Below, one piece after another: positions 1-64,000 of a stretch of 64,000 nucleotides of DNA. The position numbers and the translations under genes are program-made. How positions within the stretch are numbered: position 1 is the stretch's first letter; each line of letters starts with the position of its first letter. The stretch is from Trichodelitschia bisporula (taxonomy: Eukaryota), in NCBI GenBank assembly GCA_010356995.1, contig ML996699.1, forward strand, positions 62,001 through 126,000, written 5' to 3'. The notes beneath the pieces were generated by a model that saw only the letters and a list, made by a program, of their open reading frames with translations, had not been told where the DNA came from and made no database searches.

Positions 1-2199
1 GGTGTCCGGGGGGGGTGGAGTGCCCTGGGTGGAGCGAGAGAGAAGGGGGGCGTGGAGGGGTCCCTTGGGTGTGGGGGGGGAACCAAGACCTTGAAATGTT
101 GAGTGAGTGGAAGACAGCGAGAAGAAGAACGGGGCGAGGACGGCAATGCAAGAGACTTGAACGGCATTCCCTGACTTTGCGAGTTGCAGGAGAATGGCAG
201 CTGATGAGCCGAAGAGTTGTGAGGAGGAAAACGGCGAGGCTTGAGGAAGAAGCCGGAGAGAGACGAGAGAAGTGGTGACAGTGAAAGCTGTGAGATGCGA
301 TACATACTCCCAAGACTCCCTTCCAATTGTTTCTCACTATCTTCCCATCCGCCCCCAAATAACTCTTCCCCGACTCAGATCTTGAGGGCATCGCGGCGCT
401 TCTTCGGTGGTATTGTAGGAGGCACGCAAGCCCGCAGCAGAAAAGAAAGTCGAGGAGACGGTGGTGGCCGCGTCTGTGTTCCTTTCCGTCACTCTCCACC
501 ACTCACCACTCTTCCCTCTCCACCCACCGCTCAGCCAGCAGCTTCTCACCACATACTAACCCACCATTCAGCAATCAGCCGGCCACACAAGCTCCAGCAC
601 CCGTCAGCCCGGGGTGCCTGGCCCCGGAAACGAGAAGCGGTGGAGTCCGGTGCGGCAGGACAGCGTGTGGGACGAAGCAGTGCTTATCACGCATTGGCGA
701 TGCTTTTCTCCCGCCCGCCGGGTGTTGATCACGATGGTGATAGGTTCTGCCCTGCCCAGCTTGGTGTTCTTGGTTTGCAATGGTCATTCTCGGGAGCGTA
801 GCGTGCAGAGTCCCCTACCCGTAGACTCTAGAACTAGACTCGAGGGGACTAGCAAGATGGTGAACCTCTAGCCTAGCCTACCTTACATTCAATTCATCGA
901 TGTTAGCAAGACCTTCAGAATCAAGACCCCAACAACAGTAACAACAACATAACAAAACATCAAGCCGCCTACCGCCTCTCTCACTTCCTCATCACGCGTA
1001 ACCTCGCCTCCAACAAGCCATCCCCATCAGCCGGGACCGCCTCCGACCCACCCGAGTCCACCGCCCCCAAAACACAGCAACCCCGCCCCGTGGATCCCAG
1101 CACCCGCGCGGCAGCAGCTCACGCACAGCCATGGACAAACATGAACAATGCGAGCAAAGCCGCATCCCGTGAGCAAAGCGACTCAGGCCGAACAAGATCT
1201 ACCACCAACTCCAAGCGCATCAACGCTCCTGACCAAACAGCCCCCAAGCTATGCGCCAACCCAGCGTTTCCCACCGTACATCACGTTTCATCCCCGCAAC
1301 TAGCAATGCACACTGGCATGCGTTTCACGCCCCCGACATCCCCCGTTTCGATCAGACTCAGCCTGCGGCCGTACAGTGGGGCGACGCGAGACGCGGGAGC
1401 GGCTCCCGTAAACCAACGCGACCCGTCACCGCATCTGTTGTTCTCGAGGGCAATCGGCAGTTTCGCGTCGACGATGGCCAGATCGGCAGGCTGCCGCGTG
1501 GGCCTCGGCCCGGCGAGGACTCGGCACGGGTCTAGGCTCGGCGCGGGGTCAGGTCCCGCTCAAGGCCTTCAGGCAGAATAAGGCATCAGCACCAACGTCG
1601 CCAACGTCGCCAACGTCGCCGACGCTCAGGAAAAAGGAAGTAGAGTACGGCTTCTCGAAGCACAGCACCGCGGTCAAGTGACCCACCCCTCCGGCAGATC
1701 CCCATCCGCCTGGCTTGCGAACTTGAAGAACTGCACCCACCCGCGCTGCACTGCCCCGCCTGCGTCAACCCCGCACTTCCCCTCCCCCGGGGTGCCAAGC
1801 ATCTATCCAGGACTTCTCACGATGGCATTGCGTAGAGATGGTCTATCTGTCGAGCGCCGGATCGCGATACAACGATCCTATGCGCCGCTATTATGGCTCC
1901 TTCTATCCCTCTCAGCTCGCAGTATTGTAAGCTCCACGATGTAGCTCATCTGCTTATTTCCCATCGTCCGCGCCCAGCCCAACCGTACCCCACCCACCAT
2001 AAGGCGTCATCACCGGCGCATCTTATGTCACCCCGCCCGCACGCCCGCGATGTCGCCATTGCGCGCGGCATCCACGTCTAGCAAAGATCTACGAGCTGGA
2101 AAAGTGGGTGTACCACAGTATATAGCACGCTGCTCAACCTGAGCGATCGATCTACTATCAACCCACCTCCCCTTCAAGATCCGCATCTAGTGAGCAAGG

Positions 2200-2797
2200 A
2201 TGGCCACCCCAGTACAGAAAAACCTCGTCGCGGCCAACGAGGCCTACGCCGCGTCCTTCACATCCGGCGACCTCGCGCTCCCGCCCGCGAAGAAGTACCT
2301 CGTCTGTGCGTACCAGAGCCCTCCCCCCCAACCCTTTCCCCAACCCTTTCCCCAACCCATAACCCTCCCACCCCGCTAACCCCGCCCCCCCAGTAACCTG
2401 CATGGACGCGCGCATCGACCCCGCCGCCGCCCTCGGCATCCCCCTCGGCGACGCCCACATAATCCGCAACGCAGGCGCCTGGGCCGCCGACGCCCTGCGC
2501 AGCATCGTGATCTCCCAAACACTGCTCGGGACGCGCGAGATCGTGCTGGTCAAGCACACGGGGTGCGGGATGTTGACGTTTAAGAACGAAGACGCTCATG
2601 CGCTGGTTAAAGAGAAATTGGGGAGTGAGGCGGCGGGGGAGATTGAGGGGTTGGAGTTTCAGCCTTTTCCGGAGTTGGAGGAGGAGGTTAGGAGGGATGT
2701 GGAGTGGTTGCGGGGCAGGAAGGTGCTTTGGCCGGGGACGGTGGTTAGTGGGTGGGTTTATGAGGTTGAGACGGGGCGGGTGAGGAGGGTTGTGTAG
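2200..2797 (+). CDS. Beta-class carbonic anhydrase (small clade-D-like), 2 exons (2200-2305, 2394-2797)
   Basis: Spliced product MATPVQKNLVAANEAY...YLV-LTCMDARID...IRNAG...VKHTGCGM...GWVYEVETG has the beta-CA zinc ligands CxD(xR) and HxxC. Intron GTGCGT...GCTAAC...CAG at 2306-2393. Confidence 0.93.
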
Positions 2798-2883
2798 CTC
2801 TGGATTGGGACCGGTGATACCAGGCGTTGAATCTACTTCTATCAATCTACTTTGATCCATCTACTTCTCTCACGCAGAACCCC

Positions 2884-3113
2884 TAGTGTAGACATCAGGC
2901 AGGAGCATTGTTATGTCAGGAAGGAGCATACTGATCTGAGGAAGGAATATGATGTAATGTGCGCATGATCGAAGGAAGGAACGTAGAAGGATGCTTGGCA
3001 TCATCATGTATTTATTCTTGAGAGCTTCTCGACTCTCTTCTCTTCCTCTGTCTTTATCTCAATCTTCACTTTACACAGTCGCCTGTTCCACGCGTCAAGC
3101 CTTGCTTCCATTA
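2884..3113. mobile_element. Solo-LTR-like dispersed repeat, copy A (degenerate)
   Basis: Aligns over its length with 15111-15314 (AGGAGCATTG..ATGTCAGGAAGG..GTATTTA..CAATCTTCA.TTTACACAG..CCTTGCT.CCAT.A). Flanks ACCCC/ACGCC resemble a 5-bp TSD with one mismatch. Confidence 0.6.
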
Positions 3114-3120
3114 ACGCCCC

Positions 3121-4261
3121 TTACTCCCCCCTCCCAAGCAACCACTTAACCCCCTCAACCGTATCCCGTACAAAACCCCTACTCTTCTCCCAGTCAGGCG
3201 CAAAACTCCAGAACGAATGCGGCACACCCGGATACACGCGCAGCCTCGTCTTCCCTCCCGCCTCCTCACGCACCACCCGCTCATACACCAGCGCCTCATC
3301 CCTTAGCGGATCCTGTCCGCACACCTGGATAAACAGCGGCGGCAACCCACTTGTATCCAGCGGGTCAGCAAGCACATTAAATAGCGGATCCGTCGGCGGG
3401 GGGGCATAGGCAGCGGTGAACATCCGCACGGCTTTGATGCCCAAAATCGGCGCATCGGCGTTCTGCTCGTAGGACTTGATTTCGTCCGCATATCTGGGCG
3501 CGATGCCCTCCTGTCCCGGTGGCCCGAGGACGGGGATTAGCAGTGCGAAGCCCGTGACGGGTGGTATGAGCTTCTCATCCCGTGCCAGATGCGTCGTAAC
3601 TGCTGCGAGGTTGCCGCCGGCTGATGTCCCGCCGACGATAAAACCTTTGCTTGGATCAGTGCCGAGAGAGGCGGCGTTGGCCGCGGCCTGTTGGTTAGTG
3701 TCACGTTGCTCGCCCAGTGAGGACGGAGGACGTACCCATTTCAACGCATCCCACGCATCATTCACCGCGGCTGGAAACGGATGCTCAGGGGCAAGGCGGT
3801 AATCGACATTAACAACCACCGCCCCAACCTCACTCGCAAACAGCCGGCAGTTGAGCTCTTCGCTCTCCAACCCGCCGAGGCAGAACCCGCCTCCATGGTA
3901 AAACACAATGAGCGGCGCCCCGCCGGCAGGTGGCGTGGCAGGCGCATAGATGCGCAACGGGATGTGGTAGCCGTCGCGGGCCGGCGCCGTGGTGTCCCGC
4001 GTGGTGAAGGTAGACTCTGAGCCGGATTGCGAGGCGGTTAGGGCGCGCTTGCGGTCGGCGAGGAGTGACCGCATTGCCGGGACGTCGGAGCCGAAGTCGT
4101 CCAGGAATTTGACTGAGGGGCCAGCGGCGGCTAGCAACTACGCGTTGGGCGGGTTAGTTGGGCGTCAGGGCTGGCGGGGAGGCACGAGGAGAAGCGCTGG
4201 CACGCACCGCGGCAAAGTCCGGGTCAGGAGTGGCCAGACGGCCCGCGTTTTCGCGCGCCAT
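3121..4261 (-). CDS. Alpha/beta hydrolase, HSL (Abhydrolase_3) esterase/lipase family, 3 exons
   Basis: HGGGF oxyanion motif, VDYRLAPEHPFPAA, GTSAGG nucleophile elbow, DPLRDE and H(S)F. Introns 4138-4207 and 3688-3735 (GT-AG). Confidence 0.92.
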
Positions 4262-5372
4262 GAGTATAAGCGGCGGGGTTCGCGGGGTTCGAGGGCGTCG
4301 GGGGAGAGGGGCAGGTAGGGAATTGGCTTTTGGAGGCGGTTGCGGGGGGGCGCGGCGGCCTTTTTGAGGAGGCGGTCCATCTCGCGGTTATGCTTCCGGG
4401 AGTGAAGATGCGGGGTACGTAGCGGCGGGACGCCTTGTCGACGGGGTCAGGGGAGGGAGAGGGGAGTTAATATAGGTATGGTGCTCTTGGAGATGCGAGC
4501 CGAGGAGGCGGTGGGTGGGGCTTTCCGCGGGGTTCCTGTTGGTAGATGGGGGGGCTGGTAAGCGCGGTGGGATGGCGAGTGGTGGTGTTTTGGGGCATTG
4601 TTGTGGGAAGGTACGAGATTGTAAGTGGGAGGGACGGGCGGGACGAGACTCGCGTGTGGCACGTGGTGAAGGGCCGTGTGGGGACGCGGAACATGTCCTA
4701 TCACGATCAGCTGGAGGATGTTGTGCACAGCCTCATACGCGGCGGGGTTGGCCCTATGATGTCAAGGCGTGGCTGGTGGGGCGGGGAAGAGAGGGGCGGG
4801 TGGGATTCGACGATATCAATGATGGGCAGAGCTGCAATGTGATAGCTTTAGAGCTGCACGACGGTGACTGTCGAGCTGCTGTCGGGTGTTGTACCGTTCC
4901 GCCATATGCATTTGTAGCGCCCATATCTGCCTATCATGTCGAGTTCGGCTCCGGTATGCATTTTGGCTAGCGATGTGCAGACTCAGCCTCAGCAATCATC
5001 AATCACCATCATACCATTGCTCTATCTCTCTTTCAGCCCCCTCTCTGTCAGCGTCCAGGTTAATACAGCATCTGTTTGACAATCCCATGTCTCCGATCGG
5101 CTTTTAATTGGCTCCATCACGTCACCAGCCAACCACCTAAGGCTTCTCATCGCTCAGCTCACTGCTCAGCCACAGTTAGCTCCTTTCCACGGTGCAAGGT
5201 GGGGTTGCTGCCTTGGCCTTTAAACTCAACTCTCTTTCTCTCTTCACTTCTCTCCATCTCCATCTCCATCTCCATCTCCAGCTCCACCTCTCTCCTTTGC
5301 TTCGTTACTATCTCCCGTTTATCGATCGCTCACCAACACACCTAGCAACCCCGAAACCAAGTGTCGTTGAAG

Positions 5373-7726
5373 ATGGGTGTACGTATCCAGCCCTCCAATA
5401 ACCCCGCATCTACCATCCCACCTTCACCCCTCTCTTCTACCATCCACCACTAGTTCTAACCCTTCTCAGCTCGCATCCAAACTACAAGCTGCTGGTCCTC
5501 CTGGCGGCGGCTACCCTCCTGCTGCCGGCCAGCCTCCGCGTCCTGGTGGATATGTAAGTTCTCCTCAGCAGTCCTACTGCAAAGCACCCCGCAGTCAACA
5601 GCACCCGAATAGCGCCAAAATCAGACTGCTGACTCCCTCCGAATCAGCCCGGGCAGAATCAGTACCAAGCCTATCCTGGAGGCGTAAGTTCCACCCTTCC
5701 TTTCCCCTTGCTCCTTGCTTGCGCAATCCTCGTGCTCTCTTCCTGGCTCTCTTCATTGTCACTGGGCGCCTGGCTGCCGCGCCCCCGCCCCTCCAACCAC
5801 CCTGGCCCTTTCGTCATACTCTCCACCCAAAACTCTGTTGCGCTGCTACAACCACTCCACACCTCGAACACTTGTCCCCACAACGTGTCGCAATACCTTT
5901 GTCGCATTTTTTTTTAAATCAGCGTTCGTCGATTGTATCGTGTATCCTTCCGCCTAGGCCATGGCTGGCAGACATCCCTTCCCTCCTTTCGGTGCCAGCT
6001 ACGGCCAGTCGACCCCGCCTTATCCAAATGGCTCACCCTACCCGCCGCAGTCGTCTGCCTACCCCCCTTCCTCCGCCCCATACCAACAGAACCAATATGC
6101 TCCGACACCGCCAATGCAGCAGCAGCAGCAGCAGTACGGTCAAGGACAACAGTACGGCCAAGGATACAACCGGCCGCCTCCGCCGCCTCCCGGCCAGTAC
6201 TCCGGCTACCCATCGCAGCAGCAGCAACAACCCTACTCCCAGGCCCCGTACCAGCCCGGAGGACCCCAGGCCTACCAGGCCGACCCATACGGACATGTTC
6301 GTTTGATGGACATTTGGAATCCGTCGCTGTTCACCCGCTGACTCTTCCCGTCCCTAGGCCCCGCCCGCGCAGCCCGGATACCCTCAGCAGGGCGGCTACC
6401 CTCCCCAGGGCCAGCCCGGCTACGGTCAACAGGCGAGCCCCGCCCAGGCCGCTGGGTTCAAACAGGCCCTCCAAGCGTGCATCCGTGAGAACCGCCTCGA
6501 GATCTTCTACCCTCCCAACTCGCCCGTGCTCGATCAATTGGCGAACAAGGCCAGCCAGCAGATCAGCCAGCTGTGCCAGCGGTGGCGCATTCAGCCCGAG
6601 ATTGGCAATGATCTGGTCAAGTTGGGCCTGTACGATATTGTCGTTTACATCGGTGGGTTGCCGTTAATCCTCGCGCGAATGCCTCGGCTGACCTCTCTCC
6701 CTTTCCCCAGATGACAGCGGCTCTATGGCGTTTGAAGAGGGCGGCGAGCGCATCAAGGATCTTAAGTTGATCCTCGAGCGCGTCGCAGGCGCGGCGACTA
6801 TGTTCGACGAAGACGGTATCAGCCTGCGCTTCATGAACTCGCGCTACGACCCGGCGGTGCTCGACGGCATCCGCTCGGAGCAGCAGATTGACCAATTGAT
6901 GCAGAGCGTGCAGTTTAAGGGCCTGACGCCTATGGGTACCGAGCTGCGCTCCAAGGTCATTGACGGAATCGTGCTGCAGAAGGTCCGCGAGGGGCGGTAC
7001 CATAAGCCGACACTCATCATTACCGTCACTGATGGTCAGCCGGCTGGCGAGGCGTCCAACGCCGTCATCGAGACGATCAAGTACGCATCGCGGGAGGTCG
7101 GTCAGAAATCCGGCCCCGGCGGCATCGCGTTCCAGTTCGCGCAGGTGGGCAACGATCAGAAGGCGCGCGAGTTTCTGGCCACGCTGGACAATCACTCAGA
7201 GGTTGGCAATCTGGTGGACTGCACATCGAGTGAGTTGTCGCTGGCTGCTTAAACCCATGAACATCTATTAAACAATCCCACAGACTACGAGAACGAGTCG
7301 CAAGAAATGCAGAAGCTGGGCGTCGAGCTCACTCCCGACCTGTGGATCGTCAAGCTCCTCCTCGGCGCCATCGACCACTCGTACGACCGCAAGGACGAGA
7401 AGGGCGGTAACGCGCCCCAACCGGCTGGCGGGTACGGGCAGCCTCAGGGTTACGGCGCGCCGCCGGCGGGTCAGTACGGGCAGCCCCAGGGTTACGGGCA
7501 GCAGCCTCCTCAGGGCTATGGGCAGCAGCCGCCGCAGCCGGGTGGGTATCCTCCTCAGCAGGGAGGGTATCCGCCGCAGCAGCAGCAGCAGCAGCAGCAG
7601 CAGGGCTACGGTCGCGGGTATCCTCCGCAGGGTGGCCAGCCGGGCGGATATCCTCCGCAGCAGGGTGGATATCCCCCTCAGCAGGGAGGGTATCCGCCGC
7701 AGGGTGGCCAGCCGCCGCGGTATTAG
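5373..7726 (+). CDS. vWA-domain protein with G/P/Q/Y-rich low-complexity N- and C-termini (resembles fungal proteins annotated RfeF), about 7 exons
   Basis: Exons 5373-5378, 5470-5553, 5648-5683, 5958-6296, 6358-6652, 6711-7229 and 7284-7726 give MG-LASKL..., MIDAS motif [20 protein letters not shown] and FAQVGND, plus GGYPPQQ repeats. Confidence 0.85.
7577..7603 (+). repeat. (CAG)9 microsatellite encoding polyQ, within 21-nt GGYPPQQ repeats
   Basis: Read directly in the last exon of the vWA gene. Confidence 0.9.
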
Positions 7727-8656
7727 ATGTCGGTCGGCGGGGATGATACGTGATGGGTGTGTCGCTTTGGAGGAAGGGATGGCAAAATACGGACGTTGCT
7801 TCTATCGACGGTGGTAGTGGTAACGACACGGGTCTGTCTGCTTATGCAGTTTACGAATGGAGGTTAACTTGAGATTTCGGCCCATGAGGTTCAAGTTGAG
7901 ATTTCCAGCGCTTTTTTTGTCTGGCGTGACTGTGCTGCTGTGCTGCTGTGCTGCTGATGAAATGTGGATGTTTGTGGCCCATTATTGACGGGGGTCGCTT
8001 GGAGATTCCAACCCATGCCGTCGGTTAGCCTGCCGAAAAGGTACCGGAAAGCTTGGTGATGGAGGATTCTCTCCCTGTTGATGAATCTGTCGGTGTGTGT
8101 AAGGTTAACCCATCGCGAATGGGTGGGACAGGGCTTCCCAACCCATGCCGTCGATTAGCAGGCGAAAAAGCTTGATGGTGGTGGGCCACTCTCCAGGTTG
8201 CGGGGATTGTGAAATGAAGCACGCGAGCTCTAGCAAATCTCGAAGCGGGGAATTATATTGAGGTGCGCTAAGGAGATGAAGCGGTTATTGAGATGAGGTC
8301 AACAGTCGTTGAGAGATGAAGTCAAGTGCGCCGAGACATGGTGGCTTTTTCTTTTTCTTTCTTTTGGCGTGTGTGCGGGTGTGTGGGTCTGGCTTTTGGC
8401 TTTTTGCTTTTTGCGGCACCGCAAAGCAGGCGCAACGGGGTGGGCGTTAGAGTGAATAATTTCCGATTGGGTGTGCTGTGGACGTCATGCAATTTGGAGC
8501 GGGTACGGTACCGGTTACGTTAGATGGGCTGCGCAGGCGGAGATTGTCTCAGGAGAGCGAGAAGTATACATCCGTATCGCGGCTACGGTAAGTTGATGTC
8601 GCGGATGGTGTGAGAGATGCGACATTCGCATGTCCGCAGGTGTTGTCTGCGCGCTG

Positions 8657-8736
8657 TGCGGGCCTTGCACATCGGCGCTGCGGGCCTTGGATACCTGCGC
8701 TCCGGGCCTTGGATATCACTGTGCGGACCTTGGAAA
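8657..8736. repeat. Four degenerate copies of TGCGGGCCTTGG at 21-22 bp period
   Basis: Copies start at 8657, 8679, 8701 and 8722. Confidence 0.75.
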
Positions 8737-10178
8737 TATACACGACACATGTATGAACGCCACGCGCGCGGTGCGAGAAGGTTGTGGCACATCATTATGT
8801 TCCGTCTGCGTTTGGGGCTTGACATCATGGCAGCCCCCGCGACGAAAGCGCGATCTGTTCTGGCACATGGGTGTCTGCCCTAAAGTACGGGGCGGGAAGG
8901 CGGGGGTGGATACCACCAGCCTAGCCCCAGTCTGCAAGGCACGGGCGCCATTTTGGCGAAAAAAAAAGAGGCAGGGTTCAGCCTCGCAAAACCACCTCGC
9001 ATTTTCGCTTGTCTGCCAGTTTTCCAACACGGGGCGCTTTCCATGATAATGGCCTGCGAGCCTGCGCGGGCACGACGGGCTTGTTGGAATGAATCGTTGA
9101 TTCCCAACCGACGAACCAGCGGCGCGGTAACTGGCGAGCCAGCAAGATCCTCGCTTCACGCGACACACCCCTCTCCCGCAATCCTGCTTTCGTCGTACCA
9201 CATCCCGTGCCACATCTCAAACGCGCCTCCCGCTTGGCCCCGGCTGTTGCTGGCGGGATGGGGCTGTGGAACTCACTGCTCATGTTCCGGCTACCAACGT
9301 GTGATGGGTGGGCTAGGACTTTGTGGTAATTTGCACCGCCCGGTCCGCGACGCACGTACTATGACGTCGGCGGCAGCCGCGCGGGGCCAATCGGCGCTAG
9401 CGGGCGGGCGCCAATCGCGATCGTCTTGGCAGCCTGGCGAGAGACTGCATGGCAACGGTGGTGTTGGCAGGGCGCGAGTGGCTGGTGCGTTGCATGGCCA
9501 CAACCGGTTTTTGCAATGTCTGGCGGGCACGCGCGCGGTGGAGGGGCGGGTGATGTGGGTTGGGGTGTGGCGAGTGGGTGAGTTGGATACGGCGAGTGGC
9601 GGGTTGGGCTGCGGCTTACTGGTGAGAAGGTTTGGTGGTGTGATGTTTGCGTTTGCTGGTTGGTTGGTTGCTTGCTTGCTTTGTGACGGGACGGGGAAGG
9701 GGGTGTTGGATGGGAAGCTTGGTGCTGGGTCTGTCCACCCTGCTGGCGAACCTCCTTGCTGGTCTGCCCTCAGCCTGCTGGACCACTCGCTGTCCTGCCC
9801 TCTCATATGCTGTCGGCAGCCACGCCGTTTCGGGAGCACCCGACTGGGGCCGGGGGGCGTCGCGACCCCATGGGGACGGAGCAGGAGCGGGGGGTCGCTC
9901 GAAGATTCGTTGTGACGTAGCCTTGGCCTGTTGACATGGGCCAACAATCAGGAGGAAGGCATGGAAGGCAGGAGCGAGTGGGCGGGCTTGGGCGGGATTC
10001 AAATGCGAGCACTTTCCCCCCCGTGAAGTTTGCTTCTTGGATCATTTGACTGCCACGCTTGCGAAGGACGACCTGTGCTCTACTTTTCCACTCCTCCACT
10101 CTCTCCATTCCACTTCCACAACTCCAACTCTCCCCATCTTCACCACAACAGTCAAAGCTAGTATCACCCACCGCAGCC

Positions 10179-10780
10179 ATGATTGTCTCCCGCGCTTTGT
10201 CGTTCTTCCTCCGCTTCGCGCAGTTCGTCTGCGGCGCTGTAAGTCTTGCTTTTCCTCATCCCGTCACCGCAAACACTAACCGCCCCAGGTCGTCCTCGGC
10301 CTTGTCGCGCACTTCCTGCACCAGCACCACAAGACTCACGCCGGTCCCATCGGTCGCGAGATCTACACCGAAGTCGTCGCCGCGCTGTCCGTAGTCCTGA
10401 GCCTGATCTGGATGATCCCCTTCACCAGCACCTTCCTGCACTACACCACCGACTTCATCCTGAGCGCTGCGTGGTTCGCCGCCTTCGGCACGCTCGTCAA
10501 CTGGATCCACAAGGCTAACTGCGGTGGTGCTTTCCGTGAGTCCTGCCCTTGCTACCAGGGTTTGTTTGCTGTGAGTGTTTGCTAACGTGTGTGGCTAGAA
10601 TGGGGCGGCATTCACCGTGGCGGTTACTGCGGTCAGTGGAAGGCGACTGAGGCTTTCTCGTTCCTGAGCGCTATCTTCTGGCTCGCTTCTGCTGCCCTCG
10701 GCATTCACGTCGTTCACCGCGGCACTCGCGAGGCGACTACGTCGCGCGGCAGCCGCTGGAGCCGTCGCCATGCCGTCTAA
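10179..10780 (+). CDS. MARVEL-domain four-TM membrane protein, 3 exons
   Basis: MIVSRALSFFLRFAQFVCGA-VVLGL...DFILSAAWFAAFG...C...CGQWKATEAFSFLSAIFWLAS. Introns 10239-10288 and 10536-10598. Confidence 0.88.
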
Positions 10781-11665
10781 GCGTGTTCTCGTCTAGCAGC
10801 GATGCTGTCTAGATGTGGCTATCTGGTCGGCTAATGAGGGGAGGATGAGTATGCTCAAGGGTATTTTCCATGTTAACGTAATGCTGGAGCTGAGGCGCAT
10901 TGTCTGGGCTTTTCTGCGTGGTGTTATGGGAGATTCATACCCAAGGATTCACATAGCAATGCTTAACGCATCATAATTCTGCTTGCTTTTTCGTATCGTG
11001 CGTGATTTGATCACTTGGATTTTGAATGACCGGCGCTTAAGGTACAGGCGGCGGCATTCAATCTACTGTATCGGGTTGCGCTAATTGACACTACCGCAGG
11101 TGTATACTCGAGTGGCGTGTCAGTCTACCGTACAGGACACTCCAGCACGGGATGCTGCTGCCGCCTCTCACAATACTGTCCCAGGCTCGAGCTCCCCTCG
11201 ACCCTTACCGGTCCAGGGGTGGAGCTCCTGCCTGGAGCCGGTCACCACCAGTGCTCTTGCCTTAGGGCAGGAGAGTGGGTATTGGGGAACGTTGAGCTCC
11301 TCTCTCCTCCCACTCCTATTCTCCCCCTCGACTGAAGATCTTGAACCCCTAAACCTCTGCGGTATGGTGCGGCACCACCGCCGAGTCTCACACCCAGCTC
11401 CGCCACCCGCCGTCGAACGTGGCCGGTTCTACGCTCACTTGCATTCGGTGCTGTCAAAGCGTGGGCGTGCGCGGAGGAATGCGCTGGCAGCGGCGCTAGG
11501 TAATGGTTGATGCTATTGTACATGTCCGCTTGCTCTGATTTCATCTGCTGATCTTACTAATTACACATCCGGGCGCGGTTTATAGTCCATCAAAACCCAG
11601 TGGCTGGCGGAATACCGCAATGGCCCGCCCACCTATTAACTCAGTACAATCACTAATACGACGGC

Positions 11666-12759
11666 TTACCCAGCGGCACCAAGTGCGACCCACTGGGGAA
11701 ATTCCCTGTGGAAGTCACTCCCTATCGACCAGTTTCCAAGGTCGCAAATGTGTCTCTCGAAGGCGGGGTTGGGGTTGAACCGTCCGCGCGCCTTCCGCAT
11801 CCGCTTCGGCTTCTTCCGCTCCGAGTCCGTATCCTGCTTGGAGCCCGCCTTCGGTTCTAATTCCATCTCCTTAACAGAATTGGACGGCAGACGGCGGAAT
11901 AGGGACTTGCGTTGGTGGTCCCAGCTCGTGTATGGGTCGCCCCAATGAAGATATAGGCTTTCGAGGCGGGGCTGCACGAAACAACACCCGTAGCCGAAAG
12001 CCTCATCGGGGTTTCGTATGAACGCCTCGCGCAGCTCCGGCCTGCCGGTTAGAGGAGCAGCCTAAATGGAGCGCGACTTACCACGGTACGTAGTCCATCC
12101 AAAGCGGGTGCTCTACGGATAACTGTACCGGCAGCGGCCGCAGCCACTCCGGCATGGCATCGTAGCTCTTCTTCGTCGGCGCGATCAGCTACTTCGTGTA
12201 CAGAAACCAGATGTGTATAAACGCGATAGCTGGCGCCACCGAATGAAGAAAACTGACCAGGATCGCCCAGTGCGTTGCTGAATAGCTTCCACAGTGGGTG
12301 CGAGCGACGGGTCGTAAACATATCGCGGGCTGCTGTCGGATGCCAGTTCGGCTTGCAAACGCGCTCAAATTTCTCCAGCGACCTGCCCTTCGCCAACTTA
12401 CGGCGCTGGTCCGCTACGAGCTTGTAGATTTCACGGTCTATGCCGCAACGACTCACGTATGAGTTGTTGAGCGGTAGTGCCGTGGCGGACATTGCCTCTT
12501 GGGATTCATTCGCTTCGACGGCGGGCGGTGGCGCCATGGCAGGTAATGGGGACGGGCTCCTGGCAACGTAGGGGTCCTTGACTTTGTTCATCAAGCACCT
12601 GGGCAGATGGCGGTCCACGCCGAGCTTCCGGGAATAGTATTCTTGCAGATAGCGTTGGATCTCGCCGAGCCCCTGGTTCGCAGGCTCGGATACAGGGTCG
12701 CAGACGGGTGGGAGGGGCGCTGGGACTGCTGTCCGGCGACCGCTGCGTGTAACTGGCAT
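11666..12759 (-). pseudogene. DUF3425-type protein, copy 1 (disabled)
   Basis: Off-frame MPEWLRPLPVQLSVEHPLWMDYVPW-PELREAFI...FERHICDLGNWSIG..FPQW. Frameshift near 12240 and TAG replacing Trp at 12189-12191. Confidence 0.8.
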
Positions 12760-13307
12760 TTGATACGGTGGTTGATGGATGCTTGGCAACGAAGCACAGA
12801 GCAAAGGAAAGGTTGGTCGAGAAGATCAGAGGAACTGAACTCTTTTGATATATCACCGTAAACTCGGTTTGCGGAGATGCTTGAAAATGTTGACAATGCG
12901 TCGTGGTGAGCTGATATTTCTTAAACCATCCGTGCCATCCACGCCACCGTATGGACATGACCCGCGATCATGGTAGACGCGTCGTCGTGTGGGGAAGGTG
13001 GGTCGCGCCTTACGCCACACTTTTTGTGGCGTTGCGATAAGGTTAACTACCCCTTGCCAAGTATATGGTCGACGACAGAACACCACTTGTCGGTGACAGT
13101 CATGGTCTTCTGATCATTGTCGTATCAGTGGTGAGCGCGGCATAGCTGGGGGTTTCACCCCTCCGCCAAGCAGAATAGAAGCACTACATTTTATCGCCAG
13201 GCGGCCCGTTGAACGCTCACTTACTCCGTACATGGGTGCTTTCGAAGCATGGGCATGTGTGAAAGAATGCGCTGGCAGCATTACCATTTAATAGCTAATG
13301 CTATGAC

Positions 13308-13489
13308 TGATGTGGACATAGGGCAAGGGCATTGATGCTCAGGAAGGAGCATACCTGGCAAGCACAGCACTGTATTCTGTCTCTAGCGTCGCCGCCGCAC
13401 CCTCGCCCATCTCACTGCCATTTCATCTTTCATTATGCTTGCTCTCTGCACTCGTTGCTATTGCATATGCCTGAGCCATACTCCCATGA
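13308..13489. mobile_element. Solo-LTR-like dispersed repeat, copy B (interior diverged)
   Basis: Starts TGATGTGGACATAGGGCAAGGGCATTG..CAGGAAGGAGCATAC and ends CTCCCATGA, matching the termini of copies A and C. It interrupts sequence that is contiguous in the paralogous unit near 11510. Confidence 0.5.
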
Positions 13490-13558
13490 GTGGCATCCAG
13501 GCTTATAAATAAGGTTAGTTGAAGGATAAATAGAATAGAGGCTCCATTACTCATTAAT

Positions 13559-14688
13559 TCACCGCCCATATCTCTGCAGCAATTCCTGGTACCGTTTGTA
13601 CATCGGGTGCTCACGCCTAACGCCATGCTGCCGCACCAAGTGCGACCATTGAGGAAAGTCGTCGTGGAACTTCGCCTCTAGCGACCAGTTTTTGATGTCA
13701 CTAATATGCTCATAGAAGCGGTCGTAAAGGCTGAGCATGGGTTCGAACTTCCTCCGCATGCTTCTCCCTTCCCACGCGGGGTTCTCATCTGGATCCGAAT
13801 CCGAATCCCAGCCCGATTCCATACTCGGGGTCCTTCTCCCACTCCACGTAGTTGCAGCTGCCAGGCGGCACCTCATTGAACACGCTATCACAGTCGTCGT
13901 TCCATTGGGCCTGCAGGATGTAGGGGGAAGACTGAAGGAGAGACACCCCGTACTCGAAAACCCCGTCGGGGTTTCGTACGAGTGCCTCACGGAGTTTTGG
14001 CCTGGCAGTTAAATCAGCGGGCCAGTAGCCTAGGAAGTGAAGGCAAACTCACCATGGTACATAGTCTACCCAGAGAGGGTTCTCCACGGATAACTGTACC
14101 GGTAGCGGCCGTAGCCAATAGGGCATGTCATTGTAGGTCTCCGTTGACGGGGCGATCAATCACCTCGTATAGAGGAACGCAAAATTTATGACCGCGAGAA
14201 GCGTCTCAAGGGAATCGGTATCGTATTCATCGCCCAGCATGTGGGTAAACAACTTCGACAGCGGGTGTAATCTATCCGCAAACTTCCCCGTGACTAGCAC
14301 GTTCCAGTCCGGCGTGCACCAGCCTTCATATTTGCGGTGCAGCGTACCCTCCGACAATTTACGGCGTTGATCTGCCACGAATGCGAGGATCTTGCGGTCT
14401 AGGCCAGTCTCAGTTACGACAGAGTTGTTGAGCGGGAGTGTCGTCTCGGAGTTTGGGCCTAGGGATTCTTTCGCTTCGGCGGGCGGCGGTTCCCAAGCGG
14501 GTATCGGGTCGGGGGACGCGCTCGGGAATCGAGCTCGATTGGCCGCTCGCGCGACCCCAGAATCGGCATCTTGCGCTTGGGCTTCGCGGGCTTGGATACG
14601 GCGGTGCGGACGGGTGGGAGGGGTGCTGAGGACCGTGGCCGGGCTGCTGCTGGGCGAGTGCTGCGCGAGTGCTGCGCGAGCCTGACAT
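13559..14688 (-). pseudogene. DUF3425-type protein, copy 2 (disabled)
   Basis: MPYWLRPLPVQLSVENPLWVDYVPW-PKLREAL...NWSL..FPQW. Lesions: 11-bp duplication at 14657-14678, 1-nt deletion near 14525, TGA replacing Trp at 14160-14162, frameshift near 13820. Confidence 0.82.
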
Positions 14689-15110
14689 GGCTGCGTCGAT
14701 TGATGAGCGTGGTTGATGGGGGTTTGTCGGTTGGATGGACCTGGAAATGTGAGCGATTGGCGACGAAGCACGGAACAGAGGTATCACGTACTGCGAGGAT
14801 TTGTGGAAGTGGTTGTAGGTTTTTGGTGTGGCTAACTACGGGAGTTGCGGTTTTATCTAAGGGGCCTTGAGGAAGGAGCATTCCATCCGGCTGCGGGGGG
14901 AGGTGAGATCTTTGGGGAGAAGAAGCCAATCTGGGTGAAGCCCCAAAATTTGGCCGACGCGCTACTACCGTACCGTAGTAATCCTGATCGCGCTCTTTCT
15001 TTTTGAAGCGTTGTCATGTGGGATGAGGGTCGCGCCTTACGCCACACTTTTGTGGCGTTGCGATAGAGTAGCTACCCCTTGCCAAGTACTCGTAAGGTCC
15101 ACGACAGAAC

Positions 15111-15314
15111 TGATGTGGGTATGGAAGGAGCATTGTCATGTCAGGAAGGGGCGTATGATATAATGCGAGTATGATAGAAGGAAGGAGCAAAAGAGAATAC
15201 TGGGCATCGTGTATTTAATCTCGAGACCCTCAGACTTTCTTCCTCTCTTCGTCTTCTACTTCAATCTTCAGTTTACACAGATGTTTTGTCTGTATACGAA
15301 CCTTGCTCCCATCA
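15111..15314. mobile_element. Solo-LTR-like dispersed repeat, copy C
   Basis: TGATG...CATCA inverted termini and flanks AGAAC/ATAAC (5-bp TSD, one mismatch). It begins exactly where similarity to the paralogous sequence ending CGACAGAAC at about 13081 breaks. Confidence 0.65.
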
Positions 15315-15609
15315 ATAACTACATTGCCATTGGCTCTCGATTTTCGAAAATCCTAGCGCGTGGTTGATTGGGAGGTGAACGTAAGTCTTGAGGGGGGTGT
15401 ATACGGAGTATATCAGTTCCCTCCCCCAGGCAAATAGAAGCATTACATCTATCGTTAGGCAGCCCGTTGAACGCTCACTTGCATCAGTGCTGTCAAAGCG
15501 TGGACGTGCGCGAAGGAATGCACTGGCAGCGTTGCTATTTAACGGTCGGCGCTAACGAATCGAGGCCATTTCACTGCTTTCATCTCCGACTCAACACATT
15601 CCCAAGGCG

Positions 15610-16751
15610 TCATCCTACAGGGTCACTCGACACCAAGTGCTTCCACTGGGGAAACGGCTCATCGAAGTCTGACCCCATCGTCCAGTTCCCGAGCTCGCGA
15701 ATGTGATACTCGAAATCGTCATGGAGCGACATCTCATGTTTCCCCTCTTTCTTCTTATATTTGCCCCCCCACTACTCGGGCTCCGGTGACTCTGACCTAC
15801 GCATCAAGCCCGGTTCATAGTCGTAGCCCGTCTCCCACTCCTCTTAGTAGTAACTGTTTGGCGGGATCTCGCTCCATACGGTATCACAATCACCGTTCCA
15901 CCTAACGCACAGGTCGAGAGGGTAGGGTTGTAAGCAGGACTCGAAATCGAAAGCTTCGTCGGGGTTTCGTATGGAATGCCTCGCGCAGCTCTGGCCTGGC
16001 GGTTATATTAGCGGGCGAGTTGAGACCTGGGGGCGAACTCTCCACGGAAGGTAGTCTATCCAGAGCGGGTGCTCTACGGATAGCTGTATCGGCCGCGGAC
16101 GCAACCACTCCGGCATAGCAGAGTATGTTCTCTGGGATGGGGCGATCAGCCACTTCGTATATAGGAACCCGAGGTATATCATCCCGATAACATTACTGGG
16201 GGAGTCGTTCTCGTATTCATCCCCCAACGCGTCGGTAAACAGCTTCGACAGCGGGTGCGAGAAGGTAAACTCCGTCGCATCCCCCATAGCCAGCACATTC
16301 CAGTTCGGCTCACACCAGTTATTATCATATCCGTATTTATCCACCAACGTTCCCTCCGCCAACTTGCGTCGCTGGTCCGCCATGAGTTCGAGGATCTTGC
16401 CGTCCAGGCCGTACTCACTCACTTCAGAGTTGTTGAGCGGCAGCCCCGTGGCAGACACTTTGACTACGGGCAGCAGAGCCACGTCGAGTATCGGTTCTGG
16501 GGACGCGCTCGCATGATCGAGCTCGATTGGCTGCTCACGCGAATCTAGGATCGGGTTCGCGGCGTGCGAGGGGGGTGACTTCGAAGGTGCCGAGACTTGC
16601 TTGAGCTTCGGCTTCGCAGCTTTCTTGGGCTTCGGCTTTGCGGGCTTCGACACGGCGGTGCGCGCGGGGGGGATGGCGCTGGGACCGGTGAGAGGGACGC
16701 TGGGACCGGTGGCCAGACTAGTGGCCGGCGAGTGCTGCGTGATGCTGGCAT
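15610..16751 (-). pseudogene. DUF3425-type protein, copy 3 (disabled)
   Basis: FLYTKWLIAPSQRTYSAMPEWLRPRPIQLSVEHPLWIDYLPW. Lesions: frameshift near 16675, splice donor GT>GA at 16041, +1 insertion near 15973, downstream stops. Confidence 0.8.
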
Positions 16752-17523
16752 TTTGCGTGATGGTTGATGGGTGTAGGCGCTGATGCGCGGGCGCGTGGGT
16801 GAGGAGTGGTTGCGTTGGCCTGGGGAACTGAGCAATTGGCGACGAGTACGGAATTATGGAAAAGATGCCTGAGAAGACGAAGTAACTGAACTGTTATGGT
16901 CGGGTCCTGAAGAAGACGAAGCAAACTCGGGAGTTGGGCCCCATAATTTCCGTAGTCTGCCAGTTACGTAGTATACGCGCTACCACGCGGTGGAAAAAGT
17001 AAAAAGGTCAAAACAATCCGCTTCCTCGATGAAGATCAACAGGTCCGCGATGACATTACGCCCCTCGGCGCGGGATAGAAAGCGTCTGAACTTGGTCTGC
17101 GGGGACGTTTAAAATGTTGGGAATGCATGCGTACACGGTGTTCCGAAATGATATCCTTTCCTCGATCATCGCATGGATTGCGATCTTTTTTCTTGACGTG
17201 TCATCGTGTGATGCTTGCGATGGGGGCGCGCCTTACGCCACATTTATGTGGCGTTGCGGCACAGCCACACCTTGTCAAGCAAACTACGTAGGATGTCGAC
17301 GATAACAGCACTCGTCGGCGACGGTCATGGTCGTTTTAACATGGTCGTATCGGCTATGAGTGCGGCGTAGCAACTGGCGCCGGCACGGCGGCGAGTACGG
17401 CTTTCGGCAAGGATCGGGCTTCCGTGGACAAGAAGCTGAGTCAGTAAACAGATTGCACCCGCTCTCCAACCGGGGGATATACAATACCACCTGGGCCGAG
17501 TCCTGGAAGCCGGCTGTCAAGCT

Positions 17524-18747
17524 TCACCCCAGCTTACTCCGCAACCACGACTCTACTACCCTCGCCGTCTCCCTCTTCCGAAATCCAAGTACCGTATCAA
17601 TAACAACAATATCATGCGCCGCCTCGAGCTCCACAAAGAACCCCACCTCCCAGCCAGCCCGCACGTCTTCAAACTTCTCCTTAAACTTCCCCACCCAGGC
17701 TCTAATCCCATCAATAAATACCTCCCCGCCTCCAGCACAAACCAATACATCCTGCACCTTACGGCTTGCACCCGCCCACCATTCCGGCCCCGCAGTCAGT
17801 GGCTCTGAGTACGCATCACTTTTGCCACCGCCCAGGAACGCCTCCGCCCAGCGCTCCAGCGGCACGGCATCAAGAACGTCGCGCTGTGCATTGCGCCGGT
17901 ATGAGCCGTGCGTTGTATTGAACGAAACCCAGGGGCTGAGCAAGAGAACACCACGGAAGGGCGTGTCGATAGACCCGATGAAGGGCGTGTCAAGCACCGG
18001 ACCTACGGGCGAGTAGTGCGTGGCCGTCCCTGGGTGCGGGTGCAGCATGTGCGAGAGCAGCGCGAGGACTAGGTTTCCGCCCGCTGAGTCGCCGGCCAGG
18101 ATGATCTGTGCGGTGTTAGCCGATGGTGCTGGGGCGGGTGGCGCGTACGTCGGTCGTCCTGCGGTACTCGATCACTAGCAGGTGGTACACCAGCTCGGCG
18201 GCCTGCGCGAGTTGGGTTGGGTACGCTGCGTCGGGTGCAAGAGTGTATGCGAGGAGGAGGATTGCGATGGAGTTGCCGTCGGTGTTAAGCGCGTCCACCA
18301 GGCTCCACAGGTACTTCACGTGGGCTGGCGACGCGGCGTTGGCGTACCCGCCGCCTGGGGGTCAGCCTCGCAATCGCATGCGGAGCAGCGCATACCGTGG
18401 AACCACACGAGGACAGTTTTGGCGCGCGGATCGCCTAGCCAGTGCGCCTGTGCGCCGCGGGGGAGGACGAGGGTTGAGGGTGGGACATTCCGCGCCCTAC
18501 AGGACGCGAGGTAGACTTCCGTCGTTGGTTTGAGGATGAGGCGCGAGGCGCTAATGGAGTCGTGATGGAGGTATGTGCGTAGTGCGGTGTACAGTACGTC
18601 TCGAAGGTAAGTTGGGGCACCGGTGGAGTGGAAGGGCGAGCTTATGGCTCGGATTAGGAGGGCGAGGAGCGTGCGGGTGAGATTCACGACGATAGAGAGA
18701 ATGGTGAGGGCCGCAATGCTGGAGTTTGGGGGCGGGGAGCTCGGCAT
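17524..18747 (-). CDS. Alpha/beta hydrolase, Say1/Mug180-like (steryl acetyl hydrolase family), 3 exons
   Basis: Hydrophobic N-terminus, VWFH-GGGY across the 41-nt intron 18355-18395, YTLAP..YPTQL, AGDSAGGNL, LLLSPWV and AAHD. Confidence 0.88.
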
Positions 18748-19295
18748 GGTGATGGTGAGGGCGGAATTGGTGATGTTCGCGCGCTTCGTCGCCAACGAGC
18801 GATGCCATGTCGTTGACATCCCATGCTTGGCAAGGCGGTTTGGTGGTTGTACGGTACCACAGCGCCTCAGATGTGTGGCGTAAGGCGTAATGCGCCACAC
18901 AGTCGCGGGTTGTTCATGCTGTTGTGCCAATAATGGACGAGAGATGTTGATGGTCATCGCTTACGGGCCACGCAAAAATGTCGCGGCCGCTTTTGTCCGC
19001 AAAATGCCTATGCAGGGCGGCCATGATTTCTTCAGTGGCTCTTCGTCGGGTGCTGTCTACGCCGGTTGCGTCGGGGGCGGCTTCATGGCGGCCGATCGGG
19101 TGAGTATCCGTGGTCAGTGCCGTACTTTGTGACCGCCCCTTTCTTACGTGCCTTTTGATTGGCCTCTAATCGGGGTTTTTTATTGCTTTCTGTGGTAGCG
19201 CGTGCTAGTACCATGGTTAGGTACGCGTAACTCCGAGCCCTGGAACTACGGATGTACTGCTTCTTCTCTTCCTCTTCCCCAGCAGCTCAGTTTCT

Positions 19296-20673
19296 ATGCT
19301 GAAGCACCACACCCATCTACCACCTCAAACAATGCTGCCAATGGTCGCACCGCATAGTGGCCGGAATACGGAACGTCAGAAGGATACAGCGCCAGCCGAT
19401 AACCCCGTGTCCAAAGTGACGAAACGCAAGCACGATATTGACAGCTCAACCAGCAACGCCGCCGTACCCAAGCCAGCGAAGCGCAAGCGCGAGCATGGCT
19501 CGCTTACAACCGACCGCTCGTGCAGTGTTGCCAATACCACGCCTAAACAGCCGGCCAGCGAGCACGTCGACAAGGTCAAGGACATCGACCCTTTCAAGAC
19601 AATGCAGTTGCTATTTGCCAAGGATTATTATCTCTCTCGCTCACTAGAGGAGTGGTACAAGCTCCAATCGCTTCTTTCCGAGGTGGTGCGTCGGTGCAAG
19701 TGTTTCCGTCTCATTCCCCATATCAGCCATTATGTACTCTAGGGGCTCACTCACTGCGCAGCCTTGGACTCCGTGAAGAAACTAAAGCCCCCGTACCCTT
19801 CGCTGCCGCCCATAGAGACCTCGATTAGGCCTGCGACTGTGCTTGCGGCGTGGTCTGCGACAAGCCTGCCATCAAAGAGGGCGGACCCCTGGGGCCCGTG
19901 TGCGCTTTGATACTGCCACGCATCCACCGTCAAACTTGCGACGAATGCTGCGGTGATACCAACCCCCCACTGCTTGACTTCGTAGTGGAACAGCACGGCC
20001 GGGCGGCGCTGGGCATACCGCTTAACGTAATTTAGGGCATTTGCAGCTTCACCGCGATGATCGAGCCGCTCACGGTGTACAAGGACAAGCTATGGTACTT
20101 GTGCGGCATCTTCCTGGCCTCTTACAACTCGAAACCGAACCGGAAGATGTGGCTGTCATGTATATGGGGTACCTACTTCTGAAGTGGATGGCCGCACCGT
20201 CTGCCGAGAACTACCAGAGAATGCCGGAGTGTCTGCGACCGCTGCCGATACAGATATTCAAGGCACACTCTTTCTGGAAGGACTTCGTCCCATGGTAAGT
20301 CACTCTCTCTTCGCAGGCCGCTCGCCCGCTAACAGTCAGGCCCAAACTGCGTCAGGCGCTCATCAAAGAGCCCGACGAGGCCGAACATTACCCTTACTAC
20401 TGCGAGCCCTAACCCCGCAGCCTATTGGTCAACTGGAAAGATTACGGGGACAAGCCCGTGTTCTCCCAGTCGTCGTATTACGCGGTGGACCCGGAGTCGG
20501 ACGAGGAGACGAGCCCGAAGCCGAAGGTGAAGCGGCGCGAAAGGTGGCTTAACCTTAACCCCGACTTCGAGGCCCATATACACAATATCGACAACTGGAC
20601 GCTGGGGAAGGAGTTCCGTGACGCATTTCCCCAGTGGGCGCACTTCGTGCCGCGCAAATCGAAGAAGGAGTAG
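19296..20673 (+). pseudogene. DUF3425-type protein, copy 4 (inverted, disabled)
   Basis: LLLKWMAAPSAENYQRMPECLRPLPIQ..HSFWKDFVPW-PKLRQALI...LNPDFEAHIHNIDNWTLG..FPQW. In-frame TAG at 20033-20035, TAA at 20410-20412, and a frameshift between 20040 and 20150. Confidence 0.78.
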
Positions 20674-21427
20674 GCGTGTTACTGCTGCATTCCGGCACTG
20701 TGGATTTTCGGGTACAAGGCACTGGGAAGTGGAATGTACGGACCTGGGTGTTTTATGACGTCTTTGTCTGCCGCTATCACTGTGGTGTCTGCTACGGCAC
20801 GATGGTAGCACGATAGCTGATTCGGGCTCGTGTTTCCGGCAATGGCGTTTGCTGAATATGGCAACACAGAGTGGCCTTATATCTGTAGTCTCTACATCCT
20901 CAAGTTAATGTTTTGAATTCTGATCTCTAATTACCGTTTGCCGTGTCGTGAACCTAGGCGCTGGGGGGTTAGACGTTGATGGCGGTGCAGATGTTCACGG
21001 TGCGACAGGTGGAGTTGATCATCGTATTGAGACTACCTTCTTCATGAGTCTAAGCCATGGACGTCAAATTTGGTACAGTGACCTTTGCAGGGGAGATGAA
21101 AGAGTCAGTTCCCTTCATGTACCCTTCGATGACCTCCGAATCATACCCGGGCGTGGACCAGAGCCGCACACTGGTTACCTCGGTTCATATGGAGTCCAGT
21201 ATATCTCCATCGAACTGGCGAGACCCAGAGTTCTTGCAGCCTTGGAATGAGCATTTTTCTCATTTTACCCTCACATAGCGACGATAGCTTCAAGTCGCGC
21301 ATTTTATCTCAGCAGAGATAGTTTCCACATCCGGCCTAGCGCCCCTCTCTTCCCCTGCCGCACCTCCAACTCCACGACCCAGGGATCCCCACACCCGCAT
21401 CACCACCAAACCACCCCCACCAGCCGA

Positions 21428-22240
21428 ATGGGCCTCCTCCTCTACCTCACCCGCCTCCCCTCCTTCCTCTGTCGCCTCCCCTCCCGCCTCCGTCGCAAGG
21501 CGCGCCGCCGCCGCCTCGGCACAATGCTCCTCCTCGCCCTCATCCTCCTCGCGCTCCTCCTGCCTCTCATCGCCATCTACAAGCCGCCCGCCTTCCTGAT
21601 CCGCTACTTCCAGCGCCGCTGGCCTGATGTCCTGTGGACGGTGCCTACGACGCAGCCGGTCGTTGCGCTGACGATTGATGACGCGCCGTCGGAGTATACG
21701 CCTGGAATTGCGCACTTGCTGGAGGAGAATGCTGCACATGCGACGTTCTTCGTCATCGGCGCACAAGTCCAGGGCCGCGAGCGCACGCTCCAGGACCTGG
21801 TGACGCAGGGCCATGAGCTGGGCAACCACGCGATGCACGACGAGGCCTCGGCGCGCCTAGGCGACGGGGAACTGGAGGCACAGATCCAGACCGTGGACAA
21901 GCTTATCGCGAACGCGTACGCAGGTGCCGGGGCCATGCTCCCGCGGCGATACTTCAGGCCTGGAAGCGGAGTGTTCTCGAAGCGCATGCGGGCGCTGGTC
22001 AAGAAACTCGGGTTCAGGATCGTGCTGGGCAGCGTGTACCCACATGATGCGCAGGTGGGATATGCAAGAGTCAATGCGTGGCATGTGCTTAGCGGCGTAA
22101 AGCCGGGTGCGATTGTGGTGTGTCATGATCGGAGGGGGTGGACGGGGGAGATGTTGGGGATTGTGTTGCCGGAGTTGAAGAGGAGGGGGTATCGGGTTGT
22201 TACTGTGTCGGAGCTGTTGAGGATTGGGGGGGTGGATTGA
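21428..22240 (+). CDS. Polysaccharide deacetylase (CE4/NodB family) with N-terminal membrane anchor
   Basis: ALTIDDAP, ATFFVIG, GHELGNHAMH, YFRPGSG, GAIVVCHD and GYRVVTVSEL motifs. Single exon. Confidence 0.92.
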   Translation: MGLLLYLTRLPSFLCRLPSRLRRKARRRRLGTMLLLALILLALLLPLIAIYKPPAFLIRYFQRRWPDVLWTVPTTQPVVALTIDDAPSEYTPGIAHLLEENAAHATFFVIGAQVQGRERTLQDLVTQGHELGNHAMHDEASARLGDGELEAQIQTVDKLIANAYAGAGAMLPRRYFRPGSGVFSKRMRALVKKLGFRIVLGSVYPHDAQVGYARVNAWHVLSGVKPGAIVVCHDRRGWTGEMLGIVLPELKRRGYRVVTVSELLRIGGVD

Positions 22241-23455
22241 GGGACGATGTTGTAATGGTATTGAGATTGCTTGCGATGGGTCATGGAGATGACTCTCTGG
22301 AACGAATGATGCTCAACAAGCCTGCTGAGGCGGAAGATTGGGGCCGAGAGACACGGACTTCCGAGGGCGACGACAGGCCAGAAGGCAACTCTCTCGGAAT
22401 CGAGAACAAGAAGTAAAGGATTGCAATGTACAGTAGTCCGGACTTGGAATTGGGAGTCAAAAGGGGACTGGTGCTGGAATTAAGCTCATACGGTAGATGG
22501 ATGGATCAGCGGATCTGGAGGTATCGCTGGCCTTTGAAGGCCAAACTCCTTCACCTAATTCTCAGAAAGAAGCTTTCAGCGAGTAGCTGGTATCCGCACG
22601 GGTCGCTCTGTGATCTTACTACGTAAGAACTTGCTTGACCGTTAATGCAGAGTAACTGTAGGCGGAGAGTGTGAAACCCCCAAAAGTACATCTAGACTTT
22701 TAGCATTGATCCTCTCGGACATTCTGATACGCTCGCAAGGCTGAAACCTGGACTTGAACTAGCGCGGCTGGAACAACAGTATCTATAAACAAGGTTGAAC
22801 ACTCCTATTCCATAATCCGAACCGCCAGGCATGTGCCTATCGGGCCCAAGCTAGAAGCCCATATGCTGTACATATCGTAGTAGTATGCATTTAGAGCGGG
22901 CGTAGTGAAATTGGCGGTAAACATTACGGAGCAGTCCCGTCGCGCTCGACGCACAATACATAACCACCCACGACACCGTTGGAAACCACTCCGTTATCAC
23001 CTCAACATGTCAAAAACCTCAACGATCTCCAGTCTGGACAATTAAGCACCAGCCTCATCAATTGCGCCCCAATCTCGATCGCATTTGCCCAGCTCCCGTA
23101 AAGCACTTGTTACATCATAACCTCCCAGACCAGGCAAGCCCCTCCGCCGATCAACAGCCTCCCCTTGCACAATTACCCCATCATGACGCCTTCCCAAACA
23201 CAAACGGACAAAACCTCACTCCAACCCTTCTGTCAAATCGGCAACACCCTAATTGCTCGAGTGTCCCTCCCCGATCCAACCATGCCCCCCGCGCGCTTCA
23301 CGTCATCGACACCCCACCTGCTCGTCGCCCGGCATATAAATCGGCGACGCAACACCATCCGCCTCCCACAACGTCCAACTCCCCTCCCCCCCCCTACGTT
23401 GCCATATCCCTTTCTCCCCACCAATACTCCATACACTCTCCTCCCCGCCGCAAAG

Positions 23456-24404
23456 ATGTTCTCCTCCTCGAGCCCCAAGAGCGGCAATGAAGTCTTCACC
23501 CTCGACAAGATCTTCGACGTCAAGGGCAAGGTCGCCTTGATCACCGGTACATCCCCCCACTCTCACCTATCAAACACCCTCTAACCACCCACCAGGCGCC
23601 GGCTCCGGCATCGGCCTCATGGCAACCCAAGCCCTAGCCGTCAACGGCGCAAAAGTCTACATCGTCGGCCGCACCAGCGAAAAGCTCGAAACCGTCGCCC
23701 AAACCTACGGCAAAAACATATCCGGGCAAATCATCCCCCTCACCGCCGACGTAACCTCCAAATCCGACATCACGCGGCTCTACGAAGAAATCTCCTCCCG
23801 CGAAAAGTGTCTCTGCATCCTCATGAACAACGCAGGGATCAGCTCCAGCTCCTTCGAGACCTCAGCCAGCTCCGCGCAGGAGATGAAGAAGAACCTCTTC
23901 GAGCCAGCGGAGGCGAAACCCGAGGACTGGACGAGCGTGTACAACACCAACGTCGCGAGCGTGTACTTCATGAGCACGGCGTTCATGCCGCTTCTCGCCG
24001 CGGCCACCGAGATGCATCCCGGTTTCTCAGGCACCATTATCAATACCACGAGCATCAGCGGGCTGGTCAAGTCCCCGCAGCACCACTTCAGCTACAACGC
24101 GAGCAAGGCGGCAGCCATCCACCTAACGCGCATGCTGGCGAACACGGTGGCGGAGAACGGGATCAAGGTGCGGGTGAACAGTATCGCGCCTGGCGTGTTC
24201 CCGAGCGAGATGACGGCGGGTGAGAGCGGGGAGGACCAGAAGAGCTTCATTCCGCGCGAGAAGTACGAGGACAAGGTCCCGGCGGCTCGGCCTGGGAATG
24301 ATCGCGACATGGCGGGGGCTGTGCTGTTCACTGTGTGCAATCAGTATCTCAATGGCCAGACGATTGTAGTGGATGGGGGTTACACGCTTGCTGCCGGGTT
24401 GTAA
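23456..24404 (+). CDS. Short-chain dehydrogenase/reductase, 2 exons
   Basis: TGAGSGIG across intron 23547-23595, NNAG, YNASK catalytic motif, RVNSIAPG and VDGG. Confidence 0.93.
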
Positions 24405-25413
24405 GCGGATACCTGAGTTTCGAAGTTCTCCATGGTTTTACCGGCGTCCATGATAGATTTTAGCGTGGCATAACGGGTTGTATCTGCTTTGACGCGCTTC
24501 TTTTAATCTTGTTGCGAATCTTACTGTGTTCACTGAGAAAGCCTCAAGTTGATAAAGTGCAAGCAAATGTCATTGTCGGCTGATATCCTATCCTACCGAC
24601 CCCGAAGAGTCCCCTCCTCACCCAGCATGCCGCATGTCCACAGGAGCCAAAAACAACGGAAAAAATGTCCCAAATCACACAAAAAGAGGTCCAACCACCG
24701 CACGCGCTGGGAACAGCGCAGTCACAGCAGCGAAGAAAAGGATAATGCAGTGTCCCATCTCTCCTGCAGCAAAAATTTCGCACAAAGTAACAAAAAAGTC
24801 GGGTCGCAAACTCTCAGCTGACGTTTCCAGAGAGCTTGAGTCAAGAAGCGGGTAAAAAAGTGAGGTCAAGGTGAGGGAAAAGGCGAGATAGAGGAGGGTG
24901 AGAAAATATGCATTGATGAGAAGGGGGATGAGAGCGGATGAGAGGTATCATGAGACGGTGTATGACAAGGATGACGACAGCGTCAGGTGGAGAAAATCGA
25001 GAGTAGATACACGCTCTGAGGCGGGTGATCGGATCGATGAGTGTGCCAGCAGAGCAGTCCAAGCAGTTCAAAGCAAGTGAGGAGCGCACAAGGCGGGGGA
25101 GTAAAAACACAGTCCCAGACGCAACACCGAACCCCAAAATTTGACAAAACTCCGGAAGCACGTCGAGAGCAGTCTTTTTGCGGCGCAGGGTCCACCAGTC
25201 CGCCTCTATCAGGTACCCAGGTACCTGCCCGCATACGAAAAGGTCCGCATGTGCCAGTGTCCGGCCGTCACGACACAAGAAAAGAAAAAACGCCCTCCAT
25301 CCCGTTCAAGTCGTTCAATCTGCATCGCGAGTCAAGAAAAAGAGTATTAGGCGCCCTAGGTGGCAGCGATTATGTCGGATAAAAACGAGTCACATCCCGG
25401 ATTTGAGAGGTAT

Positions 25414-27196
25414 TTACATGCCGACAGCGGACCCGAGGTTTGACGGATCGATGGTGCCATATGTGGCAGCCATGTTCAGGTCGAACTCCTGGTGTCCGTT
25501 GTCCATTGGCGTGCGGAAAGGTAGATCCATGGGTTGCTTCGCGTACATGTCGCCGAGGGACATGCCGTCTTCGGGCAGCATCGACTCCTGCATGTGGTAG
25601 ATGTCGGCGGAGCGGCTGCGCCCGAGAGACGTCAGCGGTGGCGACTGGTTGGCAATCACTGGGTCGGCGTGCGACATGCTCATGTTCACGTGTTGCGGTG
25701 CCGACACCTCGGGCATGGGCGACATGTACTGGTACGGCGTTGCCATGTTCGACGCGGCAATATTTTCTTGCGTCGGACCAGCGGTGAAAAACGGCGTGCC
25801 GTAGTCGCTTGGCGAGGGGGCCGTCGTGGCGGACATGGGGTTGTATTGCCGGAAGTCGAGGTTGAACGCAGCCGATGTGTCGATGCTCAGCGGACCGGCA
25901 TACTGTGGAATAGGCGCGATGATGTCCGGCTGCGGCGTGTACGGTGCGTGGTCCACGATGAACGGCGGCATCGGGTGTCGCAGCATCGAAAAGTCAATGG
26001 CGACCGGCACGGACCGACTGCGCTGGCGCTTGTGCCCGCGCGGCGGGTGCAGGCCCACGCCGACGTATGAGGGCTCCTGAAACATGCCCATGGGCTGGTG
26101 GTGATGGTTGGGCTGGGATGCCGGCCGGTGGTTGATTGGCGAGACCGGGGCTGAAACGGCGAGGGCTGGCTCATATATCTGATGTCTGTTTTGGAAAGAG
26201 TCCAGAGCAATGAGCTTGGCCAGCTGCCCACTCAACACCTTGGGGTGGCCGCCAAGATGGTGCACAAACACCTGTGACGCCTGCTGGTCCTCAGTGAAGT
26301 CGCTGCACTGGTAGAAACCACCCGAGCCGGATGAGTCCATGAAAAAGTTGGGCGGCCGCGTCAGCTCAACGATCAGACCGCCAGGTCGTTGCGAGGCGCC
26401 CTCGGCGTTGCTGAGCGGGTCGCCATTGTCGAGCGTGATGTTCTTGATGTACGAGAACGGGTACTCAATCTTGTAGCCCGCCGAGTCGTTGTTGATGTAG
26501 TATGTCACGCAGCACTTTTCTGGCGAGTAGAAGATGACGAGGTCCATGGCGCTCTGGCCAATGCGGCGCCACGAGCCAATGCTCAGCGAGCGGCACGCGA
26601 AGTGGTGGATCACTGGTCGGTCAGCGGTGAAAAGTCTTAGCATGGTAGAAAAACGCACCAACTTTGCTAGAACTCGACTCCGTGTTGAGCAGCATGCCAT
26701 TGCCATACCCAAACGACCCGGAGCGACCGAGCACGTCCCGTCCCAGGGGCTTGCCCGACTCCATGGCCTGGAGAGCGAGGTAGCGGCGCATCGACTCGGG
26801 GATGTCGTTGCAGTCCTCGCCGCTCTCGATGCTCTTCTTCGCGATGTTCTTGATCTTCGCTCGCCTATTACCGTTAGCTGGAGTTGTTTTACTCTAGTGA
26901 ATGTGGGCGCACCTGTTCTGGAACCAAATCTGAACAGAGCGCTCTGTCATGTTAATCTCCTGGGCGATCCGCTCGCGGACCAGGGCTGTGGGGGTAGGGT
27001 TCTTGTTGAACTCCTGCTCTAGAGTCACCAGCTGGTCTTGGGTGGCGCGTTGGCGCTTCTGGTTCTTCTGCTGCTGCGTGAGCGTGCTTTTGCGCGGCGG
27101 ACGGCGCGACGCGGAACCGCCATTTGTGGCCGGCGGGGTGGCTGTAGCAGACGCCGCGGGAGACGGCGTCGAAATCATGTTTGCACCCTCCTGCAT
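25414..27196 (-). CDS. Homeobox transcription factor, Pho2/Phx1/Hoy1-like class, 3 coding exons
   Basis: [23 protein letters not shown]...[17 protein letters not shown] homeodomain, then a conserved [24 protein letters not shown] domain. Introns 26865-26912 and 26613-26658. Start could alternatively be 27178. Confidence 0.92.
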
Positions 27197-30100
27197 GCTG
27201 CGCCCTGATAACCTGTATCCTCCAGCGCAGGTGGTGACTGTACGACGGGCAAGCGACAAGCGACAAGTCGCAGTGAATTGACGGCGTCGGGGTCGAATGG
27301 GCGACTCTGATGACCAGTCTATCAGTGATCGTAACCGTGAGACAAGAAGTGAGGGCGTTGGATTAGTCGGTGTTGCGCGCAAGTATTGAGTTGTGGAACT
27401 TGTGTTAGGGAGTGTAAGGCGGCGCAGAGTCCGCAGGACAGTTCAAGTTGAACAGTAGTAGTAGCAAAAGCTGATTTGCCAACTAGCAGCAAAACGGCGT
27501 GTTCGATTTTGTCTTCGGTCGACGAAAAGCGATTCGTAGTTGCGAAGCGAAAATGGGAGTTTCTGGGTCTGACGATCCAAGGAATGGACGGAACTAAGCC
27601 AAAGGGAATAGCAATGAAGGGAAAACGGGCCCGAAAAGGAGTGACGGGGCACCGGATGAAGCCTCTGAAGTCGAGGAACTGAAGGGAACGTGGTAGGAAA
27701 CCGCAAAAGGCCGTGGATGGCGACTTTTTTGGTGATTCCAGAAAACAAGCTAGGGTTGAAGGATTGTGGGAGGGGGAGAGAGAGGAGAGACGAAAAAGAA
27801 CGTGTGAGAGAAAGCGAGGTGGAGAGGGAAATGAAGAGGCTTTGCTGACGACGGGAGAGACGAGACTGGGGGGTTTGGGTTTGGGGGGGGGAGGGGTGGG
27901 CCACAAGTGCCGGGGGGGTTGTGTGTGAGGGTTGTGTGTGGCAGTACTGGGGGGGTGTGGGATGTGCCCCAGTGGTGTGTGCAGTGGTGCAGCCAAAGGG
28001 GGGTCTTGGCGCCTAGACCGCCGCTAGGAGATGGCCCAAGCGAGTCTGACTGGGAGGGTGTTTGGTGAGGATGAGGATGAGGGTAAGGGTGGAGGCCTTG
28101 GGGTCAACGCTTGATTTTGGAGGAGTTTTGGAGGAGTGCGCAATGAGGAGTTGGTGCCGCTGCGTGCGTGGGAGAGTGCCTGGATTATGGGGGTTCCTGT
28201 GGTGTCTCTGTGTGTGGGGGAGAGAGAGAGGGAGAGGGATGATGGCGGTGGGTGGTGGGCGGCGGACGGTTGGCGGGATGGGCTTGCTCAGCGTGGGCTT
28301 GTCTGTGTCTCTGATGAAGAGCGTGTGTCGTCGTCTTGCTTGTGTCTCTACCGTCTGTATCTGTTGTCCGTGCAGTTCCCGCTGCCAGTATCAAAGAACA
28401 TCTTCAGGAGCGACGTTGAAGCAGAGAGCTAACTAGAATAGTAAGGTGGATTGACACCATGAGAAGGTAACAGTTTGGAGTCGCATTGTTTCCATAAGTC
28501 TATCAATAAGTGACTTGAAGGATCAAAGGATGACAGCGACGATCAGCGAACTTTCAGGGAGCGTCTGTTGTGCTCACTCAAGTACAATGGCGAGAAGTCC
28601 CGGGTGCGCCATGCTCGGATAGCGCGATACAGGTTGCGAAGAGGCGGCGCAAGGCGACATCCCGACAAAGATCCTCATCGCCTCGACCTCCTCGACCTCG
28701 AACCGGGCCTGCAAGCGTCGACGTACCGTGTACTCCGTACGCTGCCTCGATTCACCCACCTTGTGCGTCCATCATGCCTTCGCCATGCCTCCACACTGCC
28801 TCTAGTCCACGAAGAGCAACTCTCGTCTCCCCCCCGCCAACCAACCGCCGCGCTGTACAACGTCCAGTCGCGTTGTCCGATGATGCGGGCGTCCTAGGCA
28901 CGCGCTGGGGCAGCCTGGCCCGCTTCAGAGTGCAGACAAGAAAGATGTATGCATCCCGGTCTCCCTCCCTTCTTCCCATGTCCCATGATGCCGCCGCCGA
29001 ACGCCGCCCTGCCGCGCTTGTGCCGTCTCCCAACGCCCGTTGTGGCCGTGCGGGCGCAGCCAGCGGGACCCGCTCACACCCGTTCCTCCGCTGCTTTTTG
29101 CGCCGTTGCCGTTGGGGAAGGCGGACGTCGGACTTGCGCGGGATTTTGGCAGCTGGTGCCGCTCCCGCCCTGATCGCGCACACTTAGCTCGGCTCGTTCG
29201 GCCCCTTCCGCCATCGCGATGATGCTATGCCGAGTTCCGTGCCCCATATCAATGCTTCCTATGCACCACGCAATGCACACTCCGTAACTCGGTGCGCTGT
29301 CTACAATCGCACAATGGTTCCATCCGCACAACACTGCTAGGCTCGTTCCTGGGACCTGACAGCACTCCCCTTGCAAGCACAGGACCGCAGGGTTTCCATC
29401 GAGGCACAGGCCGATCCCACCCCAGTCCTGCGACGCTCATTGGTCACCAAGCGTGCGTTGCAGGCCGCACGCATGGTGCCTTTCTGCCTCACGCCAGTCT
29501 TCATCTGGTCAAGTGTCCGTCCTCACAGACCAGCCAGCCGCAAAGTCTTGACTAAGTGGCCGTTGACGCAAGTGATAGGATCGCCTTCTCGTGGCCACGC
29601 TCTGGAGAAATGTCGAAAACGGTGCGATTCGCCTGGGAGGGCTGAAAGTGGTCTTCGAATCGTTCGCCAGAGAAATAGAAAAGAGCCTCGCCAGCCTGAC
29701 AATCCACCACACCCACAGCCTGGTTGATGCCATCCACCTCTGGCTCTCGAGCGCTCCGTGCGGCATCGCCGACCCTCTTGTCTCCCCCTCCTCTGCTGAT
29801 CTCCCAAGCCCACGCGCCTTGCTTGAAGCTCTCGTGAAACCAGGCAGCGACGCGTTGACCACAGGTCCAATCAGCGTGCTCCCCAAGTGATAATGTCCAT
29901 GGCGGCCTCGGGAGCGGCCAGAGCAGCGGCCACCGCCACAGGTAAAGGCAAGGGGAGGCGGTTCCATCCCACTTCTCCCTGGATCACCTTGTAACAAGTA
30001 GGCGCTTCACCATTGGCTCTCAAGCTCACCTCAATGCCGCCGGGCCCAGCAGATCGGCTCACAAACTGGCAAGAAGGCGGACTGGCTTCCCGCGCCCGAA

Positions 30101-31627
30101 AGCCTGAGTACTCAGCACGGCTGCCCGCGGATGAAGTCAGAAAGCATCACGATTAACCTCTGTCATCGCGCTATTTCAAGCGCGCGAACGGATTGCACCG
30201 TCGTCTGTGAGCAGATCCGTGGCCCAGTCGTAACCGAGAGCCCTTACCTTCACGTTTATTGCGCGCAGCCAGCATCCGTTGTCTGTTTTAAACACCCTCG
30301 GCCCAACGAGCAAATCGTAGGATCGCTGAAGCCACGAGGCCTGCTCCTCCAGCCCTCAGAATGGAATTCGAGGTCTCCGAACTCATCACCGAGCCAGTTC
30401 CGTTTGCCTATAATTAATTGCCCGCACGGCCTCAATCGGGCTCTTTTGTGTATTTGTTTGGAACGGGAAGCTAGGGCAGCACAAAGTCGCGACGCTCGCA
30501 CGGGATTTGGGCCGGGTAACGTGTTTGCGCGCCCAATATATCGTGGATCCCGCAGCCTCGAGGCGGTGACTGGCTCCGCACCGTTTCATGTCGCGGGGTA
30601 GTGTTGCGCATCGCATGAAGTGTACAGTATGACCGCATAAGAGCTCGAGACTATGGCGACCTCGCCATACATCCAGTGCCGCAGCGCGCAGTGCAGTGCC
30701 GCAGCGCCAATATGGCTATCGGCCACGGTTCCGCGGGTCGAGCCCTGGATGACCTGGCTGAAGTGAGTATCCTAACCATGAATCTCCATTTACGCAGATG
30801 AGCAGCCCGATGCTAGGCTCCATTGCGCATCTGGCCAGCCGGATGCACCGACGTTTTTGTGTTTGACGTGCAATACGTCGGTAGCCAGTAGCCGCTGGCC
30901 GTTAGCCTAAGGGACGACGTTTGAAGCTAGTGTGGCTCGATACGCGCGAAGGCGCCGTCATTCGGGGAAAATATGATTGGTTGCGCACCTGCGATGCTTG
31001 GCGGGGGCTTGCGACTTCACGTCGCGCTTTGATACGGTCGAGGGGATGATGTGCATGCGGTAGTTAGTCAAGCTCGTAGAGTCCACTGTGTCTGGACTAC
31101 GGATTAAGGTACCATAAAGACCTGAAGCAGCCGCGATAGGTCGTCAAGATGGATACCCGCAACATGCAACCGCCCTTTCGACGCCACCCACGGTATTTGG
31201 CTGAGGTAGACGAGATGGCGGAAGAAGCCGGCGGATGAGCAAATCAGGGCCAACGTCAAGCGCTATGACCGTTTGATACTGCGATGCCTTTCGGTAGCTG
31301 CTACGAGTATGCTTTTGCTGAATCATTAGCCATTCTAATGGACTTTCCATCGACTTGAAGAACGAGCCGAGGGATGATAATAGGTAACTTTTCAACAACA
31401 TGTGCTCCTTCCACGAAACGAGTCCGTGCAACACCGACCCTCCAGAGCGAGCCGTGGAAGGTGCGGTACTGTCTTGACGCCGATTGCGGACATTTTCAAC
31501 GAGCGCAGACACCTTCAGTTACAGGGATGAAGCCGACAATCGATTGAGCATTCCCGGGATCCAAAATACAGATGCTACCATTTCAGCGCCAGACGCCGTG
31601 AATCTAAACTTCCGACCGGGTATACCA

Positions 31628-32842
31628 TTACTCCGAGCGACCTTCGCTGAAACGCATGCGCACCTTTAAATCATCACCCAGATCTCGCAGATCGCGGCCC
31701 TTCTCCGGCGTGCTCGGCGTGGAGCCGTCCGTGATAACCTCCTTTTTGGCATTGGTCACCGTCTGCCCCTTGGTCTGCGCAAACTGTGCCGAGCGCGAGT
31801 GTGACGGGTTATCGCTGTAGAACTCGTCGATGATCGGGTGAATCATGACCGTCTGGCCGTGGATCGTCAAAATAGAGTTTGTCGGTACCGTGACCCAGTT
31901 GTCTGTTGGTCAGCAACGTGACAGCGATAGAGTAGTGGAGTGCAGCATACCTCGTTCGAATGTCAGGGGCTCGCTGGCCACGAGTACAATGTCCGCCCCC
32001 TTATCCCGCCGCTCCATCTTGTAGTTCGCCTTGCCATCCTCACTCCGCGTCCCGTACTCCTTCCAGTTGGTGCCACTGGAGAAAAAAAGACTCGCGGCCT
32101 CGTCCGTCTTGCTGCTCACATAGCGCGTGCAGACGACATTATGACCGTCCGTAACAGCAAAGTTGAGCAAGCTGCGTGTATCCTCAGTACGCAGCTCGTC
32201 CGGAATGTCAGCGATGAGGGCATTAATCCGGCGGATCGTCTCGAGCATCGCCCGCCGCAGGATGCTATGTCCGAAGCCGTCTTTGCCGACCTGGCTCGGG
32301 TGGATCCCCATGCGGTCCATACTGTCGAGGAACAGCGCAAACGCCCACTCGCTATCGGTGCCGCCCTGGACGAAGATGAACCACTCGTCCCGCAGGCTCG
32401 ACGCTAGACGGCGCTTCACATGGCGCCACCCGCCGATGCCACCATTATGCATCCACATCAGACTGCCGCATCGGAAGGGGTGGCAGTTCTGGTCCGACAA
32501 GTTTCCCTCAGTCGTGGCGCGTACGTGCGCAAATATCAGCGATGATGTCGTCTTTGACGCTAGCCGCTCGAGGTTCAGGCAGTTCCACGCCGGGATCGTG
32601 CTCGTGAAAATACAAGGCTCCGGGCCTAGTGCCGGTGACGTGTAATATCCAACTCCGAAGCCATCACCATTGTGTGGACGTCTCCGGTCAAGGCGGAGAC
32701 GTGAGTCGTAGGATTGTGTGAGGATGGAGTGCGCGGGAGAGAGGATGAGCTCTGAGAGGAGAATCTCGTCACGCCCTTTGTAGACCTAAGTTGTTAGCCA
32801 CGCCGGCGCACACAGCGGGATACTTGCAAGAAAGCGGCACAT
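31628..32842 (-). CDS. DUG3: Class II glutamine amidotransferase of glutathione degradation (Dug3)
   Basis: N-terminal MCR nucleophile, HNGDGFGVG, PAWN, FAHVRA, NCHPF, MHNGGI, TDSEWAF and VASEPLT. GC-AG intron 32786-32827, second intron about 31901-31950. The 3' end is less certain. Confidence 0.9.
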
Positions 32843-33448
32843 GGCTTATGAGCGGAAGGGTAGCGAGGAGGGCAGAAGAGGGTCAGGCGAGGGGTAAAGA
32901 AAGATATCTATGACTCGAATCAGTACCACGTAAGGCTGGCGAGGCAAATAAAGGGCGATTGCGTGATTTGGAGCGGCACGGCGCAAAGGGTGGCACTGAC
33001 CAAGTGTGGGGTTTCCGCCTCAAGAATGTCATCTCGACAGAATGATACAAAGAACGAAGAATACAAACTGTGTCCCCGGCTATCGGATGCAGCGTGGGGT
33101 TGACGCCTTGCTTCTGTGTAGTTGGGCGATTGGCGTGGTGTCTATGCAGTTGAATGAACTCTGTGAGCGGTGCAGACTGCGGACTGCCTTAACAATGGAC
33201 GTTGAACGGTGAAAAAAACAATTTCCTCACCAAAGGAGTTCAATGATAGCCGATCGGTCGAGATCTTCCTATCTTAATTCAAGCCTCGTCCGGTCACCGC
33301 CTCAAACTACCGCCAACCTACTGACGCACGTCACACGTGACAGCCACGGTCAAGGATTTTGTGACCCACCATCGCCGCCAACCTTACTCCGTGCCGACGA
33401 CATCATCACCGACCCCAACCTCACCTCAACACCCACATCCATGTTGCC

Positions 33449-36244
33449 ATGAGCGGACGTGTGCTCTTTGCACGCTTGGTGCCGCTTGCACGCCGTCCAC
33501 TCCTCCACAATGTCCGTCCCTATCCCCGCCGCAACCTGCCTGCCGGCATAAACTCGCTGCACCATGTCCCCGCCGTCCGCCCCATCTCCTTCGTCCGCGT
33601 GCTGCCTAAGCTCTTCACCAAACTCGCGACCCTTGGTGCAGCTGCCGGCGGTGCTACAGTAGCTGGATTGGTATACATTCAGAACCAGGCGAGTGCTGCA
33701 GGAACGTACGTCTCCGGAATCTTCAGCCAGGCCAAAGATGGAGCTTGGACCCTCGGTGGGGGCGCTTACGAGGGCGCAACCGATACACTTGATCGGATGA
33801 AGCGGGGCTGGGAGACTACAAGGGAGAAGGTCGAGGTGCCCGAATGGCTGTCCGGCATCCTCGCCGGCAAGGAGGGCGGCGACGGAAACAGCGGGAACGG
33901 ACAAGGCAAAGGACCGGAGCCGAAGCATAGTGCATCTGGCGTTGCTGCTGGCGGTGCAGCTGCTGCAGCGTTTGGATTTGGCTCCAGCGATGATAACAAG
34001 GACGAAGAGAAGGCCGCCCGGGACGACCAGATGATGCTGCTCACGAAGAAGATGATCCACATCCGGACCCTGTTGCAGTCGGTTGGTAAGTCGGACTCGC
34101 TCACACTCCCGTCTATCGTTGTCATTGGGTCCCAGTCGTCAGGGAAGAGTTCCGTGCTCGAGGCTATCGTCGGACACGAGTTCCTCCCAAAGGGCAACAA
34201 CATGGTCACCCGCCGTCCCATTGAGCTGACACTCGTCAACACCCCCGACGCAAAGGCCGAGTACGGGGAGTTCCCGGCGCTCGGCCTCGGCAAGATATCC
34301 GACTTTTCTTCGATCCAAAAGACGCTCACCGACCTCAATCTTGCCGTTCCCGCTGAGGAGTGCGTCTCAGACGATCCCATCCAGCTGCGTATCTACTCAC
34401 CTAACGTTCCCGACCTCTCCCTGATCGACCTTCCCGGCTACATCCAGGTGACGAGCCTCGATCAGCCACCGGAGCTCAAAGAGAAGATTGCTGAGCTGTG
34501 CGACAAGTACATCCAGCCGCCGAATGTGATCCTCGCCATCTCCGCCGCGGACGTTGACCTGGCCAACTCGACTGCGCTCCGGGCCAGCAGAGCTGTGGAC
34601 CCCCGCGGTGAGCGGACTATTGGAGTCATCACCAAGATGGATCTCGTTGATCCTGACCGTGGCTACAGTATGCTGCACGACTCCAAGTATTCTCTGCGAT
34701 TGGGATACGTTGGCGTCGTTGCACGCGTTCCGCCGTCAACCACGACCACCAAACTGTTCAACCGCGGCAACTCCAACATCTCTCAGGCCGTCATGAGGAA
34801 CGAGGCCGCCTTTTTCACCGCGCACCCGCAAGAATTTGGGCCGGAAGCGCACGTGGAAGTCGGCATGGGCAGTCTCCGGAAAAAGCTTATGCACGTCCTG
34901 GAGCAGACCATGGCGAGCAGCCTCAAGTCTACCACGGAGGTTATCCACCAAGAGCTCGCGGAGGCTACATACGAGTTTAAGGTGCAGTACAACGACCGCC
35001 CGCTCAGTGCTGAGACATACCTCGCCGAGAGCCTTGACGCTTTCAAGCACTCTTTCCGCGGCTTTGCCGAGACCTTCGGCCGCAGCCAGGTTCGCGAGCT
35101 CATCAAGCAAGAACTCGACCAGCAGGTCCTGAACCTACTTGCCCAGCGGTACTGGAACAAGCCGATTGAGGACCTCTTTCCGACGGCGCTGGATACGGAT
35201 TCGCTTACCGACCTGCCCAAGGCAGATCCCGAGCACCCCCTCTGGCACCTCAAGCTCGACGCCTCGAGCGCTGCTCTGACGAAGCTGGGCATCGGGCGTC
35301 TCGCGACCTCGGTGGTTGCAAACGCCCTGCAGACGCACATAGATCACCTCATCCAAGGTTCTACCTTTGCGAACCACCCCTTCGGCCGCAAGGCCATCGC
35401 CGATGCTTCAACAACCATCCTGCGCGACTTGTCTTACGACATTAGCGACGAGCTGGAAATCTGCATCAAGCCGTACAAGTACCGCATTGAGCTGGATGAC
35501 AACGAGTGGGCGAAGGGCCGTGATAACATTACCAGCGTGCTCAAGGAGGAGCTCCGGGTGTGCGAAGCAGCTGTCAAGCACGTCGAGACCGAGGTCGGCG
35601 GCCGCAAGAAGCTGCGTGACGTCATGGGTTTCATCGATCGCGTGCGCAATGGGCAAGTTGTTCTTGAGGGCGATGGCGTTGGCGGTGCTGGGGGCTTCAG
35701 TGCTGCTCTTCTGCGAAAAGGTACGTCGATATATCGCACATCATGTCTCATTGCTAACAACTAAGGCCGCGAAGCCGTCTTTCTGCGCGACCGTTCCGGC
35801 ATTCTGAAGATGCGCATGATGGCCGTGCGATCGAAGCAATGCGCGAACAAGGCCAACAAATACTTCTGCCCGGAAGTATTCCTCGACGCGGTAGCAGATA
35901 AGCTGACGACCACGGCCGACCTATTCCTGGATGCCGAGTTGCTCTCCAAGTTTTACTACAGCGTAAGTCATTCCCATTTTCGCTTCCAGGTGAAGCTGAC
36001 ATTGTAGTTTCCCCGTGAACTGGATGCGCGCCTGGGTCACGGGCTGTCCAAGGCCGAGATCGAGCGCTTCGCCCGCGAGGACCCGAAGATCCGGCGGCAT
36101 CTGGATGTTGTAAAGCGCAAGGAGCTTTTGGAATACGTGCTCAAAGAGATAGACTCATTGCGGCAACTGGAGGCGCGGGAGAAGCGCTCCGCGCGGGGTT
36201 CGCGCCCTGACCGTGAGAAGAGGAGAGGTTGGGGGTTGTTTTAG
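33449..36244 (+). CDS. MGM1: Mitochondrial dynamin-like GTPase Mgm1/Msp1, 3 exons
   Basis: Basic presequence and two hydrophobic segments, GSQSSGKSS, VTRRP, DLPG, TKMD and C-terminal FAREDPKIRRHL. Introns 35721-35765 and 35963-36008. Confidence 0.95.
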
Positions 36245-36581
36245 ACGAACGGTTTGGGGCTTATTCTTCTGGCGTTTCTGCGCTTTGCTGCTAACGAAGA
36301 TACCACGCGTATGCTGTTGGGATGCTGAGTAGGCTGCATTGCTCTCATTGTACTCTAACGATCATGACCTAGAGTCCCATGGACTGGCTGCAACGTTGAC
36401 GAATTTATATTTATACAACCCGACGTTCACCACCCATGTTTCCCAACGCCATATTTGCGGTGGAGTGTACCAGCGACGGCGCTTCGGGACTCCCCCCCCC
36501 CCCCATCCATCACCACTCCCACATACCGCCATATACAACTCCAATCCTCATCCTCATATTGTCGCAGAAGGTACGAGAGTG

Positions 36582-36587
36582 TAATTA
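36582..36587 (+). promoter_or_regulatory. TATA-like element at -29 to -24 of the 5S gene
   Basis: TAATTA lies 29-24 nt upstream of 36611, the position described for dispersed Neurospora 5S genes. Confidence 0.55.
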
Positions 36588-36610
36588 AATTCATGGAATG
36601 TTTGTCTAGC

Positions 36611-36629
36611 ACATACGGCCATAGGTCGC
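36611..36629 (+). rRNA. 5S rRNA gene, 5' fragment (nt 1-19), interrupted
   Basis: ACATACGGCCATAGGTCGC matches the Pezizomycotina 5S start. It pairs with GCTGTATGT (42364-42372, helix I) and GCGAACC (42313-42319, helix II with bulged A). Confidence 0.85.
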
Positions 36630-37829
36630 AGACATATACCTGTGTCCGCGGGAAAATAGCCGCCAAATCCGGCGGTTTGTAACGGCGTTTCTGGCGTCAG
36701 ATTTCCCCAATGCAGGCTTCCAAGAAATCGGGCGCTTAGAGTGTTCAGTATCCCTGTTGATGGCTAACAAATTCCAGCGGACGAATTATATGAATTAGAA
36801 AATCTAAAAAGCGGCTTACCTCGCATCGAGAATCAGCCCTCCGCCACTTTTTCTAGCTTCCGCCTCGTGCCCCTCTTGGGTCTCTCCATCGCCGCCGCCT
36901 CAATGCGTCCTCCCGCATGCCGTTTTTTCGTCTCGCCCACCCCTTCGTCTCGCCCGCCCCTTCGTCTTGCCCACTTCTTCATGTCGTTTTACCCCTTGCC
37001 TCGCCTACCTTTTCGCCTGATCTCGCCCTAGCAGCCACGCTGCCCGAGCACAGACTGCCTATTTGGCTCGCGTGGGGCATTGAGGCGGGCCTGTCGGGCG
37101 CGCTGATGGACGAGGACGGGGCGTACGAGGGCCCGTTGCTGGGCCTTTAAGTTGGTTGGCGACCATATATGCCGCACGGGTAGCATACGTATGTGGCGCC
37201 AAATATTGGGAGCGCGAATTTCGTACGGCGTGCGCGGGAGGAGCCGTTTCGGGGGGGGGGGGCAGCGTGCTGGTCAGTAGGGAGGTGGCGTTGGTGATTA
37301 GGCTGGCTTACGAGGGGGAGCCAGTACTATGGACGAAGCCGCGGTGGGTCAGGGTTAGGACGTGGGTGAGTATAGGTTCTGCGGGCGCCTAGACGAGAAG
37401 TGGGAGTAGGGAGGTGCGAGGGTCACGAACTGGCGGAGGTTTCGGCGGTGCTGTGGGGGGGTCGGGAACTGCGGGTAGTTTTGCTTGCGACTACCGGATG
37501 AGTTGCTGCAGCTGCAGCTGGTAGTAAACTGGTAGTAGTAGAGGTTATCCGTTGGGCCGCAGGAGGGGCTGTGCGGGAGAGGTTGCTAGAAGGGTGGCTG
37601 CGTGTAGGTGCGGGGGCGGTAGGGTAGTTACCGGTGAAAGTTTGCACACCGGGAGCGATACGCTGATATGTAAGGCTTTGCGCGGCGTGACTTGCTGCGG
37701 GTAGGCCTAGGTGATTTCCGATAGCCCATCCGACGAGGGGAGAGCTGGGCGCGGTATATTCGTAAACGAAGAGGTGGTAGAATAGGATACTTGCGAGGCC
37801 GGGAATGCGATGGATACGGGTCACGCGGG

Positions 37830-37919
37830 GCCGCTTGATGGACGGGAGGAGCCGCTTGATGGACGGGAGGAGCCGCTTGATGGATGGGAGGAGCCGCTTG
37901 ATGGACGGGAGGAGCCGCT
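37830..37919. repeat. Tandem repeat, 4.3 x 21 bp (GCCGCTTGATGGACGGGAGGA)
   Basis: Units start at 37830, 37851, 37872 (one C>T) and 37893, with a partial unit at 37914. Confidence 0.92.
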
Positions 37920-38862
37920 AGGCTAGTTCGAGGGGAAGCTAGGCGCCGTCTATTACTTCAACCTTTTGCCAGTGTTGGTCTGTTGACGACAAGTTGTGGA
38001 GTTGTGAATGGATAATCGTTTCTCCTCGGTGGGGATGAGGCCTTTCCTTCGCAGTTGGAATGGCCGCACTCTCCCGCGGGCTCAATTGTTCCATGGTACT
38101 GTATGTTTCTCGAGTCCCGCGCTGATGACACGATACAACATGACTGTTACGATGTCGTCCGCTCAACTCCAATCGAGCCTTTAATCCAGCACCAGGACGC
38201 TTGCTAACACCCATCTCATACATTACCCGGCCACCTCTTCCACAGAATCAACTACGTATCTTGTTAAAATGAAGTGTGAGCATGACTGAGTTGCTTAATT
38301 AACTAGCAGTAGGAAGTGAGCTGACTATATACCTCGCCAGGAGACGATCCCTGTCTCCTGGCTCCGCTCCAGCCACCTCAGATTACCGCCACAAATTCAA
38401 CATATCTCCTCCATCAGAACAGTCTGTATGCTCCGTCTGTCCCTCACTACGCTGCCAAACTCCCACCCAAAACCATGGCCGCTACTCCGGCATCCTCCTG
38501 AGCCTGTTTATGCTCGAGCCCTGATCAGTCTCGATATCCCGTACAGCAGCTACGACGCGGGCATAGACGACGCAAGCAGCGTGGGCGGTGCAACATGGAT
38601 GAACAACCGGGTATGTCCTCCAGCGAAGTCTTCGTCTATGAACTGATCAGTTGGTAGGAGAATTTGATGCCCCGTGGCATGTGGCTGTGTCTCCTCCAAT
38701 CTCGTCCTCCCCCTCCGCGCTCGACAGTTCACAGCCTCATTCTTGGCATTCTGCCCTGCAGTTGAGTTCAGACGGAAGCCCCAAAGTCTCGCCTTTAACC
38801 TCGAGTTCCGGTCCTGCATTTTCAGAAGTCCTCAATTTTTGACTAGAATCATTATTTCCAAG

Positions 38863-41214
38863 ATGCCACCTGCAAAGCGGATCCGGACACAGGGCCACTT
38901 CCGTGCCTCTTCCAGCCTTTCGCGACCCTCCTCACCTATTGCCGGCAACACTCCCGCGCCTGCCCCCGCGAGCAGTGTCAGCCAGACCTCATCTTTACCA
39001 CTTGCCCTTCAGAGAGCCATCAATAGAGAGCCAGTCCACCGACTTCGTCAGGAAGACTATACAATAGGATGGATTTGCGCTCTTGAAATTGAACTTGCAG
39101 CAACCCAGGAGATGCTCGACGAAGAGCACCAACCTCTCCCCCAGGACGCATCCGATCCCAATAGCTACACGCTCGGCCGCGTTGGCGAACACAATACGGT
39201 CATCATGGTCTTGGGGCTGACGGGCACAAACTCGGCGGCCTCGGCGGTTGCTCAAATGAAGTCAACTTTCACTTCGGTTCAATTCGGCGTCTTGGTCGGC
39301 ATCGGAGGCGGTGTGCCGAGCGCAAAAGCCGACATCCGGCTTGGGGACGTTGTTGTTTGCCAGCCGTCCAAGGATTGTGGTGGAGTGATTCAGTACGACT
39401 TGGGCAAGACCAGGCCTGACGGGGTTGAACGGACCGGATTTCTGAACGCGCCCCCAAAGGCCTTGCTGAGCGCGTTGAAGAGTCTGAAGGCAAGCCATCT
39501 GAAAGGGAGAGTTGGTTTCCTAAATCACCTTGCAAAGCTCAGCAGCCAGTCTCTTTTCGCTCGCGACAAGGCCGGGCCAGATGTCCTATACGACCCTGCG
39601 TACAACCATTAGGAGGAAGAGGAAAACTGTAACAATTGTAAGAAAGAATATAGTGTGCGGCGCCAGACGCGTGGTGAACATGTCTTGGTTCACTATGGTA
39701 CGATCGCTTCGGGGAATCAAGCCATGCGCGATGCCAAGGAACGAGACAAAGTCAGTACGAAACTCGGAGGCGTCCTGTGCTTCGAAATGGAAGCCGCCGG
39801 GGTGATGAACGATTTTCCATGTCTGCCTGTGCGGGGAATCTGCGACTACTCGGACTCTCACAAGAACAAGAGCTGGCAGCCATTCGCGGCGGGGACGGCG
39901 GCAGCGTACGCTAAAGAGCCTTTGTTGTTGCTTTCGCCGGCCAAAGTCGAGATACCAGAAGATCCACCCGTGCCGGCAATGCTCCTAAACTTGCCCAGGG
40001 CTGCAGACACACCATCCAACCCATACGAGCGGAAAAAAGCGCCCTGCCTGATTCGTACCCGGGTCGAACTTCTCAACGAGATCTACGCCTGGGCTTACGG
40101 GGAGAACTCGCTAAATATTTTTTGGTTGAGTGGTTTAGCTGGCACCGGCAAGTCCACCGTGGCTCAAACTGTGGCCGCCGAATGTTTTCAGAAGGGAAGG
40201 CTTGGAGCCAGCTTCTTCTTCTCGCGAAGTGGCGCAGATGTCCGGCATGCCGGCAAGTTCGTGACAAACATCGCAGCGCAACTTACAGACAATGTGTCGG
40301 GGGCAAAGCGGTCTCTCTACAAGGCTCTGAAGGAGCGAGACACCATCACTGAAGAGTCTATCCGCAGTCAGTGGCATCATCTCATCCTCGGTCCCATGTC
40401 GAAGCTCGAAGGCGACACCTCTGCTCCATACATCCTAGTAATCGATGCCCTGGACGAATGCGAGGGCGAGGACGACATAGGGGAAATTCTGGATCTCTTT
40501 CGGTTGCTGAAGAAAACCCGGCTCCGGCTGTTTTTAACGAGTAGACCTGAAGTACCAATCCGGTCTCAGTTATCCGAAATGCCAACAAGCGAGCACCTGG
40601 ACTTGGTGCTCCACAGCATTGAGAAGTCGACTGTTGACAATGATATCCGCTTCTTTCTACGACACGAGCTCGAACGGCTAGCCCGGGGACGCTCTTTTGA
40701 CAAAGATTGGCCAGGCGAGCAAGCCATCGACTCTCTTGTCCGGAACGCCAGTGGTCTGTTCATCTGGGCTGAAACCGCATGCCGCTTTGTTAAACAAGGA
40801 AGAACATTGGCTCCCAAGAAACTAAGCTTGATCCTCAGTCAAAGCCACAGCACTGTGAAAGGGCCAGAGAAGCATCTCGACGAAATCTACGCGACTGTTC
40901 TTCGCCAATCCCTTACCAACTATGAAGGCGATGATGCAGAGGAGGTGCGATCCACATTGAAGGAAGTGCTTGGAGGCATCGTGATCCTGTTCAATTCACT
41001 TTCCATCCCGTCCTTGAGGAGGCTACTCGGCCAGAATGTGGGACAGGCACTGGATGATCTTCAAGCCATTTTGGACATTCCAAAGGAACCAGGTGACGTA
41101 CTCCGTTTACATCACCCTTCGTTTCGTGACTTCCTTCTCAATCCACGGAGAAGCGTGAAAACAGGTATCCTATTCTCGGTTCGACGCCACTCCTGTTTCA
41201 TATTTTCTATATAA
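38863..41214 (+). pseudogene. NLR-like PNP_UDP phosphorylase + NACHT gene; one in-frame TAG, no C-terminal repeat domain
   Basis: DYTIGWICAL, LVGIGGGVP..DIRLGDVVV, HYGTIASGN, CFEMEAAG and RGICDYSDSHKNK. Walker A GLAGTGKS, Walker B LVIDALDEC, HPSFRDFL. ORFs 38674-39612 and 39655-41214 share one frame, with TAG at 39610-39612. Confidence 0.88.
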
Positions 41215-41445
41215 TACGAGTTGCTCATATGGTACTGTCAGATTGAGCAATGACGGTATACACCCAGTTACTACAGGATGAAGAACTAGAATCTATTAAA
41301 AGGTGATGCGGGATCAACGGAAACATCACTGCATTACGAGTTAGACCGAAGGTCTGTCCATGAACAAGTTGCTTGATTGCCAAAGAAGTGGGGACCCCGA
41401 GTCTACTTATACTCGAGCCTTTTGGCTGAAACTGGGTGAGGCTAA

Positions 41446-41700
41446 ATACAGCCACCGCATTCCAGCAGCGGCTGTCGGCTCGGGCGGGATTGGCTGTTTG
41501 ACCGGAAGGCTACCGGCGAGACGGCCGTTGATATGAGAGTTATGCGCGTGGTTAAGGATTTGGTGGGCGAGCTGGCGCACGGGGGGTGCGTGGACGAGTT
41601 TATGCACGACCAGCTGGTGGTGTTTCAAACCGTTGCGCGCGGACGGAGCGAGGCCTCGGCGGAGGTTAAGAGTCTACACAGACGGCGAAGTGGGTTGGGT
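41446..41700 (+). pseudogene. C-terminal fragment of an RNA 3'-terminal phosphate cyclase-like gene
   Basis: HSSSGCRLGRDWLFD...ELAHGGCVDEFMHDQLVVFQ..ARGRS...SLH, then frameshifted TAKWV. No N-terminal part. Recognised by motif memory only. Confidence 0.65.
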
Positions 41701-41853
41701 GGGAGGAGGCGGGAGTGGATTTTGAGGACAATGCATGCGAGGGCGCCGGGTTGGGTTAGTGAGCGGGGAGGTCAAGAAAGGCGTCATGGAGGAGCTAGAG
41801 GAGGAGCTGCGAAGGGCGGGTATGTGAGGATCAGGTATGGGGCAGAAGGATAG

Positions 41854-42222
41854 TCGAGAGATATGAGTGCCTAAGGCAAACGGACAGTGAGCCTTGGCAA
41901 ACGTAGTTAGATGTAGGAGAGAGGGAGCTTAGCTTCCTCTCTCGCGGATCCAACCAGACAACTTTGACTTGCCCACCTTTACCAAACCTGTGACTCTCAA
42001 CAACAGCGCAATAATTTCATAACCCGCGGAGCTTCGACACTCGAACGCCCGAGGGAATAACCATACGAATCCTTGTTGAGAGTCACAGGTTTGGTAAAGG
42101 TGGGCAAGTCAAAGTTGTCTGGTTGGATCCGCGAGAGAGGAAGCTAAGCTCCCTCTCTCCTACATCTAACTACGTTTGCCAAGGCTCACTGTCCGTTTGC
42201 CTTAGGCACTCATATCTCTCGA
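41854..42222. repeat. Perfect 150-bp inverted repeat (41854-42003 / 42073-42222) with 69-bp spacer
   Basis: The arms are exact reverse complements when compared base by base. Confidence 0.95.
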
Positions 42223-42273
42223 TAAAAACCGCGAAAGGGGTTAACCTAATCGGGATTCACAGACCATAGTCTC

Positions 42274-42372
42274 TGAGAACACCAGTCCCCGTCTGCTCAC
42301 TGAAGTTAAACAGCGAACCGGTTGATTAGTAGTTGCGTGGCTGACCAGCAGCGAATCCCAACTGCTGTATGT
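42274..42372 (+). rRNA. 5S rRNA gene, 3' fragment (nt 20-118)
   Basis: GAGAAC..CCCGTCTGCTC..AGTTAA..TTAGTAGTTGCGTGGCTGACCAGCAGCGAATCCCAACTGCTGTATGT, with compensatory pairs in helices III-V. Confidence 0.92.
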
Positions 42373-42387
42373 TTTTGCGTTTTTTTT
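42372..42387 (+). terminator. Pol III oligo-T terminator of the 5S gene
   Basis: T5, GCG, then T8 directly after the 5S 3' end. Confidence 0.85.
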
Positions 42388-42917
42388 GCTTCTATCTCTG
42401 GTGGATCCGAGATAGCTCGCGTTGTACCGTCTGTTGCAAGTAGCAGGTCGTCCGTCTTATATTGAACCTCACCTGGCAATGGAGTGCAAAAGGTATGCGC
42501 ATCCGCAGACATTATTCGCAAGAAGGCTAGACCAGGATGCTGCAGGCAGGCCGATCCCTGCCCGTCGGCGCCGCCGGCATTTCAATTTTCACCACCCACG
42601 ACGCGGCTCATCTCGTACATGAATTACGCAGCAGAATCTAGAACTAGCCTTTCAGTCATGAGCCTCCTCCTCCTTCAACCCCCCGCTCATCCCCGCTCAC
42701 CCCGCCGGACCCGCTTCCGTCGCTCGTGACTCGCGGCGGGGCCCGCCTCGGTACAGTACTTAGGCGGGGCCCGGGCGATCGTGATGGCGGGCGGCGGGGG
42801 GAGGGGTATGTGTGACGTCGGCGATATAAAGTGGCAACGACACGACGAAATTTTATCCGACCTCGACACTTCTGCACTTTACTTGCGCTGTACGGTCTAA
42901 AGCATTAGGAGGACAGA

Positions 42918-43708
42918 ATGGGCGATAATAGAACTGTGTTTGCTTCGGCGCGGAGCATCCTGGTTATCAACCCGAATTCGAATACGCAGATGACGCTTGC
43001 GCTGAGGCCTGTTGTTGATGCGTTGGGGTTTGAGGGGGTGAGTGGTGGCCTGTGGGAGGGATGTGGTATACGGTCTTGCTGACTTTGTAGACGCGTTACA
43101 CTTTCTTCACTGCGCCGGATGGGCCGAGTAGTATCAACAATGAGGACGACGCGGAGGAATCGACGAGGCATGCGCTGCCTGCGCTCGAGCCCCTCCTGTC
43201 CAAGCACGACGGCTTCCTCGTCGCTTGTTTCTCCGCCCATCCCCTCGTTCCGGCACTCAAAAAGCACGCCGAAGCCGGAGGGGCGGGGAAGCCGGTCACG
43301 GGAATTATGGAGGCGAGCACGGCGGCGGCGTTGCAGCTGACGGGCGTGGGGAAGAGGTGGGGCGTGGTGACGACGGGGAAGGTGTGGGAGGAGGTGTTGA
43401 CGGAGGGGATTGGGCGGTTTGTGGGGGCGCGGCCGGGGAACTTTGTGGGCGTAGAGAGTACGGGGCTTAGTGCGGGGGAGTTGCATGATAGGAGTCCCGA
43501 GGAGGTGAGGAGGCGGATGGGGGAGGCGACGGCGCGGTTGTTGGATAGAGGGGGGGTGGAGGTTGTGGTGCTGGGGTGTGCGGGGATGGCGGGGCTGGGG
43601 GAGATTGTGAGGGAGGTTGCGGGGGGGAGGGGGGAGAGGGTTAGGGTTGTGGATGGGGTGCAGGCGGGGGTGGGGTGGGTTGAGGGGGCTGTGAGGGCGG
43701 GGTGGTAG
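42918..43708 (+). CDS. Asp/Glu/hydantoin racemase family protein (Dcg1-like), 2 exons
   Basis: ILVINPNSNTQMT, GPSSINN, FLVACFSAHPLV, PVTGIMEAS, LGCAGM and VVDGV. Intron 43038-43090. Confidence 0.9.
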
Positions 43709-43928
43709 GAGAGGGGTATGGGTGGAAAGGCTTTGTGTTTCTCATGTGGGCTTGCCGGGACTGATTTTGTACGGAGATCACGGGTAGGAGTTGAAAAGGA
43801 ATAGTGATTGAGCATTAAATCTGTCCAACCCAACCTGCTTATCAACCAAGGCCTTGCTCTAGAATCCTTTACATCCCTCACCCTCCGTATTCAGCGTTGA
43901 ATCCCCGAATACAACCCTCCAACACCTC

Positions 43929-44495
43929 CTATTCCCAAGTAGTCATCAACCCGACTTCTTGCACCAACAACCGCCCCTGCCCCACACTCCCCAGAATCTC
44001 AACCTCCATCCCCTTATCCCCCGACCCAGCGATAATATCCACATCCACCGCCGTCCGAAACGCACCCTCCCCCACACCGCTCAAATCCAACCGATGTATC
44101 TAATCCCCACATATTAGCCGCGTCCAAATACCCGATGAAACTCAAAAACGCACCGTCCGCCGCCCCGCGACATTAATCCTCAGCCCGGTGCTTATCTTCT
44201 GGCCCTCCTGGTGCCCGCTCACGGCTAGTTGCTTGATGTGCAAGGTGCGCCCGGGGGCGATGGCGAGGCCGAGCACGTAAGTGCAGGAGTGCCGGGTGCC
44301 GGGCGTGAATTCGGCCCAGGGGGCGAGGGTTAGGCTGGTGGGGCGTTGGAGGAGGGGGGTGGGGGATGGGGACTTGCAGCCGGCGCCGGCCATTGTGAGG
44401 AGGGTTATGTTGGCTTGTTGGAGGCTGGTTGAGGGGGAGGGGAGGGGGGAGCAGAAGGCGAGAGGGAGGAGGAGGGCGAGGAAGGCGGTGTACAT
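43929..44495 (-). CDS. Small secreted protein, possibly DUF4360-like, 2 exons
   Basis: Signal peptide MYTAFLALLLPLAFC, then ITLLTMAGAGC and RHSC pattern. Intron 44100-44153 joins in frame to IHRLDLSG...TTWE*. Confidence 0.7.
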
Positions 44496-45316
44496 CTTGC
44501 TAGAGGGGATTGTGTTGTTGTTGGAGGTGATGTGAGGTCTTGCTGGAGGTGATGAACGGCGAGGCTGTGGATGAGGCAAGGCTGTTGATGAGGGAATATT
44601 GGGTGAGGGAAGGCTGAAAGGGTATATACGCCCACACTGAGAGGTCGCGATATCCGCTTCCTCAGGGTGCAAAACTCCACACTAGCCATGTGCGTGAATA
44701 GAACCATCTCAAACTGGACCCATCCTACGAGGACAGAAACGCCCAAGCTCCGATCCCGTTAGCGTACCCTCTCAACAACGCCGGGGCCGCAACCAAAACC
44801 AAACCCACGATGCTCTTCAGCCTTGTCCGCGGAAGCACACACCAGGACCGGGCGAAAACTACCCCAAATAGGTCCCAATCTCCCTTAATTGCACCTAAAT
44901 AAAGACCCCTAATTACCTCAGAGCATCTGCCATTTTAGCGCAGGATTGGACACCCAGGGTTAAATGTGCGGTGGGGTGTTAATTGCTTCGCGCCGAGACC
45001 GGGGGCAAGGAGGGCACGGTTACATGTCCGGGGAAGGGGGTGGATTGAGTGCGATCTGAATTCTGGGGAACAGATGTGCGATGCTCAATCCTTCGGAGTA
45101 TCTTGAAATAGGTATGTACAAAATATAGATGTCTGCGCCGAAGCATATGAAACCGAGGCTGGATCTACTGTGTTCTTTACAATCTATCCCAACTGCGCCG
45201 TAGAAATGCAAACAGAGACAAGGAGACGCCGCGATCGGCGGGATTAAAGAGACGGAAGGAAATCATTAAGAGAGTGTATACGAGACAGATGCAGAGGTAC
45301 TCTTCACCAGGGGAAT

Positions 45317-48300
45317 CTACTCCTCCTTCTTCGCCTTCTTCGTCCGCAGCTTCATCATCCCGAACACCAGCATATACGAGCTGATACAAAACAGCGCCGT
45401 GATACCCGTCTATCATCGTCAGTACCGTTCCAACGGACAAGGGAAAACAAACTCACATCTCTCCAGGCGTAGTACTTCTCCTTCAAGTTCGCCTGCATCG
45501 CGAACTCCTTCCCCACACTGTACTGACAATACTCGCACGCCCCCGTCGCCGCCGCATCAACCACATACCCGCCCGCCATACCCACAAAATCATGCATATA
45601 CTCGCCGCACGTCGCATTGCCCGGCAGTGGAATGCGCGTCAGTTCCCTGGCCGCGCACTTGACGGGCGTATCCCACAGGAGCTGCGTCAGCAGCCCGCCG
45701 ACCAGGTACGTGAACGGGTCGAGGTAGTACATCCAGTAGCGCCAGAAGACGTTGATTTGCGCGTACGGCACGATCACGCCGCAGAAGTTGATCAGGCCGG
45801 CGCCGAGGATGAGGGGGTTGGCGAGCGAGGCGAAGTACTCGTTTGGCGCGTAGGTGGCGATGGATTGCCCGATGGAGGTGTATAGGAACTCGTAGAGAAC
45901 CATTTGGAAGTAGACTTGGCCTGAGATCGAGGCGGTCACGGGCATCCCGGTCGTGAAATACCAGCAACAGAAGTAGAGCGTTCCGCAGAGTATAAGCCAG
46001 GGCGTTTCGGCAGCGCATTGGCCCGCGACGAAGGCGGACCAGTGGTACGTCTTGGATTTCTTCTCGCGCGTCTCGAAGATGTCGCGGTTGTGCAGGTAGA
46101 ACGGCTGCATCTGGTTGATGACGCCGGGCGCCACGAAGATGAAGTTGAACACCGCCATAAGCCGCAACTGCATATCGTACGTCGTATTCCCGAGGTTCCA
46201 GAACGTGAAGCCCGCGAAAAGCGCCGCAACAATGTGGAAGTTCACCTTGCTCATCACGTAATCCGGATTCCGCCACAGCCCAACGGACTGCCGCCAGATG
46301 ACAATCTTCGCCTGGAACAGCTTCGGCGTCGCAAAGCTCCCCCCCATCTCTGGATCCTCCACCGGCGGCGTCGCCGTCGCATTCAACTCGTCTATCTCGC
46401 GCAGCATCGCGACCCGCTCCGCCGACTCCTCCCATGCCTGCACCCAGTCAACTCCATCACCCTGCCGGCCCTGCACCACATCAATGATGTGCTCCGCGGG
46501 ATTAACATCCGCAGGACACGGCGCGCCATGGTCGGCAAAGTACCGCAGCAGCTCTGCCGAGCCCTCGCCCGTCTCGCCAAAGTACGTCGTGCGCCCGCCC
46601 TTGGCTAGCAACAGCAACGAATCGAAGGCGTTAAACAGCGTCGCACTCGGCTGATGGATCGTGCACACAACCGCCTGCCCCGCCTCCGCGAGCTTCCGCA
46701 TAAACCGCATGATGTTGTACGCGCTCTGCCCGTCCAGCCCGCTCGTCGGCTCGTCGAGGAACAGCAGCGTCGGGCGCGCGACTAGTTCGACGGCGAGCGT
46801 GAGCCGTTTGCGCTGCTCGACTGACAACCCCGCACCAGGTACACCGACAAGCGCATCTTCGAACTCGCGCATCTCGAGCAGGTCGATGATGTGGTCGACA
46901 TACTGCACCTTCTCCTTGTCCGGGATCGAGTACTTCTGGCGCAGGCGCGCGGAGAACAGCAGCGCCTCCCGCACGGTCGCCGTCGGCTCATGCACGTCGT
47001 TTTGCTCGCAGTAGCCGGTGGTGCGCTGGAAGCTGATGGAGCGCGGAGCGCCATCCACCATGATGCTCCCGTGGATCGTGCCTGCGTCCTTGCGCTGCGC
47101 GAGAACGTCCATGAGCGTAGTCTTGCCGGCGCCGGACGTGCCCATCAGCGCGAGGAGCTGGCCTGGCTTCGCGAAGCCGGAGATCTTGTTCAGGAGCTGC
47201 TTCTGCGCGCCGTGGAAGGGGACGTGGTAGTCGACGTCGCGCCAGGTGAAGACGCTGTGCGTCATGTTAGCGGCCAATTCCTCGCGGGTCGGGCCCTTGG
47301 ACAGCTCGTGCGTGGGGGCGGCGGTGTTCGCGCCCTGCTTGTAGAGCAGCCGGCTGCCGCTGTCCACGTCTTTCTTCTTCTCGTAGCCGAGCGCGGTGAG
47401 CGCGGTGAAGACGACCCACGCGCCCATCAGCACGCCGAAGCTGCGCCAGATGTGGCCCGCGGAGTAGTTGAACTGGGCGAAGATGTAGGCGTCGCCGTGG
47501 ATGACGTTGCCTTGCGAGGACACGGTGGTGCACTGGCGGTATGCGTTGTCCGTGTAGCCGGGCCCGTACGGCACGTACTGCGGAGCGACGCACTCGAGGT
47601 CGAGGCCTCGGTATTCCGTGGCGATGAAGGCTTCGAGCGCGTAGGACGTCGGGTTGAGCCAGAAGAGCCAGCGGAACCAGACGGGCATCGAGAAGAACGG
47701 CAGCAGGTAGCCGGCATACACCATGAAGACCATGATGCTCAAACCAGAAACCAGAGCGGCGCCGCCAAACTTGGAATTCCACGCGCCGATCATGCGGAAG
47801 TACGAGTTCATGCAAAGGGAGTAGGCGAGGAGGACAACCCATTGCGTGAAGAACTTGCCCGCGTCGAACACGAAGTGGCACATGAAGTAATGGATAATCT
47901 CAAACACGGAAATCGACATGACCAACATCGGCAGATCGGTAATAACCTGCGAGATGACGAACGCGGTGGGCCGGTAGAGCGCGAACATCTTGTGCCGGGC
48001 GAGGATCGGGCGCCCGAGGAACGTCGCCGTTGTCTCAGCAAGGGCGTTCATGGCGAAGAAGATAAGAGGGAAGAAGAGGGCACCGGGCCGCAGGAAGGTC
48101 GCAGTACTGTTCGTTGGGAGGTTGTAGAACAGTGAGCCCGAGACGAGGGCTTGAACGATGGCGCTGCTCATCTTCATGACTTCGGAGCGGCGGTCGCCCC
48201 AGATGATCTGGAAGGCACGAGTCGTGCAGGCCATGACCTGATACCACAGGGACGCAGTATACACGCTCTGGTCCCCAAACAGGGGCGTCGCAGAATCCTC

Positions 48301-49657
48301 CGCGATCGCGGCCTTGAGGTCGTGGATTTCGTCAGTGAGAGTGTCGGGCTCGACGAAGTTCGCGTCCCGATAGACGGAGCTCTCCTTGAACCGGCGCTCA
48401 AACTCGTCAGCCGTGTCAGGCACTTTGCCTTCGAAGCCCGGGCGAATCCTGCGCTCCGTCTCGACGGTCACGGATGTCAAGAAGTCGGCAACGGCGCCGC
48501 CAGGAGGGCACGCGAAGCCCATATCCTCAAAGTACGACTTAGCTGTCGCACGCGGCCCGTAGTAGATCACCTTGCCGGCGTCAAGCACGAGAACCTTGTC
48601 GAACTCGTTGTAGATGCCATTGCCAGCCTGGTAAAGCGTCGCAACGATCGATTTGCGCTCTTCGTTAGCCATGCGCCGTAGGACTTTGGCGAAATCGAGG
48701 GCGGTGCTCGCGTCCAGACCGCGCGTGGAGTTATCCCACAGTTGCACTGGCGACTGCGAGGCCATGACCTCGGCGAGGGAGACGCGCTTGCGCTCACCGC
48801 CAGATACGCCGCGGACGTACTCGTTGCCCACCAGGGTGTCCCCAGTGTGGGTAATGCCCAGGTCGCCGAGGATGTGGGTTCTGTTCTCCTCAACATGGGC
48901 GGCGCGGAGCTCGGGGTTCTTGTTCTTGCTCTTGGGGACCTTGTTGCTGAGCGCAAAGCGGAGTGTCTCATTGACGGTCAGAGTCGGGAAGTGGATGTCT
49001 TCCTCGGAGTTGTAGATGATCTGCTGCCGGAAGCTGTGGGCCTCATCGGCAGTTGCGCTGCCGTACCGAACTTCACCTTCGACCTTCTTGTACGAATGGC
49101 GGTTATTTGCCAGGATGCTGTATGGGGGTCAGACGGGAACTAGATCCACTCGAGGGACGTACCGAAGAAGAGTGGAACACCCCGAACCCGGACGTCCGAG
49201 GACGAGAAGCTACAGTATCGTCAGTTGAGGCCTTGTCGAGACATCATCCAGCCGACTCACCATTTCGCCAGGACATATTTGGCCCGATACTTCACTAAGA
49301 ATTGCCTCAGAGCATTAGCAACTGGACTCAAATTCAGGGATGACTGACTCTTTCAGGCGGTTTCTGTGACTTTTGGAAAATGCCGGCCGGGTTGAGGAGG
49401 GACCCAACGGTGTCGGCGAACTCGGCGCCAACTCCGTTCACAATCACCGACACATTGCGGAAGGTGACGGTGAGGCGTTTGGTGCTGGCAACTGTGGTTT
49501 CGGAGACGTGTGACTTCTCAACATCGTAGTCGGGGGCGCGTCCCGAGTTATCAGTGCTGGACCGCGCGCTCTTCTCGTCGGCGATGGGCTCCTTGCCGAT
49601 GTACGAAGATTCGAGACTGGGCACAGCCGAGGCTGCCGACGTGATGTGTTGATCCAT
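45317..49657 (-). CDS. Full-size PDR-type (ABCG) ABC transporter
   Basis: NBD1 GRPGSGCS and VSGGERKRVS, TMD1, NBD2 GTSGAGKT and LSVEQRKR..FLDEPTSGLD, TMD2. Several short 5' introns and one 3' intron near 45410-45456. Confidence 0.95.
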
Positions 49658-51064
49658 GGGTTACTGAAGCATCGATCCAAATGGCTACAACCAGACACTC
49701 TCGATCACACGGCTGTGAGCATTTAACCACAAACGTGGCAATTGCTATCTGAGTCGCAGGGACATCAAAAACAGCTCCTGAGTCCGTTGGCACGGGCCAC
49801 ACGTGTGGATTCTTCTGAAGCTTCTTCGCCTCTGTCCCCACTATTTCGAAATTCCGTGCCCCTTTGGCAGGGAAATCCGGGGCGCGAACAGCAGCAGTGG
49901 CCAACGGCTTAGCCAATTATGGTCCGGTTGCTGGCTGCCGGAGGGTCGCCGAAGGGTCGCACCATCCCTGGAACGCTACCGACCCGGTTTACGCAAGCTT
50001 TAAGTGGAGACAATCGGCGATAACGGCGGCAACCTGTCGCTCGGCGATAATCTGATAGCAGCACAGCGGAGGGGATTGAATCGGCATACGGGACCGTGGC
50101 ATGGTTCCGCATCTCAAGGCGGGCCGGTGGATGATACCGAGCGGAGCAATGGTGAACAAGCCTTTCAGCCGATCAACGCTTGATGCTTGGAGATTGGAAA
50201 GCTCAAAACTCCATGCTTCCGCACTACTCCAGCAGCATGGGCAATCCATTTCTCAGCCGGCACCTATCGTAGCAATCCGGGCGGGAAACGCGGAATTGAA
50301 GCATCCGGGACGCGCTAATCTGGTAGCGCATAGGTAGCTAGTTTGGTGCGGCTCCACCTGGTTGCAAATCATACATAGATGAGGCGGATCCCAGAAGAGC
50401 TTCTGCGCTTGATGGGCTCCTTTGCGAGAATGCGTCAGAAGTCCAAAGTCAAGACGCGTGTACAGATGAGAGGTTGAAAAGCGGAGTTGTAAGATGTCGT
50501 CAGCCGGAACATTGAAAAAGCGGTTGCATGCGCACAGTTACCCGTATGCGGCCATGCCAAGGTTCTTTCTTCTTCCTTTCTCGATGCCGGACGACGTGCA
50601 TACTTCGTACTCGTAAGCACGATATGCACGCGCGAAGACGGCATGCATGTAGTCGTAGTTACCACGCTTCGGTAACTGACAAGCTGGAGAGTGGCAGAGC
50701 GGAGTGAGAGGGCAAATGAAGATGCGAAGAGTATAAGGGGCGCCGCAGTTGATGCAAAGGGAGCAGTGAGGTGGTCTGGGAAGTGATATACGGACTCCGG
50801 TGCCATGTGCTGTTGCGCGTAGTTGATTTTTGAGGCAAGACTACTCTTGCACATAGCAAGTTCTGATGTGGGTCGTGCCGGCAGCGGGGTGCTGCTTGCC
50901 CACTGCGATTGCCCTAACCCACGCATCGGCGGCCACGCTCTACGATCAGATCCGCTCATATCAGATCCACCGATTGCAACAAAGTTCATTCCATCATTCA
51001 GACGTTATCTAGAGACAGCACCCTATCTTCATCAACGCGCAGCCTAACACGTCGCACCAGCATC

Positions 51065-53115
51065 TCACCTCTTCCTTCCCCGCTCCTCCTCCACGGGCAC
51101 CGGTAGCATCCCCTCCGCCTCCTCCTCCTCCTCCCCATCAAGCACAATCTCATGCCCACTCCCCTCCCTCACAAACATCCCCGCAAAATTGTTCGATATA
51201 GCAATAATCCCCAAAAACCAGTACCCTGTCCCAATAACCCCCCACTCAATGCCCCGGCCGTACAACGTCGCCGCCACCGCCGGCCCAATCGTCCGCATCC
51301 CCGACGACACAGATTGACCCACGCCATGCAGGGTCCCCAGCACGCTCGGATGCGGACACGAATTATTCACCAGGATGACCATGGCCGGCAGCGCGAACGT
51401 GCGCGCCAGCACCTGCACCGCCAGCACCACGGTAATGCCCCCCCATATCCACACCCCGTTCGCCGCGGCGGGGGGCGCCGTGCTCGACGGCAGCAGCGCC
51501 AGGTACGGCGCTATGAAGTACGCAACCGGGAAAAGGAGCAGCGCGTACCGGTAGCTGCGCTCGGTGCCCAGTCTTGCCGATACGCGCGGGTAGACGAAGA
51601 GTTGGATGACGATGCCGATGGCGCCGAGGATGGAGAGCGCGAGGCCGATGCGCGCGGGGGGCATGGCGAGGCCGCCCGTGAAGTGGAAGGGGGGGGATTG
51701 GATGTGGCCCGGCGGGTAGGGGTTGGCGGGGTCGAAGCGCGGGGTCGAGAGGAAGAGGAACCAGAGGTTGTTGAAGGTGCCGACGTGGATGGCCATGAGG
51801 CCTTGGGCGAACATGGTGAAGACGACGTTGCGCGTCCAGATGCGCCGGAAGGGGAGCTTGCGGCGGGAGATGGGCTTCTTTTTGCGGGGTTGGAGCTCGA
51901 TGTCGTTGTGGGCTGAGCCTAGTTCGCCGGGCTCGTCGGTGGGGAGGGAGGCGTAGTTCTGGCTGGACTTGCGGGATATGGTTCGCCATAGCCAGCGGCC
52001 GAGCTGCTTTCCACGGTCGGGCCGTTCTTGCAGAGCGTGATGCGTCTGGCTTTGTTAGCAGGGGACATTCCACTCGGCGCTGACATACCTCGTCGAGACC
52101 GAGAAACAGGGCCGTGGTCGATATGATCAAGAACATCGCGCTGACCAGATTCGGCAGGGCATACGGCCACCTCGTCATCCACCAGACGCCATTCTCACCG
52201 CCGATCAAAGACCCAGGACCGAAGATTCCCGGATATTGGCCGACAGGATCGGAGAGCAAACCGCCTGCACACGTTAGCCGCCGGCCGTACCCGAAGACTA
52301 AAGACACGAACCGAGCATCGGGCCGATGATGACACCAACATTGAACGTCATCGGCAGGACCATGAACGCCCGCGACTGATACTTCTTCTCCTTGATGATT
52401 TCGGATATCATCTGCTTTTGTTAGCGAGGCCAGAGGTGCAGAAGGGGCTGCATACGGTTCTCATAACCCCCACATTCCCGTTCAACGCCCCACCGATGCT
52501 CCTAAAGATCATAGCCGTCCAAAACGTGCTCGCGAAGCCAAATCCCAGCGCAGACACCATAGTACCCAGTAAACCAATCATGATGACATTCTTCCGGCCA
52601 AACTTCTCCGAGTCCGCCGCCCGTCCCCACGCCATAGCAGTCAGAAACTGGGCCGCCGTGAACGAAGCCTGCATCATGCCCGCCTGGCTCGAGATAACCG
52701 AGTCCGGCAGCGATGGATCAAACGACTTGAGCTGGTAGTACATATAAGACTGCAAAGACGTCTGCGTGAGGGGCTCGGACAGGCGCGCAATCGTCAACAA
52801 CGCGAGTTGTTCCTTGCGCGGCAGCTGCGACCACGACGCCGTAACCTTCTTAGCTGGCTTCTCGGGCACGGGCGGGGACTCGGGCTCGGGGTCGTGGTAG
52901 ATCTCGGTGAGGGCTTCTTTCTGGAGCTGCGAGCTTGAGGACGAGGACGTGCTCCAGCGGCCGTATATCTCCTTGGCTTCGGCTTCGACATCGCCGGTGA
53001 GGGTGCGACTTGATGATATGGTGCTGCTTATTGAGGTCGAGGGGGCGTGGTGCGAGACCCCGGTGGTGGCCGCTTGGACTGACGGATCGTCCCGCGGGGC
53101 ATGGTGGGCGCTCAT
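51065..53115 (-). CDS. MFS transporter (DHA1/YCR023C-like), about 4 exons
   Basis: WGRAADSEKFGRK motif A, RSIGGALNGNVGVMRT, GVIIGPMLG and YALPNL. Multiple TM helices. Confidence 0.92.
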
Positions 53116-54553
53116 TCAATCTGAGGGGAGGAAGCGGGGTGAGCTAGTGGGCAAGGCTGGGCTGGGCTGGCAAGGCTGGAACGCGGAAGCGACGACTTTT
53201 TGGAGTCCGGATTTTCAATGAGGATGGGAATTGGGATTGAGGGAAATCTTCAAACAAAGAGTCAAGCGGGAAGATCGGGGTTGATGGCAAAAAAGCATCA
53301 GAAGGCGAAGACGGCATCCGGATTCTGGGCAGGCTTCGTCGCGTGCCTGCATGGTTGCCGCACTGCGCATCGGGCCAGTGAGGGGGCATGATTGAGCGAT
53401 GTGCAGCATGGGTTCTGCGGATGCGCACTGCAAAGCCGACGAGTCCGGTCAGAGAAGCGGGAAGAGATTTTCTTGGAGAGCGGGTTCGGTGGCCGATGTG
53501 GAGCGGTAGCGGTCCGGGTAGGGCGATGCGCATGCCGATTTGCCCCCGGCCGTTGGTTGACAACCCGGACAACAACCCGACCTGGAGATAAAGGTGCAGA
53601 TGGGTATCTGGTCGTCGATACCCCGCGTTTTGGAGAGTTGAGTCCATGGAGATTCATGCCGTCATGACGATGTTAACACGTGATACCTCTCTGTGAGTTG
53701 AGTTGGTGTTTTCGGTTCATCCATCACGTCGTCTTCTTCTCTCCTTGCTGTCCCTTGCTTCGCGGAATACGTAGCAATGCCAACCTCTTTAAAAGTCCGC
53801 TCATGTCAGATGCCTTAGCCATCAACCGAACGCTTCCCCGCCCTCATTTTTGCTGACGGGAAACGGTCATCCGTCCGCACGGCCAATGTAAGTCGCCTTG
53901 TTACACAACAATCTCGACGATCGGTCTGTTGCTGTTCGACGGCGCCAGTACTAGCAAACTAGGGGCGTCCTAGGACCGTCTCTTGAATATCCTAAAAATA
54001 GCCTGGTTGATATGGGACTTCCCGTCGTCGAGTCTGAATTCTACATCTGTAAACTCCTTCAACATAACTCTTTTATTCCCACTTCTCTCTTTCCAGTGTC
54101 GCATTTCACGCCTCAAGGTCACCATCAGCACGCATTCGCATTGCAAATTCTGTGGCGCGGCCGTCTCAGCCCCCAAAACCACCCCGTCGGCCAATCCGAG
54201 CCCTATACCGCCCGCACTATATGCACCTCCTCACATCAAGCGCCGACTCAGCCCCAGAAAGCTTTACTTAGCAGATCACACTTTCACCCATCGCATCTCT
54301 TTTGCGCAATAAGCCCTCCATCGCTCCCATCTCCGACCCCGTCCTGCCCTCTTTCAACCATCGTGAACGCGTATTCTCGCATCATTGTGTTCCATCCAAC
54401 GCGACGCTGAAGCGGCACACCTCCCCGCGACACCACCGCATGCGAACACCCCTTTTCCGCGATCCCTCACTTTCTCACGCGCGCCCGCGCCGCGCTCACC
54501 ACAGCCCACGCCCTCCCAGCGCAAATCCCTTTAGACCTCTCATCCCATCAACC

Positions 54554-56346
54554 ATGCCCCTCTCACGGCGCGCACCCCTCTCGCGGCGCGCAACCGTCAT
54601 CCCCGCCCCCATCGTCGTCTCCCCCAGCACCATATTCGACGGCAACGACGGCTCCTGGTCCACCTTCTCCATCAACGTCGGCACACCCCCACAACCCTTC
54701 CGCCTCCTGCCCTCGACCGAAGGCTCCGAAACCTGGGTCATCAGTCCGGGCGGGTGCACGAGCGCCGACCCCGCGAATTGTCCTGATACCCGCGGGATCA
54801 GTCCCGCGAACGGGCGCGCCAGCCCGGGTTTCCTTGCGAACCAGAGCTCGAGTTATCAGGCTAATGGATTGTATGACTTGGGGCTGGAGAAGGGGCTCAG
54901 GCTGAAGGGGAATGGGGAGTATGGGTTCGATGTTGTGGGGCTTAATGGTGGGAATGGGTCCGCCGGTGGGATCAGTCTGGATAATCAGATTATTGCCTCG
55001 ACGCCCGCGGCGGATTACTGGCTTGGACTTTTTGGACTGGGTGTCCGGCCGACGAGCTTCACCAGCAGCGGGAAGAACAAGAATAGCTTCGTGCAGTCGC
55101 TCAAGGCGCAGAATTTGATTCCCAGCGTCGCATACGGGTACACCGCCGGCGCCAAGTACCGTAAGTAGTGTTGTCCAGCGCGTACATCCGTATATGGGCT
55201 GTAACTGACAAGTCAGAAAACGGCGGCACACTTGGCAACCTCGTCCTCGGCGGCTATGACAACTCGCGCATCAAGCGCCCCATCTCACTCCCCATGACAC
55301 AAGCGCCCGACCGCGCCCTCCGCGCCGGCGTCCAATCCATAATCACAAGCGGCGACCTACTCGGGCAAACGCGCTCCTTCACCGCCACGATCGGGGGCTA
55401 CTTCGCCGTCGTCGACTCCAGCGTACCGCACATATGGATGCCGCGCCCCATCTGCGACCAATTCGAGGAAGCATTCGGGCTGACGTACGACCCGCTGTCC
55501 GATCTGTACCTCATCAACGACACGTCGCACGCGACGCTGCAGAAGAACAACCCGATCATCACATTCAAGATCGGCGGCCAGTCCTTCGACGACGGGAACA
55601 GCACGAGTATCGCGCTGCCCTACGGCGCCTTCGACCTGCAAATCGGATACCCGGTCTATCTGCCCACGCAGAACTACTTCCCCATCCGCCGCGCCGCGAA
55701 CGACTCCCAGCTCACCCTCGGCCGCACCTTCCTCACCGGCGCCTACCTAATCGTCGACCCAGAGCGACAAAACTTCACCCTCGGGCCCGCGGTCTTCGGC
55801 AACCCCCTCCCCAAGCAGCAAATCGTATCCATCCGCTCCCCCACCTCCAATTCCTCCAAATCCCCCTCCGGCATCTCCACCGGCGCCATAATCGGCATCG
55901 CAGTGGGCGTCGTCCTCCTCCTCGCCCTCGTCGCCGCGGCCTTCTTCTGGCGCCGCAAAAAGCAGCAAAACAAACGCAAATCCATCGCCGCCGCTGAACT
56001 CTCCGCCGCCGAGCGCGCGCGCCACGAGAGCGGCAAACCCGACTACACCGACGGCGGCGCCGGCGCCGTAGAAATGGGCGCCTCGTCCGAAAACACCCGC
56101 CACGAACTCGCCGTCCCCCAAACGCCGGGCACAGCTGGCTTCTACGCCGAGCGCAAGGACACGCCGCACAGCTTCGCATCCGAGCTGCCGACCCCGAGGC
56201 CTGTGTTCGAGATGATGGGGGATGTGCCTATTGCGGGGGGCGTGAGCGGGACGACGACGCCGCGGTTTGGGGGGAGTAGTCCTGGGTTGACGCCGACGGG
56301 GTCGAGTCCGGATCTAGGGGCGGGGAGGGGGGGAAGGAGGAGGTGA
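54554..56346 (+). CDS. Pepsin-fold (A1) protein with C-terminal TM helix and cytoplasmic tail; probably catalytically inactive
   Basis: DGNDGSWSTFSINVGTPPQ, GLFGLG, LVLGGYD, VVDSSVPHIW, LGRTFL..AYLIVD and TM GAIIGIAVGVVLLLALVAAAFFW-RRKK. Intron 55161-55216. An alternative in-frame ATG lies at 54440. Confidence 0.87.
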
Positions 56347-56910
56347 CGTGAGGAGGGGGATGATGTGCCGTTGTTGCCGATCACCAGGAGGGGGTGATAG
56401 GCTAGCGCGTTGTTCCCAGCGGTTTTTGAGTGCGTGTGTTTGGGGGGTTTGGTGTTGGTGGGGCCTGGACTGCTTGTACATACCCTTTTTATCGCGATGG
56501 TGTAATATGTATACGCTCCCTGGATGGAGGACGGTGGGTTGTACTGTATGATGGGACGAGGCGGCGTAGTGGCGGCTTACGGGTACTTAATTTCAATGTC
56601 TGATTGTGTTCTCATATTTTGATGTTTTGTTCAATTCGTGCTCGTCTCGCGGCATATAACCCAATGCCAATCAGGGTAGACCATCTCTCGCATCTGTACA
56701 AATCATGGTATCCAACCCATTACAGTAAATCGTTCAGAAACCCGCTATCATATCAGCGTCCCAAAACGCCGCCCATGCCCGCCATGCTAGAAAAAAACCA
56801 TACAATGCACGCTCTCGCAATTCGCGAGGCACCCATCAGCCGTTATATCGACATATCCCGCGCCCCTTTTGTTCGTCGTATTATGATCGTTGGTGTTGGA
56901 GAGGGAGAGA

Positions 56911-57066
56911 TCATGAGTCCACGCGGCTGCTGCTGACTTCGCTCTCGGTGTCGCCGCGGCGCGCTATGCCCATCCGGTCCTGGAGCACGAAGATGAGGTA
57001 GCCAACGAGGGCGATGGCGATGAAGAGGAGGAGGACGATGAGGAAAATGACGATGTTGCGCTTCAT
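56911..57066 (-). CDS. 51-aa single-pass membrane microprotein
   Basis: MKRNIVIFLIVLLLFIAIALVGYLIFVLQDRMGIARRGDTESEVSSSRVDS. CAACCATG start context, GC3-biased codons and a pyrimidine-rich leader like neighbouring genes. Confidence 0.7.
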   Translation of the reverse strand: MKRNIVIFLIVLLLFIAIALVGYLIFVLQDRMGIARRGDTESEVSSSRVDS

Positions 57067-57579
57067 GGTTGGGGGTTGGGGGGGTTTTGTGAGAGGGTGA
57101 GGTGGGGAAGGCTGAGAGGAGAGAGAGGTGGTGGAGTGGAGGGTCGAGGGGTGGAGAGTGTAGAGTTTTGCGGGATGATGCGAGTGTCTTTCGAGAAGTA
57201 GAGACTCGGCGTAGCCAAAATGTGTATGCAAAAGCGCAGTTGACCTCGTTGTTGTAGTCAAAGCTGTGAGTTGCAAGATCTATCCACTCTGTCAGCCTCA
57301 TCCAAAAAGGCCGCAAAGAGCGCTGCACTTACCAAAACTCAGCAACAGTGCAGCCAAAAGTCGATCAAGCACAGCGCCGTATAGTCTCAATATCCTCAAT
57401 CGTAAGGTCGTAAAGAGGCAGCAAGTTGTCAGTGATGCACCAAGTCTTCAGATGGCCTTCCCAAAACACCGCCCAACACACGCACTTTTATTCCTCCCCA
57501 GCGACGGAGGTTGGAGGGGTTGGGCCAAACCGGCCACAACACACGGCACCAGCCACTGTGTGTGGGCGGGGCAACGCGC

Positions 57580-57581
<2 letters not shown>

Positions 57582-57637
<56 letters not shown>
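57582..57637. repeat. G56 homopolymer
   Basis: Counted directly. Confidence 0.9.
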
Positions 57638-57638
<1 letters not shown>

Positions 57639-59179
57639 GGCTGGGCATTGCGGGCGGGCCGACGCCTCGCGTCCCTCCGACTCCACTTAAAGCACGCGTG
57701 GGCGCGTTTCGGGGACGAGGAGGAGATGAAATAAACTGCGGAAGTGGACGTAAAGTGCGTCGGCGGTTGATTGCTACTAAACACGAGCTGCGCCTGCGGT
57801 GATGCTGTTGTGGACTGGTTATTCCGAGGGGTTCGGGGGAGACCCGTGTGGCTGGGCCGAGGCTTGGCGCCTGGAGGCGGCCCGGGGGCGCTAGTGACGG
57901 GGCCCGAGTTTGGATGATCGTCGGGCCGCGATTGTACTTGATTGAGCGCACTTTGCAAAAGCAGGAGTTCAGAAAAGGATGCGTCAGAGGCGTTGCCGGT
58001 GGCATTTCTCGCTGTTGCGGTCGGCTACTATGACAACGATGGTTCTGGACCGCTGTGGACAGGATCCTGGTTTCCATGAGGTAGGCGGCCGACTGACCCT
58101 GACTTCGATCATACTCGGGGCATCGAGGATTCATGATGACCCGGCACGAAAGGGAGCAGTACGTACATCATCAACTTTCCTTTAGTACTTTGATACTCAT
58201 TGGCCCAACGAAGGATGGTGTGTCAAAGCATACTTGCCAGCACTTGACGACTTCACCTTCATTCCCTCGGACAAACTCTTCCATCCAAATGGAACCCAGG
58301 CACATCACGGCATCTTCAAACCTCTCAGGATCCCTAGGACGTCAAGATTCTTGGGCTTCATGACGACGAAGCATCTGGCTCACATGAGCGGGGTGCCCGG
58401 CTTGCTTTTCAGGCCGTCATCGCCTGCCACACCTGGTACGGCACTCGACGATATCAAGCCTCCATATCGGCGTAACCTTCGGCGGTGCTGGGAGGAGGCT
58501 TCCAAGCATCATGCCGACTTCGGGTCGCAGTCTGCTGCAAAAGTGGATGAACTCGACAGCACTCTGCGGCGGAAAGGGGCGAGGGCCTCAGGACTTGATC
58601 TAAAGGAGATACGGCAGCGGGCCTTGCGGAGGATCCTCAGCGACGACAGACCGCGAACTCAACCGCCGTCGCGGGTAAGCAGGCGAAGTTCCATGTGCCC
58701 ACCATTCTAAAGATGCTCTGGCGATAGAGGCGCCTTCTTTGAACCGTGAAGTTGGCAGTGGTCGTGAGAGTCTCCCTCGGGCAGCGGTTGGTGAGTTAAG
58801 AGCTGCATTCTCCTCAGACTGCATGAGTTGTCTGCCCACAGAGCTGACCGTTAGGCACTGGAGCGCTTCATGGCTGAAAGGGGGCCAGGAGGCGTATTCG
58901 CGTCTGGTGTAGGAGTCCAAGCCCAGAGAGATATCCCACCGTCTGCCGCAACTTGGACGTCCACAACTAGCAAAGTGGTATTCAGATTCGGCAATACTTG
59001 GTATCTGTAACATGAGGTTGGTACAATACAAAGCCGTTACAAAATAGCCTACATGAACTCGGAAAGCCCGCAACACCCCCCTCCAACCACCATCACAGTC
59101 CGGTCAGTCGAACAAAACCCTCCCAAACATACACCACGCATATCTCCACACTCTGGCCGCCCAATCCTCCTGAACCGCT

Positions 59180-59879
59180 CTACTTCCCCTCCTCCTTCTT
59201 CCCGCCATCCTCAGCTTTAAACTTCAAACTAACACTATTAACACAATGCCTCTCATCCGTGGGCGTAGGATACCCCTCCCCCTTAAACACATGCCCAAGA
59301 TGCCCCCCACAATTCGCACACACAATCTCCGTCCTACTCATCCCAAACGCCTTATCCTCCTTCCTAACCACCGCACCCGGGACAGCGTCGAAAAACGCAG
59401 GCCACCCGCATCCGCTGCTGAACTTATGCTTCGCCGTGTACAGCGGCGCGTCGCAACCTGCGCATGTGTACGCCCCGGAGGACGGCGCGTGCTTGTCGTA
59501 TTCGCCGCTGAACGGGGCTTCGGTGCCTTTTTGGCGGAGGATGCGGAATTGCGCTGCCGATGCTGTTAGATGGGAGGTTTGAGGGGTGGGATGGGATGGG
59601 ATGGAACGCACCGGGCGAGAGCTGCGCTTGCCATTCTGAGTCGGATTTTTGCACGGGGAAGGACATGTTATCGGCGGAGGAGGAGTTAGATCCGAAGAGC
59701 GAGCTGAGGAAGGGGATGGGCATGGACGCGCGCAGGAGTGTCGGTAGCGTGGGGCGGAAGCGGCGGGCGGATGTGCTGAGTGCTGAACTTCGGGCTGTGC
59801 GGGCGAGTGTGTGAGTTGTGCGTCGTGGTGTGCGGGTAACGGTTTGCAATGTGCGGGCTAGAGGGCGGGGGGAGTGCAT
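59180..59879 (-). CDS. msrB: Peptide methionine-R-sulfoxide reductase B with mitochondrial-type presequence, 2 exons
   Basis: EWQAQLSP-AQFRILRQKGTE, CAGC and CANC zinc pairs, SGCGWPAF, GGHLGHVF and RHCVNS. Intron 59554-59611. Confidence 0.95.
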
Positions 59880-60571
59880 GGGATATATACTGTTGGCGAT
59901 GAGGCTGTGAGTTGGGAAGCGAGATGCGGAGGTGATGGAAGTTGCGGGGTGACAAATACTTGCCCACATGGGGGAGGGCGGGGTGGCTGCGGTCGGGAAG
60001 ATTATGTTCGTCATCGGCCCCGCTTCTGGATCTCGGTGGACTGCGGGTGAGATTCGCACGTGTTGGGGGGCTATTGATGATTACTTGTCGTTGTGGTGCC
60101 TGCTCTGCAGTATTTGGACTACTTGCTATTTGAGATGGGCCTTATTTGCAATTATAATGTTCTGCACTTGGATACGAGTACTCACCTAGCCACTGCAGCC
60201 TCGTCGACAGTCAACCAAAACCTCTCGATGACGTAGCGCCTGTTTCCACGAAAGTGTTTTCCATAGCCTCAGCCTCCATTGAACAAATACTTTGCTAGAA
60301 CTGCGAATTGGCATTGGAGGAGATGTTAGGCAGCAAACATATGCTACGAAACAACCGGAGCTTTGCGATCACAGCGTAGGAGGTACCGTACATCAGGTGA
60401 GGCATCGCCATAGAGACGCAATGCCTCCGCTAGCAGCTTCACCAAAGTCAAGACCCCGACTTCAAGGACACAGTGAGCTATCTCTCTGCGTCCAGCCCAT
60501 CTTCCATTTCAAGAAGAGGTTCATTCCGCCGCACCCCGCGCTCACACTCGCGGTGACGTGTCGCCTAAGCC

Positions 60572-60793
60572 TCAAGCATCGCCTTCGCTCCGTCCGGTTG
60601 GTGTAGACACTGCACGATCTGCCAGCTCCGCTCTGTATGCCAGCAACTTCTCTCTGTATGCCAGCTTCTTCTCTCTAAAGTCAAGCTTCATCTCCCTGTA
60701 TTCCAGCATCTTCGCTCTGAATGCAACTTCCTTCGCTCGGAATTCAAGTTCTTTCGCTTTGTATTTCAGCCAGACCCGTCTGGAGCAGTACAT
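60572..60793 (-). other. Heptad-repeat (21-nt period) coiled-coil coding segment; gene status unclear
   Basis: LKYKAKE LEFRAKE VAFRAKM LEYREMK LDFREKK LAYREKL LAYRAEL. No convincing upstream exons. Confidence 0.4.
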
Positions 60794-63700
60794 GGCTCGC
60801 CTGTGCTGAGGGTGCAGGAGCAAATATGAAGCTAGAATGCTACGAGAGAAACGACGTGCCTGCCCCGGACTGATTTCCGGTCCGTCTGGCATGACTAGGG
60901 CGAGGGAAGATGTACTTTCGTGAGGTCTTGTCAGTGACACCGAGATGTTAAGCCAACTTGAGGAAAGGCAGATGTTCGTCTGAGGAGAAGTGCACAAGTG
61001 GTTCCCACAGTCTGGGTCGAGTGAGTGTAGTCACCACTGTCAGCCAATTCGTACTCCAGCAACGAAGGGGTGACGGCTCATGATTTATCCTCCAGCATCA
61101 CCAAAACGCGCTTTTAGGAGGCCCGACTTCAATAAAGGGGCATTGATGAAGTCAAACCCGTGCCGGGAACGCGAATCAAGCAAAGAGCAAGACGAGGCGT
61201 GCAAGTTGAAGTCCCACGACAGCAATCAGCCAGGCTGAAACGACTGCGAGATATTACCATGCTACAACCCGCTTCCTGAACGGAAGCCGAGCTTGTACTC
61301 ATAATGGAAAGCAATCACATGTCTCATGTCGTCGCGGCTAACCCCTTGTCTCCGGGGCTGCCTCTGAAAGCATCAGAAGGGCTGGAGAGAAGCAAATGCC
61401 GATAGTAACGATGGCAAACTCAAGCTCCGGAGGTAAACAGTGGTCCGATGTCTCTAATACCGCCCACGGTACTTGCTGGTCACGGGAGCTAACCCCGCGA
61501 ATTCGGAAGGTCGAGTCGATATTAGGCGGGGCGGGCCAAGTTTCTCCAGCCTCGACGTCCAGCCTCCGTGGTTCATCGCTGCTTGATGCTTTGAACGGTA
61601 GGCTGAGCAATGGCAGTCAGCAACGGCTGCTAGCTCGGTAAACGGTCAGAGATTGCCGATACGGACTATCAGATGCAAGGAGCTGGATGTTTGCGGGCAC
61701 GCAGATGAGCTGACAGGTGCATGCATCCTGGTGCATATCTGAAGTAAGCTTGACCCTCGCCGACCGGTATACGGCATTGCATCACAATGAAGCATGGCTC
61801 AAGATGAAGCCCGACATCAACGGTGATGCGGAGGCAACCCAATTGGGGCCTTTAGGCGCGGAGGCGAACTCCATGCCTTGGTGACGTCGGACAGGCGCCG
61901 GATGGCGGTGCTGCGGCGATCGACGCGAAGGAAATGTCCAGCATGGCTTTATGGCAGGGTTGGCAGGCGCCCGCCTCGGTGGAAACACCATGCAGGCAAT
62001 ATAAAAAAGGTGGGAGACAATTTGGCCCCCGGCCCAACGGATGGGGATCGACGGGCGCTGGTCGCCTGTTGTTGGTGTTCCGGCAATCGGCTACCCACTT
62101 CGGCCTCAGAATCGAGCAGAATACGCGATCTACCAAAATGGGCAGCTTCCGTCATTTTTCTCTCCGCAGCCTCAATTCGACGGACGTTGGATTGCAATTT
62201 AATCCGCATACGGTGGCTGGCGCCCGCGTCCAGATCCTTATCCTAGGGCTGCAGTTGACCCTGGCAGGCTGCGGTACCCTTGTTGACGCCTTACGAGCGA
62301 GGAGAAAAAATGGTGCATCCGGATTCGGCCAATATGTTCGACCCTCAAATCGAGCAAACACAAACACGCCGTGCAGTTCAACTCAAAGAAGGGGGGGCAT
62401 TGGTGGGCCACACTTTGGCTTTGAGCTACGTTTCCGGGGAGGCGAGATATTAAGGACTTGAAGCAGAAGGCTCCACAACGCGGGCCACGACTGACATGGA
62501 TGGAACATAGCGTTGTGTGTCTCTACCGGAGCCGGCACTGCGTTCCTGCGTCACCGGCCTGCAAGCTGGTGCAAGCCGTCGGCAGCAGTTGCGGTCACGG
62601 CGAACGGCGGGGCAGGTCGAGTCGTGGGTTTGTGGTCCGAAGCCGTAACGGCCATGCCGTATCAGGCTCTCGTGCGTGCGCAAGTTCAGTCTTGGGGCTT
62701 GACTCTTGACAGGTCCTCTTTTTTTGACTCCCTTGCGTGCGATGAGTCGGGTTATTTGACAAGCCAAAAAAGCATCTTGACTAGACGGCTAATATGTAGC
62801 GTGGAGCGATATTATGCCGTCGTCGGGGAAAGCGGAACCGCATCCCAAATCCCTGGGGGTGTTCGAAATCTGAAAGTTTGACTCTTGCGTCAGCCCCAGA
62901 CCCGGCCCGATGCGAAGTAAGGCTGGGTTTCCATAACCTAACCGTATTGAGCTCATCAGAAGCGCAGAAGCGGGCGGAAAACATTGCAGGCGGGCTGATG
63001 GGGACGACATCCCGGGCAAGACGTTGGAGCGGGGTGGAGCCGGCGACGCAAGCAAACAGCGGGGTCCTTACCCTTTGGCAAGGGCCGACATAATCCACAC
63101 ACGATCCGTTTCTCTCCGACAGATTTCAGGAAGCGAAGAAGAAAGAGACGATGCACAACAGAACGCCACGGTCGAAGTAGACTTGTGGAATTGAGGCGTC
63201 GACGGGAACGGGAGAGATTGGCGCAGGAGCAGGCGTCTGGAAGTCTGAAACGGCCAGGACGAAGCTTCAGCAACACGTGTGCGACGGGCAATATGCCTTG
63301 GGACAGATCGCAGAGGGGCTGTGCTGCGACGCTGTGTTCAAGCCTTGAAGCCTTGGGGCTTGTTAGGGCCAGCTCTCACCCCATCTTTTGGAGATGCCGC
63401 GGTGCTGTTGTGACTTGCTGCGTTGTTTCGAGAGAGTGTTCTATCGTGCAATGGTGGCTAGAACTAGTCGAAGGAGAGTAATTGCTAGCTTTAGAGCATT
63501 ACGGAACTCTGCATTAGCTTTGTCCTTTGCGGTTTGTACTTAGATCATGCTTTCCAGCTCCCACCGACCCACGGTTCAGTCTGCGCTCCACGCCCATGGC
63601 CCATGGTTCATGGCACCATGGCGGACGCGCTAGAAGCCTTCTTTGAGTGCCGCGAATTGCCCTAGCGGAGAATTGCTAGACGTCGACGGATCAACGTAGT

Positions 63701-64000
63701 GCGTAGACTAGAAGCTGGTCGCAGCAGAAGTCGTACATTGAGCCTGAGGAGGGGAAGAGCGATCTGCGACGAGGGTTCCGCCTTGCTTGAGCCTCTCGCA
63801 TGCACGTCGCAAAGTTTCCAGTCGCTGCGCAGACATGACAGGCGCCCGCGTGCTCGCTTGGCCCCTTGGGGCGTCACGGATGCAGCCTGGGTGCTGCCGT
63901 CGGTGGTAGGAGGGCGGAGCGGAGGGTGTCACGGGAGGAGGCCTAGACGCAGAGACCTGAGAGGTCGAATTCGAGACGATGAGAAACCACGGGAGGGAAA

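Follow-up and report, generated by a model that had tools for sequence, protein, structure and literature searches.

One 118-nt 5S rRNA gene of Trichodelitschia bisporula is cleanly split by decayed foreign DNA of 5.6 kb, its two parts lying at positions 36611–36632 and 42275–42372 of the window, the stretch of 64,000 nucleotides that was analyzed. As the locus now stands, this 5S copy is inactivated. We tentatively assign the insert, at a probability of roughly 45 %, to a Starship-type insertion targeting 5S genes, of which a decayed remnant without its recombinase ("captain") is left.

The 5′ part on the forward strand (36611–36632, nt 1–22) contains the 5′ strand of helix I, loop A with CCATAG and the 5′ strand of helix II. 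The 3′ part (42275–42372, forward strand, nt 21/23 to 118) was delimited by the match to the Rfam family RF00001 and by the joints of intact paralogs. Contigs from two runs of one sample, which represent such intact 5S paralogs at other loci, align to 36605–36632, cover the 5′ piece up to 36627–36632, skip 5644–5651 bases and resume at 42275–42280. Together with the pairing of helix I described below, these bridging contigs bear out the proposal of the sequence-only reading that two pieces make up one 118-nt gene. Fungal 5S genes use a TATA-like box upstream. Here, TAATTAAA is found by direct reading at 36582–36589 on the same strand, −29 to −22 from the 5S start, and T runs (T5, then T8) resembling a terminator follow the gene end at 42373–42390 (forward strand, read directly), both as expected beforehand. 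The locus is flanked by MGM1 (33365–35764) and an Asp/Glu racemase gene (DCG1-like, 43091–43705), which had also been named as neighbors. T. bisporula is a dung fungus belonging to the Dothideomycetes.

An Rfam scan revealed a single RF00001 match in the window at 42255–42373 with flagged non-standard helix I pairs; its score of 57.1 bits (gathering score 38) applies to the contiguous window sequence with the mismatched helix I and not to the joined halves. In this full-model alignment the right end of the insert served as a stand-in 5′ end. The 118-nt sequence joined as originally proposed adopts the three-helix 5S shape by minimum free energy (MFE) alone (−37.1 kcal/mol); for the contiguous 119 nt across the right junction the MFE is −27.4 and helix I is absent. 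In the corrected join (22 + 96 nt) the MFE structure exhibits helix I with 9 of 9 pairs, formed between 36611–36632 and 42364–42372. Equal complementarity to the helix I strand is found in just 61 of the 127,982 9-mers of the window, and at least 7 helix I pairs were formed by only 1 of 1500 random 22-mers put in place of the 5′ piece. A closed helix I with the three-helix junction is thus displayed by the joined halves only. The suggested formation of helices across the junction holds for helix I; the MFE of the whole molecule and the number of cross pairs, however, were no better than for random 22-mers (p about 0.24).

According to the paralog joints, the insert comprises 5,642 bp (36633–42274), with boundaries that slide by up to 2 nt owing to the GA shared at both junctions (36631–36632 and 42275–42276). 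The 5S gene is therefore broken after nt 22, or nt 20–22 if the slide is considered, leaving a 5′ piece of 22 nt. This replaces the earlier reading, in which a C was duplicated and the break lay at nt 19/20: intact paralogs continue through 36630–36632, and GA rather than C is present on both sides. The claimed imperfect terminal inverted repeats (TIRs) are not supported either, with p = 0.04 (20 nt) and 0.13 (30 nt) at the ends first assumed and p > 0.7 at the corrected ones. CCATAG near each junction was found as described (36619–36624 and 42264–42269).

At either end, the insert mimics the 5S sequence that it displaced. The boundaries had been set beforehand from the paralog joints, independently of this similarity. 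On the left, the end at 36633–36643 (forward strand) is similar to 5S nt 23–32; with the preceding GA it aligns to nt 21–32 with 9 matches, 3 mismatches and 1 gap (compared to random stretches of the window, p = 2.7e-3, or 0.016 if the GA is left out). The right end at 42263–42276 (forward strand) resembles 5S nt 9–22 by CCATAG, 5 nt and the shared GA (p = 1.2e-3, same control). When both ends are joined and compared to nt 9–32, p = 2e-4 is obtained among 200,000 random window stretches. The exact direct repeat amounts to just the 2 nt GA; the longer arms of 12–14 nt are imperfect (9/12 and 11/14) and 5S-like at p of about 1e-3 each, compared to published repeats of 6–16 bp in 5S-targeting elements. 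Target mimicry at both ends is the pattern that site-specific recombination leaves (attL/attR).

Inside these ends the insert is a mosaic, most of which has tens of copies elsewhere in the genome. Contigs aligned to the region numbered 3,138 in run X1 and 2,040 in run X2, with identities of 90–100 %. Summed depth over 36633–41464 reaches 18–360 times that of the flanks, so most of the insert is multicopy DNA; 41465–42222 is about single-copy. The non-coding stretch at 36633–38256 occurs in about 18–60 copy-equivalents (depth 3,700–12,400 in X1, flanks about 200), contains tandem repeats of 17 nt (three units, 36926–36977) and 21 nt (five units, 37806–37931), and gave no protein family match in Pfam. 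It is followed by a nested solo-LTR-like element of 141 bp (38262–38402, forward strand) with TG...CA ends and TATCT on either side (38257–38261 and 38403–38407). Where the surrounding sequence occurs elsewhere, 146 bases are missing at this site, 5 letters fitting either side, and the corresponding bin shows the highest depth (72,180 in X1). The TG...CA ends, the 5-bp target duplication and the many copies are those of a solo LTR; a full-length parent element was not seen. Further to the right, a short repeat at 41319–41464 with hundreds of copy-equivalents lies between two truncated genes (bin 41340–41706, depth 48,242 in X1), and loose contig ends are found at 41319, 41334 and 41464. The preceding 41170–41318 is not highly repeated, as the window's own single-copy contig spans 41116–41354. 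Close to the right end, a perfect foldback occupies 41854–42222, its arms of 150 nt (41854–42003 and 42073–42222) being 100 % complementary around a 69-nt spacer. Run contigs covering 41456–42003 and 41391–42003 show zero differences and end at the inner end of the foldback arm. The presence of repeats within the insert, anticipated by the sequence-only reading, is thereby substantiated. Starships are described as low-copy, and a multicopy interior is unusual for a Starship.

Of the two truncated genes, the one at 38998–41169 (forward strand) is a PNP_UDP-NACHT pseudogene of the NLR type, recognized by translation, domain matches and comparison with paralogs. It carries NPHP3_N (100.7 bits) and NACHT (33.7 bits) domains and is 90 % identical to the paralog P0001 over residues 10–738; the assignment of a PNP_UDP region is based on PF01048 in P0001. 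Six annotated NLR paralogues show 79–90 % identity. A TAG interrupts the frame at 39610–39612, and paralog homology ends at residue 738 of 923 with no C-terminal repeats thereafter. Unlike a complete fungal NLR of the NACHT type it thus has a stop in frame and lacks everything past residue 738; the domains are as predicted, but the proposed gene is a pseudogene. The predicted host-gene fragment was identified as the 3′ part of an RNA 3′-terminal phosphate cyclase (RTC) pseudogene at 41461–41791 (forward strand), the best match being the RTC of T. bisporula itself (P0123, E 2e-25). By tblastn it covers RTC residues 251–360 of 373 in three frames with two frameshifts (75 % identity in the first piece), begins where the high-copy repeat ends, and is about single-copy by depth. 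With the NLR cut at its 3′ side and the RTC at its 5′ side about 300 bp apart, and the short high-copy repeat forming the last 146 bp of the gap, these paired truncations are signs of internal loss.

When the 47 reading frames (≥45 aa) of 36430–42456 were searched against Pfam at E up to 1, neither DUF3435 nor a recombinase or transposase of another kind was matched; the RTC fragment aside, all matches were weak and at chance level. Likewise, recombinases and transposases were found neither in the two long NLR reading frames (E up to 0.01) nor in 93 reading frames of at least 150 aa outside the insert in the window (E up to 1e-5). The description as captainless is therefore correct for the insert and for the 64-kb window, and the insert as it stands encodes nothing able to move it.

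Voyager Starships integrate 20 bp into 5S rDNA, counted from its 5′ start (PMC9156397), and the present break after nt 20–22 lies at this type of target. The Voyager repeat fits the 5S sequence equally well (8/12) at nt 22–33 as reverse complement and at nt 32–43 as printed. According to Gluck-Thaler and Vogan 2024 (PMC11162782), 5S genes hold 23 % of curated Starship sites, with repeats of 6–16 bp, and the smallest Starship reported by starfish measures 15,020 bp. The 5.6-kb insert is far below this minimum and is not low-copy. Four gene families are tied to Starships, NLRs among them, and degraded regions without captain are on record (PMC9156397). The working rule of 2022 for a degraded Starship asks for at least 3 hits to DUF3723, FRE, PLP or NLR without DUF3435 (PMC9156397); one of these four families is represented in the insert, by an NLR-type pseudogene. 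For T. bisporula, three DUF3435 homologues are included in the tree of Fig. S4, and Table S13 gives no Starship-like candidate region (PMC9156397).

With the 5S-targeting Starship families Voyager, Enterprise and Arwing (Gluck-Thaler et al. 2022, PMC9156397; PMC11162782), the insert shares the entry into a dispersed Dothideomycete 5S gene roughly 20 nt downstream of its start, and likewise the NLR-type cargo, the fragmented 5S copy and candidate short direct repeats derived from 5S. It differs from the elements described there by the missing DUF3435 captain, its size (5.6 kb compared to 15–700 kb), the multicopy interior and an exact repeat of 2 nt with imperfect longer arms instead of 6–16 bp. 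A convincing TIR, which some Starships have but which is no requirement, is also missing; Voyager, by contrast, is listed with 24. Degraded or "Derelict" Starship regions (PMC9156397) are similar in that captainless, decayed cargo of the Starship type was left in place; those regions are large and recognized by at least three Starship-associated genes, while the insert has one such gene but has kept its ends and the exact junction. The proposed Starship origin thus retains the precise 5S insertion, the Voyager site, the NLR-type cargo, the host-gene fragment and the absence of a recombinase, and loses the TIRs, the original breakpoint and the duplicated C. Given the broken state of the cargo and the other repeats that interrupt it, an internally deleted remnant fits better than a miniature element mobilizable in trans.

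Following this assignment, an element of the Starship kind, with a tyrosine recombinase and a Voyager-like target, would have integrated site-specifically after nt 22 of the 5S gene. Recombination of an element-borne site resembling the target with the 5S sequence would yield attL/attR-like ends. The ancestral element was presumably larger and carried a captain, and internal deletions together with nested repeat insertions may have left broken cargo of 5.6 kb. For renewed movement, a related captain encoded at another place in the genome would have to recognize both ends still.

Apart from transposition, a double-strand break near nt 22 could have been mended by DNA copied or captured from elsewhere, which we regard as unlikely. 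The right end would have invaded another locus with 5S-like sequence and copied the upstream neighborhood of that sequence; the new strand would then have been joined to the left end via the GA microhomology. The 2 nt of exact sharing at the junctions would suit this route, as would the perfect foldback close to one end and the mosaic of repeats and truncated genes, features known from templated repair, and a right end that looks like a diverged copy from a 5S-like donor, aligned by Rfam as a 5′ end. 5S-like sequence is highly repeated (bin 42074–42440, depth 30,378 compared to about 200 in the flanks), and one contig links a 5S-like stretch to sequence resembling 41236 onward, so 5S-like sequences beside parts of the insert exist elsewhere. 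However, end joining does not predict a left end that is 5S-like too, the break coincides with the site of a known recombinase family, and the roughly single-copy state of 41465–42222 implies that no close donor copy survives. It is decidedly unlikely that an uncharacterized multicopy repeat, or ordinary transposable elements nested in one another, hit the 5S gene by chance or by some preference and has nothing to do with Starships. The high depth of 36633–41464, the solo-LTR-like element and the short high-copy repeat point in this direction, as does the leftmost 300 bp being commoner (about 40–48x) than the next 700 bp (about 18–27x). Part of the depth is nevertheless accounted for by the NLR paralogue family, and transposase, reverse transcriptase or other element proteins were absent from the 47 insert-region and 93 window reading frames. 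Moreover, the ends do not resemble LTRs, TIRs do not exceed chance, the mimicry of the target at both ends is left unexplained, and to our knowledge a 2-nt GA repeat matches no DDE superfamily.

A living non-autonomous miniature, belonging to a small captainless Starship family with both ends kept and moved among 5S genes by a captain elsewhere, appears highly unlikely; the cargo is decayed and interrupted, and a second copy inside a 5S gene was not seen. It would nonetheless agree with the preserved, target-mimicking ends, with the DUF3435 homologues of the species and with the multicopy terminal regions, although depth does not reveal whether other copies share these ends. Laboratory work (PMC10104507) demonstrates a captain acting in trans on a frameshifted mini-element. 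Extremely improbable is an assembly artefact in which repeats were misjoined within the 5S gene. The insert is rich in repeats and has a perfect 150-nt inverted repeat, the runs contain 0.69 of the sampled words of 35000–44000, and neither junction is spanned by any contig among the matches listed. A random misjoin would, however, not give 5S halves complementary in extent (22 + 96 = 118 nt), and the window's own single-copy contigs within the insert (37076–37232, 41116–41354 and 41456–42003) show no differences.

Three further systems can be compared to the proposed Starship remnant. The target repeat of Dada DNA transposons differs from the GA of the 5S insert. Dada elements (PMC3706591) likewise have multicopy small RNA genes as specific insertion targets, but they use a DDE transposase and were described from animals; the 5S insert has no transposase. 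The engineered miniHephaestus (Urquhart et al. 2023, PMC10104507) is likewise small, has both flanks and is moved by a captain supplied in trans; it is an artificial construct with the target TTAC(N7)A, whereas any mobility of the 5S insert would be hypothetical. In common with integrative elements of bacterial tRNA genes, the insert has a conserved small RNA gene as target and look-alike ends around a short core; it is, however, eukaryotic, and its look-alike restores no working 5S gene because the 5′ strand of helix I is missing at the right junction. Those bacterial elements recombine attP with attB via tyrosine integrases, and at their ends sequence resembling the target flanks a short shared core. 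They have been drawn as a parallel to Starships (PMC9156397).

Starships favor 5S genes as landing sites, and their decay products there are hardly described. If the assignment as a remnant is true, the insert would be the smallest such footprint so far, with the ends and the exact junction kept and the captain and most of the cargo gone. The target-like arms suggest a candidate recombination site for a 5S-targeting captain of about 24 nt around GA, a guess open to testing by the published Hephaestus excision assay. If no further copies exist, the insert would be an ordinary dead remnant and chiefly a warning for the annotation of 5S genes and NLRs. With little expectation, we also consider a natural family of captainless Starship miniatures, a MITE-like offshoot of the giant cargo transposons in which both target-like ends and remains of the cargo are all that is retained, spread among dispersed 5S genes by Voyager-like captains encoded elsewhere; the tens of copy-equivalents of the terminal regions would then represent further members, as would the 5S-like sequence that greatly exceeds the intact 5S genes of this genome. 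Copies residing in other 5S genes would make it the first natural non-autonomous Starship derivative.

The split 5S rRNA gene is real and neatly resolved. 5S rRNA is the sole Rfam family matched in the 64-kb window, at 42255–42373 on the forward strand with 57.1 bits (gathering score 38), and the alignment covers the whole model with the helix I pairs flagged as non-standard. Joined as the sequence-only reading had it, 36611–36629 and 42274–42372 give 118 nt that adopt the three-helix 5S shape by minimum free energy (MFE) alone, at −37.1 kcal/mol; for the contiguous, unjoined 119 nt the value is −27.4 kcal/mol and helix I is absent from the MFE fold. The corrected join (22 and 96 nt) likewise yields the canonical 5S fold, whose MFE is −32.8 kcal/mol and in which helix I is complete at 9 of 9 pairs. 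Whole-molecule MFE and the count of pairs that the 5′ piece forms with the remaining sequence were no better than for random 22-mers (p about 0.24), and a helix I test was used in place of both statistics. There, at least seven helix I pairs were obtained from only 1 in 1500 random 22-mers, and 61 of the 127,982 9-mers on both strands of the window match the complementarity to the last 9 nt of the 5S. A relaxed-threshold Rfam search of 36400–36900 did not recover the 22-nt piece as 5S and returned two chance-level matches only. The upstream TATA-like box TAATTAAA (−29 to −22 relative to the 5S start) and the oligo-T terminator, both read beforehand, are present in the sequence, the latter as T5 and T8 runs after 42372.

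The breakpoint was located with contigs of two public sequencing runs, X1 and X2, placed on 34000–45000 for joints and depth. The runs belong to one sample of one study and contain 0.69 of the words sampled from 35000–44000, and the assembly may derive from them. Contigs with other, intact 5S copies cover the last 21–28 nt before 36627–36632, skip 5644–5651 bases and resume at 42275–42280. Letters between both sides of the joints, where any occur, number 7 or 3, so that the total 5S length stays at 118–119 nt. One joint form runs from 36630 straight to 42275 with 2 letters assignable to either side. Among the forms listed, the commonest continue through 36632, which gives the 5′ piece a length of 22 nt (36611–36632), and the break first placed at nt 19/20 has to be moved. 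The insert then measures 5,642 bp (36633–42274), and instead of the one duplicated C reported earlier, GA flanks it on both sides (36631–32 and 42275–76). An alternative break at CCATAG (14 + 104 nt) was rejected, as it gives a poorer fold (−31.3 kcal/mol) and disagrees with the joints of the paralogues. The 5S joints in X1 have a summed depth of about 4,190 compared to about 200 for the single-copy flanks, which corresponds to roughly twenty intact 5S genes sharing the 5′ end of the split gene. The canonical fold of the joined halves and the joints of the intact copies support the proposed two-piece gene.

With the boundaries set from the paralogue joints, each end of the insert was compared with the part of the 5S gene it displaced at the junction. 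The right end (14 nt including GA) has 11 matches to 5S nt 9–22 (p=1.2×10−3), the left end (13 nt including GA) has 9 matches to nt 21–32 (p=2.7×10−3; 0.016 without GA), and both ends joined gave p=2×10−4 against nt 9–32, as judged from 200,000 stretches drawn at random from the window. The genuine target makes up the outer arms, and the inner arms resemble it around the shared GA. Such an attL/attR layout would be expected after recombination of the target with a target-like site borne by the element. The imperfect terminal inverted repeats (TIRs) claimed for the insert did not withstand comparison, with p=0.04 (20 nt) and 0.13 (30 nt) for the ends originally proposed and p>0.7 for the corrected ends. 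The terminal 52 nt on the right finish in CCATAG plus 5 nt. CCATAG, the motif of 5S loop A, recurs near both junctions; the same motif is listed, without a 5S-targeting flag, as the target repeat of Fusarium oxysporum Starship-1_Foxy_Fol4287 (PMC9156397, Table S14).

Non-coding sequence without family match makes up the left part of the insert (36633–38256), with tandem repeats of 17 nt (three units, 36926–36977) and 21 nt (five units, 37806–37931). The latter repeat encodes a repeated heptapeptide in a reverse-strand reading frame of 164 aa, also without a family match. An adjoining 141-bp element (38262–38402) has TG...CA ends and a perfect 5-bp duplication, TATCT, on both sides, and is absent from other copies of its surrounding sequence. 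It is probably a solo LTR, and its depth suggests hundreds of genome copies. The PNP_UDP-NACHT gene noticed earlier is indeed present at 38998–41169 but dead, with an in-frame TAG at 39610–12 and nothing after residue 738. It is 90% identical to residues 10–738 (of 923) of the T. bisporula protein P0001, one of six annotated close NACHT paralogues (P0001, P0002, P0003, P0005, P0243, P0244; 79–90% identity), which lie on contigs of three different lengths, and the depth of the runs points to many others without annotation. The members of this family are very alike, but their N- and C-terminal parts vary (PNP_UDP, WD40), in a manner reminiscent of the NWD/HET-E family of Podospora.

Further to the right, contig depth marks a short very-high-copy repeat at 41319–41464, and where it ends a remnant of an RNA 3′-phosphate cyclase (RTC) gene begins, comprising the last third of the gene in three frames (41461–41791). 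The first piece of this remnant shares 75% identity with the RTC of the species itself, in agreement with the host-gene fragment already described, and the best protein matches of both gene remnants, NLR and RTC, are from Trichodelitschia bisporula. The 141-bp and 146-bp high-copy repeats show a weak forward alignment (score 43 vs a null of 21.5, sd 4.3, maximum 47). A perfect inverted repeat with 150-nt arms and a 69-nt spacer, about single-copy, lies at 41854–42222. Run contigs halt exactly at the inner end of its arm; the structure may be a foldback element, a scar left by foldback repair or an effect of the assembly. The 47 insert reading frames of at least 45 aa (E up to 1) yielded no match to a recombinase, transposase or reverse transcriptase, and the insert is captainless, as had been supposed, the captain being the DUF3435 tyrosine recombinase of Starships.

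The position of the locus between MGM1 (33365–35764; Dynamin_N, LIS_MGM1) and a DCG1-like Asp/Glu racemase gene (43091–43705) was likewise recovered. Ordinary genes occupy the remainder of the window, where 93 reading frames of at least 150 aa outside the insert contained no transposase or recombinase and BLASTN revealed no further copy of any part of the insert. Exact scans of metagenome contigs, with a 27-nt probe from the left end and a 25-nt probe spanning the right junction, had 0 matches in either case. A 13-C run is located at 36490–36505, some 105 nt before the 5S begins, and long single-copy contigs of both runs stop there (36504).

Unexpectedly, the insert consists largely of repeated DNA. 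The flanks have a depth of about 200 in X1 and 400 in X2, and the summed depth over 36569–41706 is 3,700–72,000 in X1; 3,138 and 2,040 contigs were placed, across 99+, 95–99 and 90–95% identity. This amounts to about 18–60 copy-equivalents for 36633–38256, hundreds for both 38262–38402 and 41319–41464, and 50–110 for the NLR region, counted regardless of whether the other copies share the ends of the insert; 41707–42073 is about single-copy. Of the 40 differences listed (36633–41464), 24 have T/A in the window copy and C/G in other copies and 6 have the reverse, a mild C-to-T bias of the window copy; even so, the RIP indices of the insert show nothing unusual. In X2, one contig (depth 445) is 5S-like to 42309, continues with 20 other 5S-like letters and then resumes at 41236. 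Together with the very high depth of 41319–41464 and an excess of 5S depth (bin-averaged about 150 times the flanks, compared to only about twenty intact joints), this contig hints at a family of 5S-related SINEs whose head resembles 5S and whose body resembles 41236–41464.

Among 222 curated Starship sites, 23% lie in 5S, at no fewer than five sites within the gene and with repeats of 6–16 bp (PMC11162782). Table S14 of PMC9156397 gives a 12-bp repeat for the 5S-targeting Voyager Starships. It matches the split 5S in 8 of 12 positions at nt 22–33 (reverse complement) and equally in 8 of 12 at nt 32–43 as printed, the former being favoured by the "20 bp" into 5S at which PMC9156397 places Voyager insertion. 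By the definition in PMC11162782, Starships carry cargo and direct repeats, with a DUF3435 captain at the 5′ end and, in some cases, TIRs; they are described there as low-copy, the smallest having 15,020 bp. The insert differs from them in that it lacks a captain, is too small and has too high a copy number. Degraded captainless Starship regions are known, but a minimum of three associated genes serves to identify them (PMC9156397). A captain can work in trans on a mini-element that carries a frameshift (PMC10104507). For T. bisporula, the tree in Figure S4 of PMC9156397 includes three DUF3435 homologues, and Table S13 contains no candidate region. In the open-access literature searched, no description of natural captainless miniature Starships was found.

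Our preferred reading, held tentatively at a probability of about 0.45, is that a Starship-type, Voyager-like element inserted site-specifically and has since decayed, leaving a 5.6-kb remnant without a captain. The insertion site and the two target-like ends point to an element working like a Starship. Internal deletion is suggested by two truncated genes flanking a brief gap, the last part of which is a high-copy repeat. Templated repair of a break from an ectopic 5S-like donor would account for the right end and for the patchwork content, but leaves the 5S likeness of the left end unexplained, and we regard it as unlikely. Rather more doubtful is an unrelated multicopy element or a transposon nest. 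That a living non-autonomous family is represented here seems improbable, and a misassembly would come as a considerable surprise. Returning to the decayed Starship-type insertion, the cargo of the insert is dead and its mobility is an unproven, candidate property. The link to Starships is plausible, and the ends provide a better basis for it than TIRs.
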